From an uncultured Oscillospiraceae bacterium (lineage in GTDB: Bacteria > Bacillota > Clostridia > Oscillospirales > Oscillospiraceae), in assembly GCA_947584295.1 (NCBI GenBank), contig CANPWM010000002.1, forward strand, positions 7,937 to 71,936: a stretch of 64,000 nucleotides of DNA. Direction: 5' to 3'. Under the pieces are notes generated by a model. It was not told the origin of the DNA and ran no database searches. It was given only the letters and a program-made list of their open reading frames with translations. This document shows, one piece after another, positions 1-64,000 of this stretch (positions within the stretch are counted from its first letter, which is position 1; every line of letters begins with the position of its first letter). A program made the position numbers and the translations under genes.

Positions 1-1
1 C

Positions 2-133
2 GAGGTGAAGATGAAGGAGCAGGCCGGGGTCACCAGCCGCTGTATCCCCTTTGAACAGCACCACATCGGCGATGTCTGCCCCGTGTGCGGCAAGCCCGCC
101 CAGCACATGGTCATCTGGGGCATCGCCTACTGA
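2..133 (+). CDS. proS: proline--tRNA ligase, C-terminal fragment (5' end outside window)
   Basis: Open frame from the window edge to TGA at 131-133. The tail RCIPFEQHHIGDVCPVCGKPAQHMVIWGIAY* resembles the Cys-containing, Tyr-terminated C-terminus of archaeal-type ProRS. A hairpin terminator follows. Confidence 0.55.
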   Translation, partial: EVKMKEQAGVTSRCIPFEQHHIGDVCPVCGKPAQHMVIWGIAY

Positions 134-177
134 TCCGCCCCGCAAACCTATGGTAAATTAAATTGATTTTACAGACT

Positions 178-216
178 AAAAGCCTCCATACCCCAAAAGG
201 TATGGAGGCTTTTTTG
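178..216. terminator. bidirectional intrinsic terminator between proS and yabR
   Basis: AAAAGCCTCCATACC-ccaaaa-GGTATGGAGGCTTTTTT: 13-15 bp stem with an A-run upstream and a T-run downstream, between convergent genes. Confidence 0.8.
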
Positions 217-236
217 ATTTTGTTATGGACAGGCGC

Positions 237-680
237 TTATCTTCTTCTCCGATTACTGCCCCGCTCGGATTTGCGCATGGCGTCGGAGATCTTGCCCTCG
301 GAGTCCTTCATGAAGCGTTTGAGCTTGTCCTCAAAGGCGGCGTCCACGGGGCCCTCCGGCGGGACCGCCGCGTAGGGATCCGGCGTGAACTGCGGGGCGG
401 GGCGGGACGGGGCGGCATGGGGCTGTTTGGGACGCGGCTCCGGGCGCGGCTGGGCCTGCTTGATGGACAGATTGATCCTGCCCTGCTCGTCGATGCTCAG
501 TACCTTGACCTGCACCTCCTGGCCCACCGAGACGAAGTCCGCCACGTTGGAAACGAACGTGTTGGCGATCTCAGAGATATACACCAGGCCCGACTTCCCC
601 GGCGCCAGCTGAACGAAAGCGCCGAATTTGGTGATCCCGGTGACCTTGCCGGTCAATACCGCTCCCTTTTGAATGTCCAT
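237..680 (-). CDS. yabR: S1 RNA-binding domain protein (YabR-like)
   Basis: N-terminal S1 fold motif GAVLTGKVTGITKFGAFVQL...GLVYISEI...VGQEVQVKVLSIDEQGRINLSIK. Conserved position after divIC. Confidence 0.8.
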   Translation of the reverse strand: MDIQKGAVLTGKVTGITKFGAFVQLAPGKSGLVYISEIANTFVSNVADFVSVGQEVQVKVLSIDEQGRINLSIKQAQPRPEPRPKQPHAAPSRPAPQFTPDPYAAVPPEGPVDAAFEDKLKRFMKDSEGKISDAMRKSERGSNRRRR

Positions 681-728
681 TCTTTTTCCTCTCTCAAACG
701 GTCTCCCACGAAATGCCTGCTCTCAGGC

Positions 729-1004
729 TCAATCCTCGCTGTCGATGTAGATCTCCTCGTCGGGGTCGATAAAGCCAAGCTTCCGGGCGATGTCGCGGAT
801 AACGTCCTCCTCCGCGCTATGCTCGATGTCATACTGCATACCGTCCACGCTGGCGGCAAGCTGGGCCTCGTAGCTCTTCAGCTCCTCAAGCTCGCTTCGC
901 TTTTGCTTTTCCAGGTCGCTTTGGCCGATCTTCGTCACCAGCGCGTACACCAGCAGGACCGCCAGGACGATCTTCGTAAGTATACCTGTACGTCTTAACC
1001 GCAT
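729..1004 (-). CDS. divIC: septum formation initiator family protein (DivIC/FtsB)
   Basis: 91 aa with one N-terminal TM helix then a coiled coil (EKQKRSELEELKSYEAQL). Synteny yabP-yabQ-divIC-yabR. Confidence 0.8.
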   Translation of the reverse strand: MRLRRTGILTKIVLAVLLVYALVTKIGQSDLEKQKRSELEELKSYEAQLAASVDGMQYDIEHSAEEDVIRDIARKLGFIDPDEEIYIDSED

Positions 1005-1479
1005 CTTCCGTATCCCTCGCTTTGGGCGCGGAGCCGCGCCGTCTTTTGACAGCTATTATTGTAAACCTTTTTTTCGCAGATGAAAAGGCCTTTTTTAAAA
1101 TTCGTCGAAATTTTTTAAAACTTTTTTCCAAAACCCGTATCGGAGCGGCCAAAATGAACAGGATCCGGCCCACGATGCCCGCCAAAAAGGCGCCGAAGGC
1201 CAGGATCAGCGGGCTGACCGTCAAAAAATAGAGGACGGCCCCCAGGGCGGCCATGAGCTGGAGGAAGATCCTCTGCCGCCCGCCCCCGGCGGACAGCCCC
1301 AGGGCAAAGAGCATAAAGGCCGCCGCGATCCAGAATACGGCGTCCGTCACCCAGGTGACGGCCCGGCCCTTCACGCTCCGCCGCAGGATCCGCATCAGGT
1401 CGTAAAGCACCCCCGCAAAGACGCCGCACAGCAGGGCCGCCCCCGCCTCCGCCAGCTGTGAGCTTACGGTCACCTCCAT
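886..1479 (-). CDS. yabQ: spore cortex biosynthesis protein YabQ-like membrane protein
   Basis: Multi-TM N-terminal half, directly after yabP. The basic low-complexity C-terminal tail overlaps divIC by 119 nt, so the 3' extent is uncertain. Confidence 0.6.
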   Translation of the reverse strand: MEVTVSSQLAEAGAALLCGVFAGVLYDLMRILRRSVKGRAVTWVTDAVFWIAAAFMLFALGLSAGGGRQRIFLQLMAALGAVLYFLTVSPLILAFGAFLAGIVGRILFILAAPIRVLEKSFKKFRRILKKAFSSAKKRFTIIAVKRRRGSAPKARDTEDAVKTYRYTYEDRPGGPAGVRAGDEDRPKRPGKAKAKRA

Positions 1480-1482
1480 AGC

Positions 1483-1770
1483 TCACCTGAAAAGCCTGGC
1501 AAAGAAGCCCTCGCCCTTTACCGGCGCGTCCTCGTACTCCAGCGCGTCCACCTGTCCCGTGACCACCACATCGCCGCTGTCCACGCTGAGCTTCTCCATG
1601 TGCAGCTCCTCCCCGTGGACGATCAGCGTCCCCTGGGTCGTCCCCATGACGATCTCCTGCTCGTTGAAGCTCTCCACGTCCGTCACCCCGGACACCAAAA
1701 GCCTCCTGCGGCCCTCCATGCTCAGGCTGTGGGCCGCCTCCGCCATGGGCCGTCTCTCCTCTCCCGCCAT
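1483..1770 (-). CDS. yabP: sporulation protein YabP
   Basis: 95 aa with a YabP-type pattern (LSMEGRRRLLVSGVTDVESFNEQEIVMGTTQGTLIVHGEELHMEKLSVD). The start may be the internal Met 8 codons downstream. Confidence 0.85.
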   Translation of the reverse strand: MAGEERRPMAEAAHSLSMEGRRRLLVSGVTDVESFNEQEIVMGTTQGTLIVHGEELHMEKLSVDSGDVVVTGQVDALEYEDAPVKGEGFFARLFR

Positions 1771-1892
1771 CTGTCTCCCCCTCTCAGGTCGATTCCACAG
1801 GCCCCCGCGCGGCGGCGCGGTTGTCCCGCTTTAAATATACGGCCCGGGCGCTAAGAATATTTGAGAATTTTTATCATTTTTTGGAAAAGGGG

Positions 1893-1921
1893 TTGACAAA
1901 TCCCTCCCGTGGGTGTATATT
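1893..1921 (+). promoter_or_regulatory. sigma-A-type promoter for the M23 peptidase gene
   Basis: TTGACA (1893-1898), 17-bp spacer, TATATT (1916-1921), AT-rich upstream tract. Confidence 0.6.
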
Positions 1922-1959
1922 TCATTTCGTTACCTTTTGTAACCGTTTTGTAACTTCTG

Positions 1960-3054
1960 ATGTTTGGAGAGATTTTCTTGTTTTTCAAAGATCCCCGTGA
2001 AACTGTCCTGAGCCGCGCCAAGGCCCGCCGGGTAAAGCTTTTGGCGGGCATGTCGGCCCTGGGCCTCTGCCTGACGCTGACGGCCCTGACCCCCGCGCCG
2101 GTGTCCGCCACCGCCGTATACCGGACGGCGGAGGCCCCGGAGGAAAGCCCGCTTGTGGAGGCCGTGGCCGTGACGGTGGACGGCGTCCACGCCGTGACGG
2201 TGGACAGCCGTGAGACGGCCCTGGCGCTGCTGGAGGAGATCCGGCGCGGGTACGAGACGCCCCTCACCGAGTCCGCGGCGTTCCGGGAGCGCGTGGAGCT
2301 GCTCCCCTGCCTCACCGAGCCGGAGGGCGTGATGGCCCCGGCGGACGCCAGGGCTTTGCTGGATCCGGAGAACACCGCCTCTCCCGTGGCCCTCACCGTC
2401 CTGACCATGGCCCCGGTGACCCGGGAGGAGGCTGTCCCCTTTGTCACCGAGACGGTGCTGATCCCCGACCAGTATTCCGACGAGACCTCCGTCACCCGCT
2501 CCGGCGTGGACGGGTGGGCGGTGAACACCTACTCCGTCATCTACGAAAACGGGCGGGAGGAGCTGGCCACCCTGACGGACAGCAGGATCGTCACAGAGCC
2601 CGTCAGTGAGATCGTGACCCAGGGCGCTCTGCCCGGCTCCCGGTACGACTCCCGTGGCGTGTATATCTGGCCCACCACCGGCGTCCTCACCAGCAAATTC
2701 GGCAGCAGGAACATCAGCATCGGCTCCTCCAACCACAAGGGCATCGACATCGGCAACGCCGCCGGCACCCCGGTGTGCGCCGCCGACGGGGGCGTGGTGA
2801 TCTTCGCCGGAAAAAACGGCGGCTACGGGAATTTCGTGGCCATACAGCACGACAACGGCGCCGTCACCCACTACGCCCATATGCGGAAGATCTTGGTGGA
2901 GGTGGGCCAGCGCGTGGCCCAGGGCCAGCAGATCGGCGAAATGGGCCGGACAGGCACCGCCACGGGGAACCACCTGCATTTTGAGATCCTCCCCGACGGC
3001 GAGACGCGGGTAGATCCCGTGGGCCTGCTCACCGGCGAGCTGCAGCGGTATTGA
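1960..3054 (+). CDS. M23 family metallopeptidase (secreted, LytM-like)
   Basis: C-terminal HKGIDIG...GNFVAIQHDNGAVTHYAHM...GRTGTATGNHLHFEI motifs and an N-terminal signal/TM segment. The start is uncertain; TTG at 1978 has a better SD. Confidence 0.85.
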   Translation: MFGEIFLFFKDPRETVLSRAKARRVKLLAGMSALGLCLTLTALTPAPVSATAVYRTAEAPEESPLVEAVAVTVDGVHAVTVDSRETALALLEEIRRGYETPLTESAAFRERVELLPCLTEPEGVMAPADARALLDPENTASPVALTVLTMAPVTREEAVPFVTETVLIPDQYSDETSVTRSGVDGWAVNTYSVIYENGREELATLTDSRIVTEPVSEIVTQGALPGSRYDSRGVYIWPTTGVLTSKFGSRNISIGSSNHKGIDIGNAAGTPVCAADGGVVIFAGKNGGYGNFVAIQHDNGAVTHYAHMRKILVEVGQRVAQGQQIGEMGRTGTATGNHLHFEILPDGETRVDPVGLLTGELQRY

Positions 3055-3112
3055 CCGGGCGAACGCTTTGGGGCGTTTCAGAAAAATTCCGGGGAAGTTT
3101 GCGAAAAAAGCC

Positions 3113-3141
3113 TTGACAACGGTTGCAAAATACCCTATAAT
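3113..3141 (+). promoter_or_regulatory. consensus sigma-A promoter for tRNA-Ser
   Basis: TTGACA (3113-3118), exactly 17 bp, TATAAT (3136-3141), about 35 nt upstream of the tRNA. Confidence 0.75.
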
Positions 3142-3176
3142 AGCAAGGCTTGCATAAAGAACCACTCAACCGGAAT

Positions 3177-3269
3177 GGAGAAGTCGCGTAGCCCGGTCGA
3201 GCGCGCACGATTGGAAATCGTGTAGGGGTCAAAAGCTCCTCGAGGGTTCGAATCCCTCCTTCTCCGCCA
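3177..3269 (+). tRNA. tRNA-Ser (anticodon GGA), CCA encoded
   Basis: Acceptor GGAGAAG/CTTCTCC; anticodon stem CACGA/TCGTG with loop TTGGAAA (anticodon GGA); long variable arm; T arm GAGGG-TTCGAAT-CCCTC; discriminator G plus CCA. Confidence 0.9.
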
Positions 3270-3274
3270 AAAAA

Positions 3275-3317
3275 AGCGTTGGAAGTGCTGGAAAGTCAGT
3301 AATTCCAACGCTTTTTC
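3275..3317 (+). terminator. intrinsic terminator after tRNA-Ser
   Basis: AGCGTTGGAA ... TTCCAACGCT stem followed by TTTTT. Confidence 0.75.
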
Positions 3318-3426
3318 ATTTGTTAACGCATGGTGGGAAAAAGCTCGAAATGGTGGGGTTATCGTGTAAAAATCGTGTAGTAGCCGCTCTTTTCTGGAGG
3401 GTTTTTTGAGTGAATAAAGGAGATTA

Positions 3427-3480
3427 TTTCAATCAGAAGGGGAACCCTGACGGTTCCCCTTCCCAACCCTTCCCTCCGAA
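3427..3480 (+). repeat. R1 palindromic repeat, copy 1
   Basis: GAAGGGGAACC-ctgac-GGTTCCCCTTC core plus the conserved tail CCAACCCTTCCCTCCGAA. Matches copies at 4298, 4348 and 24931 (reverse). Confidence 0.85.
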
Positions 3481-3517
3481 AACTGGGACACAGTAAAATA
3501 TTTGTCATGAAAAGCGC

Positions 3518-3546
3518 TTGCTATTGTCCGTACAATCGTGTATAAT
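3518..3546 (+). promoter_or_regulatory. promoter of the relB/parE operon
   Basis: TTGCTA, 17 bp, TATAAT (3541-3546). An AAAGGAG SD lies 8 nt before the ATG at 3577. Confidence 0.6.
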
Positions 3547-3576
3547 ATATATAGGAACTGAAAGGAGCTGCGGAAA

Positions 3577-3882
3577 ATGGCAAAAACGGCAAATCTGTAC
3601 GCGAGGATCGAGCCTGAACTCAAGGAGCAGGCGGAGGAGATCCTTTTGACCCTCGGCATCCCCGCTTCCAACGCCATCACCATGTTTTACAGGCAGATCG
3701 TCCTTCAACGCGGACTGCCCTTTGACGTGAAGCTTCCGGCGAATGTCCCTGCGGATGTGAGCAAGCTCACAGAAACGGAGCTGGACGCAGAGCTTGAGAA
3801 GGGGTATGCCGATGTAAAGGCCGGAAAGACCCGTGACGCCGGGAGCGTCTTTGCGGATATCCGCAGGGACTATGGCATATGA
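3577..3882 (+). CDS. type II antitoxin, RelB/DinJ family
   Basis: N-terminal ribbon-helix-helix pattern ANLYARIEPELKEQAEEILLTLGIPASNAITMFYRQIVLQRGLPF. A 4-nt overlap links it to the downstream toxin gene. Confidence 0.85.
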   Translation: MAKTANLYARIEPELKEQAEEILLTLGIPASNAITMFYRQIVLQRGLPFDVKLPANVPADVSKLTETELDAELEKGYADVKAGKTRDAGSVFADIRRDYGI

Positions 3883-4202
3883 CGTACCGCGTGACGATCT
3901 CCGCCCAGGCTGACGCGGATCTTCGTGGGATATATGAGTATATCGCGTTCAAGCTTCGCTCCATGATCAACACCGTGGGGCAGCTTGAACGATTGGAGAA
4001 GGCCATCCGGGGGCTGGACAAAATGCCGGAGAGGTATGCTCTCTATGGATCGGGCAAATGGGCGAAGAGGGGACTTCGTAAAATGCCGGTGGACAACTAT
4101 CTCGTATTCTACATTCCGGATAACGAGACCCGAACCGTCAATGTCATCCGGGTCATGTACGGCGGGATGGATGTGAAACGGGAGTTGGAAAGCAACACGT
4201 AA
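3879..4202 (+). CDS. type II toxin, ParE/RelE superfamily
   Basis: 107 aa. YRVTISAQADADLRGIYEYI ... YLVFYIPDNETRTVNVIRVMYGGMD is the typical ParE-like layout. Start overlaps the antitoxin stop (ATGA). Confidence 0.85.
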   Translation: MTYRVTISAQADADLRGIYEYIAFKLRSMINTVGQLERLEKAIRGLDKMPERYALYGSGKWAKRGLRKMPVDNYLVFYIPDNETRTVNVIRVMYGGMDVKRELESNT

Positions 4203-4297
4203 GCACAACGAGAAACGCCCTATTGAAAAGTAGGATTTTTAACCACTTACTCCAAAAAATCCAATAGGGCGGGGATTTTTTGGTGGAGAAGGAGACA

Positions 4298-4343
4298 ATT
4301 TCAACCGGAAGGGGAACCCTGATGGTTCCCCTTCCAACCGCCG
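4298..4343 (+). repeat. R1 palindromic repeat, copy 2 (truncated tail)
   Basis: GGAAGGGGAACC-ctgat-GGTTCCCCTTCC, lacking the CCCTTCCYTCCG tail. Confidence 0.8.
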
Positions 4344-4347
4344 CACG

Positions 4348-4414
4348 GCGGCGGGTGATTGAATCGGAAGGGGAACCCTGACGGTTCCCCTTCCAAACCC
4401 TTCCTTCCGAACAT
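4348..4414 (+). repeat. R1 palindromic repeat, copy 3 (full length)
   Basis: GGCGGCGGGTGATTGAATCGGAAGGGGAACCCTGACGGTTCCCCTTCCAAACCCTTCCTTCCGAACA. Nearly identical to the reverse complement of 24931-24994. Confidence 0.85.
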
Positions 4415-4460
4415 ACGGAAGCCTGATTTATTACGCAAATGTTCTGTACGGGCCGGACGC

Positions 4461-4568
4461 GTCGTCGCGGAACCGGCTTCACCTCGCATCCCCGCAGGGC
4501 GGGAACACTCAGGCGCACGGTTCGCTCCTCCTTTCCCCGTCGGGCAACGGCCCGATGGGGCCCCCAAT
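4461..4568 (+). repeat. R2 structured repeat, copy a (inside an R3 hairpin loop)
   Basis: GTCGTCGCGG-GAACCG...CGGTTC-GCTCCTCCTTTCCCC-hairpin-GGGGCCCCCAAT. Flanked by GGGCCG / CGGCCC, the two arms of an R3 palindrome. Confidence 0.85.
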
Positions 4569-4899
4569 GCGGCCCGCCAAACGAATTACGAAAAAGCCAT
4601 CGTACAATCTTGTAGGGGCCGCCGTCCCCGGCGGCCCGCCGAATTTCCGGCGCATTGCGTATAACGCGCCCATGTATCAAATTCTTGGAATTCTTTCCTA
4701 AATGTCAGTAGAGGCGGGTTCAAAACCCGCCTGCCAAATTCCCGGAAATTTAATTTCATCGCCGTACGGGCCGGACACCCGGCCGGCCCGCCATTCGAAT
4801 GACAATTTCGCCCTCCCAAAAAGGTTGGGGCTACGCCGCGTATTGAAAAAATGTCGGGCCGCCTCTCTTGGCGGCCCCTACATTGGAAATTCGATTCTT

Positions 4900-5499
4900 T
4901 TACATTTTCGCCTCCGCCCCCTGCTTCTCTCCGCCATACAGCATATGCGCTTTTTTCAGGGGCCGCTTCAGGGCCGGATAGAGCAGGGCGGCGCAGACCA
5001 TAGCGATAACACCGTTCACCAGCGTCGTCGGAAGCTTCACCGCCACGGTCTCGGCAATGGAAACCTGCCAGGTAAAGCCGCGCACAAGCACCCCGGACAG
5101 AATATTTTTCGTCACATACAAAAGGCAGTAGGTCAGCGTTCCCCCCAGGCCCGCCAGCCACGTCCTCAGATTTTCCGGTATTATACGAATATGGTGCATG
5201 ATAAGCCCAGCCACAAACGTCATCAGGAACTTGTTGATAAAAGTCATCCAGAAATCCGCCGCCCAGGTGGGATCTGTCAGATCCACAAGAGCGTTGCCCA
5301 GCCCCGCTGCCAGCCCGCCGGTAAGCGGCCCGAAAAGCAGGGCGGAGAGGATACACATGGCGTTGCCCACAGAGAGGGCCGTCCTCCCCAGCGGACTGGG
5401 AATGGGGATACTCACAAACTTTGTCAGCACAAAGATAAGCGCCGCCAACACCGCGGTAAGCGATATATTTCGGATCGTGAAAAACCTTTTCTTTTCCAT
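4900..5499 (-). CDS. ECF transporter S component (substrate unknown)
   Basis: 199 aa with about 6 TM segments. Typical ECF-S features: N-terminal RNISLTAVLAALIFVL, a GNAxxD region, no ATPase domain. No riboswitch recognised upstream. Confidence 0.65.
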   Translation of the reverse strand: MEKKRFFTIRNISLTAVLAALIFVLTKFVSIPIPSPLGRTALSVGNAMCILSALLFGPLTGGLAAGLGNALVDLTDPTWAADFWMTFINKFLMTFVAGLIMHHIRIIPENLRTWLAGLGGTLTYCLLYVTKNILSGVLVRGFTWQVSIAETVAVKLPTTLVNGVIAMVCAALLYPALKRPLKKAHMLYGGEKQGAEAKM

Positions 5500-5632
5500 C
5501 GTCCATAGCTCCTTCCAAGCCTGTTGTCAGGAGCTATTATACAACCGTCTGGTAATATTTAAATAGCCAGAAAAATATTATTTTTTATATCCAGTTTTCC
5601 TTATGTATCGGCAGCCCCCTTTCCCCTCCCCC

Positions 5633-6199
5633 TCACGTCTCATAGGGGCTTTCCAGGGAATAATCCCAGCGTTCCCCGCCGCGAAAGGCGTCCCGGAAAT
5701 AGTTGTGCCTGCCGTCCCCGGCGAACCAGAAATACCCCGCCGGGAGGACGCGGCCCGTGTCGTCAAGGCCGTTTTTCTCGTCGTTCCACCGCTTCAGCAC
5801 GTCCCCCGCCAGGGTGAGGAATTCCTCCTCCAGCGGCGCCCGATCCGGATAGTAAAACTGCCCCGGCGCTGTCACCACCTCCGCGATGGTCTCCCCCTCA
5901 AAGGCCGGACTGTCCAGGCGGTTCAGCACCGTCCAGGCCACGCACGCACGCTCCGTGTCGCTGCCGATGCCCCTGGCCTCCGCCCAGATGAGCCTTGCCA
6001 GCATCTCCACGTCGGCCTGGGTGTAATAGGTCACATAATCGTCGTCTTCCTGCGGGGGCTTGTCCACCGGCTCCAGACGCGCCTCCTCCGTCAAGGCCAC
6101 AGGGCGGCTGGCGGCTTTTTCATAGCACGTCTTGGCGCAGGCGGGCATGGCGGCCAGCACCATGACCCCGGCGATCAGGCCAAGCAAAACGGTTCTCAT
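5633..6199 (-). CDS. cell wall hydrolase, SleB-like (Hydrolase_2 family)
   Basis: Signal peptide, then LARLIWAEARGIGSDTERACVAWTVLNRL...APGQF, characteristic of spore cortex-lytic SleB-type hydrolase domains. Confidence 0.75.
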   Translation of the reverse strand: MRTVLLGLIAGVMVLAAMPACAKTCYEKAASRPVALTEEARLEPVDKPPQEDDDYVTYYTQADVEMLARLIWAEARGIGSDTERACVAWTVLNRLDSPAFEGETIAEVVTAPGQFYYPDRAPLEEEFLTLAGDVLKRWNDEKNGLDDTGRVLPAGYFWFAGDGRHNYFRDAFRGGERWDYSLESPYET

Positions 6200-6271
6200 C
6201 AGATCACACTCCTTGTCCCAATCCTATGCGGCAGGGCGTGTGAATATTCCTATTATTTTGAAAAAGGGCAT

Positions 6272-6302
6272 CAAAAACGACGGGACAGCATCGGCTGTCC
6301 CG
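6272..6302 (-). terminator. intrinsic terminator of the CBS gene
   Basis: GGGACAGC-cgat-GCTGTCCC on the minus strand, followed by GTCGTTTTTGA. Confidence 0.7.
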
Positions 6303-6330
6303 CCTTCCGCGACGACGAATTATATTAGTA

Positions 6331-6759
6331 TTAGGCTTCGGTAAATTCCTCGTCCAGCGGCGGCAGCTCCCGGCCCGCCAGCTCCGCGATGATCATGCGA
6401 CGGGTGACGATGCCGCACAGCGCCCCCCGGTCGTCCACCACCGGGACGAAATTCTGCTGGAGCGCCGCGTCGATCAGCTTATCCTCGCTGGCCGTGATGG
6501 CGATAGGCGGGCAGAAGTCCCGTCGCATGATCTCCCCCACCGTATGGCGCTCCATCTCCGGCGCGGCGCCGTTCAGCCCGTCGAAATACCGCAGAAAGTC
6601 CCGGTCGTTGACGCACCCGATGAACTTCCCCTCCGGGTCCAGCACCGGTATGGCGGTGTACCCGTGGCGGCGCATCACATCTACGCCCTTGCGGATGGTG
6701 GAGTCGGTCCGCAGGCACACGGTCAGCGCCTTAGGCACCATGATTTTCGCTATGTTCAT
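6331..6759 (-). CDS. CBS domain-containing protein
   Basis: 142 aa with a tandem CBS pair pattern (HGYTAIPVLDPEGKFIGCV ... NFVPVVDDRGALCGIVTRR). Confidence 0.85.
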   Translation of the reverse strand: MNIAKIMVPKALTVCLRTDSTIRKGVDVMRRHGYTAIPVLDPEGKFIGCVNDRDFLRYFDGLNGAAPEMERHTVGEIMRRDFCPPIAITASEDKLIDAALQQNFVPVVDDRGALCGIVTRRMIIAELAGRELPPLDEEFTEA

Positions 6760-6955
6760 ATCGCTTGAACCCCCATGATCCCTGTTTGGATTTGTCTATA
6801 TTGTAACATAAGCCCGGGGCGAATGGGTTAATTTTTTGTGAAGTTTACAAATTGTTCGAAGCTGTGATGCAATTGCGTTTGGTCTTGCGAAAATCGCCCG
6901 GTTGTATTAAAATGTTCCCAGGAACCAAAGCTTCCCCTGAAACGAGGTGTTATCC

Positions 6956-8818
6956 ATGGAGTACAACGCCGGGCGCTGTGACGTGGCCGTTATCGGCGCG
7001 GGTCACGCCGGGATCGAGGCGGCGCTGGCCTCATGCCGGCTGGGGTGCCGGACGGTGATCTTCACCATGAATCTGGACAGCGTGGGCAATATGCCCTGCA
7101 ACCCGGCCATCGGCGGCACGGCCAAGGGGCATCTGGTGCGGGAGCTTTCGTGTCTGGGTGGGCAGATGCCGGTGACGGCGGATCAGGCCTGCATCCAGTA
7201 CCGTATGCTGAACCTGGGCAAAGGCCCCGCCGTCTGGTCCCTGCGGGCCCAGGCGGACAGGCGCGAATACCAGAAGCTCATGAAGGGCGTGCTGGAGCGG
7301 CAGGAGGGCCTGCGGCTCGTCCAGGCGGAGATCGTAGAGATCCGCACGGAAAACGGCGCCGTCAGCGCCGTAGTCACCGCCTCCGGGGCCGTCTGGGCCT
7401 GCCGCGCCGCCGTCGTCTGCACCGGCACCTACCTCCACGGACGCACCGTGGTGGGGGACGTCACCCGGGAGAGCGGCCCCGACGGTATGCACGCCTCCGG
7501 CCCCCTCACCGGCTGTCTGGCGGGCCTGGGCCTCTCCCTCCGGCGGTTCAAGACCGGCACGCCGCCCCGGATCAACGCCAGGAGCGTGGATTTTTCAAAA
7601 ATGGAGCTGCAGCCGGGGGATCCCCGCCCGGAACCCTTCACCTTCGACGGGGAGACCGTGCCGGAAAATAGGGCGGTGTGCTGGCTCACCTACACCAACC
7701 AACGCACCCACCAGATCATCAGGGACAACCTGGCCCGCTCCCCCCTCTACAACGGCGTCATCGACGGCGTGGGGCCCCGCTACTGCCCCTCCATCGAGAC
7801 GAAGATCGTCACCTTCCCGGACAAGCCGCGCCACCAGCTCTTCATCGAACCCATGGGCCTGGGTACGGAGGAGCTGTATATCCAGGGCCTCTCCTCCTCG
7901 CTCCCGGAGGACGTGCAGACGGAGATGGTCCACTCCATTCAGGGCCTTGAACACGCCGAGATCCAGCGGTACGCCTACGCCATCGAGTACGACTGCGTGG
8001 ATCCCACGGAGCTTACCCTGACGCTGGAGGCCCGGCGCGTCCCCGGCCTCTACGGCGCGGGGCAGTTCAACGGCAGCTCCGGCTACGAGGAGGCGGCGGT
8101 GCAGGGCTTCGTGGCCGGGGCCAACGCCGCCCTGAAAATACAGGGCCGGGAGCCGCTGATCCTGGATCGGGCGGGCAGCTACATCGGCACCCTCATCGAC
8201 GACCTGGTGACCCGCGGCACCAACGAACCCTACCGCATGATGACCTCCCGCTCGGAGTACCGCCTGTGTCTGCGGCAGGACAACGCGGATATCCGCCTGT
8301 GCGGCGTCGGCCACGCCCTGGGCCTCATCTCCGATGAGCGGTATCAGCGGGTGCTGGAGAAATATGAAAACGTGGAGCGGGAGACGGCCCGCCTGGAGGC
8401 GGCATACGTCTCCCCCACCCCGGCGCTGAACGATTTCCTGGCCGCCCACGGCCAGCCGCCGGTGTCCACCGGCGTCAGCCTCGCCTCCCTGATCCGGCGG
8501 CCCCAGCTGGACTACGCCTCCACCGCCCCCTTCGACCCCGCCCGCCCCGCCCTGCCGGAGCAGGTGGTACGGGAGGTGGAGATCGGCCTTAAGTACGCCG
8601 GGTACATCGAAAAGCAGACCCGGCAGATCCGGGAATTTCGCCGGCTGGAAGCCAAAAAGCTCCCGCCGGACATCGACTACAACGCCATTCAGGGCCTCCG
8701 GCTGGAGGCACGGCAGAAGCTTGACCGCCTGCGCCCGGACAATCTGGGCCAGGCCACCCGCATCTCCGGCGTGTCCCCCGCCGACGCCGCCGCCCTGATG
8801 GTATACCTCTCCAAATGA
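6956..8818 (+). CDS. mnmG: tRNA uridine 5-carboxymethylaminomethyl modification enzyme MnmG (GidA)
   Basis: FAD motif [16 protein letters not shown], then ...GQINGTxGYEEAA-like [16 protein letters not shown] and C-terminal [19 protein letters not shown] 6956 is preferred over GTG 6947 because the GAGGTG SD is 6 nt upstream. Confidence 0.95.
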
Positions 8819-8851
8819 TCTGTGAAAGTATCTGTGAAAGGAGCCTATGTT

Positions 8852-9616
8852 ATGTGGAACAGCTTTAAAACCGACGCCTACGCCGGTCAGATCGCCGAGA
8901 CCGTGGTGATCCCCGGGCGGCGGAACGTCCCTATCCACGCCTACTGGTCCCGGCCCCTGGGGACGGGAGCCGCCCCCTCCCTGGTGCTGATCCCCCATAT
9001 GCCCGGCTGGGACGAGTGGTGCCGGGAGACCGCCCGCCGCTTTACGGAGCACGGCTACGCCGTCCTCAGCCCCAACATCTACGAGGAGGTGGGCCACGGC
9101 ACGCCTTCGGAGGTAGCCAAAAAGTCCATGGAGCAGGGCGGCGTGCCGGACGGCGACGTGATGGACGACGTGGCCGCTTCCCTGCGCTTTCTGAAGGCCC
9201 AGCCCACGTCCAACGGCAAGGCCGGAGTCATCGGCATGTGTTCCGGCGGGCGGCACACCTTCCTGGCGGCCTGCACCGTCCCGGGCATCGACGCGGCGGT
9301 GGACTGCTGGGGCGGCGGCGTTGTCTGTCCCCCCGACAAGCTGACCCCCGCCCGGCCCGTGGCCCCCATCGACTACGCCCAGGCGCTCCAATGCCCGCTG
9401 CTGGGCATCTTCGGCAACGAGGATCGCAGCCCCGCGCCGGAGGAGGTGGATATCCTGGAGGCCCGCCTGCGGGAACTTCACAAGGACTATGAGTTCCACC
9501 GCTACGACGGGGCAGGACACGGCATCTGGTACTACCACACGCCCATGTACCGGCAGGGGCCGGCCATGGACTCCTTCGACAAGGCCCTGGCGTTTTTGGA
9601 CAGGCGCCTCAAATGA
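8852..9616 (+). CDS. dienelactone hydrolase family protein
   Basis: Alpha/beta hydrolase with the nucleophile elbow GVIGMCSGG and a C-terminal ...YDGAGHG motif. The start is at the ATG after the AAAGGAG SD. Confidence 0.75.
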   Translation: MWNSFKTDAYAGQIAETVVIPGRRNVPIHAYWSRPLGTGAAPSLVLIPHMPGWDEWCRETARRFTEHGYAVLSPNIYEEVGHGTPSEVAKKSMEQGGVPDGDVMDDVAASLRFLKAQPTSNGKAGVIGMCSGGRHTFLAACTVPGIDAAVDCWGGGVVCPPDKLTPARPVAPIDYAQALQCPLLGIFGNEDRSPAPEEVDILEARLRELHKDYEFHRYDGAGHGIWYYHTPMYRQGPAMDSFDKALAFLDRRLK

Positions 9617-10794
9617 GCGGGCCGGAAAAGCGCCCCTTCGCCGTGATGGCCAAGCCCGTAGGCTCCCGGTGCAATATGCGCTGCGCCTACTGCTACTATC
9701 TGGGCAAGGGCAAATACTCCGCCCACGCAAGGCAGACCCGCATGAGCTTCGATCTGCTGGAAAAGCTCATTCGTCAGGCGGTGGCCGCCTCCCCTGGCCC
9801 TGTGGTGTCCTTCACCTGGCACGGCGGGGAACCCACCCTGGCGGGGTTGGATTTCTACAAAAAGGCGGTGGAGCTTCAGCGGAAGGCCCTCCCCGCCGGG
9901 TGGACGGCCCTGAACAACCTGCAAACCAACGGCCTTCTGCTCAGCGACGCCTGGTGCGCCTTCTTGAAGGAGAGCCGCTTCGACGTGGGCCTCTCCGTGG
10001 ACGGCTCCCAGGCCGTCCACGACAAAAACCGCCGGGATCTGGGGGGCGCGCCCACCTTTCAGCGGGTGCGGGCCGCCGCCGCGCGGCTGAAGCGTCACGG
10101 TATCGAGCCGGATCTTCTCTGCACCGTCAACGCCGAGAGCCAGGAGCGGCCCTTAGAGGTCTACCGCGCCCTCCGGGCGCTGGGCAGCTCGTGGATACAG
10201 TTTATCCCCATCGTGGCCCGGGGGCCGGACGGGGCCGTAACGCCGGAATCCGTCTCCCCGGAGGGGTACGGCAGGTTCCTTAACGCCTGCTTTGACCAGT
10301 GGGTGGCCCACGACCTGGGCCGGGTGGACGTACAGCTCTTCGCCGAGGCCGCCCGGGTGCTGGCGGGGGGCGAGGCGTCCCTCTGCACCCAGCGGCCTGA
10401 CTGCGGCCGGGTGCCGGTGGTGGAGGAGGACGGGGCGGTGTACGCCTGCGACCACTTCGTAGACCCGGCCCACCGGCTGGGCTTCCTCTCCGCCGCGAGG
10501 CTGGAGAGCCTTGCCAACGGCGACCGGCAGACGGCCTTTGGCGGGGAAAAGGGCCGCCTCACCGCCCAGTGCCGCCGCTGTCCGCACCTTACGCTGTGCA
10601 ACGGCGGCTGTCCCAAGGATCGCTTCGCCCTGTCCGTGGACGGCGAGCCGGGCCAGCACTATCTCTGCCCCGGCATGGCGGCCTTTTTTGACCACGCCGC
10701 GCCCAGCCTCCGGCAGATGGCGGCGCTGAGCCGCCGGGGCCTGGGGCCGGAGGAGATCATGAACGAGATGAAAAAACAGGAGGAAAAGCTATGA
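9613..10794 (+). CDS. anaerobic sulfatase-maturating enzyme-type radical SAM/SPASM protein
   Basis: CxxxCxxC (CNMRCAYCYY), WHGGEPTLAG, LQTNG, and C-terminal SPASM cysteines (CDHF..., CRRCPHLTLCNGGCPKDR). Start overlaps the upstream stop (ATGA). Confidence 0.8.
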   Translation: MSGPEKRPFAVMAKPVGSRCNMRCAYCYYLGKGKYSAHARQTRMSFDLLEKLIRQAVAASPGPVVSFTWHGGEPTLAGLDFYKKAVELQRKALPAGWTALNNLQTNGLLLSDAWCAFLKESRFDVGLSVDGSQAVHDKNRRDLGGAPTFQRVRAAAARLKRHGIEPDLLCTVNAESQERPLEVYRALRALGSSWIQFIPIVARGPDGAVTPESVSPEGYGRFLNACFDQWVAHDLGRVDVQLFAEAARVLAGGEASLCTQRPDCGRVPVVEEDGAVYACDHFVDPAHRLGFLSAARLESLANGDRQTAFGGEKGRLTAQCRRCPHLTLCNGGCPKDRFALSVDGEPGQHYLCPGMAAFFDHAAPSLRQMAALSRRGLGPEEIMNEMKKQEEKL

Positions 10795-11525
10795 TAAAGA
10801 CCGTCGTCCTTGCCGCCGGTAAGGGGACAAGGCTGGCCCAGGAGGGCATCGACCAGCCCAAGGCCATGCGTCTGGCCCTGGGAAAGCCCCTGTTGGGGTG
10901 GGTGTTGGACGCCCTGCCCACGGGGAAAAGCGACACCGTGCTGGTGGTGGGCTACAAGAAGGAGTACATTCTGGAGGCCTTCCCGGAGTACCCCCACGCC
11001 GAGCAGACCCAGCAGCTTGGCACCGGCCACGCCGTGATGTGCGCCGTTCCGGCCCTGGGAGATTACCGGGGGGACGTGCTTATCTGCTGCGGGGATATGC
11101 CCCTGGTGCGGCCCGAGACTTACAGGGCCTTGGTGGAGGAACACCAAAAAAGCGGCGCCGTCTGCACGGTGCTGTCCGGCGTCTCCGAGGAGCCGCTGCC
11201 CTTCGGGCGGGTGATCCGGGACGAAAACGGCGATTTTGACCGCATCGTGGAGGACCGGGACTGCACCCCGGCGGAAAAGGCCTGCCGGGAGCTGAACTCC
11301 GGGATCCTGGCGGTGGACTTTCGGAAGATGGTCTCCGCCCTTTCGGAGCTGCGCACCGACAACGCCCAGGGGGAGTATTACCTCACCGACCTGCCCCGGA
11401 TCCTCAAGGAGCGCGGGGAGAAGGTGGCCGTCTGCGCCCGGAACATGGGCGAGGAGCTGATCGGCGTGAATACCCCCGCCCAGCTTGCCCAGGTGGAGGG
11501 CCTTTTAAGGGCGCGCTCGCGCTGA
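10791..11525 (+). CDS. sugar-phosphate nucleotidyltransferase (GlmU N-terminal-like, no acetyltransferase domain)
   Basis: VVLAAGKGTRL P-loop-like signature, QLGTGHAV, CGDMPL, EYYLTD. Start overlaps the upstream stop. Confidence 0.75.
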   Translation: MIKTVVLAAGKGTRLAQEGIDQPKAMRLALGKPLLGWVLDALPTGKSDTVLVVGYKKEYILEAFPEYPHAEQTQQLGTGHAVMCAVPALGDYRGDVLICCGDMPLVRPETYRALVEEHQKSGAVCTVLSGVSEEPLPFGRVIRDENGDFDRIVEDRDCTPAEKACRELNSGILAVDFRKMVSALSELRTDNAQGEYYLTDLPRILKERGEKVAVCARNMGEELIGVNTPAQLAQVEGLLRARSR

Positions 11526-11564
11526 GCCGGCTCGTCGCCCGCCCTTTTCCCTTTCGGTATACGC

Positions 11565-11593
11565 ATTATACCATAAGCTATTTTTATTGTCAA
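11565..11593 (-). promoter_or_regulatory. near-consensus sigma-A promoter (copy D), antisense to the nucleotidyltransferase gene
   Basis: Minus strand reads AAAAAATAATTATTTTTTTGAAAAAAGTA-CTTGACA-17 bp-TGGTATAAT. The predicted TSS is about 33 nt beyond the stop codon at 11525, pointing into the gene. Confidence 0.6.
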
Positions 11594-11652
11594 GTACTTT
11601 TTTCAAAAAAATAATTATTTTTTAGCTTTATTTATTTTGCCCCATTTTTTAC

Positions 11653-11681
11653 TTGACAAGGCGGGGGCAGTCTGCTATAAT
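11653..11681 (+). promoter_or_regulatory. consensus sigma-A promoter of the TPP riboswitch-thiT unit
   Basis: TTGACA (11653-11658), 17 bp, TGC-TATAAT (11676-11681), AT-rich UP region. Confidence 0.8.
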
Positions 11682-11687
11682 CTCATC

Positions 11688-11838
<151 letters not shown>

Positions 11839-11852
11839 GGAGGTACAGAAAA

Positions 11853-12425
11853 ATGAACAACAAGCGTGTAAAAATGCTGGTGGAGGGCGCGATCATGGTG
11901 GCTCTGGCGGTGCTGCTGGACTACCTGGCGTTTTATCATCTGCCTGACGGCGGCTCTATCACCCTGAAGCTCCTGCCCATCGTGTTCTTCGCCGTGCGCT
12001 ACGGCTGCGGCTGGGGCGCTCTGGCGGGCTTTGTCTTTGGGGCCCTCAACTACATAAGCGGAAACGGCGTGTCCATCGACTGGACCACCATCATCTGCGA
12101 CTACTTCCTGGCCTTCACCCTTCTGGGCTTCGGCGCGGGCCTTTTCAAAAAGGTCAAGCTGGGCGGCGTCTGGGGCTCCCTGGTGGGCGGCCTTCTGATG
12201 TTCGCCTCCAGCTATCTGGTGGGCGTGTTCGTCTGGGCGCGGAACCTGTCGGCGGCGGACCCCTGGGACTTCCTGGGCATCACCTTCACCAACCCCTGGT
12301 TCTACTCCTTCATCTACAACATCACCTGGGCCGGCCCCTGCATCGTCCTGGCCGCCGTGGTGTTCGTCCTGTTCTATCAGATCAAGCCCGTGGCCAAGTA
12401 TCTGAATGGCACAGATTTAAAATAA
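11853..12425 (+). CDS. thiT: thiamine transporter ThiT (ECF S component)
   Basis: 190-aa multi-TM protein immediately downstream of the TPP riboswitch. GGAGG SD 8 nt upstream of ATG 11853; the longer ORF from 11790 would run through the riboswitch terminator. Confidence 0.85.
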   Translation: MNNKRVKMLVEGAIMVALAVLLDYLAFYHLPDGGSITLKLLPIVFFAVRYGCGWGALAGFVFGALNYISGNGVSIDWTTIICDYFLAFTLLGFGAGLFKKVKLGGVWGSLVGGLLMFASSYLVGVFVWARNLSAADPWDFLGITFTNPWFYSFIYNITWAGPCIVLAAVVFVLFYQIKPVAKYLNGTDLK

Positions 12426-12454
12426 GACCGTTCCTGTTCTTTTCTTCCCTTGTC

Positions 12455-12496
12455 AACCGGGTCGGCTCCGATATGGAGCCGACCCGGTTTATTTTC
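12455..12496 (+). terminator. intrinsic terminator of thiT
   Basis: AACCGGGTCGGCTCC-gatat-GGAGCCGACCCGGTT followed by TATTTTC. Confidence 0.85.
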
Positions 12497-12625
12497 TAAA
12501 GAGTTTTGCAACGTCTCAACAAACGGGAATTTGTTGTTGATACCATTCATTGTGTTATTAACTTGACTATATAAGAAAAGACCAATATAATGGAATCACC
12601 AAGCGTTTTGAAAAGAAGGCCGGCT

Positions 12626-13408
12626 ATGATTCGCACCTATGAGACCGATCACTATGTATTCCATTATCTAAAGGACAGTTTGGCGGAGCGTGACATTCCG
12701 CAAATCGCGGAGGGTCAGGAGCGATGCTTTGACAGGATATGTGAGCTACTCAATATTGCGTATTCCAAAAAAATTGGATATTGGTTCTACAATTCGCCGC
12801 AGCTTCTTGGAAACGCCTTCTTTGACGGGGCTTTGTGCAACGGCGTATCCATTACGGACGCGCATGATGACGACATCGGCAAAGTCGTCTCGTTAAGCGG
12901 AGAAAAAGAGGACAGCTTTGTGGTAGAACCTTACTCGATCCATGCCGTCTATGGGGAGAGAATCAAATGCATCGGGCCGCATGAGGATACCCACCTTATA
13001 GCGGCGCAGCTTTTTGAGCCATCTTCCGCCTTTTTGTGCGAGGGGCTTGCGATGATGATAGATGGAAGCTGGTGGGGGATCAAGAACAAGCTTTGGGCCA
13101 GATATTACAAAGAAACAGGGGAATTTGTTCCGATCCCTGAGCTCATAAATTGCTCCGAGGAGGAGTTTTATGGGCTGGAGGGCAGGATAACATATCCCGT
13201 CGCGGGCGCGTGGACAGAATATATGTTTCTAACCTTCGGCAAGGAAAAATATATGCGGTTCTATTGCGGCAATGGAACATCGCAAATGGCGACGGCTATC
13301 TTCGGAAAATCCCTGCCGCAAATCTGTCGGGAGTTTGAGGCGTGGTTATCTGAGCTTCCTTTTTCAGAGGAACAGCGCCGGAAAATCGAGAAAAGAATAG
13401 GCAAATAG
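12626..13408 (+). CDS. hypothetical zinc metallopeptidase-like protein (HExxH...E, Peptidase_MA-like)
   Basis: HEDTH at the centre with EGLA 19 residues downstream (gluzincin pattern). Lies in a visibly AT-richer island. Start chosen at the Met with an AAGAAGG SD; the alternative is 12590. Confidence 0.55.
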   Translation: MIRTYETDHYVFHYLKDSLAERDIPQIAEGQERCFDRICELLNIAYSKKIGYWFYNSPQLLGNAFFDGALCNGVSITDAHDDDIGKVVSLSGEKEDSFVVEPYSIHAVYGERIKCIGPHEDTHLIAAQLFEPSSAFLCEGLAMMIDGSWWGIKNKLWARYYKETGEFVPIPELINCSEEEFYGLEGRITYPVAGAWTEYMFLTFGKEKYMRFYCGNGTSQMATAIFGKSLPQICREFEAWLSELPFSEEQRRKIEKRIGK

Positions 13409-13548
13409 AAAACGCTCCGGCAATCGGAGCGTGAGACTGTCGAAAAAGGCCGCTGGCCTTTTCCGACAAAGGGGAACGTGCGGGATTTTTTCCGACGTAC
13501 ATGCCGCCGGAAAAAACGTCAAATTTGAGTTTCTTGACAAGCTGAACT

Positions 13549-13582
13549 GTGCCGGGTTCACAATGGACCCGGCACGGTTTTC
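13549..13582 (+). terminator. intrinsic terminator
   Basis: GTGCCGGGT-tcacaatgg-ACCCGGCAC followed by GGTTTTC. Confidence 0.6.
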
Positions 13583-13607
13583 TATGCCTGTTCTATTCTG
13601 AAATGTC

Positions 13608-14054
13608 TCACTGGCCCCAGAGGGAACGGCCCAGGCGGCGGTAGAGCCTGGAGAACACAGCCTCCAGGAAGGCCCTGGGGGTGGGGCGGCCGCCGGGGAA
13701 GGCCCTGCGGAGGGCGTCGGGCGGGCAATTTTTCATCATGGAGGCGATGACCGCCTCCACCCGCTCCCCTACCTGGGCCTCCGTCAAGCCCAGACGCCGG
13801 GCGACCACGGGGTAGGCCCGCTCCGGGTCAAGGCCGGAAAGCTCCGGGCGGGAGGCCATAGCCACCATGGCCTCCGTGACGCACCGGCGGCCCGGCAGAT
13901 AGTCCGCCACCCCCAGCTCCCGCAGGGCGGCGCGGGTCTCCCGGGGGATCTCCGGGCTTGGCGTTGTGGGGACGGCGGACACCAGCGCCCGGGCCATCTG
14001 CTCGTCGTCCGGCTCCACGGGCGTTATCCGCCAATCCCGTTTCTCCTCCGTCAT
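13608..14054 (-). CDS. hypothetical protein, Spo0A C-terminal (Spo0A_C)-like DNA-binding domain
   Basis: 148 aa. ALRELGV...YL..A......P........YP.VA...G.T...VER.I layout resembles the Spo0A effector domain without a receiver domain. ATG overlaps the MATE stop (ATGA). Confidence 0.4.
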   Translation of the reverse strand: MTEEKRDWRITPVEPDDEQMARALVSAVPTTPSPEIPRETRAALRELGVADYLPGRRCVTEAMVAMASRPELSGLDPERAYPVVARRLGLTEAQVGERVEAVIASMMKNCPPDALRRAFPGGRPTPRAFLEAVFSRLYRRLGRSLWGQ

Positions 14055-15466
14055 GGGCGCGCCCCCCTTCTCCTCTCCCGGAAGGCCGGCAGGGCCGCCG
14101 CCCCCAGGGTGGTGACGGGGCGGATCCACCTGCCGGAGTAGAGGTGGATCTGCATCAGCACATAGCGGGCAGGCTCGTCGCAGTAGCAAAAGAGGAACAC
14201 CGCCCAATAGGGCAGGCGGAACACGAAGCCCGACAGCAGCACGGCGGGTACCACCAGGATATACATGGCGGCGATCTCCAGCACCGTGCCGGTGACGGCG
14301 TCGCCGGAGGCCCGGTAGGTGTCGTTCATGATCCAGTTGCCCATGCGGATCAGGGCCACGAACACATAGATGGTGAGGAACCTGGCGCCGGCCTCATAGG
14401 ACGCGCCGGACAGGCCCATGGCGGTGAGGATAGGCCGCCGCAGGCCCAGGATCCCCAGCCCCACGGCGAAGAGGATCCCGCTGCACAAATACACCAGCCG
14501 CTTGGCCCGCTGGTAGGCCGTCTCCAGCTCCCCGGCCCCCACGCATTTGCCCACCAACACCGACGCCGCCGAGGAGAACCCGGCGAAAAAGCCCAAAATC
14601 AGGCCCTCCAGGGTGCGGAACACCGCCAGGCCGTTGATGACGGCCTCCGGCTGGCGGCCCAGGGTGACGTTGATGACCATGTTGCCCACGCCCAAAAACA
14701 GCTCGTTGGCGATGATGGGAAAGCACTTCACGAAAAAGTTCCTGGCGTGGCCCCGGGTCCAGCGGAAATGGGCGCGGATATGGAAAAGGTAGGGGTAGCC
14801 CTTCAGCTTGGCCATACCGTAGATGGCCGCCACATTCACCGCCGCCGCGACGGCGGTGGCCAGGGCCGCGCCCCGGATCCCCATGGCCGGCGCGCCCAAA
14901 TGGCCGAAGATGAACACCCAGTTCAAAAAGATATTGGCGGCCACGGAGGCCACCGAGGCGATCATGGGGATCCGCACCCGTTCCGTGGCCCGCAGCAGGG
15001 CGCTCATGGCCATGGAGCAGACCTGCAGGGGGTAGGCGAAGCCCACCAGGGCCAGATAGCGCGTGCCGATGGCCTGAATGGCGGTCTTGTCCGTATACAG
15101 CCCCATCACAAAGCCCGGGGCCAGGACGGCCAGGGCGCAGAAGATCAGGGAAACGGCCATCATGCACACCCAGGTCATGCCGTAGCTGCGGTCGATGCCG
15201 TCGTCCTCCCTGGCGCCCCAGTACTGGGCGAAAAACAGCATACCGCCGCCCACAAAGCCCCAGTAGCAGGAGAACATCAGGGAGGAAAACTGGGCGCACA
15301 GGCCCAGCGCCCCTACGGAGTTCTCCCCCAGGGGCGCCACCATCATGGTGTCCACCATGGACGCGGTGGTGGTCAGCAGATTCTGCACCGCCACGGGAAG
15401 GCCCACCGCCGCCAGGGATCGGAGAAACTCCCGCCAGGGAAAGGCCGGTTTTTTGAGAAGCGTCAT
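14051..15466 (-). CDS. MATE family efflux transporter
   Basis: 471 aa, 12 TM, N-terminal LLKKPAFPWREFLRSLAAVGLPVAVQNLLTT typical of MatE. Confidence 0.9.
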   Translation of the reverse strand: MTLLKKPAFPWREFLRSLAAVGLPVAVQNLLTTTASMVDTMMVAPLGENSVGALGLCAQFSSLMFSCYWGFVGGGMLFFAQYWGAREDDGIDRSYGMTWVCMMAVSLIFCALAVLAPGFVMGLYTDKTAIQAIGTRYLALVGFAYPLQVCSMAMSALLRATERVRIPMIASVASVAANIFLNWVFIFGHLGAPAMGIRGAALATAVAAAVNVAAIYGMAKLKGYPYLFHIRAHFRWTRGHARNFFVKCFPIIANELFLGVGNMVINVTLGRQPEAVINGLAVFRTLEGLILGFFAGFSSAASVLVGKCVGAGELETAYQRAKRLVYLCSGILFAVGLGILGLRRPILTAMGLSGASYEAGARFLTIYVFVALIRMGNWIMNDTYRASGDAVTGTVLEIAAMYILVVPAVLLSGFVFRLPYWAVFLFCYCDEPARYVLMQIHLYSGRWIRPVTTLGAAALPAFRERRRGARP

Positions 15467-15562
15467 AAAAGCTCCCTTTTCGCAAAAAATGAAAAGATGA
15501 GTTGATTATAGCCCCATCGCCGGGGAAAATCAACAGGGGCAAGCCCTGTTTGTCAAAACGGT

Positions 15563-15592
15563 CAAAAACAGGGCCTCCCGTGGGAGGCCCTG
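15563..15592 (-). terminator. intrinsic terminator of gpmI
   Basis: Minus strand CAGGGCCTCCC-acg-GGAGGCCCTG followed by TTTTTGAC. Confidence 0.8.
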
Positions 15593-15627
15593 CCAGTTTG
15601 TTAAAGATTGGCGCTCACGGCGCTGGC

Positions 15628-17154
15628 TCAATGCTCGATGAGGCTCTTGCCGGTCATCTCGGCGGGCTGGTCGATGCCCATCAGCTCCAGCATGGTGGGG
15701 CAGATGTCCGCCAGGCGGCCGTTGTGGAGCTTCATGCCCTCGGGCGCGCCCACGATGAAGAAGGGCACGGGGTTGGTGGTGTGGGCGGTGTGGGGCTCGC
15801 CGTCCTCGGCGATCATCTTGTCGGCGTTGCCGTGGTCGGCGGTGATGAGGCACACGCCGCCGGCCCGCGTCACGGCGTCCACCACCTTGCCAACGCACTC
15901 GTCCACGGTCTCCACGGCCTTGACGGCGGCGTCAAACACGCCGGTGTGGCCCACCATGTCGCAGTTGGCGAAGTTGAGGATGATGGCGTCGTACTTGCCG
16001 GTCTCGATGCGTTTGACGCACTCGTCCGCCACCTTTCGGGCGCTCATCTCCGGGATCAGGTCGTAGGTGGGGAACTCCTTGGGGGACGGGATCAGGGCCC
16101 GATCCTCGCCGTCGTAGACCTGCTCGGTGCCGCCGTTGAAGAAGAAGGTCACATGGGCGTACTTCTCCGTCTCGGCGATGCGCAGCTGCTTCATGCCCCG
16201 CTGGGCCAAAATCTCGCCGAAGGTGTTCTTCAGATCCTCGGGCGGGAAGGCCACGGTGACGTTGGGCATGGTGGCGTCGTACTGGGTGGTGCAGACGTAT
16301 TTGACGGGGAAGAAGCCCTTTTTGCGCTCAAAGCCCTTGAAGTCGGGATCCACGAAGGTGCGGGTGATCTCCCGGGCGCGGTCAGGCCGGAAGTTGGTAA
16401 AGATGATGGAGTCGCCGGGCTTGACGGTGCCCTCCGGGGCGCAGACCGTGGGAACTACGAACTCGTCGGTCACACCGGCGTCGTAGCTTGATTGCATGGT
16501 GTGGACGGGGTCAAGGTCGATGTTGCCCTCGCCGCAGACCATGGCGTTGTAGGCCTTCTCCACCCGATCCCAGCGGTTGTCCCGGTCCATGGCGTAAAAG
16601 CGCCCGGCGATGGTGGCGATCTTGCCTACGCCGATCTGGGCGCATTTGGCGACGCACTCCTCGATATACTCCTTGCCGGAGGAGGGGGGGACGTCGCGGC
16701 CGTCCATGAAGCAGTGGATATAGACTTTTGAGAGGCCGCGGCGCTTGGCCATCTCCAGGAAGGCCCAGGTGTGGGTGTTGTGGCTGTGGACGCCGCCGGG
16801 GGACATGAGGCCCATCAGGTGCAAAGCGCCGCCGGAGGCCTTGGCCGCGTCCATGGCGGCGATATACTCAGGGTTTTCAAAGAAGCTGCCGTCCCGGACG
16901 GCCACGGTGATGCGCAGAAGGCTCTGGTAGACGATCCTCCCGGCGCCGATGTTGGTGTGGCCCACCTCGGAGTTGCCCATCTGGCCGTCGGGCAGGCCCA
17001 CGTCCTCGCCGCTGGCCTGGAGCTGGCAGATGGGGCTGGCGGCGATGAGCCTGTCCAGATTGGGCCGCTTGGCGGCGGCGATGGCGTTGATCTTGGGATC
17101 CGGCTTGTCGATGCCGAAGCCGTCCATGATGATAAGGGTCACGGGTCTTTTCAT
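15628..17154 (-). CDS. gpmI: 2,3-bisphosphoglycerate-independent phosphoglycerate mutase
   Basis: 508 aa. LIIMDGFG, MGNSEVGHTNIGAGR and ITADHGNA motifs. Confidence 0.95.
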   Translation of the reverse strand: MKRPVTLIIMDGFGIDKPDPKINAIAAAKRPNLDRLIAASPICQLQASGEDVGLPDGQMGNSEVGHTNIGAGRIVYQSLLRITVAVRDGSFFENPEYIAAMDAAKASGGALHLMGLMSPGGVHSHNTHTWAFLEMAKRRGLSKVYIHCFMDGRDVPPSSGKEYIEECVAKCAQIGVGKIATIAGRFYAMDRDNRWDRVEKAYNAMVCGEGNIDLDPVHTMQSSYDAGVTDEFVVPTVCAPEGTVKPGDSIIFTNFRPDRAREITRTFVDPDFKGFERKKGFFPVKYVCTTQYDATMPNVTVAFPPEDLKNTFGEILAQRGMKQLRIAETEKYAHVTFFFNGGTEQVYDGEDRALIPSPKEFPTYDLIPEMSARKVADECVKRIETGKYDAIILNFANCDMVGHTGVFDAAVKAVETVDECVGKVVDAVTRAGGVCLITADHGNADKMIAEDGEPHTAHTTNPVPFFIVGAPEGMKLHNGRLADICPTMLELMGIDQPAEMTGKSLIEH

Positions 17155-17184
17155 GAAGTTACCTCCATTTCAATTTATAGAGGA

Positions 17185-17208
17185 GGGGCCGCCGCGGGCG
17201 GCGGCCCC
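17185..17208. repeat. R3-type GC palindrome in the tpiA-gpmI spacer
   Basis: GGGGCCGCCG-cggg-CGGCGGCCCC, the same arm sequence as the R3 unit at 4612-4640. Confidence 0.6.
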
Positions 17209-17218
17209 CAAAAAAGCG

Positions 17219-17992
17219 TTATTCCTGGTTGGCGGCGTTGATGATGGCGGCGAACTTCTCGGGGACAAGGGAGGCCCCGCCGATGAGGCCGCCGTCGATA
17301 TCCGGCTGGGCGAGAAGCTCGTAGGCGTTCTTCTCGTTCATGGAGCCGCCGTAGAGAATGGTGGTGGCGCGGGCGGTGCGGGCCCCGTAGAGGCCGCGAA
17401 TGATGGAGCGAATGGTGCGGTTCACCTCGTTTGCCTGCTCGGCGGTGGCGGTGTTGCCGGTGCCGATGGCCCAGATGGGTTCGTAGGCGATGACCACGCG
17501 CCGGATCTGCTCCTCGGTGACCCCGGCCAGGGCGGCGCGGACCTGGTAGTTGATCAGCGCCTCGGTGAGTCCCAGCTCCCTCTGCCTGGCGCTCTCGCCC
17601 ACGCAGACGATGGGCTGGAGGCCCAGCTCCAGGGCGGCCTTGACCTTTTCGTTGACGGTAAGATCTGTCTCGCCAAAATACTGACGGCGCTCGGAGTGGC
17701 CGATGATGACATACTTGACCTTCAGATCCCGGAGCATCTCGCCGGACACCTCGCCGGTGTACGCCCCCTTGGGGTGTTCGCTCATGTTCTGCGCGCCGAC
17801 GGAGATCCGGGCCTCCTTCAGATATTTCATGCCCAGGGGCAGATCCACAAAGGGGGCGCAGATGACGGTCTCGCACCAGCGGGCGCGGGGAACCAGGGTC
17901 TTCATCTCCTCCGCGAACGCGCGGATCTCGGAGGGGAGCTTGTTCATCTTGAAGTTGCCGGCGATGACGGTCTTGCGGTATTTTCTGTTCAT
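17219..17992 (-). CDS. tpiA: triose-phosphate isomerase
   Basis: 257 aa. IAGNFKMN, GAQN, IIGHSERR, AYEPIWAIGTG motifs. Confidence 0.95.
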   Translation of the reverse strand: MNRKYRKTVIAGNFKMNKLPSEIRAFAEEMKTLVPRARWCETVICAPFVDLPLGMKYLKEARISVGAQNMSEHPKGAYTGEVSGEMLRDLKVKYVIIGHSERRQYFGETDLTVNEKVKAALELGLQPIVCVGESARQRELGLTEALINYQVRAALAGVTEEQIRRVVIAYEPIWAIGTGNTATAEQANEVNRTIRSIIRGLYGARTARATTILYGGSMNEKNAYELLAQPDIDGGLIGGASLVPEKFAAIINAANQE

Positions 17993-18009
17993 GACGCTCT
18001 GCCCTCTCC

Positions 18010-19293
18010 TTATTTGTCGAGTAAGCAGGCTACGCCGGGAAGCTCCTTGCCCTCGAGGAACTCAAGGGAGGCGCCGCCGCCGGTGGAGATGTGGGTGATC
18101 TTGTCGGCAAAGCCAAGCTGCTCGCAGGCCGCCGCGCTGTCGCCGCCGCCCACGATGGAGATGCAGTCGGACTCGGCCAGGGCCTTCGCCACGGCGATGG
18201 TACCGGCGGCCAGGGTGGGATTCTCAAAGACGCCCATGGGGCCGTTCCAGACGACGGTCTTGGCCTCCATGACGGCCTGGGCGAAGATCTCGCGGGTCTT
18301 TTCGCCGATGTCCAGGCCCATCTTGTCGGCGGGAATGGCGTCGGAGGCCACGGTCTCCACGGCCACGGGGCCGTCGATGGGGTCGGGGAAGGAGGCGGCC
18401 ACCACGGTGTCCACGGGCAGGAGCAGCTTGACGCCGCGCTCCTGGGCCTTGGCCATCATGTCCTTGCAGTAGTCCAGCTTGTCGGTGTCCAGAAGGCTGG
18501 TGCCGACGGAATAGCCCTTGGCCGCCATGAAGGTATAGGCCATGCCGCCGCCGATGATGAGCGTATCGACCTTCTCAAGAAGATTGGAGATGACATTGAG
18601 CTTATCGGAGACCTTGGCGCCGCCCAGAATGGCCACGAAGGGGCGGTCAGGATTGGCGAGGGCCTTGCCCATGACGCCCAGCTCCTTCTCGATGAGGAAG
18701 CCGGAGACGGCGGGCAGATAGGCGGCGACGCCGGCGGTGGAGGCGTGGGCGCGATGGACAGCGCCGAAGGCATCGGAGACATAGACGCCGTTCTCACCGG
18801 CCAGGGCGGCCAGCTTCTTTACAAATTCGGGGTCGTTCTTGGTCTCACCCTTCTCAAAACGGGTGTTCTGGAGGAGCATGATCTGGCCGCCCTTCAGCGC
18901 GGCGGCCTTGGCCTGGGCGTCGGGGCCGACAACGTCACCGGCCAGGATCACGTCCTGACCCAGAAGCTCGGCAAGGCGCTTGGCCACAGGCTCCATGCAC
19001 AGGGCCTCCAGGGATTTGCGCCACTTGGCCTCGGTCAGCTCCTCGGGGGCCTTGCCCTTCTCGGCCTGCTTCTTGGCCCACTTGTCAAAGCTGGGTTCGG
19101 GCTTGCCCAGGTGGCTGCAGGCGATGACGGCGCAGCCCTGCTCCAGCAGATACTTGATGGTGGGGACGGCGGCCACGATGCGCTTGTCGCTGGTGATGAC
19201 GCCGGCTTTCAGGGGAACGTTGAAGTCGCAGCGAAGGAGGACCTTCTTGCCTGCCAGGTCGATGTCACGGACCGATTTCTTGTTGTAGTTCAT
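18010..19293 (-). CDS. pgk: phosphoglycerate kinase
   Basis: 427 aa. [20 protein letters not shown]-like [24 protein letters not shown]. Carries an extra segment of about 25-30 residues after HLGKP. Confidence 0.95.
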
Positions 19294-19345
19294 GTCAATA
19301 CTCCAATCCTAAAAATTATTTTAAACCCATAAAGGGATACTGCGC

Positions 19346-19453
19346 GTCGTCCTCGCGCGAGCCGCTTTACCTCGCCCTCCCTGACGGTCGGGTTCAGGCG
19401 CAGGCTCGGCTCGTCCTCTCCCCACCGGGCAACGGCCCGGCGGGGGCCCCATT
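19346..19453 (+). repeat. R2 structured repeat, copy c
   Basis: GTCGTCCTCGCG-CGAGCCG...CGGCTCG-TCCTCTCCCC-ACCGGGCaacgGCCCGGCGGGGGCCCC, in the trmL-pgk spacer. Confidence 0.8.
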
Positions 19454-19476
19454 TTTGCGAACCACTTTACCCCCGG

Positions 19477-19968
19477 TCACCGGGCCATGCTGCCGGTGCC
19501 GGAAAGCTCCGGGAACCCCTGCTGGCGCAGGGCCTCGTAGCACAAAACGGCCACGGAATTGGCAAGGTTGAGGCTCCTGGCGTCCTCCCGCATGGGGATA
19601 CGGACGCACTTATCCCGGTAACGCTCCCGGAAAAACGCGGGCAGTCCCGCCGTCTCCTTGCCGAAAACCAGCCAGCACCCGTCCTGATAGGCGGCCTCGT
19701 GATAGGCCCTGGGGGCCTTGGTGGTGGCAAGCCACAGGTCGTCCCCGCCGTGCCGTTGGAGGAACTCGTCCAGGTTCTCATAGACCGTGATATCCACCAT
19801 GGGCCAGTAGTCCAGGCCCGCCCGCTTCACAGCCCTGTCGGAGATGTCGAAGCCCAGGGGCCGCACCAGATGCAGGCGCGAACGGGTGGCGGCGCAGGTG
19901 CGGGCGATGTTGCCGCAATTCTGGGGGATCTCCGGCTCCACCAGCACGATGTTGACCAATTGACTCAC
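19477..19968 (-). CDS. trmL: tRNA (cytidine/uridine-2'-O-)-methyltransferase TrmL (SpoU family)
   Basis: 163 aa. IVLVEPEIPQNCGNIARTC, LVFGKETAGLP, SLNLANSVAVLCYEALRQ. Confidence 0.85.
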   Translation of the reverse strand: MSQLVNIVLVEPEIPQNCGNIARTCAATRSRLHLVRPLGFDISDRAVKRAGLDYWPMVDITVYENLDEFLQRHGGDDLWLATTKAPRAYHEAAYQDGCWLVFGKETAGLPAFFRERYRDKCVRIPMREDARSLNLANSVAVLCYEALRQQGFPELSGTGSMAR

Positions 19969-20099
19969 CTCTTGCCATCGAACTTATTTTATAACTTCCC
20001 GCGGGAGTTTTCAATATAAATCGTTAAAAAACTCGCAAACTTTTTCACTTTTGGCCTTTTGGCGAAAGTAAGGCCGAAATCGGCGATTTGTTTTGGGAG

Positions 20100-20440
20100 G
20101 TTCCGCGCATATTTCACCGCTCCCGGCGGCCCACCCGGCAAATTTCGTATAACGCACCCGTAGGGGCGGCCGTCCCCGGCCGCCCGTCCCGGTTGATCTC
20201 CGGGCTGTCAATCATCGGGGGACGGGTCGCATTGGGGCCCCCATCGGGCCGCTGCCCGGTGGGGAGAGGAGGAGCGAACCTGGCGCGTGAGCGTTCCCGC
20301 CGCGCGGGGACGCGAGGTTAAGCCGGTTCCGCGACGACGCCGGCGACCCCTACGGGGTTGTACGGCACCTCTTCGGAAAAGCGACGACGCGGGGCAGCCG
20401 GTGTCCGGCACGTCCCGCGTCATTTGCGATATTGTCGTTA
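20100..20440. repeat. mosaic of GC-rich palindromic units (block Z; R3+R2)
   Basis: An intact R3 hairpin at 20160-20189 and an R3 hairpin split by R2 (arms 20217-20230 and 20339-20353). The linkers CGTATAACGC and CCGATGATTGAC are shared with block X. Confidence 0.8.
20231..20338 (-). repeat. R2 structured repeat, copy b (inside an R3 hairpin loop)
   Basis: Its reverse complement aligns along the full length of copy a. Flanked by GGGTCGC / GCGACCC arms. Confidence 0.85.
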
Positions 20441-20460
20441 TGCTCTCCAGGGCCGCGGGC

Positions 20461-21015
20461 TTACTCCTGCTTGCCGTTCAGCGCGTCAACGGCGGCGTCG
20501 AACTCACGCTTGGCCTCGCTGGCGGCCTCCTCGGCGGCGTTGGCGGCCTCCTGGGCGGTCTGCTCCACGGTATGCTCGATCTCGTCCACCACCTGCCCGG
20601 CGGGCGCGTCGGCGGGTTCGCCGGTGACCTCCGTCTCCGGCTTCTCTTGGGCGGAGAGGCTCTCGATCTCGGCCTGCTTGGCCTCGATGGACTCTAAGAC
20701 CGACTCGATAGCGGCGGCGGTCTCGGCGAAGTCGGGATCGGTATGACCGGCGTACTTCTCATAGTAGAGCTTGCCAAGCTCGGTGTACTTCTCCTTCAGG
20801 CCGCCGCGGGCGGCGGCGATCTCCGCGTTGAGCTTGGCCTTCTTGCCGGTGGTCTGGGCCTTTCCCGCCACGTCCTTGGCCGCGTCTGAGACCTTCCCGG
20901 CCACGTCGCGGGCGGTGTCTCCGGCCTTCCCGGCCACGTCCTTGGCCAGTCCCACGGCCTTGCCGGCGGCCTGGTTCAATTTTTCCTTCAGGTCATCAAA
21001 ATTAAAGCTTGCCAT
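20461..21015 (-). CDS. hypothetical protein with KDVAGKA repeats and an acidic C-terminal half
   Basis: Start set at MASFNFDDLKEKL, with a GGAGG SD 7 nt upstream. Starting the ORF at 21153 would overlap the lgt 3' end. No recognisable catalytic motif. Confidence 0.55.
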   Translation of the reverse strand: MASFNFDDLKEKLNQAAGKAVGLAKDVAGKAGDTARDVAGKVSDAAKDVAGKAQTTGKKAKLNAEIAAARGGLKEKYTELGKLYYEKYAGHTDPDFAETAAAIESVLESIEAKQAEIESLSAQEKPETEVTGEPADAPAGQVVDEIEHTVEQTAQEAANAAEEAASEAKREFDAAVDALNGKQE

Positions 21016-21136
21016 CAGTTTTACCTCCATTTGATTTTCTTGATTTGTTTTGAGTGTCAGCGTTCTGTTAAACGAGACGGCCCTGCGCGTTCTCAACAGC
21101 TCCCGCAGGGGTTCCAGCGCCTCGTCAAGCTCCTGT

Positions 21137-22156
21137 TCATTCATGGGCGTCACCGCTCCCGTCCCCGGAAGTCTCCTCCGGCGCCGCGCCGTCCTCCGCC
21201 GGGGCCTCCGGGGCCTCGTCCGCCTCCCGCTCCCCCGTCTCCGGGGCGGCAGGGGCGCTCTCCGATGCCGGGGCGCTCTCCGTATCTTCCGCCTCCGCGG
21301 CCGCGGCGGCCTTCTGGCGGTTTACGAACATCTTCTCCGGGTCCGGGCGGCGAATGAATCTATTATACAGCAAAAGGGCCGCAGATGCAAGGAAAAGAAT
21401 GAAGGACACCAGCTGGCTGACGCGGATACCCGTGTTGAAGAGGTAGAGGCTGTCGGTGCGCAGGCCCTCGATGAACATTCTCCCGAAGCCGTACCAGCAC
21501 AGATACCACAAAAACACCTGCCCGTCGTACCGGCGGTGTTTTTTGGAGAAAAAGTGCATCAGCGTGAAACCGATGAGGTTCCACAGGGACTCGTAGAGGA
21601 AGGTGGGGTGGACGGCGTAGGCGGTGCCGTCGGGGAGGGTCAGCACCATGCGGCAGAAGATGTCCGTCTGATAGCCGAAGGCCTCCCGGTTCATGAAGTT
21701 CCCCCACCGGCCCAGGGTCTGGCCGATGATAAAGCCGAAAAACACCATGTCCAAAAAGGCGGGAATGGACAGCTTCTTCCACACGCAGTAGATGACCAGG
21801 GCCAAAATCGCCCCGGCGATGACGCCGTACATCCCTATGCCCCCCTGCCAGATATACAGGACGGAGATGGGGTCGTCGGCGAAAAGATCCCAGTGGAACA
21901 GGCAGAAATAGATCCGCGCGCCGATGATGGCCAGGGGGACGCCCAGAATGATCACGTCAAAGACGTTGTCCGGCGTCAGGCCGAACTCCTTGGAGCGCCT
22001 GGCGCAGTACAGCACCGCCAGCAAAAAGCCCGTGGCGATGATGATGCCGTACCAGTGGACGGTCAGCGGGCCGATATGGATCACGGGCGAGGGATCAATG
22101 GACCAGTCCCCCAGCATGGGGAAGGAGATGGAAGCTTCCGGGTAGGCTGTTTTCAT
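21137..22156 (-). CDS. lgt: prolipoprotein diacylglyceryl transferase
   Basis: HWYGIIIATG..., GARIYF, GRWGNFMNREAFG signature. Has an Ala/Pro/Glu-rich C-terminal extension of about 70 aa. Confidence 0.9.
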   Translation of the reverse strand: MKTAYPEASISFPMLGDWSIDPSPVIHIGPLTVHWYGIIIATGFLLAVLYCARRSKEFGLTPDNVFDVIILGVPLAIIGARIYFCLFHWDLFADDPISVLYIWQGGIGMYGVIAGAILALVIYCVWKKLSIPAFLDMVFFGFIIGQTLGRWGNFMNREAFGYQTDIFCRMVLTLPDGTAYAVHPTFLYESLWNLIGFTLMHFFSKKHRRYDGQVFLWYLCWYGFGRMFIEGLRTDSLYLFNTGIRVSQLVSFILFLASAALLLYNRFIRRPDPEKMFVNRQKAAAAAEAEDTESAPASESAPAAPETGEREADEAPEAPAEDGAAPEETSGDGSGDAHE

Positions 22157-22162
22157 GTGGTC

Positions 22163-23440
22163 TTAACCTTTCTTTCTGATGATGGAGATAGCGCATCTGT
22201 CCACGGTCATATACTCGGCCAGGAAGGCCCTGACGTCCTCCGCCGTCACCGCGTTCAGCACCTCCACGGTGTCAAAATAATCATAGCCGGAAAAGCCTCC
22301 GGCGGCCACGTTGTAGCAGATGTTCTCAAAGGAACCGGCGGAACGCAGGGCCGACCCCAGGGCGGTCTTTTTCCGGCGGGCGAAGAAGGCCGGGTCGATG
22401 CCCCGGGCGGCCAGATCCGCCGCCGTCTCCAGCACCCGCATACACACGTATTCCGGCTTCTGGGTCTCCCCGCCAAAGGAGAGCTGGGAGTACCCGGCGG
22501 TATTCTCAAAGTCGTAGCCGAAGGTCTCGTTGATGGCCCCGGCGTCGTAAAGCTCCCGGTAGAGGGGGGAGGCGGTGCCTAAGAGCGTGGACAGCGCCAG
22601 GGTGGCGGTCAGCTCGAATTTCACGCTCTCCCGGCCCAGAAGCCCGCTCTTCGTCTTGGCCCCCGCCAGGAAAAGGGGCGCGCCCACGTCCATGGCCCGC
22701 TGGCCGCTCATTTTCAGGGGCAGCGGCCCCTCGGGCTTCTCCGGGACGCGCACCGGCAGGGGGGCGAAGGTCTCCGGCATCAGCTCCTCCGCCGTCTCCA
22801 GCACCCGCCTGGGATCCTGGTCGCCCACCACCACCAGGGCCATGTTCCGGGGGGTGTAAAAGGCCCTGTGGGCGGAGCGGAGCGTCTGGGCGGTGATGGC
22901 CGCGATGCTCTCCTCCGTCCCGGCCACGCCCTCCCGGAGCGCCGGGGCGGCGTAGAGGCACCGCAGAAGCGCGTAGTAGACGGCGTCCTCCGGGTCGTCC
23001 TCCATCATGCGGATCTCCTGGGCGATGATGGCCCGTTCCCGGTCCATACCCTCGTCGGTGAAATAGGGGGTGGAGACGAATTGCAGCAAAAGCCGGAGAT
23101 TTTCAAAAAACGAATCCGTACACTCAAAGTGATAGGCCGTCATATCCGGCGAGGTGAAGGCGTTGGCGTTGGCCCCCCGCTGGGAGAGGGTGGTCAGGGC
23201 GTTGGCCTGGCCCTCCACCTCAAAGAGCCTGTGTTCCACAAAATGGGCCGTCCCGGCGGGGGTGGAGAACCGCTCCCCGGAGAGGGTGAATTCCCTGTCC
23301 GCGCCGCCGTAGTTGACGGCCAGGAACGCCATGGACTTGCGAAAGCCGGGCTTCGGCACCACCGTCACCCGCAGGCCCGACCGGGTCTCGGCGGTGAAGG
23401 CCGTCTCCCCCACCAGGGCGTATTCCTTCTTTTTAAGCAT
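22163..23440 (-). CDS. M16 family zinc peptidase (active subunit, HxxEH)
   Basis: HFVEH zinc motif near the N-terminus; 425 aa with the pitrilysin-like two-domain size. Confidence 0.85.
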   Translation of the reverse strand: MLKKKEYALVGETAFTAETRSGLRVTVVPKPGFRKSMAFLAVNYGGADREFTLSGERFSTPAGTAHFVEHRLFEVEGQANALTTLSQRGANANAFTSPDMTAYHFECTDSFFENLRLLLQFVSTPYFTDEGMDRERAIIAQEIRMMEDDPEDAVYYALLRCLYAAPALREGVAGTEESIAAITAQTLRSAHRAFYTPRNMALVVVGDQDPRRVLETAEELMPETFAPLPVRVPEKPEGPLPLKMSGQRAMDVGAPLFLAGAKTKSGLLGRESVKFELTATLALSTLLGTASPLYRELYDAGAINETFGYDFENTAGYSQLSFGGETQKPEYVCMRVLETAADLAARGIDPAFFARRKKTALGSALRSAGSFENICYNVAAGGFSGYDYFDTVEVLNAVTAEDVRAFLAEYMTVDRCAISIIRKKG

Positions 23441-24773
23441 CTGCGTCCGCCTCCGCCGTGAGAAAATAGGTGTGGGTGAGCTTAGCCTCCGACGCTATGG
23501 CGGCCACGTCCTCCGCCGTGACAAGCTGGCAGAGGGCGGCAAACTCCTCCGGGCCGGGGCGGCTGCCCAGAATCGCCCTGTCGAGGTAGAGCCCCTCCAG
23601 TCCCATCGGCTCGTCCAGGCAGGCCAGCAGGGAGCTTATAACGCCCCGCTTGGCGGCCTCCAGCTCCCAGGGCTCGATAAAGCCGTTGGCCAGGGAGGCA
23701 AGCTGGGCCAGGATCTCGCTGTGGGCCTCCTCAAACTTGTCCGGGTCGATCCCGGCGGAGACGAACAGCGCCCCCTTGTTCCTGTCCACGGTGGAACCGG
23801 CGTAATAGCACAGGGCCAGCCGCTCCCGGACGTTGAGAAAGAGCCGGGAGGTAGCGGAACCCCCGAAAAGGGCGTTGAACACCGCCAGGGCGGCGTAGCG
23901 CGGCTCCTCCTGGCCGTCCCGGTCCAGCCTAAAGCCCATCTCCAGCCGCCCCTGGGTCACGTCCATGGTCTCCCTGATGATCTTCTCCTTCACGTCCCCG
24001 AAGCCCGCGCGCACCTGGGTGGTGGGCATGGCAAACGTCCCCGTCCGGGGCAGGGAGGCCAGGGCCTCCCGCAGTACCCGCGCCACGCGCTCAGGCTCCT
24101 CCGCGCCGCAGTAGAAAAGCTCCAGCGGGGCCGTGGCGATCAGCTCTTTGTAATATTTCGTCAGCGCGTAGGGGGAGATATTGGCGGCGTCCGCCAGGGT
24201 GCCCAGCTTGCTGACGCCGTAGCTCTCGCCCCGGAACATGGCCTCCACCAGCCGCAGGGAGGCGTAGGAGCGTTTGTCGTTGATCTCGGCGTTGATGTCG
24301 TCTATAAGGTTCTGCCGCTCGGAGCGCACATAGTCACCCCGCAGCCGCCCGCCCCGGGTGGCCGGGGTCAGCAGCAGCTCCCCCAGAAGGCACGCCGTCC
24401 CGGAGAGGATATCGGGCCTGCCCGGCAGGAAGGCCGCGTCGGGGAAGTCGGCGCAGAAGCCCAGCGCCGCCACCTCGCCCCGCTTGCGAATGGCCGGTTC
24501 GATCCGCGCCCCGTAAAGCTCGTCCATGGCGGCGGCCAGGGACTCGCTGTCGGGACACCGGGCCGTCCCTCGGCGCAGGACATAGGGCAGGACGGCGTTC
24601 AGGGACGCCGTCTTTTTCGTGTGGGGGGCCAGGAGTGTGGCGGACAGACAGCCGGTCTTGAACCGGTCGTCCCACACCGCCGTGAGCCTGACGCCCCGCG
24701 TCAGCGGTATCTCAAATACGCCCTTCAACGCCTCACCCCCTGTAAAATGCCGATATATAGTACAGTGTATCAT
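23433..24773 (-). CDS. M16 family peptidase-like protein (no HxxEH seen; probable non-catalytic partner)
   Basis: Same size class and overlaps the downstream M16 gene by 8 nt. A TTG at 24728 with an AGGGGG SD is a plausible alternative start. Confidence 0.75.
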   Translation of the reverse strand: MIHCTIYRHFTGGEALKGVFEIPLTRGVRLTAVWDDRFKTGCLSATLLAPHTKKTASLNAVLPYVLRRGTARCPDSESLAAAMDELYGARIEPAIRKRGEVAALGFCADFPDAAFLPGRPDILSGTACLLGELLLTPATRGGRLRGDYVRSERQNLIDDINAEINDKRSYASLRLVEAMFRGESYGVSKLGTLADAANISPYALTKYYKELIATAPLELFYCGAEEPERVARVLREALASLPRTGTFAMPTTQVRAGFGDVKEKIIRETMDVTQGRLEMGFRLDRDGQEEPRYAALAVFNALFGGSATSRLFLNVRERLALCYYAGSTVDRNKGALFVSAGIDPDKFEEAHSEILAQLASLANGFIEPWELEAAKRGVISSLLACLDEPMGLEGLYLDRAILGSRPGPEEFAALCQLVTAEDVAAIASEAKLTHTYFLTAEADADA

Positions 24774-24779
24774 ATTTAT

Positions 24780-25345
24780 ACGGAAAAAACAATAGATTTG
24801 CGGAAATTCTCCGCCGCCTCCGGCGGCGGAGAATACAACCTAATGGAAAGGTTTTCCCGAAATGCGGCGGGCCGGCCGGGTGTCCGGCCCGTACAGAACA
24901 TTATTCGGATAAAAAACAGTTCCCGTATGAGCGGAGGGAAGGGTTTGGAAGGGGAACCGTCAGGGTTCCCCTTCTGATTCAATCACCCGCCGCCATACGA
25001 AACATCTCCCCCCATATCTTTTCGCTTCCCCCAACGTAAAATTTATCCGTACGGGCCGGACACCCGGCCGGCCCGCCTATCGAATTACAAAAAAACCATC
25101 GTATAACGCCGTACGGGCCGCCGCCCACGGCGGCCCATGGCACCATCGAATTTCGCAACAACCCATTATTATGCTTCCGTAGGGGTCGCCCTCCCGGGCG
25201 ACCCGTCCACCGATGATTGACCACCCGGAGGTTCACCGGGACGGGCCGCCCGGGAGGGTGGCCCCTACGGCGGTTAAATTAAATTTCCCATAATTCGTTT
25301 GTCGGGGCGGCCGTCCCCGGCCGCCCCGCCCGCCGAACCTCCGGG
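24780..25345. repeat. mosaic of GC-rich palindromic units (block X; R1+R3, no R2)
   Basis: R3 hairpins at about 24866-24894 (reverse), 25049-25077, 25111-25136, 25179-25208, 25241-25268 (reverse) and 25301-25330, plus R1 at 24931-24994. Collinear with parts of blocks Y and Z. Confidence 0.8.
24931..24994 (-). repeat. R1 palindromic repeat, copy 4
   Basis: The reverse complement reads GGCGGCGGGTGATTGAATCAGAAGGGGAACCCTGACGGTTCCCCTTCCAAACCCTTCCCTCCGC. Confidence 0.85.
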
Positions 25346-25400
25346 CTGTATGTTCTCAAACCTTTCCCTCTCCCCCGGCATATACTGTCCTGAGAACAAC

Positions 25401-25433
25401 GGCGTTCCCCCCAGGGAGAACGCCGCATTTTTT
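25401..25433 (+). promoter_or_regulatory. terminator-like hairpin in the asnB leader (possible attenuator)
   Basis: GGCGTTCCCC-cca-GGGAGAACGCC followed by GCATTTTTT, ending 7 nt before the GGAGG SD of asnB. TGTTCTCA (25351) and TGAGAACA (25391) could form an alternative pairing. Confidence 0.4.
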
Positions 25434-25446
25434 GGAGGTATCGTCT

Positions 25447-27264
25447 ATGTGTGGGATCGCTGGACAGATCGGCGGGGAGATCCAGCCGCTTCTGTCTGTT
25501 TTCGGGGATATGCAGGCCTCGCTCTCCCGGCGGGGGCCGGATCAGCGGGGAATGGCGCTGTCGGACACGGCGGCGCTGATCCACGCCCGGCTGGCGGTGA
25601 TGGATCCGGAGAACGGGCGGCAGCCCATGGTCTACGGCCCCTTCACCCTCCTCTACAACGGGGAGCTTTACAACACGCCGGAGCTGCGCCGGGAGCTGAC
25701 GGCCCTGGGCCACGGCTTTGAGACGCGCTCGGATACGGAGGTGCTGCTCCACGCCTTCGCCCAGTGGGGCGAGGGGGCGGTGGATAAGCTCAACGGCATC
25801 TATGCCTTTGCGGTGTGGGACGCCCAGCGCCGCCGGGTCTTTCTCTGCCGGGATCGTATGGGCGTCAAGCCCCTTTTCTACGCCCGCCGCCGGGGGGCGC
25901 TGCTGTTCGCCTCGGAGCTGAAGGCCCTGCTGCGCCACCCCTGGGTGGAGCCGGAGGTCACCCGCCAGGGGCTGGCGGAGCTTCTGCTGTTGGGGCCGGG
26001 CCGGGTGCCGGGGAGCGGCGTATTCAAGGACATTTTTGAGCTTCTCCCCGGCCAGTGCGGCTTCTTTGAGCCGGACACCGGCGCGCTGACCCTCCGCCGG
26101 TACTGGCGCCTCACCGACGCGCCCTGCCAGGACACCTTCCCCCAAGCGGCGGAGAAGGTGCGGGCGCTGGTGACCGACGCCATCACCCGCCAGCTTGTGT
26201 CCGACGTGCCGCTGTGTACCTTCCTGTCCGGGGGGCTGGACTCCTCCCTGATCTCCGCCGTGGCCGACGGGGAATACGTCCGGGCGGGCCGCAGTCTGGA
26301 CACGGTCTCGGTGGACTATTTGGACAACGCCCGGTATTTCAGGGCCGGGAAATTCCAGCCCACAGCGGATCCCGCCTTCATTGAGATCATGGCCAATTTC
26401 CTCCACGGCCGCCACCACCTGATCACCCTGGACACCCCGGAGCTGGTGTCCGCGCTCTACGAGGCCGTGGAGGCCCGGGATCTGCCGGGCATGGCGGACG
26501 TAGACTCCTCCCTCCTCCTCTTCTGCCGGGAGATCAAAAAGCTGGCCACCGTGGCCGTCTCCGGGGAGTGCGCCGACGAGATCTTCGGCGGCTACCCCTG
26601 GTACCGGGATCCCACGATCCGGGAGCGGGAGGGCTTCCCCTGGGCCCAGTCCACGGCCTGGCGGGCCTCCTTCGTAAAGGACGGCGTGCTGGACGTGGAA
26701 CCCGGCGAATTTGTGGACTACTATTACCGCAAGACCTGCCGGGAGAGCGATATTCTCCCCGGCACAAGCCCCCTGGAAACCCGCATGAAGCAGATGATGA
26801 ACCTGAACGTGGACTGGTTCATGCAGACGCTTTTAGACCGCAAGGACCGCATGAGCATGTGGTCCAGCCTGGAGGTGCGCGTCCCCTTCTGCGACCACCG
26901 CATCGCGGAGTATCTCTACACCGTCCCCTGGGCGTACAAGGATCACGGCGGGGTGGAAAAGGGCCTTCTGCGGGAGGCCATGCGGGGCGTACTGCCGGAG
27001 GAGGTCCTCTGGCGCAAGAAAAGCCCCTACCCCAAGACCCACAACCCGGCCTACCTCCAGGCGGTGAACCGGGAGCTGGAGGCGGTCATCGCGGACAGGA
27101 GCCAGCCCCTCCACGACCTTGTCCGGGAGGACGCGCTGCGGGCGCTGATGGTCTCCGACCGGGCCGTTCCCTGGTACGGCCAGCTGATGACCACCCCCCA
27201 GACCGTGGCCTGGTTCTTGCAGCTCAACCACTGGCTGAAAACATACAAGGTGAAAATCCTCTGA
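25447..27264 (+). CDS. asnB: asparagine synthase (glutamine-hydrolysing)
   Basis: Starts MCGIAG (the Ntn Cys2 nucleophile requires this start). SGGLDSS PP-loop motif. Confidence 0.9.
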   Translation: MCGIAGQIGGEIQPLLSVFGDMQASLSRRGPDQRGMALSDTAALIHARLAVMDPENGRQPMVYGPFTLLYNGELYNTPELRRELTALGHGFETRSDTEVLLHAFAQWGEGAVDKLNGIYAFAVWDAQRRRVFLCRDRMGVKPLFYARRRGALLFASELKALLRHPWVEPEVTRQGLAELLLLGPGRVPGSGVFKDIFELLPGQCGFFEPDTGALTLRRYWRLTDAPCQDTFPQAAEKVRALVTDAITRQLVSDVPLCTFLSGGLDSSLISAVADGEYVRAGRSLDTVSVDYLDNARYFRAGKFQPTADPAFIEIMANFLHGRHHLITLDTPELVSALYEAVEARDLPGMADVDSSLLLFCREIKKLATVAVSGECADEIFGGYPWYRDPTIREREGFPWAQSTAWRASFVKDGVLDVEPGEFVDYYYRKTCRESDILPGTSPLETRMKQMMNLNVDWFMQTLLDRKDRMSMWSSLEVRVPFCDHRIAEYLYTVPWAYKDHGGVEKGLLREAMRGVLPEEVLWRKKSPYPKTHNPAYLQAVNRELEAVIADRSQPLHDLVREDALRALMVSDRAVPWYGQLMTTPQTVAWFLQLNHWLKTYKVKIL

Positions 27265-27318
27265 AAAGCCGAAATGCCGCGGCTCCCCTTTCCGGGGAGC
27301 CGCGGGGCCGCGTAAAGG

Positions 27319-27352
27319 AAAGCGGATATCCGAAAGGAATATCCGCTTTGCC
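27319..27352 (+). terminator. hairpin terminator between asnB and trkH
   Basis: GCGGATATCC-gaaa-GGAATATCCGC followed by TTTGCCGTTTGTTT. A second GC hairpin without a T-run lies at 27276-27305. Confidence 0.6.
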
Positions 27353-27393
27353 GTTTGTTTACAAAAAATTAATTATTTTTATAATATTTTTAC

Positions 27394-27422
27394 TTGACAT
27401 ATGGGGGAGCGTATGGTATAAT
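27394..27422 (+). promoter_or_regulatory. near-consensus sigma-A promoter (copy A), antisense to trkH
   Basis: ACAAAAAATTAATTATTTTTATAATATTTTTA-CTTGACA-17 bp-TGGTATAAT. The predicted TSS is about 26 nt outside the trkH stop (27455), pointing into trkH. 39/41 identity of UP+-35 with copy B. Confidence 0.6.
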
Positions 27423-27454
27423 CCAAAGCGTAGGGGGAAGTGCGCCTATCGGGG

Positions 27455-28894
27455 TCACTTCCGCCAGGTGGCGGGGCGGAGCATCAGCAGCAGAGGGAAG
27501 ATCTCCAGGCGTCCGGCCAGCATATCGAACATCAGCACCAGCTTTGACAGGGCCGAGTAGTCGCCGAAGTTCCCGGAGGGCCCCACCAGGCTCAGGCCGG
27601 GGCCGATGTTGTTCAGGGTAGCGGCCACGGCGGAAAAGTTGGTGGTGAAGTCGAAGTTATCTATGCTGATGATGAGCATGGAGCCGAAAAACACGGCGAT
27701 ATACGCCAGGAGCCAGCTGTTGACCGAGTGGATCATGCGGCTCTCCAGCGCCTTGCCGTCCAGGCGCACCACGGTGACGGAGCGGGGGTGGATCATGCGC
27801 CGCAGCTCCCTGCCGATGCTCTTGAAGTACATCAGCACCCGGCTGACCTTGATGCCGCCGCCGGTGGAACCGGCGCAGGCACCCACGAACATAAGGCAGA
27901 TGAGGACCGTCTTGGAGAAGGTGGGCCACAGGTCAAAATCCACGCTGGTGAAGCCCGTGGTGGTCATGATGGAGGAACACTGGAAGGCGGCGTGGAGAAG
28001 GGCGTAGCCCGGATCCGCGCCCCCCTGGGCCATCAGGTTCACCGTCACCAGGGCCATGGCCGCCAGGAAGATCAGCAGGTACCCCCGCACCTCCTCCATA
28101 GCCAGGGCGGAGCGGAACTTGCGGATCAGCAGGAAGAAGTAGAAGTTGAAATTGACGCCGAAGGCGAACATGAACACCGTCACCACGATCTGGACGAAGG
28201 GGGAGTAGCTGGCGAAGGAATCGTTGAGGATACCGAAGCCGCCGGTACCGGCGGTGCCGAAGGAGACGCACAGGGCGGAGAAGAGATCCAGCTTCCCTAT
28301 AAGGAGGATCCCCACCTCCAGGAGCGTCATGCCCAGGTAGATGCCGTAGAGGTACACGGCGGTCCTCTGGAGCCGCGGCACCAGCTTGCCCACGCTGGGG
28401 CCGGGGGACTCGGCGCGCATGATGAGGATACTCTGGCCGCCGGCCATGGGCAGCAGGGCCAGCAGGAACACCAAAACGCCCATGCCGCCGATCCAGTGGG
28501 TGAAGCTGCGCCAGAAAAGGAGCGAGCGGGGCATGGCCTCCACGTCGGAGAGGATAGACGCGCCGGTGGTGGTAAAGCCGGACACCACCTCGAAAAGCGC
28601 GTCCACAAAGCGGGGGATACACCCGGAGATGAAAAAGGGCAGCGCCCCGGCCAGGGACAGGAAGATCCACGAAAGCGCCGTGGCCACAAAGCCCTCCCGG
28701 GCGTAAAACGCCTGATTTTTCGGCCTTTTCGCGGCCATTGCCACCCCCGGCAGGGCCGTGGCGGCGATGGCGATCAGGTAGTCCAAGGCGTAAGGCTCGC
28801 CGTAGCCCAGGCACAGGCCCAGGGGGATCAGCAGAAAGGCCGCCTCGATGCACAGCACCCAGCCCACCAGCCAGCGGATAAAGGAATAGTTCAT
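27455..28894 (-). CDS. trkH: TrkH/KtrB family potassium uptake membrane protein
   Basis: 479 aa, multi-TM, with repeated selectivity-filter-like TTTGF/GTAGTGGFG/STGGGIK segments. Confidence 0.9.
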   Translation of the reverse strand: MNYSFIRWLVGWVLCIEAAFLLIPLGLCLGYGEPYALDYLIAIAATALPGVAMAAKRPKNQAFYAREGFVATALSWIFLSLAGALPFFISGCIPRFVDALFEVVSGFTTTGASILSDVEAMPRSLLFWRSFTHWIGGMGVLVFLLALLPMAGGQSILIMRAESPGPSVGKLVPRLQRTAVYLYGIYLGMTLLEVGILLIGKLDLFSALCVSFGTAGTGGFGILNDSFASYSPFVQIVVTVFMFAFGVNFNFYFFLLIRKFRSALAMEEVRGYLLIFLAAMALVTVNLMAQGGADPGYALLHAAFQCSSIMTTTGFTSVDFDLWPTFSKTVLICLMFVGACAGSTGGGIKVSRVLMYFKSIGRELRRMIHPRSVTVVRLDGKALESRMIHSVNSWLLAYIAVFFGSMLIISIDNFDFTTNFSAVAATLNNIGPGLSLVGPSGNFGDYSALSKLVLMFDMLAGRLEIFPLLLMLRPATWRK

Positions 28895-28907
28895 AGCTCT
28901 CTCCGCC

Positions 28908-30278
28908 TCACTTCAGGATATCGTTGATGGACTGGAGCTTCCGGGCGGTGGTGACCAGCACCACGGTGTCGCCCTGGCGGATCTGGTCGTTGCCGCGGGG
29001 AATGATGAGCTGGCCGCCCCGGTAGATACAGCAGATCAGCAGGTCGGGGATCATGCGGGGGCGCAGCTCGGAGAGGGGGACGTTGGTAACGGCGCTGTCG
29101 GCGTTGATGTGGAATTCCAGCGCCTCCACGCGCCTGCCCGCCAGGTAGTAGAGGGACTCGATGTTGCTGGAGTCGGAGGAGTTGGACATGGCCCGCACAT
29201 ACCGGAGTATGCTGTACGCCGTGATCTCCTTGGGGTTGATGATGCTCCCTACGGGCAGCTCCTCGGTGACCTCGGTGAAGCCGAAGGTGGACACCTTGGT
29301 GATGGCCCGGACCTGGGAGATCTTCTTGGCGTACAGGGCCAGGAGGATATTCTCCTCGTCCATATCCGTCAGCGGCACGAACACGTCCTCGCCGGTGATG
29401 CCCTCCTCCAGCAGCAGCTGGCGGTCGATGGCGTCGCCGCAGATGATCTCCGCCCCGGGCAGCTGGGCGGAGAGGCCCTCGCACACGGCCCTATTCTTCT
29501 CGATGATCTTCACCCGGCTGCCGGAGGCCAGCAGCATATCCGCCAGGTAGTAGCCCGTCCTGCCCCCACCGATGATCATGACGTTCCGGGTGGGCCTGGT
29601 CTGGAAGCCCAGGCGCTTGAAGAGCGTCGCCATCTCCCGGGGCGGGGTGATGATGTAGATCCTGTCCCCGGCCTTCAGGACGGTGTCGCCGCGGGGGATC
29701 TCCACCTCACGGGTGCGGCCCCGCTCCAGGATACAGATCAGCGTCCCCTTAGATATCTTCCCGGGGAAGTCCATCACCTTGATATTGTCCGCCGGGGAAC
29801 CCTCGGGTATGATGATCTCGATCATATTCACCCGGCCCTTGGCAAAGGACTCGTGGGTTTGGGCGCCGGGGATCTGGATAAGGTCGAAGATCTCCCCGGC
29901 GGTGGCGGACTCGGGGTTTATGGCCATGGACAGGCCCAGCTCGTCCTTGAGCAGATTGATCTCCCGGTAGTAGACGGGGTTGCGCACGCGGGCGATGGTC
30001 TGACAGCCGGAGAGCTTCTTGGCCATAAGACAGCACAGCATATTGACCTCGTCCTGGTCGGTGACGGCGATCAGCAGATGGGCGGAGGCGATGCCCGCCT
30101 CCTCCAGTATCTCATGGGAGACACCGTTGCCGGCGATGCCCTGCACGTCTATCTTTTCCAGGGCGGAGTTGAGCCTTTCGGCGTTGGTGTCGATGAGGGT
30201 GATCTGATGCCCCTCGGCGTTGAGATTGTCCGCCAGCGAATAGCCCACGCCGCCGGCCCCCACAATGATGATGTTCAA
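28908..30278 (-). CDS. trkA: Trk system potassium uptake protein TrkA (tandem RCK)
   Basis: Two Rossmann motifs (IIIVGAGGVGYSLA and IIGGGRTGYYLA). TTG start at 30278 with an AGGAGG SD 8 nt upstream; the longer ORF to 30587 has no homology-like N-terminus. Confidence 0.85.
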   Translation of the reverse strand: MNIIIVGAGGVGYSLADNLNAEGHQITLIDTNAERLNSALEKIDVQGIAGNGVSHEILEEAGIASAHLLIAVTDQDEVNMLCCLMAKKLSGCQTIARVRNPVYYREINLLKDELGLSMAINPESATAGEIFDLIQIPGAQTHESFAKGRVNMIEIIIPEGSPADNIKVMDFPGKISKGTLICILERGRTREVEIPRGDTVLKAGDRIYIITPPREMATLFKRLGFQTRPTRNVMIIGGGRTGYYLADMLLASGSRVKIIEKNRAVCEGLSAQLPGAEIICGDAIDRQLLLEEGITGEDVFVPLTDMDEENILLALYAKKISQVRAITKVSTFGFTEVTEELPVGSIINPKEITAYSILRYVRAMSNSSDSSNIESLYYLAGRRVEALEFHINADSAVTNVPLSELRPRMIPDLLICCIYRGGQLIIPRGNDQIRQGDTVVLVTTARKLQSINDILK

Positions 30279-30408
30279 GGACGGTTCCTCCTGAAACGCA
30301 CATTTTTCTATTTTGCATTGTAGCACAAAGCAAAAATATTTCAACCCTTGACGCCGGTTTTTGCGGGTGTAAAATACAAATGATACAGGTACGCGGGGAG
30401 GCGCGATC

Positions 30409-31089
30409 ATGCGGTACGACAATATCCGGGCGGGCGTTTTTCTCAGCCGCCCCAACCGATTCATCGCCCATGTGGACGTGGACGGGCGCACGGAGGTCTG
30501 CCACGTCAAAAATACGGGCCGCTGCCGGGAGCTGCTTGTCCCCGGGGCCGCCGTGTGGCTGACGGAGAGCGCCAACAGCGCCCGCAAGACCCGCTATGAC
30601 CTGGTGGCCGTCCAAAAGGGCGAACGGCTCATCAACATGGACGCCGCCGCCCCCAACCGGGTCTTTGGGGAGTACCTGGCCGCCGGTCTCCTGCTCCCCT
30701 CCCCCACCCTCATAAGGCCGGAGACGCGCTTCGGGGACTCCCGGCTGGACTTCTACGTGGAAAACGGCGAGTCCCGCGCCTTCTGCGAGGTCAAGGGCGT
30801 GACCCTGGAGCGGGACGGCGCCGCCCTTTTCCCGGACGCGCCCACCGAACGCGGCGTCCGGCACCTGGGGGAGCTTGCCCGGTGCGTGGAGGCCGGCTTT
30901 TCCGCCTGGGCCGTCTTTGTGATCCAGATGGAGGGCGTAGACTATTTCGCCCCCAACCGGGAGACCCACCCCGCCTTCGCCGACGCCTTACGGGCCGCCC
31001 GGGACGCCGGCGTACACCTCCTGGCCCTGGATTGCCGCGTCACCCCGGACAGCCTTACCGCCCGGAAGCAGGTGGAGATCCGCCTGTGA
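30409..31089 (+). CDS. sfsA: sugar fermentation stimulation protein SfsA
   Basis: 226 aa. RPNRFIAHVDVDGR...CHVKNTGRCRELL and FCEVKGVTL pattern. Confidence 0.9.
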   Translation: MRYDNIRAGVFLSRPNRFIAHVDVDGRTEVCHVKNTGRCRELLVPGAAVWLTESANSARKTRYDLVAVQKGERLINMDAAAPNRVFGEYLAAGLLLPSPTLIRPETRFGDSRLDFYVENGESRAFCEVKGVTLERDGAALFPDAPTERGVRHLGELARCVEAGFSAWAVFVIQMEGVDYFAPNRETHPAFADALRAARDAGVHLLALDCRVTPDSLTARKQVEIRL

Positions 31090-31245
31090 CACGCCCCTCC
31101 CCGGGCCGGAAAAAACTTTTTCCTCGTCAAAAAATTATCAATTCTTTCCATTTTGTCACATTTTGAGCAGATTTTCCTGCGAAAAAACGGAGAAAAAGTC
31201 CGTTTTTGGCGTCTTTTGCGGTCAAAATGTTTCTTACAGGGTAAA

Positions 31246-31294
31246 CCCCTGTATATTGTGTTATGCCAAATGTCAAAAACACAATATATGCTGT
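31246..31294 (+). promoter_or_regulatory. tandem NrdR boxes
   Basis: Box 1 CCCCTGTATATTGTGT (31246-31261) and box 2 ACACAATATATGCTGT (31279-31294) both fit the acaCwAtATaTwGtgt palindrome. Centres are about 33 bp apart, just upstream of the nrdD promoter. Confidence 0.75.
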
Positions 31295-31301
31295 TTCGCT
31301 C

Positions 31302-31330
31302 TTGACAACCCCCCCAAACCGTGATATAGT
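31302..31330 (+). promoter_or_regulatory. sigma-A promoter of nrdD
   Basis: TTGACA (31302-31307), 17 bp, TGA-TATAGT (31325-31330). Confidence 0.7.
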
Positions 31331-31455
31331 TTATCGTACGCCGGTCTTGGAAAGGGCCGGATCGCACCACGTCAAGGGCCGGATCGCATCACGCTGCTGC
31401 CTCCGCCCGCGCGGGGCGGAGACAGGATAACCACCTAACAAAAGGGGAGACAGAT

Positions 31456-33654
31456 ATGAAGATCATCAAGCGAAACGGCGCGGAGATGGATTTTGACATC
31501 AAGAAGATCGAGAACGCCATCAGCAAGGCCAATATGTCCGTGGAGGAGTCGTCCCGCATGACGCCCCTCCAGATCCGGCGCATATCCGAGTCCGTGGCCC
31601 TGGACTGCGAAAACATGGGCCGAAGCCCCTCCGTGGAGGAGATACAGGATCTGGTGGAGAAGCAGATCATGGCCCACGGGGCCTTTGAGGTGGCCAAGAA
31701 CTACATCACCTACCGCTACACCAGGAGCCTGGTGCGCCAGAGCAACACCACCGACGAGAAGATCCTCTCCCTCATCGAGTGCTGCAACGAGGAGGCCAAG
31801 CAGGAGAACTCCAACAAGAACCCCGTGGTCAACTCCACCCAGCGCGACTACATGGCCGGTGAGGTCAGCCGCGACCTCTCCGAGCGCATCCTTCTCCCCC
31901 GGGACATCGTGGAGGCCCACGAGGCCGGGATCATTCACTTCCACGACACCGACTATTACGCTCAGCATATGCACAACTGCGACCTGGTGAACCTGGAGGA
32001 TATGCTCCAGAACGGCACCGTCATCACCGGCACCCTTATCGAGCGTCCCCACAGCTTCTCCACCGCCTGCAACATCGCCACGCAGATCATCGCCCAGGTG
32101 GCCTCCAACCAGTACGGCGGCCAGTCCATCTCCCTTACGCATCTGGCCCCCTTTGTGGACGTGAGCCGCCGGAAGATCCGCAAGGTGGTGGAAAACGAGC
32201 TGGTGACTCTGGGCGTCAACCCCGAAGAGGATAAGATCCAGAAGATCGTGGAGGACAGGCTCCTGGAGGAGATCCGCCGGGGCGTCCAGACTATCCAGTA
32301 CCAGGTGGTCACCCTGCTCACCACCAACGGGCAGGCCCCCTTCGTCACCGTGTTCATGTATCTGGGCGAGGCCCGCTCTGAGCGGGAGCGGGAGGATCTG
32401 GCCCTGATCATCAGGGAGGTCCTGCTCCAGCGCTACGAGGGCACCAAGAACGAGGACGGCGTATGGGTCACCCCCGCCTTCCCCAAGCTCATCTACGTTC
32501 TGGAGGAGGACAACATCACCGAGGGATCCCGGTATTGGGAGCTTACAAAGCTGGCGGCCAAATGCACCGCCCGCCGCATGGTCCCCGACTACATCAGCGA
32601 GAAGAAGATGCTGGAGCTTAAAGGCGACGTCTACACCTGCATGGGCTGCCGCTCCTTCCTGACCCCCGACCGCTTCACCGACGCGGGCGTGGGCAACATC
32701 GCCAACGCCGGAAACTACGAGCCGGGCAAGCACAAATACTACGGCCGTTTCAACCAGGGCGTGGTCACCATCAATCTCCCCGACGTGGCCCTCTCCTCCG
32801 GCGGCAATATGGACAAGTTCTGGAGCATCTTTGAGGAGCGCCTGGAGCTGTGCCACCGGGCCCTGCGGTGCCGTCACGAGCGGCTTCTGGGCACCCCCTC
32901 CGACGTGGCCCCCATTCTCTGGCAGCACGGCGCCCTGGCCCGCCTGGAAAAAGGCGAACCCATCGACAGGCTCCTCTACGGCGGCTACTCCACTATCTCC
33001 TTGGGCTACGCCGGTCTTTATGAGTGTGTCAAGTACATGACCGGCAGATCCCACACCGACCCGGAGGCCACCCCCTTCGCCCTGGCGGTGATGCAGAAGA
33101 TGAACGACAAGTGCAAGGAGTGGAAGACGGCGGAGAACATCGACTACTCCCTCTACGGCACGCCCCTGGAGTCCACCACCTACAAGTTCGCCAAGTGCCT
33201 CCAGCGCCGCTTCGGCATCATCGAGGGCATCACCGACAAGGGCTACATCACCAACTCCTACCACGTCCACGTCACCGAGCAGATCGACGCTTTCACCAAG
33301 CTCAAATTCGAGTCCGAGTTCCAGGCCCTCTCCCCCGGCGGCGCCATCAGCTACGTGGAGGTGCCGGATATGCAGAACAACCTGGAGGCCGTTTTGCAGG
33401 TGATGCGGTTCATCTACGACAACATCATCTACGCCGAGCTGAACACCAAGTCCGACTACTGCCAGTGCTGCGGCTGGGACGGCGAGATCGACATCGTGGA
33501 GGAGGACGGCAAGCTCATCTGGAAATGCCCCAAGTGCGGCAACACCGACCAGAACAAGATGAACGTGGCCCGGCGCACCTGCGGCTACATCGGCACCCAG
33601 TTCTGGAACCAGGGCCGGACCCAGGAGATCAGAGACCGGGTACTCCACCTTTAA
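31456..33654 (+). CDS. nrdD: anaerobic ribonucleoside-triphosphate reductase
   Basis: 732 aa. N-terminal ATP-cone (MKIIKRNGAEMDFDIKKI), C-terminal Zn ribbon CQCCGW...CPKCG and glycyl radical motif RTCGYIG. Confidence 0.95.
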   Translation: MKIIKRNGAEMDFDIKKIENAISKANMSVEESSRMTPLQIRRISESVALDCENMGRSPSVEEIQDLVEKQIMAHGAFEVAKNYITYRYTRSLVRQSNTTDEKILSLIECCNEEAKQENSNKNPVVNSTQRDYMAGEVSRDLSERILLPRDIVEAHEAGIIHFHDTDYYAQHMHNCDLVNLEDMLQNGTVITGTLIERPHSFSTACNIATQIIAQVASNQYGGQSISLTHLAPFVDVSRRKIRKVVENELVTLGVNPEEDKIQKIVEDRLLEEIRRGVQTIQYQVVTLLTTNGQAPFVTVFMYLGEARSEREREDLALIIREVLLQRYEGTKNEDGVWVTPAFPKLIYVLEEDNITEGSRYWELTKLAAKCTARRMVPDYISEKKMLELKGDVYTCMGCRSFLTPDRFTDAGVGNIANAGNYEPGKHKYYGRFNQGVVTINLPDVALSSGGNMDKFWSIFEERLELCHRALRCRHERLLGTPSDVAPILWQHGALARLEKGEPIDRLLYGGYSTISLGYAGLYECVKYMTGRSHTDPEATPFALAVMQKMNDKCKEWKTAENIDYSLYGTPLESTTYKFAKCLQRRFGIIEGITDKGYITNSYHVHVTEQIDAFTKLKFESEFQALSPGGAISYVEVPDMQNNLEAVLQVMRFIYDNIIYAELNTKSDYCQCCGWDGEIDIVEEDGKLIWKCPKCGNTDQNKMNVARRTCGYIGTQFWNQGRTQEIRDRVLHL

Positions 33655-33913
33655 TACTAATATCTAATTAAAATAAGACATTCGCGCCGGTCTTTTTTCG
33701 TCCTCGCACGAGCCGCTTAACCTCGGGCTGCAAGTATTCGCCCTCAGGCGCTGGCTCGGCTCGGCCTCTCCCCATCGGGCAGCGGCCCGATGGGGGCCCC
33801 GGATACTGCGTCAGCCGCCTTGGGAATACATACAGTATTCCCTGCGGTGTCTTCCTTGCCTGACACGAAAAATCCTCGCCGCTCGGTGTCTCCTTTTAAA
33901 TAGATATTAGTAT
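33654..33913. mobile_element. MITE-like 260-bp insertion between nrdD and nrdG
   Basis: Terminal inverted repeats ATACTAATATCTAATTAAAA (33654-33673) and TTTTAAATAGATATTAGTAT (33894-33913) match 19/20. The interior holds an R2 copy and a GGGAATAC-atac-AGTATTCCC hairpin; no ORF. Confidence 0.65.
33699..33800 (+). repeat. R2 structured repeat, copy d
   Basis: CGTCCTCGCA-CGAGCCG...CGGCTCG-GCCTCTCCCC-ATCGGGCagcgGCCCGATGGGGGCCCC. Confidence 0.8.
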
Positions 33914-33922
33914 CAAACTAAC

Positions 33923-33956
33923 CGTTCCCGGGGCGCAAGTCCCGGGAAACGTTTTA
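33923..33956 (+). terminator. intrinsic terminator/attenuator between nrdD and nrdG
   Basis: CGTTCCCGGG-gcgcaagt-CCCGGGAAACG followed by TTTT. Confidence 0.65.
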
Positions 33957-34061
33957 AAAAACAAAATCGAAGCCCAGCGCAGCGGGTTCGATTTTGAGAG
34001 GAGGAATGAACACAGCGCCTGAGCCGTCACGCCCGCGCGGCGGCGAGGCAAAGCGTGTTCA

Positions 34062-34604
34062 ATGACGACGATGAATTATGGTGAGATCAAAAACTGCGAC
34101 ATTGCCAACGGTCAGGGGGTGCGGGTGACGCTCTTTGTCTCCGGCTGTACCAACCACTGCCAGGGGTGCTTCCAGCCCCAGACCTGGGATTTTGACTTCG
34201 GCAGGCCCTTCACCCGGGAGGCGGAGGATCAGCTGATGGAGATGCTGGCCCCCGGCTACATCAACGGCCTGACGCTCCTGGGCGGCGAGCCTATGGAGCC
34301 GTCCAATCAGCGGGCGCTGCTGCCCTTTGTCCGCCGCGTCCGGGAAACCTACCCGGACAAGACCGTGTGGTGCTACTCCGGCTTCACCTTAGAGGAGCTT
34401 CGCACCGACGGCTCCCACCCCCGGTGCGAGGCGACGGACGAGCTGCTCTCCCTTATCGACGTCCTGGTGGACGGCAAGTTCGTCCTGGCCCAGAAGGACA
34501 TCTCCCTGCGCTTTCGCGGCTCCCGGAACCAGCGGATCATCGCCCTGCCCAAGACGCTGAAAACAGGCCGGATCTGCCTGTGGGACGACCATCTGGGCAA
34601 ATAA
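34062..34604 (+). CDS. nrdG: anaerobic ribonucleoside-triphosphate reductase activating protein
   Basis: DIANGQGVRVTLFVSGCTNHCQGCFQPQTW radical SAM cluster motif; 180 aa. Confidence 0.9.
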   Translation: MTTMNYGEIKNCDIANGQGVRVTLFVSGCTNHCQGCFQPQTWDFDFGRPFTREAEDQLMEMLAPGYINGLTLLGGEPMEPSNQRALLPFVRRVRETYPDKTVWCYSGFTLEELRTDGSHPRCEATDELLSLIDVLVDGKFVLAQKDISLRFRGSRNQRIIALPKTLKTGRICLWDDHLGK

Positions 34605-34629
34605 CGGCCCCCGCAGCAAACAATTTTCT

Positions 34630-35688
34630 TTAAACATGTCCCAATTCCCTTTTGTGTTCCCGGAGTATCTGAGCCATACCTGGGGTGTATATTTATCCAG
34701 CGGTGTGTAAAACATTTTCCCGCTATCATAATTGCTGACGGGTGATAATGCAAAATACACTGCCGCCTCAATTTAATGAAGTCGGGGTTACATGATAACT
34801 GGATCTACAAGGTACACAATATATGGTCGTCAGACTATGTATAGAAGTGCGCCCTTTAGTTCCAAAATGGTTTTTACAACGTCTCAACAAGCAAGAATTT
34901 ATCTGCCAGAACGGAAATGGGAAAAGGCCAGGATCCCCACGGGAAGGAAATAAGCACACCAGCATTCCAGCGCGATGACGCCGCCCACGCTTGTTCTCCC
35001 GTCAGCCATAGAACTGAACACACCCGTCATGGGCATGATAAAACAGCCAAAGAAGAAAATGCCGTGGATGATCATCAAGCGTCTCAACCATTGATCCACA
35101 CGATTGTGCCCACGTATGGTCAGCCCAAAAAAGAATGTCGACAGCGCCATCATGCCATAGCCCAGCAGGTCATAGCTGAACATCAGCCCGCCTCTGGAAT
35201 AATCCAGCAGCTTTACAGCCTGGTCTGTCATCGTGTCAAGCCGGACAGTTGTCGTCTGCGCGAAATACACCAGCAGGACAAATACGGCGTAGATGACGGC
35301 GAAGGCCATACCCGCTTTTGCCGCAACCTGATGCTCTGCATCGCTTTCACGGCTGAATCCCGCTGCCATCATCACATACCCGATGGCAAGCAGCATACAC
35401 ACAAAATAGCTTCCGAAGTCAAAAGGAATCAGCATGCAGATGGCAAACAGAAGAACTGAAAAGACGACGATCAAAGATCCTGCTTTCGCAATGCTGCGAT
35501 CCATCATGCTCCCTCCCTAAATCAGAAATTTGTCGAGCAGTCGCCCACGTCGATATTTAATATTATACTACCCAAATGTGAAGAAGTCTACCACTCATCA
35601 GGTGGAAGTGATGGGGTTTTATTCACGCTGATTGATAACAATTCGCGATTTTAGCTGGGAACACAAAGTCGAATTGGGACTTAAACAT
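34630..35688. mobile_element. mobile insertion cassette-like element (TIR + 8-bp TSD, single passenger gene, no transposase)
   Basis: Direct repeat TTAAACAT at 34630-34637 and 35681-35688. Imperfect inverted repeats GTCCCAATTCCCTTTTGTGTTCCC (34638-34661) and GGGAACACAAAGTCGAATTGGGAC (35657-35680) match 21/24. The interior is visibly AT-richer than its flanks. Confidence 0.75.
34899..35507 (-). CDS. hypothetical integral membrane protein (about 6 TM), passenger of the cassette
   Basis: 202 aa, hydrophobic throughout, GGGAGGGAG SD before the ATG. No motif recognised. Confidence 0.6.
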   Translation of the reverse strand: MMDRSIAKAGSLIVVFSVLLFAICMLIPFDFGSYFVCMLLAIGYVMMAAGFSRESDAEHQVAAKAGMAFAVIYAVFVLLVYFAQTTTVRLDTMTDQAVKLLDYSRGGLMFSYDLLGYGMMALSTFFFGLTIRGHNRVDQWLRRLMIIHGIFFFGCFIMPMTGVFSSMADGRTSVGGVIALECWCAYFLPVGILAFSHFRSGR

Positions 35689-35693
35689 AAGCG

Positions 35694-35727
35694 GCCCCCG
35701 TGACCTGCCGTCACGGGGGCGTTTTTA
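35694..35727 (+). terminator. intrinsic terminator (bidirectional context)
   Basis: GCCCCCGTGAC-ctgcc-GTCACGGGGGC followed by GTTTTTA. Lies immediately next to the cassette target site. Confidence 0.75.
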
Positions 35728-36531
35728 TTCATTTGTTTTCTCCGGGGGCGTCTCCTTGGGCTTCGCGGCCGAAAGCAGGCTCATCAGATCCAGGGCGGTA
35801 TACACCGCGTAAAGGGCCAGCGGCACCCGCATGGCCAGGGGCGCGGGATCCGCCGCGGCCACCGGCAGGAGGAACACCGCCACGGAGCTTAAAAGGAGCG
35901 TCCCCGTGATATTCCGCCGACCAAAGGCGTACCCGGCGCGGCTGAAGGCGCTGAAGCACCCGAAGGCCAGGGCCAGACAGCGGAAGCAGTAGTCCAGCAA
36001 AATCGGGTTCCCGGCGTTCTCCCGGTACCAGCCCACCATCCAGTAACAGCACAGCAGCGCCGGGGCGATGCTCCCGGGCCGCAGATACGGCGAGTCCTTG
36101 CGGGTGTAGGAGGTGCAGGCCATCACGGTCATTCCAAAGCCCGTCAGCCCCAGCAGGAGGACAAAGGGCCACCTGGCGCTGTTCTCCATGCCCATGATCG
36201 CCACGCCGCGCCGCATCAGCAGCAGGGCGCAGAACATGACCACAATGCCCATCAGGGCCTTGGCGGCAAAGTGGATATAGCCCTCCACGGGAATGGCCCG
36301 GCGGAAGCTTCCCCCCGCCTCATAGTCCCTGGCCGCCAGGCACATGGCCACGGCGATGGCCAGGGCCAGAAAGCCCAGCATATACAGCGCCACCGTAGCC
36401 GCCGCCCAGGGCCGGGGAAGGCCAGCGGGGTCGTAGGCCGTCTCCAGTTGAACGTGTCTCACAAAGGCCCCCAGGCCCCCCAACAGCAGCACCGCTATGG
36501 GGGCGAACCGTATTTTTCGCATATTCCGCAC
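35725..36531 (-). CDS. hypothetical integral membrane protein (7-8 TM)
   Basis: 268 aa with GC-rich codon usage like the host. No recognisable motif. Confidence 0.6.
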   Translation of the reverse strand: MRNMRKIRFAPIAVLLLGGLGAFVRHVQLETAYDPAGLPRPWAAATVALYMLGFLALAIAVAMCLAARDYEAGGSFRRAIPVEGYIHFAAKALMGIVVMFCALLLMRRGVAIMGMENSARWPFVLLLGLTGFGMTVMACTSYTRKDSPYLRPGSIAPALLCCYWMVGWYRENAGNPILLDYCFRCLALAFGCFSAFSRAGYAFGRRNITGTLLLSSVAVFLLPVAAADPAPLAMRVPLALYAVYTALDLMSLLSAAKPKETPPEKTNE

Positions 36532-36643
36532 CTGCTCTCAATAGTAATAAAAGCGGACGGACAAGCACCGTCTTATAGCTCCTGTCACCTTACCATTTTA
36601 CATCAGTCACACGCGTCAAGTCAAGCCAAATGGAGGTAATACC

Positions 36644-37663
36644 GTGAAAGTTATCGCCGTTATTTCCGTGATCCTGGTGCTTTTTGCCCTGATTTTCCCC
36701 ATCGCCGCCTGCTGGGACAGCGCCGGGCCGTCCGGCGGCCCCCAGCCCCCCGACGCCCCCGCCGGGGACGGCGGGGACTCCCTTTTCTACGTCCCCCCGG
36801 CAAAGCCCCAGGCCGTCCGGGACACCGAGACGCAGATAAAGCTCCTGGTGGACGGCCAGATCCGGCAGATCTCCGTCCATGACTACCTCACCGGGGCCGT
36901 GGCCGCGGAGATGCCCGTCTCCTTCGCGCCGGAGGCCCTGAAGGCCCAGGCCGTGGCGCTGAGGACGTATCTGGCCCGCAAGCTCCTGCACCCCTCCTCG
37001 GCCCACCCGGAGGCGGATATCTGCGCCGACTCCGGCTGCTGCGCCGCCTGGAGGGGCGAGGATCAGCTCCGGGAGAAGTGGGGCGATGACTTCGAGGCCA
37101 ACAGCGCCCGGATCGCCGCCGCCGTGGAGGACACCGACGGCATGATCCTCAGCTACGGCGGCGAGCCGATCCTGGCGGTGTTCCACTCCTCCTCCGCCGG
37201 GCGGACGGAGGACGCCCAGGCGGTGTGGCTCAGCGCCCTGCCCTATCTTGTCAGCGTGGAAAGCCCGGAAAGCGCCGAGACGGTGCCAGATTACGTGGTC
37301 TCCGCCGCCTTCACGCCGGAGGAATTTTGCGATACCGTCACCGCCGCCCACCCGGAGGCGTCCTTTTCCGATCAGCCGGAGACGTGGATCGCCGACCCCG
37401 TCCTGACCGCCTCGGGGCGGCTGGATCACGTGACGGTAGGCGGCGTCACCCTGACGGGCCGGGAGATCCGCTCCCTTTTCGGCCTGCGCAGTACCGCCGT
37501 CACCTTCGACGTCACGCCGGAGGCGGTGACCGTCACCTCCACCGGCTACGGCCACGGCGTGGGCATGAGCCAGTACGGCGCCCAGACCATGGCCCTGCGG
37601 GGCGACAGCTTCCAGGACATTCTGGCGGCCTACTACCCCGGCGCGGAGCTGGTCGCCCCCTGA
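36644..37663 (+). CDS. spoIID: stage II sporulation protein D (SpoIID/LytB lytic transglycosylase)
   Basis: GTG start with a GGAGGT SD and a signal anchor. YLTGAVAAEMP, EALKAQAVALRTY, SSSAGRTED, GYGHGVGMSQYGA motifs. Confidence 0.9.
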   Translation: MKVIAVISVILVLFALIFPIAACWDSAGPSGGPQPPDAPAGDGGDSLFYVPPAKPQAVRDTETQIKLLVDGQIRQISVHDYLTGAVAAEMPVSFAPEALKAQAVALRTYLARKLLHPSSAHPEADICADSGCCAAWRGEDQLREKWGDDFEANSARIAAAVEDTDGMILSYGGEPILAVFHSSSAGRTEDAQAVWLSALPYLVSVESPESAETVPDYVVSAAFTPEEFCDTVTAAHPEASFSDQPETWIADPVLTASGRLDHVTVGGVTLTGREIRSLFGLRSTAVTFDVTPEAVTVTSTGYGHGVGMSQYGAQTMALRGDSFQDILAAYYPGAELVAP

Positions 37664-37667
37664 GTGG

Positions 37668-38858
37668 TCAAAGCACCGCCGGACTTGTGGCCCACTCCGC
37701 ACCGCCCCGGCGCTCCGCGGGATTTTGAAAGGTCAGGGCGTAAATATCCCCCGCCCGGGCCTCCAGGGCAAAGACAGCCCCGGCGCTCTCCGGCAGGAGT
37801 TTGGCGGCGGCGGGCTTTGTGATCAGGGGCAGGTGCGTCCTGGCCTTGATCTCCCGCAGGGCCTCCCGGCCCCGCTCCCCCAGGGCCAGCACCCGCAGAT
37901 AGGGCGGCTCGCCCGTCTGCGCCTCCGCCGTGATCCCCAAAAGCGCCGCCAGAACCATGCGCCGCAGGCGGGCGTAGGCGTAACGCTTCGTCTTGACCCC
38001 GTCCAGCACCGCCTTGACCGTCGTCTCCGTGGCGGCGAAGCGGGCCAGCCGCGTCCACAAGCCCTCCCCCGCGTCCGGCAGGCGCTGATACGCCTCCGGC
38101 GTCATGGTGCGCAGGGTCAGCATCATCATGGCGTCCAGCCGCTCCGGGTCCGGCGTCCGGCCCGCCTCCAGCTCCCGCCGCAGAAGCTCTGCCGCCTCGG
38201 GGGGCATGAACCTGGCGTACTCCCCGCCCGAGGCGGCCAGGGCGCGGATATGGGAGGCCCCGGCCCAGTCCCCCCGGGATTCGCCGTCGTGTCCGGCGAA
38301 GGCCCTCTCCACCGGCAGGGCCGTCATGGCCGAACCCCGCCGCTCCATGGCCTTCAAATACTCCACCGCCAGAATGTTGTTGGGCTCTCTCAGCAGCAGG
38401 GCGTCCTCCCCCGCAAGCTTCGCCGCCGCCCGCTCCCGGGCCGCCGCGTAGGAGATCCCCGTGGCCAGTCCGGCGCGGACAAGCTCATCGCACTCCGGGG
38501 TCAGCAGGAGCCGCGCAAGGCCCCGCAGCCGCTGGGGATCGGGACACTCCGCCCCGAAGGAGATGCAGTCCGCCCCCAGGCCGTCCAACAGCGCCACGCC
38601 CCCGGCGGCGAACCGCTGGGCGGAGGCCACGGCCCAGGGGACAGGCAGCTCCAGCACCAGATCCGCCCCGCCCCCGGCGGCCATAGCGGCCCTGACGTGC
38701 TTGGACACCAGCGCCGGTTCCCCCCGCTGGACGAAATTCCCCCCCATGACGCACACCAGGGCGCAGTCCTCCCCGGAAAGCTCCCTGGCCTTTTTGAGCT
38801 GGAGGGCGTGGCCGGAGTGGAAGGGGTTATATTCGCAGATGACGCCGGTGATTTTCAT
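37668..38858 (-). CDS. tmcAL: tRNA(Met) cytidine acetate ligase TmcAL (YlbM/DUF795 nucleotidyltransferase)
   Basis: N-terminal GVICEYNPFHSGHALQL (HxGH-type); about 396 aa. Confidence 0.75.
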   Translation of the reverse strand: MKITGVICEYNPFHSGHALQLKKARELSGEDCALVCVMGGNFVQRGEPALVSKHVRAAMAAGGGADLVLELPVPWAVASAQRFAAGGVALLDGLGADCISFGAECPDPQRLRGLARLLLTPECDELVRAGLATGISYAAARERAAAKLAGEDALLLREPNNILAVEYLKAMERRGSAMTALPVERAFAGHDGESRGDWAGASHIRALAASGGEYARFMPPEAAELLRRELEAGRTPDPERLDAMMMLTLRTMTPEAYQRLPDAGEGLWTRLARFAATETTVKAVLDGVKTKRYAYARLRRMVLAALLGITAEAQTGEPPYLRVLALGERGREALREIKARTHLPLITKPAAAKLLPESAGAVFALEARAGDIYALTFQNPAERRGGAEWATSPAVL

Positions 38859-38964
38859 AAAATTTCCCTCAGAAATAAAAAAGTGTTGTCTAAATCGGAA
38901 AGATGTATTAAAATAGACTTAGTATAGCCCCGCGACAATAATTTTACAAGGGAGTATAAGTCAT

Positions 38965-40158
38965 ATGAAAATTCTTGTTATCAACGCAGGCTCCTCGTCC
39001 TTGAAGTATCAGCTCATGGACTCCGACTCCGGCCAGGTCTACGCCAAGGGCCTGTGCGAGCGCATCGGCATCGACGGGCGCCTCACCCACAAGGTACCGG
39101 GCCGTGACGACGTGAAGGACGACATTCCCATGCCCACCCATAACGAGGCCATCAAGGCCGTCATGGACGCGCTGGTTGACCCGGTGAAGGGCGTTATCAA
39201 GTCCACCGACGAGATCGACGCGGTGGGCCACCGTGTCGTCCACGGCGGCGCGGAGTTCGCCGCCAGCTGCGTCATCGACGACAACGTTATCGCCGCCATC
39301 GAGCGGTGCATTCCCTTCGGGCCGCTCCACAACCCCGCCAACCTCATGGGTATCCGGGCCTGCATGGAGGCCATGCCCGGCAAAAAGCAGGTGGCCGTCT
39401 TCGACACCGCCTTCCACCAGACCATGCCCCCCAAGGCGTACATCTACGCCCTGCCCTATGAGTACTACGAGAAGGACGGCGTGCGCCGCTACGGCTTCCA
39501 CGGCACCAGCCACAAGTACATCGCCGGTCAGGCCCTCCGGGCCCTGGGCAAAGAGGGCCACCCCGAGGGGACAAAGATCATCTCCTGCCACCTGGGCAAC
39601 GGCTCCTCCCTGGCCGCCATCGTGGACGGCAAGGTGGTGGACACCTCCATGGGCCTGGGGCCTCTTGCCGGGTTCCCCATGGGTACCCGCTCCGGCGACA
39701 TCGACCCCACCATCATGGAGTATCTCATGGGCCGCTACGGCTGGGACATCAAGGAGATGCTGAATGTCCTCAACAAGAAGTCCGGCGTCCTGGGTATCTC
39801 CGGCGTCAGCTCTGACTTCCGCGACCTGTCCGCCGCCGCCAAGGAGGGCAACCAGCGCGCCGCCCTGGCCCTGGACAAGTTCGCCTATGAGGTGAAGAAA
39901 TACATCGGCGCGTATGCCGCCGCCATGGGCGGCGTAGATGCCATCGTCTTTACCGCAGGCGTGGGCGAGAACGACGCGGATATGCGTATGCGCATCGCCT
40001 CCGGCCTTGAGTACATGGGCGTCAAGATCTGCCCCCACTGCAACGCCACCCGGGGCAAGGAGGAGATCTCCGCCGCCGATTCCAAGGTCAAGGTGTTCGT
40101 TATCCCCACCAACGAGGAGCTTATGATCGCCATGGACACCGCCGAGCTTTGCAAATGA
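38965..40158 (+). CDS. ackA: acetate kinase
   Basis: MKILVINAGSSSLKYQL, VGHRVVHGG, FDTAFHQTMP, GFHGTSH, EELMIA motifs. Confidence 0.95.
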   Translation: MKILVINAGSSSLKYQLMDSDSGQVYAKGLCERIGIDGRLTHKVPGRDDVKDDIPMPTHNEAIKAVMDALVDPVKGVIKSTDEIDAVGHRVVHGGAEFAASCVIDDNVIAAIERCIPFGPLHNPANLMGIRACMEAMPGKKQVAVFDTAFHQTMPPKAYIYALPYEYYEKDGVRRYGFHGTSHKYIAGQALRALGKEGHPEGTKIISCHLGNGSSLAAIVDGKVVDTSMGLGPLAGFPMGTRSGDIDPTIMEYLMGRYGWDIKEMLNVLNKKSGVLGISGVSSDFRDLSAAAKEGNQRAALALDKFAYEVKKYIGAYAAAMGGVDAIVFTAGVGENDADMRMRIASGLEYMGVKICPHCNATRGKEEISAADSKVKVFVIPTNEELMIAMDTAELCK

Positions 40159-40208
40159 TCGGGAAAAGGCCCTGGGCCATTCTCTCTCATTAAAACACGT
40201 TTTAAAAA

Positions 40209-40269
40209 GGGGCCGGAAGCTTCTCCGGCCCCTTTTTTCAGGCCGCCGGGTTCTCCGGCGGCCTTTTTT
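40209..40269 (+). terminator. two tandem intrinsic terminators (first is bidirectional) between ackA and the M16C gene
   Basis: AAAAA-GGGGCCGGA...TCCGGCCCC-TTTTTT and GGCCGCCGG-gttct-CCGGCGGCC-TTTTTT. Confidence 0.85.
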
Positions 40270-40293
40270 CCGGCGTGGGGAACGCCGGGGCCG

Positions 40294-43188
40294 TTACTGA
40301 ATGTTCTCCACCACGGCCAGCTTCTCCCCGCAGGCGTCCAGCACCGGCTGAGCGCCCACGACGCAGACGGAGGCGGTGTCGGACAGCTTGTCCAGGGTGT
40401 CGGCAAAGGCCAGCAGCTCCTCCGGCGTGGCGTGGAGTACCTGGGCGCGCAGGCGGCTCAGATCCGCCTGGCTCCGGCCCGTGAAGTGACGGTCGGCGTT
40501 GCGTCTCAGCTCCTGGCGCGGGGTGGTGATGGGTTCCATGCTCCCGATGGTGGAGATGATGAATTTATCCAGCTTCTCCCCGGAGGAGACGAAGTCCCGC
40601 AGGGCCTGGCCGCACTGAACGAAGGCGTCCAGGCTCCCGGCGCAGTGGGGGTCGCGGAAGCTGGAGAAGCCCACCACTCCCCCAAAGCCCACCTGCATAT
40701 TGGCGCCGTAAGCGCCGCCCTTGACGCGGACGTTGTTCCACAGGTGATCCAGAGTCAGGATATTGGAGGCCACCTCCATCGCGCCGGAGTACTCCGCCCC
40801 GGCGTCGGAGAGGCGCAGGGCGCGGCCGGCAAAGCCGATGGCGGCGGGAATGGCGAAGCCCTCGGCCCCGTGGCTGTCGGCGGTGTAAACGGCGGGCGCG
40901 CCCTTCTCCCCGTAGGGGAACATACCGATCACGTCCTGGAGCCACTTCTCCTCCGGCTGGCCGCTGACGGACAGGGTCAGGCGGGAGCGGACAAGGAGCT
41001 TTTTGCGCAGGGCGTCGAACCCGGCCAGAAGCGCGTCCCGGCGCTCCTCAAACTCCCTCTCCGTCCTCTGGAGGAACCGAAGCTGCCCGATGCCGCTCAT
41101 GGCGTCGTTCAGGGCCGCCGAGGGGAACAGCGCGGAGGCGGCCCTGGTGAGGGCCACGACGTTTCCGGCGTTCATGGCCCTCTGCTCCAGGGCGATGCGC
41201 CCCTGGCGGAGAATGTTATAAACGGCGGCGGGGTCGTTGAAATCGGTGGTGAACAGGATCTCCCGGACAAGCCGGAGTGCCTCCTCCTTCCGCTCAGGCA
41301 GCATTGCCAGGGAGACGGTGAACACCGGCGTCGCCTTGCCCTCCCGGCTGGGATATACCGAGCTTTCCACGGTAAAGCGCCCGATCTTCTCCCGGATCAG
41401 GGTGGCCGTCTCCAGGGCGGAGTGCTTCTCCGTGGCAAGATTGCCAAAGAGGGCGCAGATGGCCGGGAGCCGCGTCAGCTCCGCCGGGGTCAGGTCGTCG
41501 GCGGTGAAGTGCATATCCAGATAGACGATACCGCCCGTCTCCACGTCGGTGCGCAGAAGGGGTACGCCCTTGAATTCCCCTTTGGAATAGGGCTTTTCCG
41601 GCGCCGTCTCGGGGATATCCGACAGGGCCAGCATGGGCAGGCTGGCCAGGGCCTCCGGGCTGTCGCTCTGGGACTGGTGGCGGCGAAGCTGGCCGAATTC
41701 CTGAATGACCGTCTCCGTCTGCTCCTGTGTCCAGCTCTTTTTGACGGCCTCCAACTGGGCCTTGTTCCGGGCCTCCCGCTCCTGGCCCACCGTGTTGGAG
41801 GGCAGCAGCACCACCCTGGCGGTGTGGGGATTGGCAAGGAACACCTCCTCCAGCAGCTTTTCAAACCAGCCCTCGTCGATCTTACGCCGCAGGGAGGCGT
41901 ACACCTGCCCGGTGCAGAGGTTCTGGGCCGGGTCGCCGCCGTAGAGCCAGGATTCCAGGCTCGCCATGGCGAAAATAAGGCCCCTGGGCATACGCCCGAA
42001 GTCCTTCTCGCGGTTGGCGAACTCCACCTGGTTCAAAATGGCGTTCAGCTCCTTGTGGTCAAGGCCCCCGGCCTGCTGGCGCAGTACCTCATAGACCGTC
42101 TCCACAAGCTGATCCTTCTTGGCAAGGCTGGTGTTCCTGGCGGCCAGGAACAGGAAGTTCTGCTGGATCCCGTCATAGGCGTGGATCTCCACGTCCTGGG
42201 CCAGCCCCTTCTCCAGCAGGGCTTTTTTCAGGGGCGACTCGTTGGTGCCGCACAGCACCCGCGCCAGCACCGAGCAGGCGGCGGCCCGCTCCGGCTCGTC
42301 GAACCGGCCGGTGACCCAGCCCTCGCCCACCAGCACCTTGTCCGTGCCGTCCTCGCCGGGGCCGATCTCATAGGCCGCGGTGATCTCGCCGGGGTGTACG
42401 GGCTTCTGCAGGGGGATATCCGCGTCCACCTGGATGCGGTCGTAGGCGGACAGGTAGGAGTCCAGCTTTGCCAGCACCGCGTCGATGTCCATCTCGCCGT
42501 CCAGGAAGATATAGGCGTTGGAGGGGCTGTAATAGCGGCGGTGGTTCTCCAGGTACTTCTCATAGGTCAGCTCCGGGATATGCTCCGGGTGGCCGCCGGA
42601 CTCAAAGCCGTAGCAGTTGTCCGGGAACAGGGCGCGGCCCAGCTCATAGGACAGCACCTCGTCCGGGTCGCCGAACGCGCCCTTCATCTCGTTGTAGACC
42701 ACGCCGTTGCGGGTAAGCTCCCCCTCCGGGCTTTCCAGCTCGTAGTGCCAGCCCTCCTGTAAAAAGGCCATGGGCTTCTCCACGGACAGGGGGTGCAGCA
42801 CCGCGTCCATATACACGTCGATCAGATTCAAAAAGTCCTGGTCGTTCCGGCTGGACAGGGGATAGATGGTCTTGTCCGGGAAGGTCATGGCGTTGAGGAA
42901 GGTCTGGAGGGAGCTTTTGATCAGCTCCACAAAGGGTTCCCGCACGGGATACTTATGGCTGCCGCACAGCACGGAATGTTCCAGGATATGGAATACGCCC
43001 GTGTCGTCGGAGGGAATGGTCTTGAAGCCGATGGAGAAGGTCTTGTTGTCGTCGGGCCGCTCCAGCCACACAAGGTCGGCCCCGTTCTTCACATACTCCA
43101 TGCGGTGCAAGGTGGCTTTCAGCTCGGGAAGCTCCTGGGAGTACCGGGCCTCAAAGCCGTGCAGTTTCGTGCCTTTTTCAAGATTCAT
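40294..43188 (-). CDS. M16C family metalloprotease (PreP/presequence-protease-like)
   Basis: 964 aa. HILEHSVLCGS (HxxEH) near the N-terminus; size and layout match pitrilysin subfamily C. Confidence 0.85.
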   Translation of the reverse strand: MNLEKGTKLHGFEARYSQELPELKATLHRMEYVKNGADLVWLERPDDNKTFSIGFKTIPSDDTGVFHILEHSVLCGSHKYPVREPFVELIKSSLQTFLNAMTFPDKTIYPLSSRNDQDFLNLIDVYMDAVLHPLSVEKPMAFLQEGWHYELESPEGELTRNGVVYNEMKGAFGDPDEVLSYELGRALFPDNCYGFESGGHPEHIPELTYEKYLENHRRYYSPSNAYIFLDGEMDIDAVLAKLDSYLSAYDRIQVDADIPLQKPVHPGEITAAYEIGPGEDGTDKVLVGEGWVTGRFDEPERAAACSVLARVLCGTNESPLKKALLEKGLAQDVEIHAYDGIQQNFLFLAARNTSLAKKDQLVETVYEVLRQQAGGLDHKELNAILNQVEFANREKDFGRMPRGLIFAMASLESWLYGGDPAQNLCTGQVYASLRRKIDEGWFEKLLEEVFLANPHTARVVLLPSNTVGQEREARNKAQLEAVKKSWTQEQTETVIQEFGQLRRHQSQSDSPEALASLPMLALSDIPETAPEKPYSKGEFKGVPLLRTDVETGGIVYLDMHFTADDLTPAELTRLPAICALFGNLATEKHSALETATLIREKIGRFTVESSVYPSREGKATPVFTVSLAMLPERKEEALRLVREILFTTDFNDPAAVYNILRQGRIALEQRAMNAGNVVALTRAASALFPSAALNDAMSGIGQLRFLQRTEREFEERRDALLAGFDALRKKLLVRSRLTLSVSGQPEEKWLQDVIGMFPYGEKGAPAVYTADSHGAEGFAIPAAIGFAGRALRLSDAGAEYSGAMEVASNILTLDHLWNNVRVKGGAYGANMQVGFGGVVGFSSFRDPHCAGSLDAFVQCGQALRDFVSSGEKLDKFIISTIGSMEPITTPRQELRRNADRHFTGRSQADLSRLRAQVLHATPEELLAFADTLDKLSDTASVCVVGAQPVLDACGEKLAVVENIQ

Positions 43189-45661
43189 GGGTCTCGTCCT
43201 TTCCTGTTATTTCCTTGCCGGCCTCCGCGCTCTCCTCCGCTGTGGGAGCGCCGCCGGGAATGATCTCAAATTCCGCGAAATCCGCCAGGGCGGAGTAAAG
43301 CTCCTGCCGGGGATCCCCCTTGGGGGCCGCCGGAGGCTCCCGCGCCGGGGCCTGGGCGGCGGGGACGGGACTCTCCGCGCTCCGGGATCCCCCCGTGTCC
43401 GTATCTCCCTCAGGATCGTTCCCCTCCCCGCTTTGGGGGGCGGGGGCGGCGGCCGCGTCCTGAACGCCGCTCTCCAGAAGCCTTCTCAGCTCCTGATTGG
43501 CCCGGGCGGCCATGCGCCTGACCCGTACCATGTTGTCCCGCAGGCCCTCCACCAGCTCGTCCCGGTGGGTGACCATCACATCTACGGCCTCCAGCACCTT
43601 CTCCACGTCCATTTCCGCGATGGACTCCACCAGGGGCAGCCTCAGCATCTGGGCGCAGCTTTTCACCTTGGGGTCGTAGTCGAAGCCCAGGGTGGGCGTG
43701 CAGGTGCAGGCGGCGAAGATCAGGGCGTGCAGGCGCATAGCCAAGGCCAGGCGGCCCTCCCCGATGATGCCCATCACGTCCAGGGGCGTATAGCCGCCGG
43801 GGAGGACGGTGGCCGGGGAGCGCATGGCCTCCTTCACGTCCCAGCACACCGGCTCGTCCAGCTTGGGCTGCATGGGAATGAGAATGATCTTGAAGCCGTA
43901 ATGCTCATAGATGCCGTCGCACAGGGCGGCGAAACGGTCGATGTAGTCCGGCGCGCCGCTGATGGGCCGCACCGCCACGGTGACGAAGGGCCCCTCCACG
44001 CCGATGATGGAAAGCTCCCGCTGGGCCGCCGTGTGGCTGGGCTCCGGCATATTGTATACGGGGTCGGCGCTCTCGATAAGATCCGGCCTTGTAACGCCCA
44101 TATCCCGCAGCTCCGCCACCGAGTCCGGGTCCCGCAGCACCACGCTGTCCGCCAGCTCCACGATCTTCCGCACCCGCCGCCGGTTGGCCGGCTTGCGCAG
44201 CGGCCCCACGCCGTTGGCGTACAGCATGGTCTTTTTCCCCATCTTGTGGGCCAGCCAGAGAATGGACAGGTAGTAGAGCAGGGAGCGGGTGGAGGTGTTG
44301 TCCTGCAGCAGACTCCCGCCGCCGGAGACCAGCAGCTCGCACCGGCGGAGCGTCCGCCAGACGGCCAGGGGGGAGAACCGCTGGACCGCCCTGCAATCGT
44401 GCTTCTCCTGGGTGAAGGCGGGATTCTTGGAAAAGACCACGATCTCGATCTCCGGGTCGATGCCGTGGATCGCCTGACACAGCGACTCTAAAATCGCCTC
44501 GTCGCCGAAGTTATTGAAGCCGTAATAGCCGCTCAGGGCCACCCGCCGGGGCAGGCAGGCCCTGGCGTAGACCTCCAGGGCGTCGGCGGCCATGCGGCTG
44601 ACACTGTAATTTTGGCACACCACCTGCCGCCCGTAGGCGGCCAGCCGCTCATAGGCCGGCCCCTCCAGGGTCAGCGCCGTGGTCACGTCGTCCAGCAGGG
44701 CCTGGCGGGTAATGGCGGGCATACCCCGGCAGCAGAAGTTGGTGTCCACCCCCTCCTGGAGCTTCTCCTCGTCAAAGAGGCCCATGTACCCCTCGTTACC
44801 GGCCAGCACCACGGGCCGCCCCGTGGCCATAGCCTCCAGAGCCGCCCGGGAGACGCCCACAAACACGTCCCCGGCGGCGCAGACCTCGTTGATATCCGTG
44901 CGCGACCCGGTGAAGATCAGGCACCTGTACCCCAGCTTCAGATTGATCTCGTCGGCCCGGTGGGACATCTCCTGATAACGCTGGCCGTCCCCGGCGATGA
45001 GGATCCGCGCCCCCGGCACCCGCTGTGCCAGGGTGGGGGCGATCTCCAAAAGCGTCTCCGCCGCCATGGCTCGCTCCTCGTCCAGCCTGCTGACGTGGAC
45101 GGCCACCGGCGCGTCCGGGGGGATATTGAACGCCGCGCGCACCCGCTCCCCGGAGACCTCCGGGGAGAATTTTTCCGTGTCGATGCCGTTGATGGTGACG
45201 GTGATCCTGTCCCGGGCCACCTTGTAGTTGTCCGTCAGGTACTTCACGATGTCGTCGGAGACGGCGATGGTCCTGTCGCCCCAGTTGGTCAGGTGCCGCA
45301 GGACAAGACCCGGCTCAAAGACCCAGTGGGCGGTGGTGACCAGGGGGAAGCCCATGAACTTTTGGAGGATCCCGCACACAAAGGCGGGGATACGGGCGTG
45401 GGCGTGGACGATGTCGGGCCGCTCCCGCTTGATCTCCCGCCGCGCGATCCACAGCCCCCGCGCCATGGCGAAGGGGTTGCGGGTGTGGAGCGGCGCCTTG
45501 ACGTGGCGTATCCCGCTCTTTTCCAGCTCGGAGACATAGACGCCCCCGTTGGACAGCACCACCACCTCATGGCCCTGCCGCACAAGCTCCCGGGAGAGCT
45601 CTACGATATGGGTCTCCGCGCCGCCGATATCCAGGCCCATGGAGGCCATCAGAATCTTCAT
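43178..45661 (-). CDS. fusion protein: GT4 glycosyltransferase (N) + polysaccharide pyruvyl transferase CsaB-like (C) + low-complexity tail
   Basis: N-terminal MKILMASMGLDIGGAETHIVEL (GT4). The central RRVALSGYYGFNNFGDEAILESL and following region resemble the CsaB/PS_pyruv_trans family. Pro/Ala/Glu-rich C-terminus. Confidence 0.75.
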   Translation of the reverse strand: MKILMASMGLDIGGAETHIVELSRELVRQGHEVVVLSNGGVYVSELEKSGIRHVKAPLHTRNPFAMARGLWIARREIKRERPDIVHAHARIPAFVCGILQKFMGFPLVTTAHWVFEPGLVLRHLTNWGDRTIAVSDDIVKYLTDNYKVARDRITVTINGIDTEKFSPEVSGERVRAAFNIPPDAPVAVHVSRLDEERAMAAETLLEIAPTLAQRVPGARILIAGDGQRYQEMSHRADEINLKLGYRCLIFTGSRTDINEVCAAGDVFVGVSRAALEAMATGRPVVLAGNEGYMGLFDEEKLQEGVDTNFCCRGMPAITRQALLDDVTTALTLEGPAYERLAAYGRQVVCQNYSVSRMAADALEVYARACLPRRVALSGYYGFNNFGDEAILESLCQAIHGIDPEIEIVVFSKNPAFTQEKHDCRAVQRFSPLAVWRTLRRCELLVSGGGSLLQDNTSTRSLLYYLSILWLAHKMGKKTMLYANGVGPLRKPANRRRVRKIVELADSVVLRDPDSVAELRDMGVTRPDLIESADPVYNMPEPSHTAAQRELSIIGVEGPFVTVAVRPISGAPDYIDRFAALCDGIYEHYGFKIILIPMQPKLDEPVCWDVKEAMRSPATVLPGGYTPLDVMGIIGEGRLALAMRLHALIFAACTCTPTLGFDYDPKVKSCAQMLRLPLVESIAEMDVEKVLEAVDVMVTHRDELVEGLRDNMVRVRRMAARANQELRRLLESGVQDAAAAPAPQSGEGNDPEGDTDTGGSRSAESPVPAAQAPAREPPAAPKGDPRQELYSALADFAEFEIIPGGAPTAEESAEAGKEITGKDETHES

Positions 45662-46167
45662 GGATTGCTCCTCTCATCTACGTCCCAGATGACCCCCGTT
45701 GTGGAGACGTATTTTGTAGTAAAAGCGACCTGTCCGTTGACTCCCAGCTCAAAAGTCCTCCCCGCGTAATATCTGTCCCCATTGATGGAGCCGTCGGCCT
45801 TGACGGTGAGAATGACCTCCACATACCCCTCCGCCGTCATGTTCCTCACCTGGCCGTCCGTGGTGGATACGGCCACCGTGGCGGGGCTTATCTTGATATC
45901 CTCGATAACGCCCATGTCCTCGCCGCTGTCCGACCAGAGCCTGTCCTTCACCCGGAAGGCGTTGGCGGTGAACTCCCGCACCTTTTCCAGCCGGATCTGA
46001 TAGGTCACCGGCACGAAATTGTCGTCAGACACGTCGGCCTCGCCGCCGGAGAAGAAGCGCATATACGCCATCACCAGCAGGGCCGCCACCAGCAGCACCG
46101 CCAGAATGTCCACGGCGCTGATAACGCCGAAAAGCCTGCCGCGCTCGTCGATAAGCTTCCTTTTCAC
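45658..46167 (-). CDS. DUF4330-like membrane-anchored protein
   Basis: N-terminal IDERGRLFGVISAVDILAVLLVAALLV anchor, then a beta-rich domain. A paralogous neighbour lies upstream. Confidence 0.55.
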   Translation of the reverse strand: MKRKLIDERGRLFGVISAVDILAVLLVAALLVMAYMRFFSGGEADVSDDNFVPVTYQIRLEKVREFTANAFRVKDRLWSDSGEDMGVIEDIKISPATVAVSTTDGQVRNMTAEGYVEVILTVKADGSINGDRYYAGRTFELGVNGQVAFTTKYVSTTGVIWDVDERSNP

Positions 46168-46679
46168 TGCGCTTCACCCCTCTCTATCCCGATGATGTAC
46201 CCCTGGGCGTTCAGGCCCGGGATCCGCGCGTTCACCGGCAGGCCCACCTTGATGACGTAGCCGCCGTCCACGATGATGTCCGTCTCCGTCTCGGCGGCCT
46301 CCGCCGTGATCACCACCGTGGCCGTCTCCTGGCCCGGCACAGGCGCCGAGGCCACCACGTCCCGGGTCTCGTCGTTGACGTCCCGGACCGTGGGGGCCAC
46401 GGTGACGGATTCCACCGTCCCAAGGCTGTACTTCTTGATCTTGTCCACCACCGGCGCGCCGGGCTTTATCCGGGCGGCGGCCCCGTTCTGGATCCCCGTC
46501 AGCTCGATGGTGTAGCGCACCTGGATCCTGGTCTGGTTCTCCCCGGTCAACGCGCCGGAGGTGTTCTTGTCCCGGCTCAGAAAGAGCGCCGCCCCGATGA
46601 GGATCGCCAGCAGGATAAGCGCCAGGTCAAAGAGGTTGAATATCCTGGGCAGTCCCTTTTTCTTTTTATTTTCTTCCAT
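46164..46679 (-). CDS. DUF4330-like membrane-anchored protein
   Basis: Start at MEENKKKKGLPRIFNLFDLALILLAIL (GGAGG SD 6 nt upstream). Same architecture as the downstream paralogue. Confidence 0.55.
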   Translation of the reverse strand: MEENKKKKGLPRIFNLFDLALILLAILIGAALFLSRDKNTSGALTGENQTRIQVRYTIELTGIQNGAAARIKPGAPVVDKIKKYSLGTVESVTVAPTVRDVNDETRDVVASAPVPGQETATVVITAEAAETETDIIVDGGYVIKVGLPVNARIPGLNAQGYIIGIERGEAQ

Positions 46680-47793
46680 GCCGTGCCTCCAAAGTCTTTC
46701 GGTAGATCTCCTCGATCCGTCCGGCGAAGATCTCGCCGGTGAACCTGTTTTCATATTCCCTCCTGGCCCCCAGGCCCAGCCGCTCCCGCAGGGCCGGGTC
46801 GTCCGCCAGGGTCTTTATCCTCTCCGCCAGGGCCTCCACGTCCCGGGTCTTGTAGAGAAGCCCGCTGACGCCGTCGCTGACCTGATAGGGGTTGCCGCCG
46901 TAGTCGGAGGCGATGACCGGCACCCCCATGGAGAACCCCTCCAGCATCGCCATACTGGAGGCCTCCGTCCCCCAGGAGGCGTTCACCTGCACGTCCAGCA
47001 CGCTGAGTACCGGGGCCACGTCGGACTGGAACCCCAGGAAAACCACCCGGTTCGTCAGGCCCAGCTCCGCCGTCCGCCTTTTGACCTGCTCCTCATAGGA
47101 GCCTGTCCCGGCCACCAGGAGCTTCAGGCGCGGTTCTTCCGGCAGGAGTCTTGCCATGGCCTCCAAAATATCCGTGTGGCCCTTGTAGTCCTCGATCCTG
47201 GCCACGATGCCCATGACGAAGTCCGTATGGGCGACGCCGTACCGCGCCCGGAAGGCGGCGCAGGCCTCGGGGGAGAGCCGCTTCACCGGCTCCACGCCGT
47301 TCATCATGATCTCGATCATGCGGGGAGAAACGCCCGCGTCGGTAAGGTTCTCCGCCGCCGCCGGGGAGACGGCGATGATGGCGTCGGCGTAATGCTCGTT
47401 CAAAAGCTTATTGGCCCACCGGCCGGGGCCTTTTTTCATGTAGGGCTTCACCGGGAAGGCCGAATGGCGGGTGAAGATCACCGTCTTCCCGCACTGTCTC
47501 CCGGCGATGCGCCCGGTCAGGGAGCCGTGGGTGTGGACGATGTCCGGATCCACCTCCCGGATAAGCCGTTTCAGGATCCCCAGGGACGGCAGATCCAGCG
47601 ACTTGTCGGCGATGCCGTCCACCTCATGGACAACGGCGCCCCCGGCCAGCAGCGGCTCTATCAAAAGGCTCCCCCGGGGGACGGCCGCGTGGGTCTCAAA
47701 GCTTGTCCTGTCGGCGTATTTCAGATAGTTGAGAAGCACCCGCCCCGCCCCGCCGATGTTGGTGTCGGAGATGATGTTCAGTACACGGATCAT
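46666..47793 (-). CDS. GT4 family glycosyltransferase
   Basis: Start MIRVLNIISDTNIGGAGR overlaps the upstream stop (ATGA). C-terminal E-x7-E-type region (SWGTEASSMAMLEGFSMGVPVIASDYGG). Confidence 0.85.
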   Translation of the reverse strand: MIRVLNIISDTNIGGAGRVLLNYLKYADRTSFETHAAVPRGSLLIEPLLAGGAVVHEVDGIADKSLDLPSLGILKRLIREVDPDIVHTHGSLTGRIAGRQCGKTVIFTRHSAFPVKPYMKKGPGRWANKLLNEHYADAIIAVSPAAAENLTDAGVSPRMIEIMMNGVEPVKRLSPEACAAFRARYGVAHTDFVMGIVARIEDYKGHTDILEAMARLLPEEPRLKLLVAGTGSYEEQVKRRTAELGLTNRVVFLGFQSDVAPVLSVLDVQVNASWGTEASSMAMLEGFSMGVPVIASDYGGNPYQVSDGVSGLLYKTRDVEALAERIKTLADDPALRERLGLGARREYENRFTGEIFAGRIEEIYRKTLEARHGRK

Positions 47794-49208
47794 TCCCTGG
47801 CCTCCTTTGTCACAAGGGCGTAGAGCGCCGCGGCGGCGCCCACCACCGTCCAGAACATCAGCACCACCCGGAAGTTGTAAAAGGAGTGATCCGTCATGCT
47901 CTGGGCCGCGAAGCCCGCGCCGGCCGCCATCAGCGCCGCCGCCTGCACCTTTGTCCGTTTGTCTCCGGCCGCCGTCATGGTCCGGCCCAGGCACAGGGCC
48001 GCCGAGCAGAAGCTCCCCAGCAGGGCGAAGATGCCCAGGATCCCGTTTTCACAGAAGGTCTGCAAAAAGAGGTTGTGGGAGTGGGGGGCAAAGACGGCGT
48101 TGAAGCTGTAATGGGGGTAGATGGCCTGAAAGGCCGGGACGCCCGTGCCGAAGCCGCTGAGCCAGTAGTCCTTCAGCATATTGAGACACGCCATCCAGAT
48201 GTATACCCGGTAGGAGGTGGAGCTGTCGGCCATGTTCCCCACGCTCATGAGCCGCGCCATGATGGAGTCCGGCAGGATCGCCAGCAGGCCCACGGCGGCC
48301 ACAAGCCCCAGGGGGATAAAGCGCCTGTCCATCAGCACCAGGAACAGCGCCGCGCCGATGGCCAGCCCCAGCCAGCCGCCCCGGGACCAGGTGAGAACGA
48401 GGCACAGGAGCATCACGGCGGCCCCCAGCCCGGAGGCCAGCTTCCCCAGGCGGCTCCTGGCGGTGTAGATCCCCGCCGCGGCCAGGGGAATGACCAGCAG
48501 AAGATATTCGCTGAGTACGTTGGGGTTTTCCAGCGTGGACCAGACCCGCAGGGTGATGTCGGAGAACTCCACCTCGTCTATCCACACCAGGTTCCCCTCC
48601 ACGCCCAGGGCCGCCTGGAGGACGCCCCCCAGGGCCACCAGCGAGCCGGAGGCCACCATAAGCCCCAGGAGCCTGTCCAGCTCCCGCCGCTCCCGGCACA
48701 CGTCCGGGACGGTCAGGGCGAACAGGGTGAACGCCGCCACCAGAAGGCCCGTGCGCATACTCTCCAGCACCGTCACCGAGAGGAACGTTGACCCCAGCTC
48801 CACCCCGGCGAACAGGAGGATCCACTTTGTCAGGGGCGTGTAGACCGCCGTCCGCTCCCGCTCTTTGCCGTAGACCAGAAAGAGCGAGCCAAAGGCCAAA
48901 AGCGTCAGGGCCAGCACCGCCATGGTGGGCAGGATCGGCCCCCAGAACACCGCCAGGGCCACCCAGAAGAAGGCCCGCTGGGTGACGGAACCCTCCAGCG
49001 CCCGGTCAAGCCTTACCGCCTCAAAGCCCCGGCAAAGGCCCCTGTGGGCCTTGCGGGCCAGGGCGGCCAGAATGCCCGTGCCGCCCCGGGGCGCGCTGGG
49101 GGGCGTGAACAGGCGGGCCAGGAAGCTTTTTTGCCACTGACGGTCGATCCACGCGGCCGCGGCCGTCAGGAGCCGGTAGAGGAGGCTCCCCTCTAAGATC
49201 CGTTTCAT
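47790..49208 (-). CDS. O-antigen ligase/polymerase-like membrane protein (Wzy_C family)
   Basis: 472 aa, at least 10 TM, with a central loop carrying WSRGGW typical of O-antigen ligase-like proteins. Confidence 0.75.
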   Translation of the reverse strand: MKRILEGSLLYRLLTAAAAWIDRQWQKSFLARLFTPPSAPRGGTGILAALARKAHRGLCRGFEAVRLDRALEGSVTQRAFFWVALAVFWGPILPTMAVLALTLLAFGSLFLVYGKERERTAVYTPLTKWILLFAGVELGSTFLSVTVLESMRTGLLVAAFTLFALTVPDVCRERRELDRLLGLMVASGSLVALGGVLQAALGVEGNLVWIDEVEFSDITLRVWSTLENPNVLSEYLLLVIPLAAAGIYTARSRLGKLASGLGAAVMLLCLVLTWSRGGWLGLAIGAALFLVLMDRRFIPLGLVAAVGLLAILPDSIMARLMSVGNMADSSTSYRVYIWMACLNMLKDYWLSGFGTGVPAFQAIYPHYSFNAVFAPHSHNLFLQTFCENGILGIFALLGSFCSAALCLGRTMTAAGDKRTKVQAAALMAAGAGFAAQSMTDHSFYNFRVVLMFWTVVGAAAALYALVTKEARE

Positions 49209-50758
49209 TGGCTCTCCCCCCTTCCCAGTTTGTCTTTTATCAGTCTGACGGCGCCCCTGGCCTCGTCGGTCCTCAACAGCACCGCCAGGACGCCGTATAC
49301 CGCCGCGCCCACGGCCACCGGCAGCAGGAGCGTAAGGAGCTTCCCCGCGCGCCCGTCCACGGCCCGGAGCGTCCCGTAGGCCGCCCCGGCCATCAGTCCG
49401 GCGCTGAGAAGCTGTTTTGCGAAATTCACGAAAAACGCCCGGTCAAAAAAGCCCATGTTCCGCTTTTTCATGGGGACGGCCAGCACCAGGGCGCTGAGGG
49501 TGAAGGCCACGGCGGAGGCGATGGCGATGCCCGCCACGTCCAGCCGGGGGGCCAGGAGCATACTCAAAAGGATATTGGCCGCAATGGAGACGACCCCGGA
49601 GAGCAGGGGGATCACCCCCGACTGGCCGGCGAAATACGCCCGGGACAGCACGAACTGCGCCGCGTACCCCACCATGCCCAGGCTCATATACCGCAGCGCC
49701 CGGGAGGTGATGCCGATGGAGAAGTCGTCAAACCGCCCTCCCCCGTAGATGAAGGCCACCACGGGCCTTGCCATGACGAAAAGCCCCGCCGTCATGGGGA
49801 TCACCACAAAGAGGGTTATCCCCAGGGCCGAGCGCAGCGTCTCCCGCATCTTCTCCGGGCCGCCGGAGGCGTTCTCCCGGGAGAGCCGGGGGAAAATGTA
49901 GTTGGCCAGCTGTATCACGAAGATACCGGCGATGACGGTGTAGAGGTTGAAGGCGTACTCGATGGCCGCCACCCCCGCCCCGCCGAAGAGCCGGGAGCCG
50001 AAGCGGGAGTTGATGGTCTGGTTGATGGGCAGCACCCAGGTGCTGACCATCACGGGCAGCAGGAGCTTGCCCACCTTGCGCATCTCCGGGTTGCGCAGGG
50101 ACAGGGAGGGGTAAAAGCGAAAGCCCTTTTTGACCAGGGACGGCACCTGCACCAAGGCCTGAATGACCCAGGAGATAAGGAACGCCACCGCCAGGCCGTA
50201 GATGCCGAACCGCCGGTTGAGGGTGAAATAATAGGCGATGATGAACACGTTGGAGATGAGGCTGATGGCCGCCGGGACGTTGAACTCGTCCAGGGACTGC
50301 AGGATCCCCACAAAGGAGTAGGCCACCCCGGCGAACAGCACCATGGGCATCATGATCCTGGTGAGGGACGTACACAGCGCCGCCGTGGCCTCGTCGTAGC
50401 CATCGGCAAAGAGCCACGTCAGCGGCCCGGCAAACACCGTCCCCAGCGCCGTCATCAGGGCGCACAAAACGCACATGGCGGTCATGAAATTCCCGGCAAA
50501 GCGCATGGCGTCCTTTTTGCCGCGTTTGGCCATCACCTCCCCCATCACCGGGATCAGGCACGCGCCGATGGCGGAGGAAAACACCGTGTCGAAAAACACC
50601 CGGGGGATCCGGGAGGCAGTGAGGAACGCGTTGGCCTCCATGCCGCTGCCGTAATTGACCGTCAGCATACGGTCACGCACCAGCCCCAGGAGCTTTCCCG
50701 CGAAGGTGATGGCCACCATCAGGCCCACCGTCCCCACGGCCCCCTTCTTCTTTTCCAA
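49205..50758 (-). CDS. murJ: lipid II flippase MurJ
   Basis: 517 aa. N-terminal ITFAGKLLGLVRDRMLTVNYGSGMEANAFLTASRIPRVFFD matches the MurJ/MviN signature. Confidence 0.9.
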   Translation of the reverse strand: MEKKKGAVGTVGLMVAITFAGKLLGLVRDRMLTVNYGSGMEANAFLTASRIPRVFFDTVFSSAIGACLIPVMGEVMAKRGKKDAMRFAGNFMTAMCVLCALMTALGTVFAGPLTWLFADGYDEATAALCTSLTRIMMPMVLFAGVAYSFVGILQSLDEFNVPAAISLISNVFIIAYYFTLNRRFGIYGLAVAFLISWVIQALVQVPSLVKKGFRFYPSLSLRNPEMRKVGKLLLPVMVSTWVLPINQTINSRFGSRLFGGAGVAAIEYAFNLYTVIAGIFVIQLANYIFPRLSRENASGGPEKMRETLRSALGITLFVVIPMTAGLFVMARPVVAFIYGGGRFDDFSIGITSRALRYMSLGMVGYAAQFVLSRAYFAGQSGVIPLLSGVVSIAANILLSMLLAPRLDVAGIAIASAVAFTLSALVLAVPMKKRNMGFFDRAFFVNFAKQLLSAGLMAGAAYGTLRAVDGRAGKLLTLLLPVAVGAAVYGVLAVLLRTDEARGAVRLIKDKLGRGESQ

Positions 50759-50912
50759 CGCCTCTCACCTCTGTTTCTGCTCCGCTTAGCCGCGAACATT
50801 CTGAACCAATTTTATATTTTAGCACATCTTGCGTAAAATATCAACCACAATACACCATATTGTATAGGGTTTCTCCGTGAATATTTTGTGAATGGCCCCC
50901 GCCTTGGCGCTC

Positions 50913-50941
50913 TTGAAAAACCGGGCGGATTCTGGTATGAT
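50913..50941 (+). promoter_or_regulatory. sigma-A promoter of obg
   Basis: TTGAAA, 17 bp, TGG-TATGAT. Confidence 0.65.
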
Positions 50942-50982
50942 AAGGGCCATAGAACGAACCATTTGAAAAAGGAAGAATCGTT

Positions 50983-52257
50983 ATGTTTGTAGACAAGGCA
51001 GCCATTGAGATAAAGGCCGGCAAGGGGGGCAACGGGGCCGTCGCCTTCCACCGGGAGAAATACATCGCGGCGGGAGGCCCCGACGGGGGCGACGGCGGCG
51101 ACGGCGGCGATGTGGTGCTGATCCCCGACGCCAATATGTCCACCCTGATGGACTTCCGCTACAAGCGCAAATACGCCGCCGGGAACGGCATGGACGGCGC
51201 TGGCAAGCGGTGCAGCGGCAAGCGGGGGGAGGATCTGGTGATCCGGGTACCCGTAGGCACCGTTGTGCGGGACAGGGCCACCGGCGCCGTCATGGCGGAT
51301 ATGTCCGCCTGCCAGCGCTTTGTGGCCGCCAAAGGCGGCTCCGGCGGCTGGGGCAACGCCCATTTCGCCACCCCCACCCGCCAGGCCCCCCGCTTTGCCA
51401 AGGCGGGCCTGCCCGGCCAGGAGCGGGAGATCGTGCTGGAGCTGAAGCTCTTAGCCGACGTGGGGCTGGTGGGCTTTCCCAACGTGGGCAAATCCACCCT
51501 GCTGTCGGTGGTCTCCCGGGCGAGGCCCAAGATCGCCGACTACCACTTCACCACCCTTTTTCCCAACCTGGGGGTGGTGTACGCCGGGGAGGGCCGCAGC
51601 TTCGTGATGGCGGATATCCCCGGCATCATCGAGGGGGCCAGCGAGGGCGCGGGCCTTGGCCACGACTTTCTGCGGCACATCGACAGGTGCCGCCTGATCG
51701 TCCATGTGGTGGACGCCTCGGGCCGGGAGGGCCGCGACCCGGCGGAGGATTTTGACATCATCAACCGGGAACTCAAGGAGTACTCCCCCGTCCTGGCCTC
51801 CCGGCCCATGCTGGTGGCCGCCAACAAGTGCGACCTGCTGGACGGGGAGTCCCGGGCGCGGCTGGAGCGGCTGGAGAAGCGCGTCAAGGAGGCCGGTATG
51901 GCCTTCTTCCAGATCTCCGCCGCCGCCCATCAGGGGACGGAGGAGCTGACCCGGGCCATCGCCTACCGGCTCACGGAGCTGCCCCCCATCGCCACCTTCG
52001 CCCCGGACTATGTGGAGCCGGAGGCCCCGGCGGAGCTGCCCGACCCGGAGATCAACCGGGAGGACGGCGTCTGGTACGTGGACGGCGGCTGGGTGGAACG
52101 GCTGGTGGAGAACGTGAACTTCGGGGACTATGAGTCCCGTATGTATTTTGACCGCACCCTGCGGGAGCGGGGCGTCTTTGACCGCCTGGAGGCCCTGGGC
52201 GTCAGCGAGGGCGACACCGTCAGCGTCTGCGGCATCGCCTTTGAGTACCGCCGTTGA
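50983..52257 (+). CDS. obg: GTPase Obg/CgtA
   Basis: MFVDKAAIEIKAGKGGNGAVAFHREKY Obg fold, G1 GFPNVGKST, G3 DIPG, G4 NKCD, C-terminal OCT domain. Confidence 0.95.
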   Translation: MFVDKAAIEIKAGKGGNGAVAFHREKYIAAGGPDGGDGGDGGDVVLIPDANMSTLMDFRYKRKYAAGNGMDGAGKRCSGKRGEDLVIRVPVGTVVRDRATGAVMADMSACQRFVAAKGGSGGWGNAHFATPTRQAPRFAKAGLPGQEREIVLELKLLADVGLVGFPNVGKSTLLSVVSRARPKIADYHFTTLFPNLGVVYAGEGRSFVMADIPGIIEGASEGAGLGHDFLRHIDRCRLIVHVVDASGREGRDPAEDFDIINRELKEYSPVLASRPMLVAANKCDLLDGESRARLERLEKRVKEAGMAFFQISAAAHQGTEELTRAIAYRLTELPPIATFAPDYVEPEAPAELPDPEINREDGVWYVDGGWVERLVENVNFGDYESRMYFDRTLRERGVFDRLEALGVSEGDTVSVCGIAFEYRR

Positions 52258-52340
52258 CCCGAAAAAGGCCGCGCCTCCCCGGCCCGGTGCCAAAAAGGCC
52301 CCGCGCTATAAGCTGACGCGGATTCGGCTCCCGTCAGCTA

Positions 52341-52369
52341 TTGACAATTCCTGTTTAAAAGGCTAAAAT
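52341..52369 (+). promoter_or_regulatory. sigma-A promoter of the xpaC-telA cluster
   Basis: TTGACA, 17 bp, TAAAAT. Confidence 0.65.
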
Positions 52370-52419
52370 AGTGAATAAGTATATCCGCTCAAAGGGGGTG
52401 CGTCCTTCTGAAAAAGACC

Positions 52420-53055
52420 GTGAAAGTCCCTTCCGCCGTGCCGTTTTATGGGACGGCGGCTGTGTGCGCGCTGTGGTGCCTCCTTTTGCCCCTCTATAAG
52501 CTGTGGCATCTTCTGGTGTTCCTGGCCGCGCTCCTGGGGACGTATTTTCTGCTGAAAAAGCTCTTCCCCGGCACGGAGAAGGTCATTGACGTGCCTGAGC
52601 CGGAGCCGGAACCCACCGGGAACCCGGAGGTGGACGCCCTGACCCGGGAGGGAAAGCAGGCCGTGGCGGAGCTTCGCCGCCTGCGCGGCTCCATTCGGGA
52701 GCCGTCTGTCCGCAGCCGGGTCGAGGAGCTTGCGTCCCTGACGGAGAAGATCTTCGCCGACGTGGTGGACGACCCCCAGGACGTGCCGCAGGTGAAGCGG
52801 TTCGCCGGGTATTACCTGCCCACCACCATGAAGCTGCTGAACGCCTACGACCGCATGAGCGGCCAGGGCGCGGGCGACAACGTCAGCGGCACGCTGAAGC
52901 GCATCGAGGATATCCTGGATACCACCGTCGCCGCCTACCGCAAGCAGTACGACGCCCTCTTCGCCAACGAGGCCCTGGATATCGAGACGGATATCACCGT
53001 GCTGGAGTCCATGCTGAAGCGCGAGGGCCTGAGCGGGAAGGATTTTAACGTGTGA
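52420..53055 (+). CDS. xpaC: 5-bromo-4-chloroindolyl phosphate hydrolysis protein XpaC-like
   Basis: Two N-terminal TM helices then a helical domain, placed directly upstream of telA as in the Bacillus xpaC-yaaN pair. GTG start with a weak SD, so the start is uncertain. Confidence 0.65.
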   Translation: MKVPSAVPFYGTAAVCALWCLLLPLYKLWHLLVFLAALLGTYFLLKKLFPGTEKVIDVPEPEPEPTGNPEVDALTREGKQAVAELRRLRGSIREPSVRSRVEELASLTEKIFADVVDDPQDVPQVKRFAGYYLPTTMKLLNAYDRMSGQGAGDNVSGTLKRIEDILDTTVAAYRKQYDALFANEALDIETDITVLESMLKREGLSGKDFNV

Positions 53056-53072
53056 GCCTTTTCACTGTCTGT

Positions 53073-53101
53073 ATTATACCACAGGCGGAAGCAAATGTCA
53101 A
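53073..53101 (-). promoter_or_regulatory. near-consensus sigma-A promoter (copy C), antisense to xpaC
   Basis: Minus strand reads AAAAAATAATAAAAAATAATTAAAATAATG-CTTGACA-17 bp-TGGTATAAT. The predicted TSS is about 11 nt beyond the xpaC stop (53055), pointing into xpaC. Confidence 0.6.
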
Positions 53102-53176
53102 GCATTATTTTAATTATTTTTTATTATTTTTTCAGTCGTCCAAAACGGCTAATCCAAACAGAAAGGCAGAATTGAC

Positions 53177-54349
53177 ATGAACGAGCAGGAATACGTACCC
53201 ACCCTGACCTTCGCCTCCACCCCGGTGACTCCGGCGGATCAGCAGGCGGCCGCCCAGACAGCCGCCGCCCAGGCCGCGGCGGAGCCGGAGGCCCCTGTCG
53301 TCACCGCCACCCAGCACGAGGAGAGCCAGCTCTCCGAGGCGGAGCTGAAGGCGGTGGAGGAGTTCTCCAAGAAGATCGACATCACCGACTCCAACGCCGT
53401 TTTGCAGTACGGCGCGGCCAGCCAGAAGAACATCGCCGACTTCTCCGGCACCACCCTCCAGAACGTCCGCACCAAGGACATGGGCCAGGTGGGCGATATG
53501 CTCTCAGACCTGGTGGTGGAGCTGAAGGGCTTCAACTACGGCGAGGAGGAGAAGAAGGGGCTTTTCGGCATCAAGCGGAAGATGGAGAAGCAGATCGCCT
53601 CCCTGAAGGCCCAGTACGACAAGGCCGAGGGGAACGTGGACAAGATCGCCGGTATGCTGGAGCAGCACCAGATCACCCTGCTGAAAGACGTGGCCACCCT
53701 GGACAAGATGTATGACCTGAACCTGGCCTACTACAAAGAGCTGACCATGTATATCCTGGCCGGTAAGAAAAAGCTGAAGGAATGTGAGGAGGTGGAGCTT
53801 CCCCGCCTCCAGGAGAAGGCCAGGACCTCCGGGCTTCCCGAGGACGCCCAGGCGGTGAACGACTATCAGAACATGATCACCCGCTTTGACAAGAAGCTCC
53901 ACGATCTGGAGCTGACGCGAATGATCTCCGTCCAGATGTCCCCCCAGATCCGCCTTATCCAGAATAACGACACCCTGATGGTGGAAAAGATACAGACGTC
54001 CCTGGTGAACACCATTCCCCTGTGGAAGAGCCAGATGGTGCTGGCCTTGGGCCAGGCCCACTCCCAGCAGGCCATGCAGGCCCAGCGGGAGGTCACCAAC
54101 ATGACCAACGAGCTTCTGAAGAAGAACGCCGAGATGCTGAAGATGGGCTCCGTGGAGATCGCCAAGGAGTCCGAGCGGGGCATCGTGGATATCGAGACGC
54201 TGAAGGCCACCAACCAGTCCCTCATCGAGACGCTGGAGGAGGTGCGCACCATCCAGGTGGAGGGCGCCGCCAAGCGCCGTCAGGCGGAGGCCGAGCTGGG
54301 CAAGATCGAGTCCGACCTGAAGGCCAAGCTCCTGGAGATCAATAAATGA
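53177..54349 (+). CDS. telA: toxic anion resistance protein TelA family
   Basis: 390 aa, all-helical, long coiled segments. Family-typical region DITDSNAVLQYGAASQKNIADFSG... Confidence 0.85.
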   Translation: MNEQEYVPTLTFASTPVTPADQQAAAQTAAAQAAAEPEAPVVTATQHEESQLSEAELKAVEEFSKKIDITDSNAVLQYGAASQKNIADFSGTTLQNVRTKDMGQVGDMLSDLVVELKGFNYGEEEKKGLFGIKRKMEKQIASLKAQYDKAEGNVDKIAGMLEQHQITLLKDVATLDKMYDLNLAYYKELTMYILAGKKKLKECEEVELPRLQEKARTSGLPEDAQAVNDYQNMITRFDKKLHDLELTRMISVQMSPQIRLIQNNDTLMVEKIQTSLVNTIPLWKSQMVLALGQAHSQQAMQAQREVTNMTNELLKKNAEMLKMGSVEIAKESERGIVDIETLKATNQSLIETLEEVRTIQVEGAAKRRQAEAELGKIESDLKAKLLEINK

Positions 54350-54945
54350 GCGCCGCCCAGGCAAAGGCGACCCACCCCATCCCGGAGGGCGCCGCCCTTC
54401 TCAAAAACCGCCGCTTCGCCGCCGGCATCTTGGCGGCGGCGGTGATCCTCGGCGTCCCGCTGGGCTCCGCCAGGAGCCTCCGGCACGCCGTCAACCGGGT
54501 GGAGAAGCAGTTCTTCACCGGCGTGGAGGGCCGCGGAGCCATCGCCGACTACCTGAAGGACGCCGTTGACGCCGCCCTGGGCCTTGTGACCGTGGGCGCC
54601 AAATACGACGCCGCCCTGGAGGAGACGGGGGAGCTGCGGTTTGACCGGTCCTGCCTCCTGGACGCCATGGAGGGGAAGAATGTCGCCGAATACGCCGCCG
54701 CCAACGCCCTGGTGGTCAAGTCCTTCGGGGCGCTGAAGGATAAGCTCTGGAGCCTGGAGCTTTCGGAGCAGGACGCCGCCGACGTGGAGTACTACGCCAA
54801 CCAGTTCGAGGGCGCCCAGGGGGCCGTCAGCCACGCCGGGTACAACGAGGCGGTGGAGGAATTTACGGAAAAGACCTATGACCGGTTCCCGGCCAGCCTG
54901 TTCGCCGGGCTTTTGGGCGTGGAAGCGCCCGAAAAGTTTGAGTAA
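54346..54945 (+). CDS. hypothetical membrane-anchored protein
   Basis: One N-terminal TM then a helical domain. Start overlaps the telA stop (ATGA). No LemA signature seen. Confidence 0.55.
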   Translation: MSAAQAKATHPIPEGAALLKNRRFAAGILAAAVILGVPLGSARSLRHAVNRVEKQFFTGVEGRGAIADYLKDAVDAALGLVTVGAKYDAALEETGELRFDRSCLLDAMEGKNVAEYAAANALVVKSFGALKDKLWSLELSEQDAADVEYYANQFEGAQGAVSHAGYNEAVEEFTEKTYDRFPASLFAGLLGVEAPEKFE

Positions 54946-54958
54946 TGAGGTGTATGCC

Positions 54959-55912
54959 TTGAAAAAAGCATTTTCCCTGGCGCTTCTCCTGTTTATGTGC
55001 CTGTGCCTTACCGTCCCCGCCCTGGGGCTGACCCAGGGGGAGAGCTTCTACGTCACCGACGAGACGGGTTCCCTGAGCCGGGACACCGTCGATGAGGTGG
55101 CGCGGCTCAACGAGGCGCTGGAGGAGAACTATCAGGCCCACGTCGTGGTGGCCTTTGTGGACTATTTCGGCGACGTGTACGCCGACGAGTACGCCGTGAG
55201 CCTTTATAACGAGTGGAGCCTCTCCCCCCGGGGCATGCTGCTGGTGGTCTCCCCCAAGGAGGGCCGGGGCGGCATGACGGTGGGTTCGGAGATCACGGAC
55301 GCCTTCACCGCCGACGACATCAACAGCTACCTTGACCGATATTTCTGGGACGACTTTGACAAGGGGAAATATGACAAGGCCGTGACAAAGCTGGTGGAGA
55401 AGCTCTCCGGGTGGTATGAGGACTACTACGGCCCCGTCTCCGGCGGCAGTCAGGCCCAAACCGGCGGAAGCTCCGCCTCCGGGGCGCTGGCGGGCCTGGG
55501 CCTTCTGGGCGTTATCCTGGGCTTTATCACCAGGAACCTTTTCATCATTCTGATCTTCGTGGCCATCATCGTGCTGATCGTCCTGGCGGACAGGCGGCGG
55601 TACCGGGGCTATTACAGATCCATCGGAATGCCGATCCCCCGGTATTACCCCTGGTATATGTTCACCGCCCGCCCCTACCGGGCCTACCGGCGGCCCAGGC
55701 CCGCGCGGCCTCCCACGCCGCCCCCCGGCGGCGGGTACAGGCCCCCCGCAAGACCGGCCTCCCGCCCCGCGCCCAGGCCCTCGCGTCCCTCCCGCCCCAG
55801 CGGCGGCGGACACTCCGGCGGCAGCTTCGGGGGCCGCGGCGGCAGCTCCGGCGGCTTCGGCGGACACTCCGGCGGCGGCCGCAGCGGCGGCAGCTTCGGC
55901 GGCAGACGGTAA
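54959..55912 (+). CDS. TPM domain-containing protein with C-terminal TM and Gly/Arg/Pro-rich tail
   Basis: TTG start (GAGGTG SD 8 nt upstream) gives the signal peptide MKKAFSLALLLFMCLCL. TPM-like YVTDETGSLS...VVVAFVDY...GMLLVVS. Tail GGGHSGGSFGGRGGSSGGFGG. Confidence 0.7.
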   Translation: MKKAFSLALLLFMCLCLTVPALGLTQGESFYVTDETGSLSRDTVDEVARLNEALEENYQAHVVVAFVDYFGDVYADEYAVSLYNEWSLSPRGMLLVVSPKEGRGGMTVGSEITDAFTADDINSYLDRYFWDDFDKGKYDKAVTKLVEKLSGWYEDYYGPVSGGSQAQTGGSSASGALAGLGLLGVILGFITRNLFIILIFVAIIVLIVLADRRRYRGYYRSIGMPIPRYYPWYMFTARPYRAYRRPRPARPPTPPPGGGYRPPARPASRPAPRPSRPSRPSGGGHSGGSFGGRGGSSGGFGGHSGGGRSGGSFGGRR

Positions 55913-55940
55913 AAAATTGAGGAAAAAGATAACAAAATCG

Positions 55941-55976
55941 AGAGGACAGGAAGAACCGTTCCTGTCCTCTTTTTTA
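55941..55976 (+). terminator. intrinsic terminator after the TPM gene
   Basis: GAGGACAGG-aagaaccgtt-CCTGTCCTC followed by TTTTTT. Confidence 0.8.
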
Positions 55977-56021
55977 ATGTCAAATGTCAAGTTTAATGTC
56001 GGGGGCCGAACCGGCGCCGTC

Positions 56022-56636
56022 TTATGACTCCTTCAGCTCCTGGTCGGTGTCCAGGATAAAGTGGTCGCAGCCGTTGATGACGGTGGTGGTGCGGTAGCGG
56101 CTGACCTGGGGGATATTGACGCCGTAGCTGCGGTGGATATGGCCGTGGATAAAATACCGGGGCCGGTATTTTTCGATCAGCTCCTGAAAGCACTCAAAGC
56201 CCCGGTGGGACAGGGTGTCGAAGTCGTTGAACCCCCGGATAGGGGCGTGGGCCACGATCATGTCCACCCCGCCGGCGCGGCGGAGCTTCCAGCGCAGCTT
56301 GTTGATGCGCTTCTCCATCTGGCGCTCGTTATACATGCTCCTGCCGGTCTTGTTGTATCGGTAGGAGCCGCCCAGGCCCAGGATCCGCAGGCCGTTGACG
56401 GTAATGATCTTGTCCTCCAGGCACTCGCACCCCTCCGGGGGCTTGTCGATGAGGGCGTCGTCGTGGTTGCCCCGCACGTACAGCAGGGGACAGTGGGCCA
56501 TGGTCACCAAAAATTCCAGGTAGTTGTGGCTCAGATCCCCGCAGGAGAGGATAAGGTCGAACTCGTCCAGCTTTCCGGGGCGGTAATAGTCGTAGTAGAC
56601 CGGCGCGGGATCGTCGGATACCACCAGTATCTTCAT
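56022..56636 (-). CDS. metallophosphoesterase (calcineurin-like)
   Basis: MKILVVSDD, SCGDL, VRGNHDD, VAHAP, HGHIH motifs. Confidence 0.8.
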   Translation of the reverse strand: MKILVVSDDPAPVYYDYYRPGKLDEFDLILSCGDLSHNYLEFLVTMAHCPLLYVRGNHDDALIDKPPEGCECLEDKIITVNGLRILGLGGSYRYNKTGRSMYNERQMEKRINKLRWKLRRAGGVDMIVAHAPIRGFNDFDTLSHRGFECFQELIEKYRPRYFIHGHIHRSYGVNIPQVSRYRTTTVINGCDHFILDTDQELKES

Positions 56637-56637
56637 A

Positions 56638-58584
56638 TCACGCTTCCCCTCCGGCTTCCTTCTCCGGCTTTTTGGCGCTCTCCACGCCGACGCTCTCCAC
56701 GGTGGCCTTGCCGGTGGGGGAAAGCTCCTCATAGACGGGGATCCGCCCCTCCACGTTCTCCACCAGGTAGTCCATGGCGGCGATCTCCTCCATCTCCAGG
56801 GGCTTTCCGGCCTCGCCAACGGCGGAGCCGCCCTGGATATGGATGGGGCCGATGAAGGGATCCACGATCCACCGGGAGATCCCGGCCCGCATATATCCCG
56901 CCAGCCGCCGGGTGCTTTCCGGCACCTCGTCGGTGAGCATCACGTCCACCGCCCCGGCGGACATGCCCCAGTAGTAGTTGATGGCCTTGCTGGAGCTCTC
57001 ATATTCCGCCTGGAGGGTACCGTTGAACACCTGGCGCAGCAGGCCCTCGTAGTAGACGCCCCAGTTCCAGATGGGGGCGGCGATGAGCTTTTTCGTGTCG
57101 CCGTTTATGTAGGAGAGGCCCAGGGCCTGGCCCGGCTCGTAGAGGCGGGCGTTGTCCATGGAGCTGATGAGGGTGATGCCGTTTTTCGTAAGCCTGGACA
57201 TGGCGGCGCTCCGTCCGCCCACGCTGGACCACTCCAGTTGGACCCTGGCGCGGGGATTGACCATGCGGGCGCCCAGGGCGAAGGCATTGATGCCGGCGAT
57301 CTGCCCGAAGATGGGGTAATCGCACACGTAGCCGATCCGCCCGTTCTCCGCCAGCGCCCCGGCCACCGCGCCGATGATGAATTTGGCCTCGTACATCCGG
57401 GCGTAATAGGTGCGCACATAGCGGTGGGACTTGTTGATGGAGCAGTTCATGATCAGCTTGTCGGGGTTCTCCACCGCCGCCCGCAGGGAGGCGGGCAACA
57501 GCACCGGGGAGGTGGTGAAGATCACGTCGCACAGCTCCTTCACCGCCTGGTCGATGGTCTCCTGGGGGCCCACGTCCATAGCGTTGAAGTAGGAGACAGT
57601 CTCGATCCTGTCCCCGAAGCGTTTCTCCACGTGCTGGCGGCCCTGCTCGTGGCCGTAGGTCCAGCCGGAGGTGACGGGATCCTTGTCGTGGACGAAGCCC
57701 ACCTTCAGCCCCCGGACGGCGTTGGTGGTGATGATGACCTTGGACAAGAGGCCGCCCTTGGGTTCCATGGGGGCGGGCTTCAGCTCGATAGGCTCCTTCT
57801 CCTGCTGGAGCATCAGCTCCTCCCACAGCTTGGACACGGACTTTTTCAGCTCCGCCGGCCCCTGCTCGCACAGATCCGCGAAGGAGTAGACCTTCATATA
57901 CGCCAAAAGGGCGTCGCCCACGGCGGAGGGGGGCATGGCCTTCCCGGCCCTGTCCTCAAAGGCCTCCCGGAAATAGTGGTAGACCGTGGAGAATTTGCGC
58001 CGCTCATCTTCCGTCCAGTATTCCTCCGGCTCCCGGCCCAGGAGCTTTAATATCTCCTTGTAGCTGCCCTTTTTGGTGAATTCCAGATAGTTCACCTTAG
58101 TGTATTTGTAAAAGTCCAGATATTCGTAATAGATATCCGTCTCGATGCCCGTCCCCCGCTCCGGCAATACCCGGGTCACGTCGGCCTGGATACTCACCGC
58201 GCCGAAGAATTTGAGGACGCTGACCCGCTTGTTGCCCTCCTGGACGTAGTAGCGGTTCATATACTCGTAGACCTTGATGGGATCCCGGATCCCGTCCCGC
58301 AGGTGGCTCTCGCACAGGGCGATCCACTTACCGGCAAACTCGCTGGTCTCGGACAGCACCGGCATGAAGTTCCTGGCGAAGCTGTTGGTGCGGCCGCGGG
58401 TCTTGGTACCCACGATGAATTCCACGGGAATGGACTCGATCCCCAGCTTCATGCCCAGGTTCACCCGCTCGTCGGCCACAAAATCGTCCAGCACCGGCAG
58501 GACGGGGCTGATGCCCTTGGCTACGCAGGCCCGGTATTCCTTCTGGCCAAGCTTCATAGCCTCTCTGTAATACTGATCTGACAT
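56638..58584 (-). CDS. fusion protein: ParB/Srx-like N-terminal domain + BMP (basic membrane protein/PnrA-like) periplasmic-binding-fold domain, no signal peptide
   Basis: N-terminal PIKVYEYMNRYYVQEGNKRVSVLKFFG resembles the ParB/sulfiredoxin core. The C-terminal 340 aa (KVGFVHDK...GWTYGHEQG...IGYVCDYPIFGQIAGINAFALGA) resemble the Bmp family. AAGGAG SD before ATG 58584. Confidence 0.65.
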   Translation of the reverse strand: MSDQYYREAMKLGQKEYRACVAKGISPVLPVLDDFVADERVNLGMKLGIESIPVEFIVGTKTRGRTNSFARNFMPVLSETSEFAGKWIALCESHLRDGIRDPIKVYEYMNRYYVQEGNKRVSVLKFFGAVSIQADVTRVLPERGTGIETDIYYEYLDFYKYTKVNYLEFTKKGSYKEILKLLGREPEEYWTEDERRKFSTVYHYFREAFEDRAGKAMPPSAVGDALLAYMKVYSFADLCEQGPAELKKSVSKLWEELMLQQEKEPIELKPAPMEPKGGLLSKVIITTNAVRGLKVGFVHDKDPVTSGWTYGHEQGRQHVEKRFGDRIETVSYFNAMDVGPQETIDQAVKELCDVIFTTSPVLLPASLRAAVENPDKLIMNCSINKSHRYVRTYYARMYEAKFIIGAVAGALAENGRIGYVCDYPIFGQIAGINAFALGARMVNPRARVQLEWSSVGGRSAAMSRLTKNGITLISSMDNARLYEPGQALGLSYINGDTKKLIAAPIWNWGVYYEGLLRQVFNGTLQAEYESSSKAINYYWGMSAGAVDVMLTDEVPESTRRLAGYMRAGISRWIVDPFIGPIHIQGGSAVGEAGKPLEMEEIAAMDYLVENVEGRIPVYEELSPTGKATVESVGVESAKKPEKEAGGEA

Positions 58585-58686
58585 GGGAAAACTCCTTTTC
58601 GCTGTTGTCAGCGCCATTTTATCACGGAAAGGGACGGGGCGCAAGACGGCTCCTCCGTCGGGCGCTTTTTCGCGCGGCCCGGGGCG

Positions 58687-59886
58687 TTATTTCTCCAGCC
58701 TGTCCCTGACGGCGCGGATAAATCCGGCGGTGGTGACCTTCTTCACGTCGGGGTCGGGGCAGAGCAGGGCCAGGTCGCCGGTCATGGTTCCGGCGTTGAT
58801 GGTGTCCAGAACGGCCCGCTCCAGCTTTTGCGCGAAGTCCGAAAGCGCCCGGTTGCCGTCCAGCTCCCCGCGCTTGTTGAGGGCGCCGGACCAGGCGAAG
58901 ATGGTGGCTACGGGGTTGGTGGAGGTCTGCTCGCCCTTTAAGTACCTGTAATAGTGCCGGGTGACGGTGCCGTGGGCGGCCTCATACTCAAAGTTCCCGT
59001 CGGGGGACACCAGCACCGAGGTCATCATGGCCAAAGAGCCGAAGGCGGTGGACACCATGTCGCTCATCACGTCGCCGTCGTAGTTCTTGCAGGCCCAGAT
59101 GAACCCGCCCTTGCTGCGTATGACCCGGGCCACCGCGTCGTCAATGAGGGTGTAGAAATACTCGATCCCGGCGGCCTTGAATTTCTCCGCGTACTCCGCG
59201 TCGAAGATGCGCTGGAAGATGAATTTGAAGGTCTGGTCGTACTGCTTGGAGATGGTGTCCTTGGTGGAGAACCAGAGATCCTGCCGGGTGGACAGGGCGT
59301 ACTCAAAGCAGCTCCGGGCGAAAGCCTCGATGGAGCTGTCCTTATTGAACATGGACTGCAAGACCCCGGGACACTCGTAGTCGTACACCGTCTGGCGGAA
59401 GCTTGCGCCGTCCTCGCCGGTGAAGAGAAGCTCCGCCCGGCCCGGGCCGGGGACACGGTACTCCGTGGCCTTGTAGACGTCGCCGTAGGCGTGGCGGGCG
59501 ATGGTGATGGGGGCCTGCCAGGTGTTCACCACCGGCTTTATGCGGCTCGTCATGATGGGGGCGCGGAAAACCGTGCCGTCCAGGGCCGCCCTGATGGTGG
59601 CGTTGGGGCTTTTCCACATCTCGTGGAGCTTATACTCCTCCACCCGCTGGGCGTTGGGGGTGATGGTGGCGCATTTGACGGCCACATGGAGCCTCTTGGC
59701 GGCCTCGGCGGCCTCCACCGTCACCCGGTCGCCTGTGGCGTCCCGGTGGGGCAGGCCCAGGTCGTAATATTCCGTGTTCAGCTCCACAAAGGGGGAGAGA
59801 AGCTGATCCTTGATCTCCTGCCAGATGATCCTGGTCATCTCGTCCCCGTCCATCTCCACGATGGGGTTCATGTTAATTTTAGACAT
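58687..59886 (-). CDS. icd: NADP-dependent isocitrate dehydrogenase (about 400-aa IDH1-like type)
   Basis: NPIVEMDGDEMTRIIW, KCATITP, SPNATIRA and RHYYRYLKGE motifs of the eukaryotic-like homodimeric IDH subfamily. Confidence 0.95.
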   Translation of the reverse strand: MSKINMNPIVEMDGDEMTRIIWQEIKDQLLSPFVELNTEYYDLGLPHRDATGDRVTVEAAEAAKRLHVAVKCATITPNAQRVEEYKLHEMWKSPNATIRAALDGTVFRAPIMTSRIKPVVNTWQAPITIARHAYGDVYKATEYRVPGPGRAELLFTGEDGASFRQTVYDYECPGVLQSMFNKDSSIEAFARSCFEYALSTRQDLWFSTKDTISKQYDQTFKFIFQRIFDAEYAEKFKAAGIEYFYTLIDDAVARVIRSKGGFIWACKNYDGDVMSDMVSTAFGSLAMMTSVLVSPDGNFEYEAAHGTVTRHYYRYLKGEQTSTNPVATIFAWSGALNKRGELDGNRALSDFAQKLERAVLDTINAGTMTGDLALLCPDPDVKKVTTAGFIRAVRDRLEK

Positions 59887-59907
59887 ACTTTTTACCTCAC
59901 TTCAAAT

Positions 59908-60014
59908 TTTGGGGCCCCCGCGCGATCATGATCGCGTGGGGAAAGGAGGAGCGAAGTCAGCGAGTGAGCCGCGCCGTGAGCGGCACGGGGAGCTATCGCG
60001 ACTTCCGCGACGAC
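59908..60014 (-). repeat. R2 structured repeat, copy e (overlaps the acn 3' end)
   Basis: The reverse complement reads GTCGTCGCGG-AAGTC...GACTT-CGCTCCTCCTTTCCCC-ACGCGATCatGATCGCGCGGGGGCCCCAAAAT. The first 22 nt encode the last 7 codons and the stop of acn. Confidence 0.8.
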
Positions 60015-62227
60015 GCATACCAGTTCATGAGGCAGCCCTCAAGAATAATTTCACGTTCTTTTTGCGTAAGCTCCGGGAGCTTCAGGGTGATGTCCGTCAC
60101 CCGGCCGCCGGAGAGGGCCTTGGCGGGGATCTCCCGCGCGCCGGACTCCACGGCCTTTTTCACGCCGGGGACGTAGATAAGGTCGCCGGGTTCAAAGGGG
60201 AAATCGGCGTCCCCGTCGATGTTGAAGGGCAGCATGCCCCAGTTGATGCAGTTGGAGCGGTAACGCTTGGTGGCGTACTCATAGCAGATGTTGGCCCCGC
60301 CGCCCAGCACCCGCTGGCAGGAGGCCGCCTGCTCCCGGGCGGAGCCGTCGCCGGGGCGGTTGGCGAAGATGGCGGAGGCCAGGGCGGTGTTCTCCACGTC
60401 CGTGACGCCCAGCTTCTCGAAGGCGGCCAGCAGCGCCCCGTCCGGGGCCTTGCTCCCCCGCTCCCGAATGGCGTTGGCCCGGCCCACATAGGCCGGATCC
60501 CGGCGGGAGAGGGCGAAGGTGGCCAGCTTCAGGGGGTTGGAGCGGTAGCTGGAGGTGTCGCCGGAGGGGATCAGCTCGTCGGTGGTGGTCACCGGGTCCC
60601 GGAGGACGCTGGCCAGCTCCAGGACGATATTCTCCTTCAGGGCCGGAATGGCGGGCCATTCGGTGATGTTGGGGCCAAGGCGCAGCTCCTCCTCCGGGTG
60701 GGGGTCGCCAAAGCCGTTATAGACGCGTTTATCGTAGGCGCTCCTGTCGTACCGGCGCTCTACCGGGGCGGGGGGCGTGTAGTCGATCTCGTCCGCGCCG
60801 GTGAGTACGCCGCCGTTTCGCGCCGTGGCGGCGATGGAGCGGGCGTCCATCAGGGCCACGCAGGAGAGCTGTCCCTCCGCCGGTTTCGACCCCTCCCGGT
60901 TGGGGAAGTTGCGGGTGCAGTGGCGGATAGAGAGGCCGCTGTTCACCGGCACGTCCCCCGCGCCGAAGCAGGGGCCGCAGAAGCAGGGCTTGAACACCGC
61001 CCCCATGGCGGTGAGGCGCTGGGTCACGCCGTTGTTCATCAGCTCCATGGCCACGGGCAGGCTGGGCGGGTAGACCGTCAGGCCGAAATATCCCGCGCCG
61101 ATGCCGCCGGAGGCCAGAATGGCCGCGGCCTCGGCGATGTTGTCGTACATACCGCCGGAGCATCCGGCGATAACGCCCTGATCCACGTAGAGCCGGCCGT
61201 TTTTGACCTTGCTCACCAGATCCAGCTTCACCTTGCCCTTGAACTTCCCCTGGGCGGACTTCTCCGTTTCCCGGAGGATATCGGTGAGGTTGGCCTTCAG
61301 CTCCCGAATGGTGTACGCCTCGCTGGGGTGGAAGGGCAGGGCGATCATAGGCTCCACCGTGGAGAGGTCGATCTCCACGCAGGCGTCGTAATAGGCCCCC
61401 TCCCCCGGCTCCAGCTTCTTATAGTCCCCGGGCCGCCCGTGGACGCGGTAATATTCCTCCACCCTGCTGTCCGTCTGCCAGATGGAGCTTAAACAGGCCG
61501 TCTCGGTGGTCATCACGTCGATGCCGATGCGGAAATCCATGGGCAGGCTCTCGAGGCCGGGGCCGGCGAACTCCAGGACGGAGTTGAGGACGAAATTGTT
61601 CTTGTACGTGGCGCCGCACAGGGCGATGGCCACGTCCTGGGGGCCTACGCCCCTTCGGGGCGCGCCGGTGAGATACACCAGCACCGTCCGGGGATAGGCC
61701 ACGTCGTAGGTGGCCTCCAAAAGCTGCTTGACGATCTCCGGGCCGCCCTCGCCCACGCCCATGGTACCCAGCGCGCCGTAGCGGGTGTGGCTGTCGGAGC
61801 CTAAGATCATTTTGCCGCACCCGGCCAGCTCCTCCCGGGCGTACTGGTGGATAACGGCGAAGGAGGGGGGTACGAAAATACCGCCGTATTTCCGGGCCGC
61901 CGAAAGGCCGAAGGCGTGGTCGTCGGCGTTGATGGTGCCGCCTACGGCGCACAGGCTGTTGTGGCAGTTGGTCATGACGTAGGGCACCGGGAACCGCTGA
62001 AGGCCGCTGCCCTTGGCCGTCTGAAGGATACCCACATAGGTGATGTCGTGGGAGATGAGACTGTCGAAGGCGATACGCAGGTTTTTCCCGTCCGTCCCTT
62101 TGTCATGGGCGGACAAAATGGCGTGGGCGATAGTCTTTTTCCGCCCCGCCTCCGGGTCCTGCCCGGGCGCTTCAAAGACGGGCCTGCCGCCCAGATAATA
62201 GGTTCCCTTGTCGTGTAATGTGACCAT
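59993..62227 (-). CDS. acn: aconitate hydratase (monomeric Fe-S hydro-lyase)
   Basis: 744 aa. GSDSHT, CGPCFG and NREGS-type motifs. The C-terminal 7 residues (ASSRKSR) are read from repeat sequence. Confidence 0.9.
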   Translation of the reverse strand: MVTLHDKGTYYLGGRPVFEAPGQDPEAGRKKTIAHAILSAHDKGTDGKNLRIAFDSLISHDITYVGILQTAKGSGLQRFPVPYVMTNCHNSLCAVGGTINADDHAFGLSAARKYGGIFVPPSFAVIHQYAREELAGCGKMILGSDSHTRYGALGTMGVGEGGPEIVKQLLEATYDVAYPRTVLVYLTGAPRRGVGPQDVAIALCGATYKNNFVLNSVLEFAGPGLESLPMDFRIGIDVMTTETACLSSIWQTDSRVEEYYRVHGRPGDYKKLEPGEGAYYDACVEIDLSTVEPMIALPFHPSEAYTIRELKANLTDILRETEKSAQGKFKGKVKLDLVSKVKNGRLYVDQGVIAGCSGGMYDNIAEAAAILASGGIGAGYFGLTVYPPSLPVAMELMNNGVTQRLTAMGAVFKPCFCGPCFGAGDVPVNSGLSIRHCTRNFPNREGSKPAEGQLSCVALMDARSIAATARNGGVLTGADEIDYTPPAPVERRYDRSAYDKRVYNGFGDPHPEEELRLGPNITEWPAIPALKENIVLELASVLRDPVTTTDELIPSGDTSSYRSNPLKLATFALSRRDPAYVGRANAIRERGSKAPDGALLAAFEKLGVTDVENTALASAIFANRPGDGSAREQAASCQRVLGGGANICYEYATKRYRSNCINWGMLPFNIDGDADFPFEPGDLIYVPGVKKAVESGAREIPAKALSGGRVTDITLKLPELTQKEREIILEGCLMNWYASSRKSR

Positions 62228-62369
62228 GTCATCACCTCATCAATGTATATACGGAAAGTATACCAGCTTTTCGCCGGTGTTTCAATACCTCCGCTTTGTT
62301 TGTTTGCATAAAAGTTCCCGCCGATTCTCTCCCCGGTTTTGGTCAAAGATGAATTTCTGTATATAAAAC

Positions 62370-62398
62370 TTGCAATTTTTCCTATGGGGGATTATAAT
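62370..62398 (+). promoter_or_regulatory. sigma-A promoter of citrate synthase
   Basis: TTGCAA, 17 bp, TATAAT (62393-62398). Confidence 0.6.
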
Positions 62399-62443
62399 AA
62401 ATCCTGTATCACGGGGATATTCCCCGGCTGTAACCCTCGGAAA

Positions 62444-63823
62444 ATGAAAGAAGGAGTCATTTTGGATTCAAAATTGACAGCTTCGCGGGAATACGCGGAT
62501 CTGATAACCGGCAACCTTATGAACCACTACCGTATCCCCGGCTCCGCCTATGATGAGAACGTCAAGCGGGGGCTTCGGAACGCCGACGGCTCCGGCGTCA
62601 TCGCGGGCGTCTCCAAGATCGGCTCCGTTCGCGGCTACTACATCGAGGACGGCCAGCGCGTCCCCCACGAGGGCAAGCTTTTCTACCGGGGCTATGACGT
62701 GGAGGACATCGTCAACGCCCACCGCAGGGCGGACACCTTCGGCTATGAGGAGGTGGCCTATCTGCTGCTGTGCGGCTCCCTGCCCACCCAGGCCCAGCAG
62801 GAGCAGTTCGTGGAGATCCTCTCCGCCGCCAAGGCCCTGCCCGACGGCTTTTTTGAGAACGAGCTGATGAAGCGGCCCAGCCCCAACATCATGAACGCCA
62901 TCTCCCGGGCGGTGGTGAGCCTGTACGCCTACGACGACAACCCCGACGACACCTCCGTGGTGAACGTCCTCCGGCAGTCCATCGAGCTGATCGCCCGTAT
63001 GCCCACCATCGTGGCCCACACCTACGCCATGAAGCGGCATTATTACGACGGGGCGTCCCTCTATATCCACAACCCCAAATCCGACCTGACCCTGGCGGAG
63101 AACTTCCTGCGGCTGGCCCGACGGGACAAGAGCTACACCGACAAGGAGGCAAAGCTCTTAGACTGCCTGATGATGCTCCACGCCGAACACTCCGGCGGCA
63201 ACAACTCCACCTTCGTCTGCCGCGCCGTCACCTCCACCGGGGCCGACACCTACGGCGCTATTGCCGCCGCCATCAACTCCCTGAAGGGCCCCCTCCACGG
63301 CGGCGCCAACGAGGCTGTCATGCACATGGTGGCGGATATCCTGGCCCACGTCAAAGATCCCCGGGACGACGACGAGGTGGGCGCGTATCTGGATAAGATC
63401 CTGGACGGCAAGGCCAATGACCGCTCCGGCAAGCTCTACGGCCTGGGCCACGCCGTCTATACCGTCTCCGACCCCCGCGCCGTCACCATCAAGGAGCTGA
63501 TCGCCGAGATGGCCGAGACAAAGGGGTACAGCGACGAGTTCCTGATCGCCGAGCGGGTGGAGCGCCTGGGCGTCTCCAAGCTCATGGCCCGCAAGGGCAA
63601 GTCCATGCCTATCCCCGCCAATGTGGATCTCTACTCCGGCATCGTCTATAAGATGCTGGGGATCCCGGAGGATCTGTATACCCCCCTCTTTGCCGTCTCC
63701 CGGATCTCCGGCTGGTGCGCCCACCGGCTGGAGGAGCTGATCACCTCCGGCCGGATCATGCGCCCCGCCTACCGCTCCGCCGCCACCCGGCAGAAATATA
63801 TCCCCATCGGCGAACGCAGGTAA
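62444..63823 (+). CDS. gltA: citrate synthase
   Basis: LLCGSLPT, MLHAEHSGGNNSTF, GPLHGGANE, YGLGHAVY motifs. The in-frame TTG at 62462 has the better SD (GAAGGAG), so the start is uncertain by 6 codons. Confidence 0.9.
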   Translation: MKEGVILDSKLTASREYADLITGNLMNHYRIPGSAYDENVKRGLRNADGSGVIAGVSKIGSVRGYYIEDGQRVPHEGKLFYRGYDVEDIVNAHRRADTFGYEEVAYLLLCGSLPTQAQQEQFVEILSAAKALPDGFFENELMKRPSPNIMNAISRAVVSLYAYDDNPDDTSVVNVLRQSIELIARMPTIVAHTYAMKRHYYDGASLYIHNPKSDLTLAENFLRLARRDKSYTDKEAKLLDCLMMLHAEHSGGNNSTFVCRAVTSTGADTYGAIAAAINSLKGPLHGGANEAVMHMVADILAHVKDPRDDDEVGAYLDKILDGKANDRSGKLYGLGHAVYTVSDPRAVTIKELIAEMAETKGYSDEFLIAERVERLGVSKLMARKGKSMPIPANVDLYSGIVYKMLGIPEDLYTPLFAVSRISGWCAHRLEELITSGRIMRPAYRSAATRQKYIPIGERR

Positions 63824-63873
63824 CAGTTGACCAGAGAGGCCCGAAAAACGGGCTTCCCTCCTACGCAGTTTGG

Positions 63874-63902
63874 ATTATACCACAAGGGTGCTTATTTGTC
63901 AA
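63874..63902 (-). promoter_or_regulatory. near-consensus sigma-A promoter (copy B), antisense to citrate synthase
   Basis: Minus strand reads CACAAAAAATTAATTATTTTTATTATATTTTTA-CTTGACA-17 bp-TGGTATAAT-CCAAACTGCGTAGGAGGGAAG. The predicted TSS is about 44 nt beyond the gltA stop, pointing into gltA. Confidence 0.6.
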
Positions 63903-63948
63903 GTAAAAATATAATAAAAATAATTAATTTTTTGTGAACAACGGGCGA

Positions 63949-63982
63949 GAGCCGCCGGGTGATCCGGCGGCTCCGCTTTTTT
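63949..63982 (+). terminator. intrinsic terminator (probable end of the gltA transcript)
   Basis: GAGCCGCCGG-gtgat-CCGGCGGCTC followed by CGCTTTTTT. It lies beyond the antisense promoter, so the sense 3' UTR would span that promoter. Confidence 0.75.
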
Positions 63983-64000
63983 CGCCACATTTTACAAAAT

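What the first reader, a model, noticed from the sequence alone, without database searches (positions are those of the whole stretch)
33654..33913. 260-bp MITE-like element inserted between nrdD and nrdG, starting at the nrdD stop codon
nrdD and nrdG are usually adjacent, but here they are 407 bp apart. The extra DNA is bounded by 20-bp inverted repeats (19/20 match; ATACTAATATCTA core). The left one begins with the last base of the nrdD TAA. Inside are an R2 copy (33699-33800) and a perfect 8-bp-stem hairpin (33824-33843). The native-looking terminator/attenuator (33923-33956) and a second hairpin (33962-33996) lie outside the element. The AT-rich ends contrast with the GC-rich interior. This suggests a composite non-autonomous element that captured R2, or R2 inserted into a pre-existing MITE.
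Basis: partly seen in the sequence, partly recalled or inferred. Interest (0 to 1): 0.6.

Follow-up and report, generated by a model that had tools for sequence, protein, structure and literature searches.

The report
Nested MITE inserted at nrdD stop codon
The extra DNA between nrdD and nrdG is a real, recently inserted 258-bp miniature transposon of an apparently undescribed, high-copy family from rabbit-gut Oscillospiraceae; it landed exactly on the nrdD stop codon, rebuilt that codon through its 3-bp target duplication, and carries a second small mobile repeat (R2) nested inside it.

Summary
The element spans 33655-33912 (258 bp). It is flanked by TAA (33652-33654, the nrdD stop) and TCA (33913-33915). 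Five related species have an empty site and spacers of 56-158 nt instead of 407 nt. A conspecific metagenome contig carries the same insert. The ends recur in at least 19 rabbit-gut Oscillospiraceae species genomes. I recovered 79 paired copies: 51 of a 158-160 bp base form and 27 carrying R2. The target duplication is 3 bp, TNA (62 of 78 perfect). One 97.5%-identical filled/empty pair fixes the boundaries. R2 (33698-33805) always sits at the same site and in the same orientation, replacing 9 nt of the base form. R2-bearing copies are scattered over the backbone tree and have different junctions. R2 therefore entered a pre-existing MITE repeatedly. The ends resemble those of IS630-family elements. 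One complete 1,124-bp IS has TACTA...TAGTA ends flanked by TAA/TAA, so trans-mobilisation by such a transposase is the best inference. No partner with matching ends was found. The element has no promoter or terminator match and folds into a long hairpin. Its effect on nrdD-nrdG expression is untested. It is a new member of a known kind and of moderate interest.

The parts
31456..33654 (+). nrdD (class III anaerobic ribonucleotide reductase), intact. Its TAA stop (33652-33654) is the left copy of the target duplication.
   Evidence: Pfam NRDD 2.7e-192, ATP-cone, Gly_radical. ORF list.
33652..33654 (+). Left target-site duplication TAA, which is also the nrdD stop codon.
   Evidence: Family-wide 3-bp TNA duplication. 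Relatives have a single TAA at this position.
33655..33912 (+). The MITE itself (258 bp), with the A-end on the left. It is a composite of the 159-bp base element and R2.
   Evidence: Boundaries come from 79 family copies and from the filled/empty pair L040/L014. The backbone is 98% identical to the family consensus.
33655..33697 (+). Left arm (consensus nt 1-43), including the AT-rich terminal inverted repeat TACTAATATCTAATTAAAATAAGACA.
   Evidence: blastn to the consensus, 95.3%. Inverted repeat I1.
33698..33805 (+). Nested R2 repeat (108 nt, 70% G+C). It replaces consensus nt 44-52 (CGCGCCATG), the tip of a small local hairpin.
   Evidence: Alignments to R2-less copies with 99% identical backbone. 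Other R2 copies lie at about 4440-4566 and 19345-19451.
33806..33912 (+). Right part of the MITE (consensus nt 53-159). It holds the apical hairpin 33822-33842 and the right terminal inverted repeat ending ...TAGATATTAGTA.
   Evidence: blastn to the consensus, 99.1%. Hairpin I16.
33913..33915 (+). Right target-site duplication, now TCA (one change from TAA).
   Evidence: The conspecific contig L001 reads the same.
33923..33956 (+). Native GC hairpin followed by a short T run (weak terminator or attenuator). It lies outside the element and is conserved in all empty-site relatives.
   Evidence: Alignment A3. Inverted repeat I5. The + strand scan does not call it a terminator because it has only 4 T.
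33962..33996 (+). Second native hairpin just upstream of the Shine-Dalgarno sequence. It is conserved in four of the five relatives.
   Evidence: Inverted repeat I2. Alignment A3.
34062..34604 (+). nrdG (activating radical-SAM enzyme), intact.
   Evidence: Pfam Fer4_12 4.6e-51. Homologues at 85-90% identity.

Best explanation
The 258 bp at 33655-33912 are a non-autonomous transposon (MITE). It belongs to a high-copy family shared by many rabbit-gut Oscillospiraceae.

Shown:
- The family's base form is a 159-bp foldback with AT-rich ends TACTAAT...ATTAGTA.
- It inserts at T-N-A and duplicates those 3 bp.
- Here it hit the TAA stop codon of nrdD. The left duplicate restores the stop codon, so nrdD is unharmed. 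The native hairpins, the upstream ORF and nrdG were pushed 261 bp downstream.
- The copy also carries R2, an unrelated roughly 105-nt GC-rich structured repeat. R2 has repeatedly and independently entered one specific spot of this MITE, the tip of a small hairpin at consensus nt 44-52, always in one orientation.

Inferred:
- Movement is by cut-and-paste, catalysed in trans by an IS630-family transposase of a subgroup whose own ends are TACTA...TAGTA flanked by TAA.
- The element is transcribed as part of the nrdD-nrdG message, because it has no promoter or terminator of its own.
- In that message it forms a long hairpin of about -114 kcal/mol. This hairpin is tolerated and could be a substrate for double-strand-specific RNases, as shown for Correia elements.
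- Its net effect on nrdG expression is probably small.
For: Insertion polymorphism:
- nrdD-nrdG spacers are 154, 158, 143 and 56 nt in relatives, against 407 nt here.
- The alignment shows a clean gap exactly over the element.
- CANRMY has CACCTTTAA followed directly by the native hairpin.
- The conspecific contig L001 has the same insert with 2 SNPs.

Repetition:
- The end motif was found in 117 or more stretches, about 100 of them in 19 'Lapin' Oscillospiraceae species genomes.
- There are 79 paired copies with a mean 93% identity.
- Five identical copies lie at five loci of one genome.
- Depth over the arms is 1,000-7,000, against 15-200 over the flanks, in rabbit-gut DNA runs.

Target duplication:
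- 62 of 78 copies have perfect 3-bp TNA repeats, and none has 4 bp.
- L040 (TAA[element]TAA) compares with L014 (single TAA) at 97.5% flank identity.

Stop-codon hits: 23 of 78 duplications coincide with the stop of an open frame of 80 or more codons, against 11% of all TNA sites (p = 6.6e-6).

R2:
- It has the same site and orientation in 27 of 27 copies.
- Junctions differ between R2 types.
- It is scattered on the backbone tree.

Recent spread: the window backbone is 98-99% identical to copies in other species, while orthologous flanks are 85-88% identical.

Candidate partner family:
- L085 has the end TACTAACCTCTAATAAAAAGTAGACA (22-23 of 26 matches to the MITE end), followed by an ORF.
- Relatives of that ORF hit only NCBIfam NF033545, IS630.
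- L133:172-1295 is a complete IS630-family IS. OrfB has DDE_3 at 128.5 bits, above the cut-off of 100. Its ends are TACTATTCC.../...GGAATAGTA, flanked by TAA/TAA.

Fold and signals: MFE is -113.6 kcal/mol with z = -7.9. There is no sigma-70-like promoter, and no terminator within the element.
Against: - The window's own duplication is imperfect (TAA/TCA).
- No other copy lies in the 64-kb window.
- No autonomous IS with ends matching the MITE closely was recovered whole. L085 is cut by a contig end, and L133 shares only the end architecture (TACTA, an A-run at nt 15-20, the TAA flank), not the full repeat.
- From my own knowledge, the IS630/Tc1/mariner superfamily duplicates TA, not 3 bp. TNA is typical of some IS5-family groups and of PIF/Harbinger.
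- The stop-codon enrichment is measured against all TNA sites, not against intergenic ones. Part of it may be survivorship.
- Co-transcription and RNA processing are untested. The only RNA run holding this locus was too thin.
Confidence: 0.8

Rival explanations
1. The element is a MITE, but it is mobilised by an IS5-family (IS1031/ISL2-type) or PIF/Harbinger-like transposase, not by an IS630-type one.
For: The 3-bp TNA duplication is the hallmark of those groups. This rests on my own knowledge of ISfinder family descriptions and on PMC4482050 for PIF/Harbinger, seen only as a title and abstract. No full-length partner with closely matching ends was found.
Against: The only coding elements found with TACTAA ends encode IS630-family protein parts. 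A complete IS630-family IS has the same TACTA...TAGTA ends and TAA/TAA flanks. No IS5-type gene was seen next to such ends in about 0.9 Mb of fetched loci.
Confidence: 0.12
2. Beyond being a transposon, the inserted hairpin is kept because it does something for nrdD-nrdG. It might stabilise the nrdD 3' end, or create an RNase III cut that uncouples nrdD and nrdG mRNA levels.
For: The fold is very stable and lies inside the operon. Correia and ERIC elements do this in other bacteria (PMC10969869; PMC2229807). A second species carries a copy in the nrdD 5' leader. Two conspecific assemblies keep the insert.
Against: Five related species manage without it. There is no orientation bias relative to the adjacent gene among stop-codon insertions: 6 versus 6 among the twelve whose adjacent gene lies on the + strand. 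No RNA evidence exists. High identity is explained by recent spread.
Confidence: 0.15
3. The element is a hairpin repeat of the REP/REPIN kind, moved as single-stranded DNA by a Y1 (RAYT or IS200/IS605-like) enzyme rather than by a DDE transposase.
For: The whole element is one long foldback. The genome is rich in other palindromic repeats, and the mover of R2 is unknown.
Against: Consistent 3-bp direct target duplications are not made by Y1 enzymes (own knowledge). The ends match DDE-type IS630 elements.
Confidence: 0.03

Closest known systems
RUP (repeat unit of pneumococcus), a 107-bp MITE proposed to be moved by IS630-Spn1 (PMC2229807)
   Same: Both are small, ORF-less, intergenic, high-copy elements of a Gram-positive bacterium. 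In both, the terminal repeats resemble those of an IS630-family IS, so trans-mobilisation is inferred from end similarity.
   Different: RUP inserts at TA. This family duplicates 3 bp (TNA) and keeps TA inside its ends. There is no sequence relation. This one is 159 bp, forms one long foldback and often carries a nested second repeat.
Correia / NEMIS elements of Neisseria (PMC10969869, PMC2229807)
   Same: Both have a 100-160 bp foldback with AT-rich terminal repeats and are often co-transcribed with neighbouring genes. They come in long and short size classes and show filled/empty polymorphism between strains.
   Different: Correia duplicates TA, carries promoters and an IHF site, and its RNase III processing has been shown experimentally. 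Here no promoter match was found and processing is only inferred.
IS630-family insertion sequences with two ORFs (NCBIfam NF033545), for example the complete copy L133:172-1295
   Same: The ends begin TACTA and have an A-run at nt 15-20, and the flank is TAA/TAA. OrfA relatives sit next to the MITE-like end in L085.
   Different: The MITE has no coding capacity and shares only about 26 nt of end sequence. The canonical family trait, a TA duplication, is not what the data show.
IS5-family IS1031/ISL2 groups and eukaryotic PIF/Harbinger-Tourist MITEs
   Same: They share the 3-bp TNA/TWA target duplication.
   Different: No end or protein similarity was found. The resemblance rests on the duplication alone.

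Membership tests
Bacterial MITE (non-autonomous DDE-transposon derivative) | Short (well under 500 bp) with no coding capacity | tested here: met
   The element is 258 bp and the base form is 159 bp. The only ORF is a 40-codon antisense frame in a 63% G+C background.
Bacterial MITE (non-autonomous DDE-transposon derivative) | Terminal inverted repeats | tested here: met
   The arms are 31 nt and 87% complementary. The ends are conserved in 79 copies.
Bacterial MITE (non-autonomous DDE-transposon derivative) | Target-site duplication of fixed length | tested here: met
   The duplication is 3 bp TNA in 62 of 78 copies. The filled/empty pair L040/L014 confirms it. The window copy itself is TAA/TCA.
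Bacterial MITE (non-autonomous DDE-transposon derivative) | Many dispersed copies in the genome | tested here: inconclusive
   There are 1 to 16 or more paired copies per genome (at least 10 in each of the three richest) in 16 related species genomes, 19 counting unpaired ends. Only one copy lies in this window.
Bacterial MITE (non-autonomous DDE-transposon derivative) | Presence/absence polymorphism at orthologous sites | tested here: met
   The nrdD stop site is empty in L003/4, L005-7, L008, L011 and L073. L014 is empty where L040 is filled.
IS630-family-derived MITE (RUP-like) | Ends match those of an IS630-family IS | tested here: inconclusive
   The L085 end matches 22-23 of 26 nt and has an IS630-type OrfA start, but it is cut by the contig end. 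The complete IS L133 shares the TACTA end, the A-run and the TAA flanks, but little more.
IS630-family-derived MITE (RUP-like) | TA target duplication | tested here: not met
   The duplication is TNA (3 bp). TA is part of the element ends.
IS630-family-derived MITE (RUP-like) | A matching transposase gene in the same genome | not testable with these tools
None was seen in the 64-kb window.
IS5-family (IS1031/ISL2) derived MITE | TNA 3-bp duplication | tested here: met
IS5-family (IS1031/ISL2) derived MITE | Ends match an IS5-family IS | not tested
   No ISfinder copy was available. No IS5-type gene was seen beside TACTAA ends in the fetched loci.
Known RNA families (Rfam 15) | Match to a curated covariance model | tested here: not met
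   Only chance-level hits, all with E above 0.8 and far below gathering scores.

The most novel reading that the evidence does not exclude
This may be a lineage of IS630-type elements that cuts its target with a 3-nt stagger at T-N-A instead of the TA that my own knowledge gives for the superfamily. Its MITE would then land preferentially on stop codons (TAA/TGA on either strand) and rebuild them, making it a nearly harmless 3'-UTR coloniser. The MITE in turn would offer a dedicated docking site that a second, mechanistically unknown mobile RNA-like module (R2) has invaded at least four times. In some copies a third roughly 60-nt module sits inside R2.
Probability: 0.35. Interest if true: 0.6.

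Novelty: new member of a known kind. Interest (0 to 1): 0.42.

Why it matters
The finding adds a well-delimited, evidently active MITE family for gut Oscillospiraceae, a group with almost no described small mobile elements.

- The consensus, the end motif and the TNA rule allow automatic masking and annotation. At least four metagenome-assembled contigs here end inside a copy (L002, L033, L052, L097), so the family is also a practical cause of fragmented assemblies.
- Copies are 98-99% identical across species whose orthologous DNA is about 87% identical. This points to recent exchange within the rabbit caecal community.
- The stop-codon habit and the recurrent, oriented entry of R2 at one spot give two testable handles: the target choice of an IS630-like enzyme and the unknown mechanism that moves R2.
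- For the nrd operon itself, the insertion is a natural experiment on how much extra structured RNA an intercistronic region tolerates.

Tried and rejected
Copy number in this genome is therefore unknown.
- Rfam gave no credible family, in either the region-level E-value mode or the whole-window gathering mode.
- I searched for the autonomous partner in five ways.
  - A metagenome scan with the 49-aa L085 fragment found only an unrelated ParB-like HTH protein, L129.
  - A viral scan found nothing.
  - A padded-query protein search with the L085 fragment found nothing.
  - The same trick with a longer relative gave mostly truncated or chimeric ORFs, plus the one complete IS, L133.
  - No second copy of L133 is on record.
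- The proteobacterial IS630 relative on a Caballeronia plasmid has different ends, so it does not show whether the 3-bp rule is general.
- RNA evidence for co-transcription failed. One metatranscriptome holds the organism, but only as a 159-nt contig downstream of the element. Two sister runs hold nothing.
- No precise-excision joint was seen in four runs. The joints found are other species' empty sites or R2-less copies elsewhere.
- A test of whether insertions interrupt genes was abandoned, because long spurious frames in 63% G+C DNA made it meaningless.
- I considered a TA-duplication model, with the element taken as CTAAT...ATTAG. I rejected it because the flanking N is the same on both sides (direct, not palindromic) and because the L014 empty site has a single TAA.
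- Literature searches found no description of this family and no link between IS630 and TNA duplications.
Full report
**What is in the sequence**

nrdD (31456-33654) and nrdG (34062-34604) are intact and correctly identified. They lie 407 nt apart.

The spacer begins with an AT-rich stretch that pairs with a second one about 250 nt downstream. The arms are 33650-33680 and 33887-33917, 31 nt long and 87% complementary. The 13-mer core occurs only at these two places in the window, against 0.13 expected by chance.

Between the arms lie three features:
- a copy of the GC-rich R2 repeat, also present at about 4440-4566 and 19345-19451;
- an 8-bp hairpin at 33822-33842;
- further inward pairing.

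The arms have 20-30% G+C, R2 has 70% and the window has 62.7%.

**It is an insertion**

I fetched the nrdG loci of species whose NrdG is 85-90% identical. Their spacers are 154 nt (L003/L004), 158 nt (L005-L007), 143 nt (L011) and 56 nt (L008).

In the alignment, the window has a clean extra block between the stop codon and a GC hairpin that all relatives share. A further species, CANRMY (locus L073), reads CACCTTTAA followed after 10 nt by that same hairpin. This also shows that the CTT-TAA end of nrdD is native.

A metagenome contig encoding the identical NrdG carries the same insert with two SNPs. A second such contig breaks off inside the element, as assemblies do at repeats.

**It is a member of a large family**

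I scanned one genome per prokaryote species for the end motif TACTAATATCTAWTTAAAA. About 100 are in 19 'Lapin' (rabbit-gut) MAGs, nearly all labelled Oscillospiraceae. The remainder are single chance hits in AT-rich genomes.

Pairing plus- and minus-strand ends gave 79 elements:

| Length (bp) | Copies |
|---|---|
| 158-160 | 51 |
| 257-262 | 23 |
| 280 | 2 |
| 318-319 | 2 |
| 87 | 1 |

- The 159-bp base form has a mean pairwise identity of 93%. It folds into a single long hairpin.
- Genomes whose nrd site is empty (CANQBA, CANQPU, CANQSU) carry the family elsewhere.
- One genome has five identical copies at five loci.
- In rabbit-gut DNA runs, summed depth over the arms is 1,000-7,000, against 15-200 over the flanks.

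**Boundaries and target duplication**

Sixty-two of 78 copies are flanked by a perfect 3-bp direct repeat T-N-A: TAA 28, TTA 18, TGA 9 and TCA 7. None is flanked by a 4-bp repeat.

One pair settles the boundaries. L040 reads GGAAA-TAA-[TACTAAT...ATTAGTA]-TAA-GCTACACC. L014, whose flanks are 97.5% identical, reads GGAAA-TAA-GCTACACC.

The element in the window is therefore 33655-33912. Its duplication is TAA (33652-33654, the nrdD stop) and TCA (33913-33915), with one later change. I considered a TA-duplication model and rejected it. The variable middle base is the same on both sides, and the empty site has a single TAA.

**Stop codons**

All four TNA triplets are TAA or TGA on one strand or the other. 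In 23 of 78 copies, the duplication is the stop codon of an open frame of 80 or more codons. Only 11% of all TNA sites in the same loci meet that condition (binomial p = 6.6e-6).

The duplication rebuilds the stop, so such insertions leave the gene intact. This is what happened at nrdD. Part of the excess may be survivorship, because the control was not restricted to intergenic sites.

There is no orientation bias relative to the adjacent gene.

**R2 is a later guest**

The window copy matches the base consensus at nt 1-43 (33655-33697) and nt 53-159 (33806-33912), with 98% identity overall. The 108 nt at 33698-33805 replace the 9 nt CGCGCCATG.

- All 27 long copies carry R2 at this same spot and in the same orientation.
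- The R2 sequences fall into at least four types with compensatory stem changes. The junctions differ between types.
- On a tree of the backbones, R2-bearing copies are scattered. Well-supported branches force at least 4 changes, and there is no more clustering than in label shuffles.
- The window's backbone is 99% identical to R2-less copies in two other species.

R2 therefore entered a pre-existing MITE repeatedly. Near-identical composites at different loci, each with its own duplication, show that the composite also transposes. Three copies in CANRMY are an example.

Four copies in one genome have a further roughly 60-nt block inside R2.

**Who moves it**

No coding element with closely matching ends was recovered whole. 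Three observations point to the IS630 family.

- In L085, a sequence TACTAACCTCTAATAAAAAGTAGACA follows a TGA. It matches 22-23 of 26 nt of the MITE end. Sixty-six nt further on, an ORF begins that the contig end cuts after 49 codons.
- A full-library phmmer search found many relatives of this N-terminus. Most are short or fused to unrelated host sequence. The informative ones hit only the NCBIfam IS630 model. P0135 joins the N-terminus to the characteristic C-terminal ...PPYTPEMNPIEQIW... part. It matches annotated IS630 transposases on plasmids at about 40% identity.
- One complete relative exists, L133:172-1295 (1,124 bp). OrfA has HTH_33. OrfB has DDE_3 and scores 128.5 bits on NF033545, above the cut-off of 100. 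Its ends are TACTATTCC... and ...GGAATAGTA, flanked by TAA on both sides. The L085 fragment is 44% identical to its OrfA. Another truncated relative, L131, begins TACTAATAGCTTGTTAAAAAG after TAA.

The best inference is trans-mobilisation by an IS630-type transposase of a subgroup with TACTA ends and 3-bp TNA duplications.

This departs from the TA duplication that defines the superfamily. That definition rests on my own knowledge, although PMC2229807 gives TA for RUP and IS630-Spn1. I found no paper linking IS630 to TNA. An IS5-type enzyme, for which TNA is typical, remains a rival.

**What it does to nrdD-nrdG**

- The simple scans find no sigma-70-like promoter in 33400-34150 and no terminator within the element.
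- As RNA on the nrd strand, the 281-nt region folds at -113.6 kcal/mol (z = -7.9), closed by the AT-rich arms.
- The native weak terminator hairpin (33923-33956), a second hairpin (33962-33996) and a 19-codon upstream ORF overlapping the nrdG start are all conserved in relatives. They are untouched here.

I infer that the element is co-transcribed and tolerated. By analogy with Correia and ERIC elements (PMC10969869, PMC2229807), the long stem could be cut by RNase III or could alter mRNA stability.

This is not shown. The one metatranscriptome that holds the organism gave only a 159-nt contig starting at 33922. Two sister runs gave nothing.

**Comparison with what is known, and verdict**

In kind, this is a bacterial MITE. 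It meets the size, terminal-repeat, duplication and polymorphism criteria. Its copy number is documented in relatives but not in this genome.

It works like RUP and Correia. It is not related to them in sequence, and it differs in its 3-bp duplication. I found no description of it in the paper library. Earlier first-stage notes of this scan had seen the same 161-bp foldback in other genomes.

I rate it a new member of a known kind. The stop-codon habit, the possible 3-bp IS630 subgroup and the recurrent nesting of R2 are its more interesting aspects.

**Limits**

- The partner IS is inferred from end architecture, not demonstrated.

Noticed in passing
L073:3159-3318 (CANRMY, Lapin-030__bin26): In another species, a base-form copy of the same MITE sits in the 5' leader of nrdD, about 60 nt upstream of the start codon and flanked by TTA/TAA. 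That species' nrdD stop site is empty. The nrd operon has therefore been hit independently at two different places in two species.
   Followed up: partly
window 34006-34065: A 19-codon upstream ORF with a strong Shine-Dalgarno sequence (GAGAGGAGGA) ends in TGA overlapping the nrdG ATG (ATGA). The ORF and the hairpin before it are conserved in four of five relatives (alignment A3), which suggests translational coupling of nrdG.
   Followed up: partly
L024:3836-4153, L026:2142-2460, L030:2149-2428, L111:2430-2709 (all CANPYK): Three-level nesting: a further GC-rich block of about 60 nt (…ATCTCGGCCCAAGAGCCGCCGCTGCGCGGCGGTTGGCC…) sits inside the R2 copy that sits inside the MITE. Two of these copies also lack about 40 nt of the MITE core.
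   Followed up: no
window 6303-6333: The terminal roughly 15 nt of R2 (reverse orientation) are joined directly to AATTATATTAGTA, which resembles the last 13-15 nt of the MITE end. TTA follows, which is the reverse-strand stop codon of the gene at 6331-6759. This may be a decayed second MITE::R2 insertion at a stop codon. The match is short.
   Followed up: partly
P0153, P0186, P0242, P0243, P0247 (metagenome proteins); L131:634-1263; L132:2501-3097: Many predicted proteins in gut metagenomes are chimeras. They join the first 45-110 residues of this IS630-type OrfA, or an internal piece of it, to unrelated host sequence such as a dehydrogenase, Listeria-Bacteroides repeats, AAA_14 or a methyltransferase. 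Truncated derivatives of this IS lineage therefore seem widespread, and they mislead gene callers.
   Followed up: partly
L021, L069, L070, L110, L116 (CANQSU): Five MITE copies with identical backbones lie at five different loci of one genome, each with its own TNA duplication. This is the signature of a very recent burst.
   Followed up: no
window 33708-33775, RNA run X11: In the one metatranscriptome, summed contig depth over the 5' half of R2 (about 2,400 and 970) is far above that over the MITE arms (60-120). In the DNA runs the arms dominate instead. R2-like sequences thus seem to be abundantly transcribed somewhere in the community. This is not specific to this locus.
   Followed up: no
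window 34630-35688: Relatives (L003, L011) go straight from nrdG to the 266-aa gene. The window has an extra 202-aa gene in between. nrdG is thus bracketed by two independent insertions.
   Followed up: no

Follow-up and report, generated by a model that had tools for sequence, protein, structure and literature searches.

Genes and repeats at the locus

On the plus strand of the window (the whole 64-kb stretch of DNA analysed), nrdD and nrdG (TIGR02491, 178 bits) are followed by a convergent gene on the minus strand, which encodes a membrane protein of 268 amino acids. A bidirectional terminator with an 11-bp stem (35694-35720) lies between nrdG and this gene, and nrdG is now parted from it by an element of 1,043 bp (Table 1). 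The element is bounded by inverted repeats of 24 bp, GTCCCAATTCCCTTTTGTGTTCCC next to nrdG and GTCCCAATTCGACTTTGTGTTCCC, read on the minus strand, at the other side, with 21 of the 24 positions matching. The octamer TTAAACAT abuts the outer side of both repeats and is identical in all eight positions, a match for which the chance is 4^-8, or about 1.5e-5. When up to three mismatches are allowed, these are the only two copies of the repeat in the window, and none was obtained in 100 dinucleotide-preserving shuffles. We name the ends according to the IS convention, in which IRL is the end from which the genes of the family read inward; one family member (L023) is an exception.

The GC content is 0.45-0.53 inside the cassette and 0.58-0.75 in its flanks. 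This difference counts for a foreign origin of the cassette, the presence of which accounts for the composition anomaly beside the nrdDG operon. The only long open reading frame that is not an antisense shadow of another encodes a protein of 202 amino acids. No transposase reading frame is present in the element or in the rest of the window, and a tblastn search of both with the family transposase described below gave no matches. Likewise, no remnants of Mrr sequence were found in the element and no integrase gene was seen near it among the reading frames of the window. A scan of positions 33500-36500 against Rfam at E <= 1 revealed no known riboswitch or small RNA, the sole match being a spurious one to Spot 42 (20.6 bits, for a gathering score of 80).

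If the element and one octamer are removed (34638-35688), the nrdG stop codon (34604) is followed by 25 nt, TTAAACAT, 5 nt and the terminator hairpin with its T-run, so that 33 nt, the retained octamer counted, lie between the stop codon and the 5-nt spacer. The predicted empty-site allele would read ...AATTTTCTTTAAACATAAGCGGCCCCCG... A preliminary description of the locus had proposed a cassette with 24-bp terminal inverted repeats, a perfect 8-bp target duplication, an AT-richer interior, its own promoter-like region and a single gene for a 202-residue protein with roughly six membrane spans; it had also noted that a transposase was missing and that excision would join the 3' region of nrdG to the terminator. 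All of these features were recovered in the present analysis.

Table 1. Positions of the features of the cassette and its borders in the window
Feature	Position	Strand	Basis or remark
Target-site duplication, left, TTAAACAT	34630-34637	.	Identical to 35681-35688; fits the family target consensus from the other end
Terminal inverted repeat IRR, gene-distal end	34638-34661	.	Family IRR consensus CTCCCAATTCCCTTTTGTGTTCCC except base 1
IRR-side arm, non-coding, 3' of the passenger gene	34662-34898	-	About 82% identity over 268 nt with the L035 arm
Terminator-like hairpin and T-rich tail 3' of the passenger gene, partly degenerate	34707-34742	-	Sequence and L035 alignment
oriT-like block	34819-34878	+	Hairpin 34819-34828 / 34833-34842, then AAGTGCGCCCT at 34845-34855
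Passenger gene, 202-aa six-helix membrane protein (predicted), weakly DUF998-like	34899-35507	-	Open reading frame list
Ribosome-binding site GGGAGGGA	35510-35517	-	Sequence; within the L043-homologous stretch 34888-35522
Internal promoter-like site, TAGACT-17-TATAAT	35562-35590	-	Promoter scan, 10/12 consensus positions
IRL-side arm, non-coding, 5' of the passenger gene	35518-35656	-	84% identity over 154 nt with L025
Terminal inverted repeat IRL, gene-proximal end	35657-35680	.	Minus strand equals the family consensus, GTCCCAATTCGACTTTGTGTTCCC
Target-site duplication, right, TTAAACAT	35681-35688	.	Read in the sequence
Host bidirectional terminator, outside the element	35694-35727	.	11-bp stem, called on both strands

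Comparison with related loci

The species is rare in the collections: exact searches with NrdG, the 268-aa membrane protein and the passenger protein led to four conspecific contigs, all of them at least 99.9% identical and all with the site filled. A metagenome scan for the predicted empty site, in the form GGGCAAATAA-N25-40-AAGCGGCCCCCGTGA, gave no hits. In 80 metagenome loci with relatives of NrdG (at most 74% identity), neither the 268-aa gene nor spoIID is located downstream, and in the nearest relatives, in which the 268-aa protein has homologues at 68-70% identity, trkH-trkA follows in place of the cassette and nrdG. This places the cassette where the gene order is interrupted. No inverted repeats, and no second cassette with the same cargo, were found around homologues of the passenger protein (92%, 88%, 83%, 69% and 68% identity), and the plasmid and phage collections contain no copy of the same cassette. 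Being a single copy, with no transposase within 64 kb, the window copy may be stranded.

A family of elements with the same ends

Scanning species-representative genomes with the 24-mer of the right end yielded 38 loci, almost all in metagenome-assembled genomes (MAGs) of Oscillospiraceae and other Clostridia from animal and human guts; further loci with the same ends are present in metagenome and viral contigs. Both ends were found in 17 of the 38 loci, where they enclose elements of 127-2,787 bp, nearly all with a perfect 8-bp duplication. The pooled collections contain 47 distinct conserved-end junctions, both window ends counted, of which at least 45 are others than the window's, and 22 distinct target sites with perfect 8-bp duplications were reconstructed from them. 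The target octamers are 85% A+T and have the palindromic consensus C-T-T[TTNNNNAA]A-A-G; the target site in the window, read from the conserved end as cttATGTTTAAag, fits this consensus. A bias of insertion orientation relative to terminators was considered and dropped, because a palindromic target consensus carries no orientation information. For the subterminal AT-rich motif, the regular expression employed in a census was too strict for a usable count.

Elements with the same ends span from 91 bp, for a repeat-to-repeat element in viral contigs, to 4,952 bp, and their cargo is unrelated. The members of 91, 127 and 224 bp have no open reading frame, while sharing the ends and the 8-bp duplications. 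Among the cargo of the larger ones are genes for DUF3781 proteins, three kinds of GNAT acetyltransferase, VanZ with a lipoprotein, a BspA-type leucine-rich repeat (LRR) protein, an ECF sigma factor with its partner, a helix-turn-helix (HTH) regulator, a DUF6773 protein, and small membrane proteins and lipoproteins that belong to no family. Searching for the ends elsewhere and for cassettes with the same ends and different cargo had been set as checks in the preliminary description, and both came out in its favour. One pair of 24-bp ends ties miniature elements, single-gene cassettes and full transposons together across uncultured gut Oscillospiraceae and other Clostridia. Restriction-modification-like genes and genes for sigma factors, acetyltransferases, surface proteins and small membrane proteins are among the cargo. 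As search handles, the repeat sequence and target consensus make it possible to trace accessory genes passing from one gut anaerobe to another.

Several members are present in near-identical copies. Copies of the 4,952-bp element at three sites, each with a different duplication, share 99.96-100% identity, and those of a 608-bp cassette without transposase, found at three sites in three MAGs, share 99.5-99.7%; the 91-bp member, also transposase-less, is likewise near-identical at several sites. The copies of 4,952 and 608 bp indicate that the family has moved recently, and those of 608 and 91 bp that members without a transposase do move.

Autonomous relatives

In one of the loci (L013), an intact open reading frame of 393 amino acids adjoins the conserved end and matches PF12762 (DDE_Tnp_IS1595) with 31 bits, for a cut-off of 27. 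A homologue search gave many intact relatives of 393 amino acids, the contigs of which hold complete elements with the same repeats. Those of 4,952 bp (L068-L071) encode an Mrr_cat nuclease, the transposase, an N6-methyltransferase/Eco57I-like protein and a zinc-ribbon protein. Those of 3,757 or 4,600 bp (L060-L067) encode Mrr_cat, the transposase, an ECF sigma factor and a putative anti-sigma factor, and also contain a 179-aa reading frame behind an extra internal end. In all full copies seen, the Mrr_cat gene comes before that of the transposase.

Against the NCBIfam model NF033547 (cut-off 75), the transposase scores 93.2 bits (P0135) and 80.5 bits (P0123), and against NF050000, the N-terminal zinc domain of IS1/IS1595, 37-42 bits (cut-off 28). 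Cysteines C48, C51, C71 and C74, in the arrangement CxxC...CxxC, and acidic residues are invariant across the homologues. Sequence identity with the closest named plasmid relatives, ISBwe1, ISBth19, ISCaje5 and ISCpe8, is only 24-29%; judged by this, the autonomous partners are a new and unnamed IS1595 subgroup. The IRL of the window is the same as that of both groups of full elements (24/24), its IRR agrees with the family consensus in 23 of 24 positions, and its 8-bp duplication has the length found in the autonomous copies. The earlier proposal that the cassette is mobilised in trans by an insertion sequence with the same ends is supported by this 393-aa IS1595-family transposase, encoded between the same 24-bp repeats.

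Arms and modular construction

The IRL-side arm contains the promoter-like site, which reads into the 202-aa reading frame, and we infer that the passenger gene is expressed from it. L025 and L037 have kept this promoter module in their arms, and in L035 and L002 it is displaced. The IRL-side arm is in part common to L035, L002, L004, L008 and L037, all with other cargo, and the part of the IRR-side arm adjoining the repeat is common to L004 and L008 as well. The arms of L035 and L025 have 82-85% identity to the window's; L035 contains a GNAT acetyltransferase gene. The occurrence of window-type arms with other cargo in these two loci means that the same arms flank different genes. The terminator-like hairpin is better preserved in L035, where it consists of CCCGTCAGCA-ATTA-TGCTGGCGGG followed by TTTTTT; that of the window has two mismatches in its stem and was missed by the automatic terminator scan.

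Of the whole cassette, only the reading frame with its ribosome-binding site (34888-35522) resembles repeat-free chromosomal homologues (L043-L050) at the DNA level (92%). This similarity stops at 15 nt on the upstream side of the reading frame and at 11 nt on its downstream side. The close homologues of the passenger gene, at 92% and 88% identity, are located in chromosomes without any of the repeats.

The passenger protein

The passenger protein has 2,483 homologues, none of which is named. Compared with two homologues outside cassettes, dN/dS is 0.13 and 0.26, identifying the passenger as a real gene under purifying selection. No family in Pfam or NCBIfam matches it above the cut-off, and no PDB sequence matches it at E <= 10. 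The AlphaFold2 model contains six long helices (pLDDT 77, pTM 0.77), and in a Foldseek comparison of this model with the PDB only generic helical bundles were retrieved, with a best E of 0.26 and TM < 0.4. The score for DUF998 (PF06197) is 19.1 bits, below the gathering threshold of 30, and weak DUF998 matches are found in 19 of 48 homologues, the best with E = 1.8e-5, again below the Pfam cut-off. The protein is possibly a distant DUF998 relative; the safest statement, based on the model, is that it is predicted to be a six-helix integral membrane protein.

An oriT-like block

When the element was compared to plasmids with blastn, a stretch of 38-60 nt of the IRR-side arm matched Campylobacter and Subdoligranulum plasmids. 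It contains AAGTGCGCCCT, equal to the core of the nick region of MOBQ origins of transfer (TAAGTGCGCCCT; consensus sequences from PMC3832669 and PMC10333310), with G rather than T as the preceding base. Just 5' of this core, a hairpin of 10 bp is predicted. The block is identical in 36 of 38 positions to a sequence located 292 nt upstream of the DUF3847-MobQ relaxase operon of Campylobacter coli plasmids, and in 24 of 24 positions to a sequence upstream of an operon for a MobA_MobL relaxase (293 bits) and DUF3847 in L174. The hairpin arms of the window differ in sequence from those of the relaxase-linked copies, and both pairs stay complementary. In the homologous arm of L035 the core is decayed, to AAGTGTGTCATT, as is the hairpin. 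The hairpin and core were not part of the preliminary description. The relaxase-linked copies also resemble a terminator hairpin, CCCTTTAG-TTC-CTAAAGGG followed by TTTTT.

Proposed origin and mobilisation of the cassette

From these observations, the stretch 34638-35680 is very probably a mobile insertion cassette (MIC), a non-autonomous member of the unnamed IS1595 subgroup, and we infer that the window copy was mobilised in trans. The cassette keeps the two 24-bp repeats that the DDE transposase of the family would have to recognise, without a transposase gene of its own. The enzyme would have been supplied by an autonomous relative of 3.8-5 kb with the same ends, encoding an Mrr-like nuclease and the 393-aa transposase with its zinc finger, HTH and DDE domains. 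The target of this enzyme would have been an AT-rich octamer lying between nrdG and the terminator, where the cassette was inserted through a staggered cut of 8 bp that was then repaired, giving the TTAAACAT duplication. Between its repeats, the cassette has a putative sigma-70-type promoter in one arm, a single gene preceded by its own ribosome-binding site, and, in the second arm, the terminator-like hairpin and the oriT-like block.

It is conceivable, if rather unlikely, that the cassette is in addition mobilisable by conjugation, its oriT-like block being a working MOBQ origin at which a MobA/MobL relaxase present in the cell would nick between 34851 and 34852; conjugation would then transfer an excised transposon circle or the replicon bearing the cassette. 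An exact match to the MOBQ core preceded by a 10-bp hairpin, the near-identity to sequences upstream of relaxase operons, and the conservation of complementarity between hairpin arms that differ in two classes of site argue for such a function. The stretch is, however, also like a terminator hairpin in its relaxase-linked copies, no relaxase gene was found in the window, and both core and hairpin are decayed in L035. The core is furthermore absent from the other members of the transposon family, so it may be an inert captured fragment. Failing a function in transfer, we regard the block as a piece captured from a mobilisable element.

Somewhat less probable again is a more comprehensive reading, in which the elements with the same ends would constitute a transposon-borne gene-cassette system, made up of a promoter arm, a terminator arm and interchangeable single-gene cargo, with the lineage of the window having captured a working MOBQ oriT. 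With every transposition, a new replicon would then receive an accessory gene that is expressed, together with a site for conjugative mobilisation.

The cassette could also have arisen on the spot, from a full IS1595-type element that inserted here and then lost its Mrr and transposase genes, never having moved as a cassette. In full elements, passenger genes do lie downstream of the transposase gene and are oriented like that of the window, and the split transposase genes in L015 and L029 are decayed intermediates of the kind such a course would involve. But L035, with the same two arms, is located at another site, contains other cargo and has no transposase (its duplication now matches in six of eight positions, TTGCCGAA/TTGCAAAA), which indicates that the transposase-less architecture predates the insertion in the window. 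Together with the near-identical 608-bp and 91-bp members at several sites, and an element in the window in which no trace of Mrr or transposase is left, this makes deletion in situ improbable. That a chance inverted repeat surrounds an ordinary, non-mobile chromosomal gene, as a single copy in the window and an insertion fixed in the few conspecific contigs might suggest, is refuted by the dozens of other elements that the same 24-mers bound, with duplications of their own and in some cases transposase genes, as well as by the shuffles, the identical 8-bp flanks and an interior composition unlike that of the host.

Relation to known systems

Mobile insertion cassettes and insertion sequences with passenger genes are recognised categories (PMC3129680). 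Such cassettes are rarely documented and usually overlooked in genome annotation. The one described here belongs to a known type of element, in a family that has recently been active and is unusually rich in cargo. Elements of the IS1595 family produce AT-rich duplications of 8 bp, as does ISApl4 (PMC12561309), and passenger-gene members of the family, or "transporter IS", were described by Siguier, Gagnevin & Chandler (2009), as cited in PMC3129680 and PMC12561309. The elements with the window's ends resemble this family in that the transposase of the autonomous relatives passes the NCBIfam and Pfam models for IS1595 and has the IS1/IS1595 zinc domain, in their AT-rich duplications of 8 bp (7-9 bp in the family), and in having passenger genes inside the inverted repeats. 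They differ from it in the distance of the transposase from the named elements and in the Mrr_cat gene before it. As the window element has no transposase, it is a derivative and not an insertion sequence. ISApl4 has ends of the GGGGCTG type, whereas the 24-bp repeats start with G/CTCCCAATTC here.

Among documented cassettes, MIC231 (derived from IS231, Bacillus cereus) and the qnrS2 and qnrD cassettes likewise have IS-type repeats and a duplication around one or more genes not involved in transposition, without a transposase (PMC3129680, citing De Palmenaer et al. 2004; PMC3913671; PMC5444012). MIC231 and other such cassettes are comparable in their modular build and in their presumed mobilisation in trans by a cognate insertion sequence. 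The latter belongs to IS4/IS231 or other groups in those cases, and to IS1595 in the present one. Here, the cargo behind the same ends is also much wider (at least a dozen gene types), the arms would supply promoter and terminator, and the window copy contains the oriT-like block.

With integron gene cassettes the likeness is functional only, single promoter-dependent genes being handled as interchangeable units. Here, in contrast, DDE transposition would be responsible, duplications are found at scattered AT-rich sites, and a promoter is located inside each unit. An identity as an integron cassette was rejected, there being no attC site and no integrase, and the ends being DDE-transposon repeats.

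The oriT-like block shares with MOBQ origins of transfer (those of RSF1010/R1162, the pIP501 type and orphan oriTs) a hairpin followed by AAGTGCGCCCT, and its homologues are located upstream of MobA/MobL operons. Unlike these, it has no relaxase nearby, lies inside a transposable cassette and is decayed in the sister element L035. A functioning block would amount to a natural instance of a mobilisation site that can transpose. Miniature inverted-repeat elements (MITEs) derived from insertion sequences, finally, have their counterparts in the 91-, 127- and 224-bp members of the family, from which the window element is set apart by its length and by an intact gene under purifying selection.

Arms of the cassette and their motifs

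The arm on the IRR side of the cassette carries a MOBQ-type oriT-like block, made up of a hairpin and AAGTGCGCCCT, and blocks homologous to it in sequence are present in three comparison contigs. The relaxase-linked homologues lie upstream of DUF3847-MobA/MobL operons, in Campylobacter plasmids and in one 64-kb viral-collection contig. In many family members, each arm has an AT-rich motif similar to TGAATAAAT or TATAAATA, about 35–65 nt from its tip. Since the motif keeps the same strand at the two ends, it does not extend the inverted repeats; it could be a subterminal binding site or a promoter element. The IRL-side arm contains a terminator-like hairpin followed by a T-run, which could end transcripts reading through from nrdG before they leave the element. 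Such transcripts would run antisense to the passenger gene.

Features of the cassette and of related loci
Feature	Sequence	Position	Strand
oriT-like block	window	34819-34878	+
Homologous blocks	L171; L174; L172	2480-2545; 5000-5060; 2500-2560	
AT-rich subterminal motif	window	34684-34703; 35610-35627	same at both ends
AT-rich subterminal motif, further example	L068		
Terminator-like hairpin and T-run	window	35594-35623	+
Loci compared for gene order	window; L154; L157	34604-35725; 4789-4876; 2955-3217	
91-bp element	L058	4208-4298	
Autonomous element with two IRRs	L060	2922-7521	
Extra end	L060	6655-6678	
Mrr_cat gene	L068; L060	3278-3940; 3281-3946	
Mrr_cat gene, further copies	L013; L015; L029		
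Segment with the passenger homologue outside cassettes	L043	2808-3907	
Start module of the L043 segment	L171	3200-3340	

Insertion site

The closest relatives have trkH-trkA-sfsA, rather than nrdG-nrdD, after their orthologue of the 268-aa membrane-protein gene. Comparison of the window with two such loci (L154 and L157) therefore places the cassette exactly at a break in gene order.

Minimal and autonomous relatives

The minimal MITE of the family is a 91-bp element in four IMG/VR contigs (L056–L059), in which a spacer of 43 bp separates the two 24-bp repeats; its duplication, AAAAATAA, is perfect in three of the four and 7/8 in L056. One autonomous element (L060–L067) has IRR twice, 843 bp apart and with a 179-aa ORF in between, and the 8-bp duplication TTAATTTA matches IRL with the outer IRR. 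This arrangement looks like the accretion of a one-ended cassette, a possible way for elements to gain cargo. In all transposase-bearing members, a gene of about 220 aa with the Mrr_cat restriction-endonuclease fold (PF04471) lies directly 5' of the transposase gene; its product could assist transposition as an accessory protein, or the gene could serve in defence or addiction. The genome-collection scan gave a single copy whose transposase is intact (L013, CAZZNO010000256.1). Its contig, 2.75 kb long, is binned as Prevotella; the hosts of all other copies are Clostridia lineages. Either mis-binning or cross-phylum transfer would account for this.

Passenger homologue outside cassettes

The nearest homologue of the passenger gene outside cassettes is 92% identical (L043, also L044–L050). 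It lies within a 1,058-bp segment with direct repeats of about 40 bp on both flanks. The segment ends in the first 20 or so codons of an IS200-like TnpA and starts with a module, TAGAGCGCACGRCTGCCGCCAGGCAGT...AAGTGCGCCCTT...TTGAMA-17-TATAAT, which a C. coli plasmid (L171) also has, ahead of aph(3')-VIIa. It may represent a second, distinct type of small gene-carrying insertion.

What the first reader, a model, noticed from the sequence alone, without database searches (positions are those of the whole stretch)
63830..63945. Promoter copy B: near-identical twin of copy A, antisense to citrate synthase and embedded in its 3' UTR
On the minus strand, CACAAAAAATTAATTATTTTTATTATATTTTTACTTGACA-17 bp-TGGTATAATCCAAACTGCGTAGGAGGGAAG lies between the gltA stop (63823) and the terminator that probably ends the gltA transcript (63949-63982). 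This is the same geometry as copy A at trkH: stop codon, then a reverse strong promoter, then the terminator. The first 20 transcribed nt are conserved between A and B and are followed in each case by a short hairpin (GAAGCCCG-ttttt-CGGGCCTC here). This suggests a family of cis-antisense RNAs or a mobile promoter cassette.
Basis: partly seen in the sequence, partly recalled or inferred. Interest (0 to 1): 0.6.

Follow-up and report, generated by a model that had tools for sequence, protein, structure and literature searches.

The report
Reused strong promoter facing gltA's end
Just behind the citrate synthase gene sits one copy of a roughly 85-base, near-perfect promoter cassette that a few rabbit-gut bacteria reuse at many unrelated genes, nearly always pointing backwards into the gene's end; this copy is a recent, species-specific arrival, and no RNA data yet show what it does.

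Summary
On the minus strand at 63946-63860 lies an AT-rich upstream block, TTGACA, a 17-bp spacer, TGG-TATAAT and CCAAAC. It sits between the gltA stop (63823) and a plus-strand terminator (63949-63982). It matches copy A (27350-27436) at 36 of 37 bases of the upstream block.

It belongs to a discrete family. I found 13 copies at 11 independent loci in five rabbit-gut Oscillospiraceae species. All score 63-75 bits against a profile of the family, while ordinary strong promoters score 26 or less. The 45-nt upstream/-35 block and the -10 are almost invariant, but the 14-nt spacer core is essentially random. Nine of the 11 loci point into the 3' end of a gene, including all five loci between same-direction genes. 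Two drive a gene normally.

At gltA the cassette is derived. Eight related lineages lack it, including one with the same acn-gltA-glpK order and 96.5% identical GltA. There are no terminal inverted repeats, target duplications or Rfam matches, and no hits in phage or plasmid collections.

Best reading: a reused sigma-A promoter cassette firing antisense into gltA and lowering its expression. Transcription is untested because no stranded RNA data exist.

The parts
62462..63823 (+). gltA (citrate synthase, 453 aa, TTG start). This is the gene the cassette faces.
   Evidence: The exact 453-aa product is on record with Pfam Citrate_synt. The SD AAGGAG lies before the TTG. The longer ORF starting at 62339 is over-extended.
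63836..63856 (.). Local hairpin between the gltA stop and the cassette (GAGGCCCG-AAAAA-CGGGCTTC). No U-tract follows on either strand. Its 3' arm overlaps the segment shared by copies A and B.
63853..63868 (-). Extension shared by copies A, B and L005 (CTGCGTAGGAGGGAAG). It forms the first ~16 transcribed bases and contains an SD-like AGGAGG with no start codon behind it.
   Evidence: Alignments. The L005 copy has GCGTATCGGGGAAGG.
63866..63869 (-). Predicted transcription start, 5-8 nt after the -10 and about 44 nt from the gltA stop.
   Evidence: Inferred from promoter geometry. Not measured.
63860..63946 (-). Cassette copy B as delimited by the family profile (75.5 bits, E 3.8e-22).
   Evidence: Metagenome contigs leave the sequence at 63939-63941 and at 63868-63893.
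63874..63882 (-). Extended -10: TGG-TATAAT.
63883..63896 (-). Variable 14-nt core of the spacer (AATAAGCACCCTTG). It is essentially unrelated between family members and polymorphic within the species.
63897..63902 (-). -35 hexamer TTGACA.
63903..63941 (-). Nearly invariant AT-rich upstream block (TTGTTCACAAAAAATTAATTATTTTTATTATATTTTTAC). It also holds a second, upstream promoter-like pair, TTCACA-16-TATTAT (63938-63911). On the plus strand it holds a weaker one, TTGTCA-17-AATAAT (63896-63924).
63949..63982 (+). Intrinsic terminator that should end the gltA mRNA, placing the cassette inside the gltA 3' UTR.
   Evidence: A similar stem follows the gltA stop directly in relative L024.
27350..27436 (+). 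Copy A of the same cassette, facing the trkH 3' end.
   Evidence: 72.3 bits. TrkH Pfam match.

Best explanation
Copy B is a genuine member of a discrete, roughly 85-105-nt sigma-A (sigma-70 type) promoter cassette that a small clade of rabbit-gut Oscillospiraceae reuses at unrelated loci. The cassette consists of a nearly invariant 45-nt AT-rich upstream block ending in TTGACA, a free 14-nt spacer core, and TGR-TATAMT-CCAAA.

In the window's species the cassette was acquired in the gltA-glpK spacer, between the gltA stop codon and its terminator.

Mechanism (inferred): it binds RNA polymerase strongly and starts an RNA about 44 nt beyond the gltA stop that runs back into gltA. No minus-strand terminator is predicted inside gltA. 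Head-on polymerase collisions and/or pairing of the antisense RNA with gltA mRNA would then lower citrate synthase expression.

Shown:
- the sequence, its family membership and its conservation pattern;
- the orientation bias of the family;
- that the gltA copy is derived.

Inferred:
- that the promoter fires in vivo;
- that its effect is repression of gltA.
For: 1. Promoter anatomy. The hexamers match consensus 12 of 12, with a TG extension and an AT-rich upstream tract, in a genome of 62.7% GC.

2. Discrete family. Thirteen copies score 63-75 bits. The next best sequence in the window, the thiT promoter, scores 25.7. All 11 collection hits come from four rabbit-gut Oscillospiraceae MAGs.

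3. The conservation pattern is that of a promoter. The upstream block, -35 and -10 are almost invariant and the spacer is random.
- In the orthologous pair L001/L005, the flanking gene is 70.5% identical at third codon positions.
- About 50 nt of the cassette are identical.
- Only 3 of 14 spacer bases match.
- The two differences between strains at gltA fall on the spacer and on the one dimorphic site.

4. It is used as a real promoter. Copies L007 and L008 sit the right distance upstream of an SD and start codon of U32 and M23 peptidase genes.

5. Orientation. Nine of 11 independent loci face a gene's 3' end.
- At seven of them the stop codon lies 20-55 nt from the predicted start.
- All five loci between same-direction genes are antisense.

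6. Derived at gltA.
- The cassette is absent behind gltA in L026 (GltA 96.5% identical, same acn-gltA-glpK order, 97-nt spacer).
- It is absent in L024 (96.9% identical) and in six lineages at 85-89%.
- It is present in same-species contigs L012 and L013.

7. No minus-strand terminator is predicted in 62000-64000.

8. A synthetic antisense promoter at a gene's 3' end represses in proportion to its strength, through collisions and antisense RNA (PMC4731013).
Against: - No transcript evidence. The organism has no stranded RNA-seq. Eight RNA runs held nothing on this stretch. The one that held the cassette (X21) is an unstranded assembly and carries the L003/L004-type copy.
- The targets (TrkH, GltA, an HtrA-like protease, rubrerythrin, acyl-ACP thioesterase, a cell-wall hydrolase, ArgR and two unknowns) share no theme.
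- Close relatives manage without the cassette at gltA, so any effect is dispensable.
- The orientation bias rests on 11 loci (binomial p about 0.03). It could reflect which insertions are tolerated rather than function.
- The near-perfect invariance of 45 AT-rich bases is more than a generic UP element would need and is unexplained.
Confidence: 0.55

Rival explanations
1. Tolerated passenger. The cassette is a reused or selfishly spreading strong promoter with no host role at gltA. It persists behind stop codons, pointing backwards, because those insertions do the least harm: a strong sense promoter in front of a gene, or any insertion inside a gene, would be removed by selection.
For: - Lineage-specific gain at gltA, while relatives with 96-97% identical GltA lack it.
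- Unrelated target genes.
- High copy number in metagenomes.
- Synteny breaks occur next to copies, for example L003 versus L004 about 60 nt beyond the cassette.
- The concept of putative mobile promoters exists in the literature (PMC3575422).
Against: - The promoter elements stay invariant in an orthologous pair whose neutral sites have diverged about 30% and whose spacer is randomised. This indicates purifying selection on promoter function, not decay.
- No transposon-like ends or target duplications.
- All five same-direction contexts are antisense, and the start-to-stop distance is tightly 20-55 nt.
Confidence: 0.25
2. Gene-end insulator or two-way promoter. The cassette acts on DNA as a polymerase-loaded roadblock that limits read-through from gltA into glpK. 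Its weaker reverse-strand promoter (TTGTCA-17-AATAAT, conserved because it lies in the invariant block) may also serve the downstream gene.
For: - In L011 (argR-cassette-recN) and L001/L005, the next gene's SD and ATG follow the cassette's upstream edge within about 15 nt, with no terminator or other promoter in between.
- A 10 of 12 promoter match exists on the gene strand.
- Five of 11 loci lie between same-direction genes.
Against: - At gltA a good terminator and glpK's own conserved promoter lie between the cassette and glpK, so neither role is needed here.
- Four loci lie between convergent genes, where no downstream gene exists.
Confidence: 0.1
3. Sense-strand RNA element. The reverse complement of the cassette works within the gltA mRNA 3' UTR. 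It could be an AU-rich nuclease entry site, or the CUUCCCUCCU stretch could pair with the gene's own ribosome binding site, as in Staphylococcus aureus icaR.
For: - The cassette lies between stop codon and terminator, so it should be transcribed as part of gltA mRNA.
- An RNA-derived contig spans another copy together with its gene.
- There is a precedent for 3' UTR anti-SD pairing (PMC3868564, listed).
Against: - An RNA element would not keep TTGACA and TGnTATAAT at exactly 17 bp while letting the spacer drift.
- Two copies are upstream of genes.
- Predicted pairing between the 5' and 3' UTRs of gltA and of trkH is no better than with shuffled sequence (fractions 0.32 and 0.95).
- The AU-rich part is unstructured.
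- No Rfam match.
Confidence: 0.05
4. Invertible promoter caught in the OFF state. A recombinase flips the cassette so that it drives glpK when ON and faces gltA when OFF.
For: A backward-facing strong promoter between same-direction genes is what an OFF-state inverton looks like. Gut bacteria are rich in invertons (from my own knowledge; not tested against a paper here).
Against: - No inverted repeats flank any copy beyond chance.
- The window, L012 and L013 come from separate assemblies and share one orientation.
- No strand-changing joints appear at the cassette in three DNA metagenomes.
- A terminator separates the cassette from glpK.
- Four loci are between convergent genes.
Confidence: 0.03

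Closest known systems
Putative mobile promoters / promoter reuse (Matus-Garcia, Nijveen & van Passel 2012; PMC3575422)
   Same: Highly similar promoter-bearing sequences of at least 50 nt next to non-homologous genes, within and between genomes, with no recognisable mobile element and no known means of movement.
   Different: Those were defined as lying -150 to -50 upstream of start codons. Here 9 of 11 loci lie behind stop codons and face backwards. The -35 to -10 spacer is free while the rest is invariant, and the family is confined to one narrow clade.
Antisense promoters at gene 3' ends; the synthetic terminator plus antisense-promoter part (Brophy & Voigt 2016; PMC4731013)
   Same: A constitutive promoter behind a gene and facing it. 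Repression through collisions and antisense RNA is the mechanism proposed here.
   Different: - Order: in the synthetic part the sequence is gene, terminator, promoter. Here it is gene, promoter, terminator, so sense polymerases cross the promoter.
- Conservation: that paper describes natural antisense promoters as poorly conserved and spontaneously arising. This one is a conserved, repeated cassette.
Promoter-carrying miniature repeats (Correia elements, ERIC and other MITEs)
   Same: Short intergenic repeats, present in many copies, that bring strong promoters next to genes.
   Different: No terminal inverted repeats, no target-site duplication, and a fuzzy downstream edge.
Excludons / long antisense RNAs of Listeria
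   Same: A transcript starting behind one gene, antisense to it, that could continue into the divergent neighbour. Here that neighbour is acn-icd on the minus strand, and no terminator is predicted in between.
   Different: Nothing shows that the RNA reaches acn. Other family members lack such a divergent neighbour.
rRNA-type strong promoters with UP elements and tandem P1/P2
   Same: AT-rich upstream tract, consensus hexamers, and two promoter-like pairs in tandem.
   Different: No stable-RNA gene follows. The upstream tract is conserved base for base, far beyond the UP-element consensus.

Membership tests
Sigma-A/sigma-70 promoter with UP element and extended -10 | -35 TTGACA, 17-bp spacer, -10 TATAAT | tested here: met
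   12 of 12 match at 63902-63874.
Sigma-A/sigma-70 promoter with UP element and extended -10 | TGn before the -10 and an AT-rich tract upstream of the -35 | tested here: met
   TGG-TATAAT is present. The 40 nt upstream are 88% A+T in a 62.7% GC window.
Sigma-A/sigma-70 promoter with UP element and extended -10 | Transcription starts 5-9 nt after the -10 in vivo | not testable with these tools
   No stranded RNA data for this organism.
The repeated cassette of copy A (this clade's promoter family) | Full-length match to the family profile, well above ordinary promoters | tested here: met
   75.5 bits for copy B, against 25.7 bits or less for non-members.
The repeated cassette of copy A (this clade's promoter family) | Occurs at unrelated loci in several genomes | tested here: met
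   11 loci in 4 MAGs plus 2 in the window. Core depth is 730-840 against 10-150 for the flanks in three metagenomes.
MITE / Correia-like element | Terminal inverted repeats | tested here: not met
   The longest inverted repeats between the flanks of the same locus (5-10 nt) equal those between flanks of different loci (mean 7.1).
MITE / Correia-like element | Target-site duplication | tested here: not met
   Direct repeats between the flanks of the same locus (6-10 nt) equal the cross-locus controls (mean 7.0).
Putative mobile promoter (operational definition of Matus-Garcia et al.) | At least 80% identity over at least 50 nt between regions flanked by non-homologous genes | tested here: met
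   Copies A and B are 83% identical over 78 nt. The flanking genes are unrelated.
Putative mobile promoter (operational definition of Matus-Garcia et al.) | Located -150 to -50 upstream of a start codon | tested here: not met
   Copy B and 8 other loci have no gene downstream on their strand. Only L007 and L008 qualify.
Invertible promoter (inverton) | Flanking inverted repeats | tested here: not met
Invertible promoter (inverton) | Both orientations present in a population | tested here: inconclusive
   Only one orientation appears in the window, L012 and L013, and there are no strand-changing joints. However, only assembled contigs were available, not raw DNA reads.
cis-antisense RNA / excludon | A detectable transcript overlapping the target gene on the opposite strand | not testable with these tools
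   No stranded RNA.
Any curated RNA family (Rfam 15) | Match at the gathering score | tested here: not met
   None at the gathering score. The best hit by E-value was 18.9 bits against a cut-off of 58.7.

The most novel reading that the evidence does not exclude
The clade keeps a standard, host-maintained 'gene-end' part. It is a sequence-invariant promoter block, perhaps recognised by a dedicated factor in addition to RNA polymerase, installed directly behind stop codons to send polymerases back into chosen genes or to partition operons. Together with the non-homologous look-alikes at 11593-11565 and 53101-53073, this would be a systematic layer of 3'-end antisense control. It would be built from a copyable module rather than from promoters that arise by chance.
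Probability: 0.2. Interest if true: 0.75.

Novelty: new variant of a known kind. Interest (0 to 1): 0.5.

Why it matters
Natural antisense promoters are usually seen as noisy, short-lived by-products of weakly specified promoter motifs. Here the same strong promoter is copied to many gene ends. Selection holds it nearly base for base in orthologous copies while its spacer drifts freely, and it is gained at new genes within a genus.

If these copies fire, they are a natural counterpart of the engineered antisense tuning part. They would also be a clear case of regulatory rewiring by promoter reuse, one that lowers expression rather than raising it. The gltA site is a natural experiment: sister species have the same gene order with and without the cassette.

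Tried and rejected
The copy number in the window's own genome is therefore unknown.
- RNA evidence:
  - Two searches for RNA runs.
  - Four metatranscriptome assemblies and four raw-read host RNA runs held nothing on this stretch.
  - X21 held only another copy, unstranded.
- Wider distribution:
  - The exact 31-mer is absent from the JGI metagenome contigs and from IMG/VR.
  - A looser pattern gave one contig, L025, with similar architecture but a different upstream tract (20.8 bits).
  - blastn against phages found nothing. Against plasmids it found only AT-rich chance hits in Stammera.
- 5'-3' UTR pairing of the icaR type: no better than shuffles.
- Terminal inverted repeats, target duplications and inverton repeats: none above the cross-locus controls.
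- Relation between each copy's spacer and its own flanks:
  - A weak excess of 6-nt direct matches (3 of 12 own-locus versus 5 of 132 cross-locus).
  - One striking 10-nt inverted match in L010. There is no general rule.
- A clean empty site with exact junctions:
  - L026 has the same gene order but its whole terminator segment differs, so the borders cannot be read to the base.
  - The rubrerythrin locus in L016 is not alignable downstream.
- Small ORFs behind the SD-like AGGAGG: no start codon at a usable distance.

Full report
**1. The observation**

- The consensus scan gives TTGACA, 17 bp, TATAAT with a TG extension at 63902-63874, a 12 of 12 match.
- The only terminator-like site in 62000-64000 is the plus-strand stem 63949-63973 followed by CGCTTTTTT.
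- gltA is a real citrate synthase gene. The 453-aa product from the TTG at 62462 to the TAA at 63821-63823 is on record with Pfam Citrate_synt.
- Copy A lies at 27350-27436 on the plus strand. The inverted-repeat search pairs the two copies over 78 nt at 83% identity.
- The 37-nt upstream tract, allowing up to 3 mismatches, occurs exactly twice in the window and never in 100 shuffles.
- Beyond the -10, copies A and B share about 16 more bases with small indels. The hairpins that follow are different sequences.

**2. The surroundings**

Two same-species contigs extend past the window end (L012 and L013). The next gene is a plus-strand glycerol kinase gene, glpK, starting 243 nt after the gltA stop (named by homologues).

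The order on the plus strand is:
- gltA stop;
- hairpin 63836-63856;
- the cassette, reversed;
- the terminator;
- glpK's own promoter (GTGACA-17-TACAAT), which is conserved in relatives;
- glpK.

Copy B therefore lies between two same-direction genes and opposes both. The sense 3' UTR folds into the two hairpins with an unstructured AU-rich stretch between them. No minus-strand terminator is predicted across gltA.

**3. A discrete family**

The core pattern ATTATTTTTATWATATTTTTACTTGACA hit 11 places in one-genome-per-species contigs. All were in four uncultured rabbit-gut ('Lapin') Oscillospiraceae MAGs, seven of them in a single MAG.

- A profile built from the 13 copies scores every member at 63-75 bits.
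- The next best sequences in the window are ordinary strong promoters: thiT at 25.7 bits, and 53104-53064 and 11623-11559 at 13-14 bits.
- The alignment shows TGTTYAC-AAAAAATTAATTATTTTTATWATATTTTTACTTGACA almost without change, then 14 essentially unrelated bases, then TGR-TATAMT-CCAAA.
- In three rabbit-gut DNA metagenomes the bin holding the upstream block has a summed depth of 730-840, against 10-150 beside it.
- Contigs leave the window sequence sharply at 63939-63941, and at 63868-63893 on the other side. The upstream edge is sharp, the spacer varies, and the downstream edge is fuzzy.
- The exact core is absent from the JGI metagenome contigs, IMG/VR, phage records and plasmids.

**4. Context of the copies**

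Coding regions were picked by their codon-position GC pattern and named with Pfam. Counting the orthologous pairs L001/L005 and L003/L004 once each gives 11 independent loci.

- Nine loci face the 3' end of a gene. The targets are TrkH, GltA, an HtrA-like protease, rubrerythrin, an acyl-ACP thioesterase, a SleB-like hydrolase, ArgR and two unknown proteins.
- At seven of these nine, the stop codon lies 20-55 nt from the predicted start.
- Five of the nine sit between same-direction genes (gltA-glpK, argR-recN, the L001/L005 pair, the L009 pair and the L006 pair). All five are antisense.
- Two copies (L007 and L008) sit correctly in front of an SD and start codon of U32 and M23 peptidase genes. 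The cassette is therefore used as an ordinary promoter as well.

**5. Evidence for selection**

L001 and L005 are orthologous copies in two species. They share the flanking genes and a derived A-to-G change in the A-tract. Between them:

| Region | Identity |
|---|---|
| Upstream gene, third codon positions | 70.5% |
| Short non-cassette intergenic stretches | about 60-78% |
| About 50 consecutive cassette bases | 100% |
| Spacer core | 3 of 14 bases |

Within the window's species, L012 differs from the window in the cassette only at a spacer base and at the dimorphic W site. This pattern fits purifying selection on promoter elements. It does not fit recent copying or homogenisation between copies, either of which would also preserve the spacer.

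**6. Presence and absence at gltA**

I fetched the gltA 3' ends of relatives.

- **L026** (Lapin-030 bin26, GltA 96.5% identical) has the same acn-gltA-glpK order. Its spacer is 97 nt: stop codon, terminator, glpK promoter. There is no cassette, although this MAG carries a cassette elsewhere (L004).
- **L024** (96.9% identical) has a terminator 22 nt after the stop, with a stem like the window's terminator.
- **Six lineages at 85-89% identity** have plain terminators and different downstream genes.

The profile finds no cassette in any of these loci. The gltA copy is therefore a gain in the window's species. Exact junctions cannot be read because the terminator segment also differs.

**7. What it is not**

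- There are no flanking inverted or direct repeats above the cross-locus controls. It is therefore not a MITE and not a classical inverton.
- There is no Rfam match.
- 5'-3' UTR pairing is not significant.
- No usable ORF follows the SD-like AGGAGG.

**8. Transcription**

Transcription is untested. X21, an unstranded RNA assembly, holds gltA pieces. It covers the cassette only through a 1,941-nt contig that belongs to the L003/L004-type copy. That contig spans the target gene and the cassette and ends 21 nt beyond it. This is compatible with the sense mRNA reading through a cassette, but it says nothing about antisense RNA. Eight other RNA runs held nothing.

**9. Interpretation**

The best-supported reading is a reused strong sigma-A promoter cassette, newly placed between the gltA stop and its terminator, that fires back into gltA. 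The likely effect is down-tuning by polymerase collisions and antisense RNA, as measured for synthetic 3'-end promoters (PMC4731013). The order here, promoter before terminator, differs from that design.

The rivals are:
- a tolerated passenger whose orientation reflects survivorship;
- an insulator or two-way promoter;
- a sense-strand RNA element;
- an OFF-state inverton.

The closest published concept is the 'putative mobile promoter' (PMC3575422). This cassette departs from that concept by lying mostly behind genes.

I could therefore not take the census in the window's own assembly.

I re-derived the family, the orientation bias and the conservation pattern independently. New here are the gltA presence/absence series and the tests for repeats, UTR pairing and inversion.

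Noticed in passing
window 11593-11565 (-) and 53101-53073 (-): Two more perfect TTGACA-17-TGG-TATAAT promoters with AAAAAATAATTA-type upstream tracts also face the 3' end of the preceding plus-strand gene. The stops are at 11525 and 53055, about 33 and 11 nt from the predicted starts. They are not family members by profile (12.8 and 14.4 bits). In this window, four of the six 12-of-12 promoters have no gene to drive.
   Followed up: partly
L010:3284-3370 (-): The promoter spacer (AATCGCCTCT) and the bases just after the -10 (AGAGGCGATT) form a 10-bp inverted repeat followed by a T-rich tail. This makes a terminator-like hairpin with the -10 in its loop, placed where the upstream same-direction PALP gene ends.
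   Followed up: partly
L001:3651-3737 vs L005:1833-1919: In this orthologous pair the 14-nt spacer core matches at only 3 of 14 positions. That is well below third-codon-position identity (70.5%) and the nearby intergenic identity. The spacer seems to change faster than neutral sites, or it has been replaced.
   Followed up: partly
window 63911-63916 and 63933-63938; all family copies: The only two recurrent variable sites in the invariant block (Y in TTYACA, W in TATWAT) fall in the hexamers of the upstream tandem promoter-like pair. The W site even differs between strains at the gltA locus (window versus L012).
   Followed up: no
L011:4727-4857; L001 and L005: argR-cassette-recN, and the unknown gene pair in L001/L005. 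The next gene's SD and ATG start about 10-15 nt beyond the cassette's upstream edge, with no terminator. The cassette fills an intra-operon spacer, and its weaker reverse-strand promoter could serve the downstream gene.
   Followed up: no
L003 vs L004; window vs L026 and L027-L029: Synteny breaks lie next to cassette copies. L003 and L004 become unrelated about 60 nt beyond the cassette's upstream edge. The window shares acn-gltA-glpK with L026, but shares the genes downstream of glpK with L027-L029.
   Followed up: partly
L025:1288-1366 (JGI contig Ga0307377_10105821): A lone promoter with the same architecture (TTTTTTACTTGACA-N14-TGGTATACTCCAAAATAGCGAGGGGCAAG) but a different upstream tract (20.8 bits). 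It may be a distant relative of the family.
   Followed up: no
window 62339-62461: The long ORF listed for gltA is over-extended. The recorded product starts at the TTG at 62462, behind AAGGAG, and a TTGCAA-17-TATAAT promoter lies at 62370-62398.
   Followed up: yes
L007:4150-4245; L027:2700-2990; window 4300-4420 and 24930-25330: GC-rich palindromic repeat families (GGAAGGGGAACCCTGACGGTTCCCCTTCC and GTAGGGGCCGCCG...CGGCGGCCC types) recur in these genomes. One abuts the cassette in L007, and others fill the region upstream of glpK in L027-L029.
   Followed up: no
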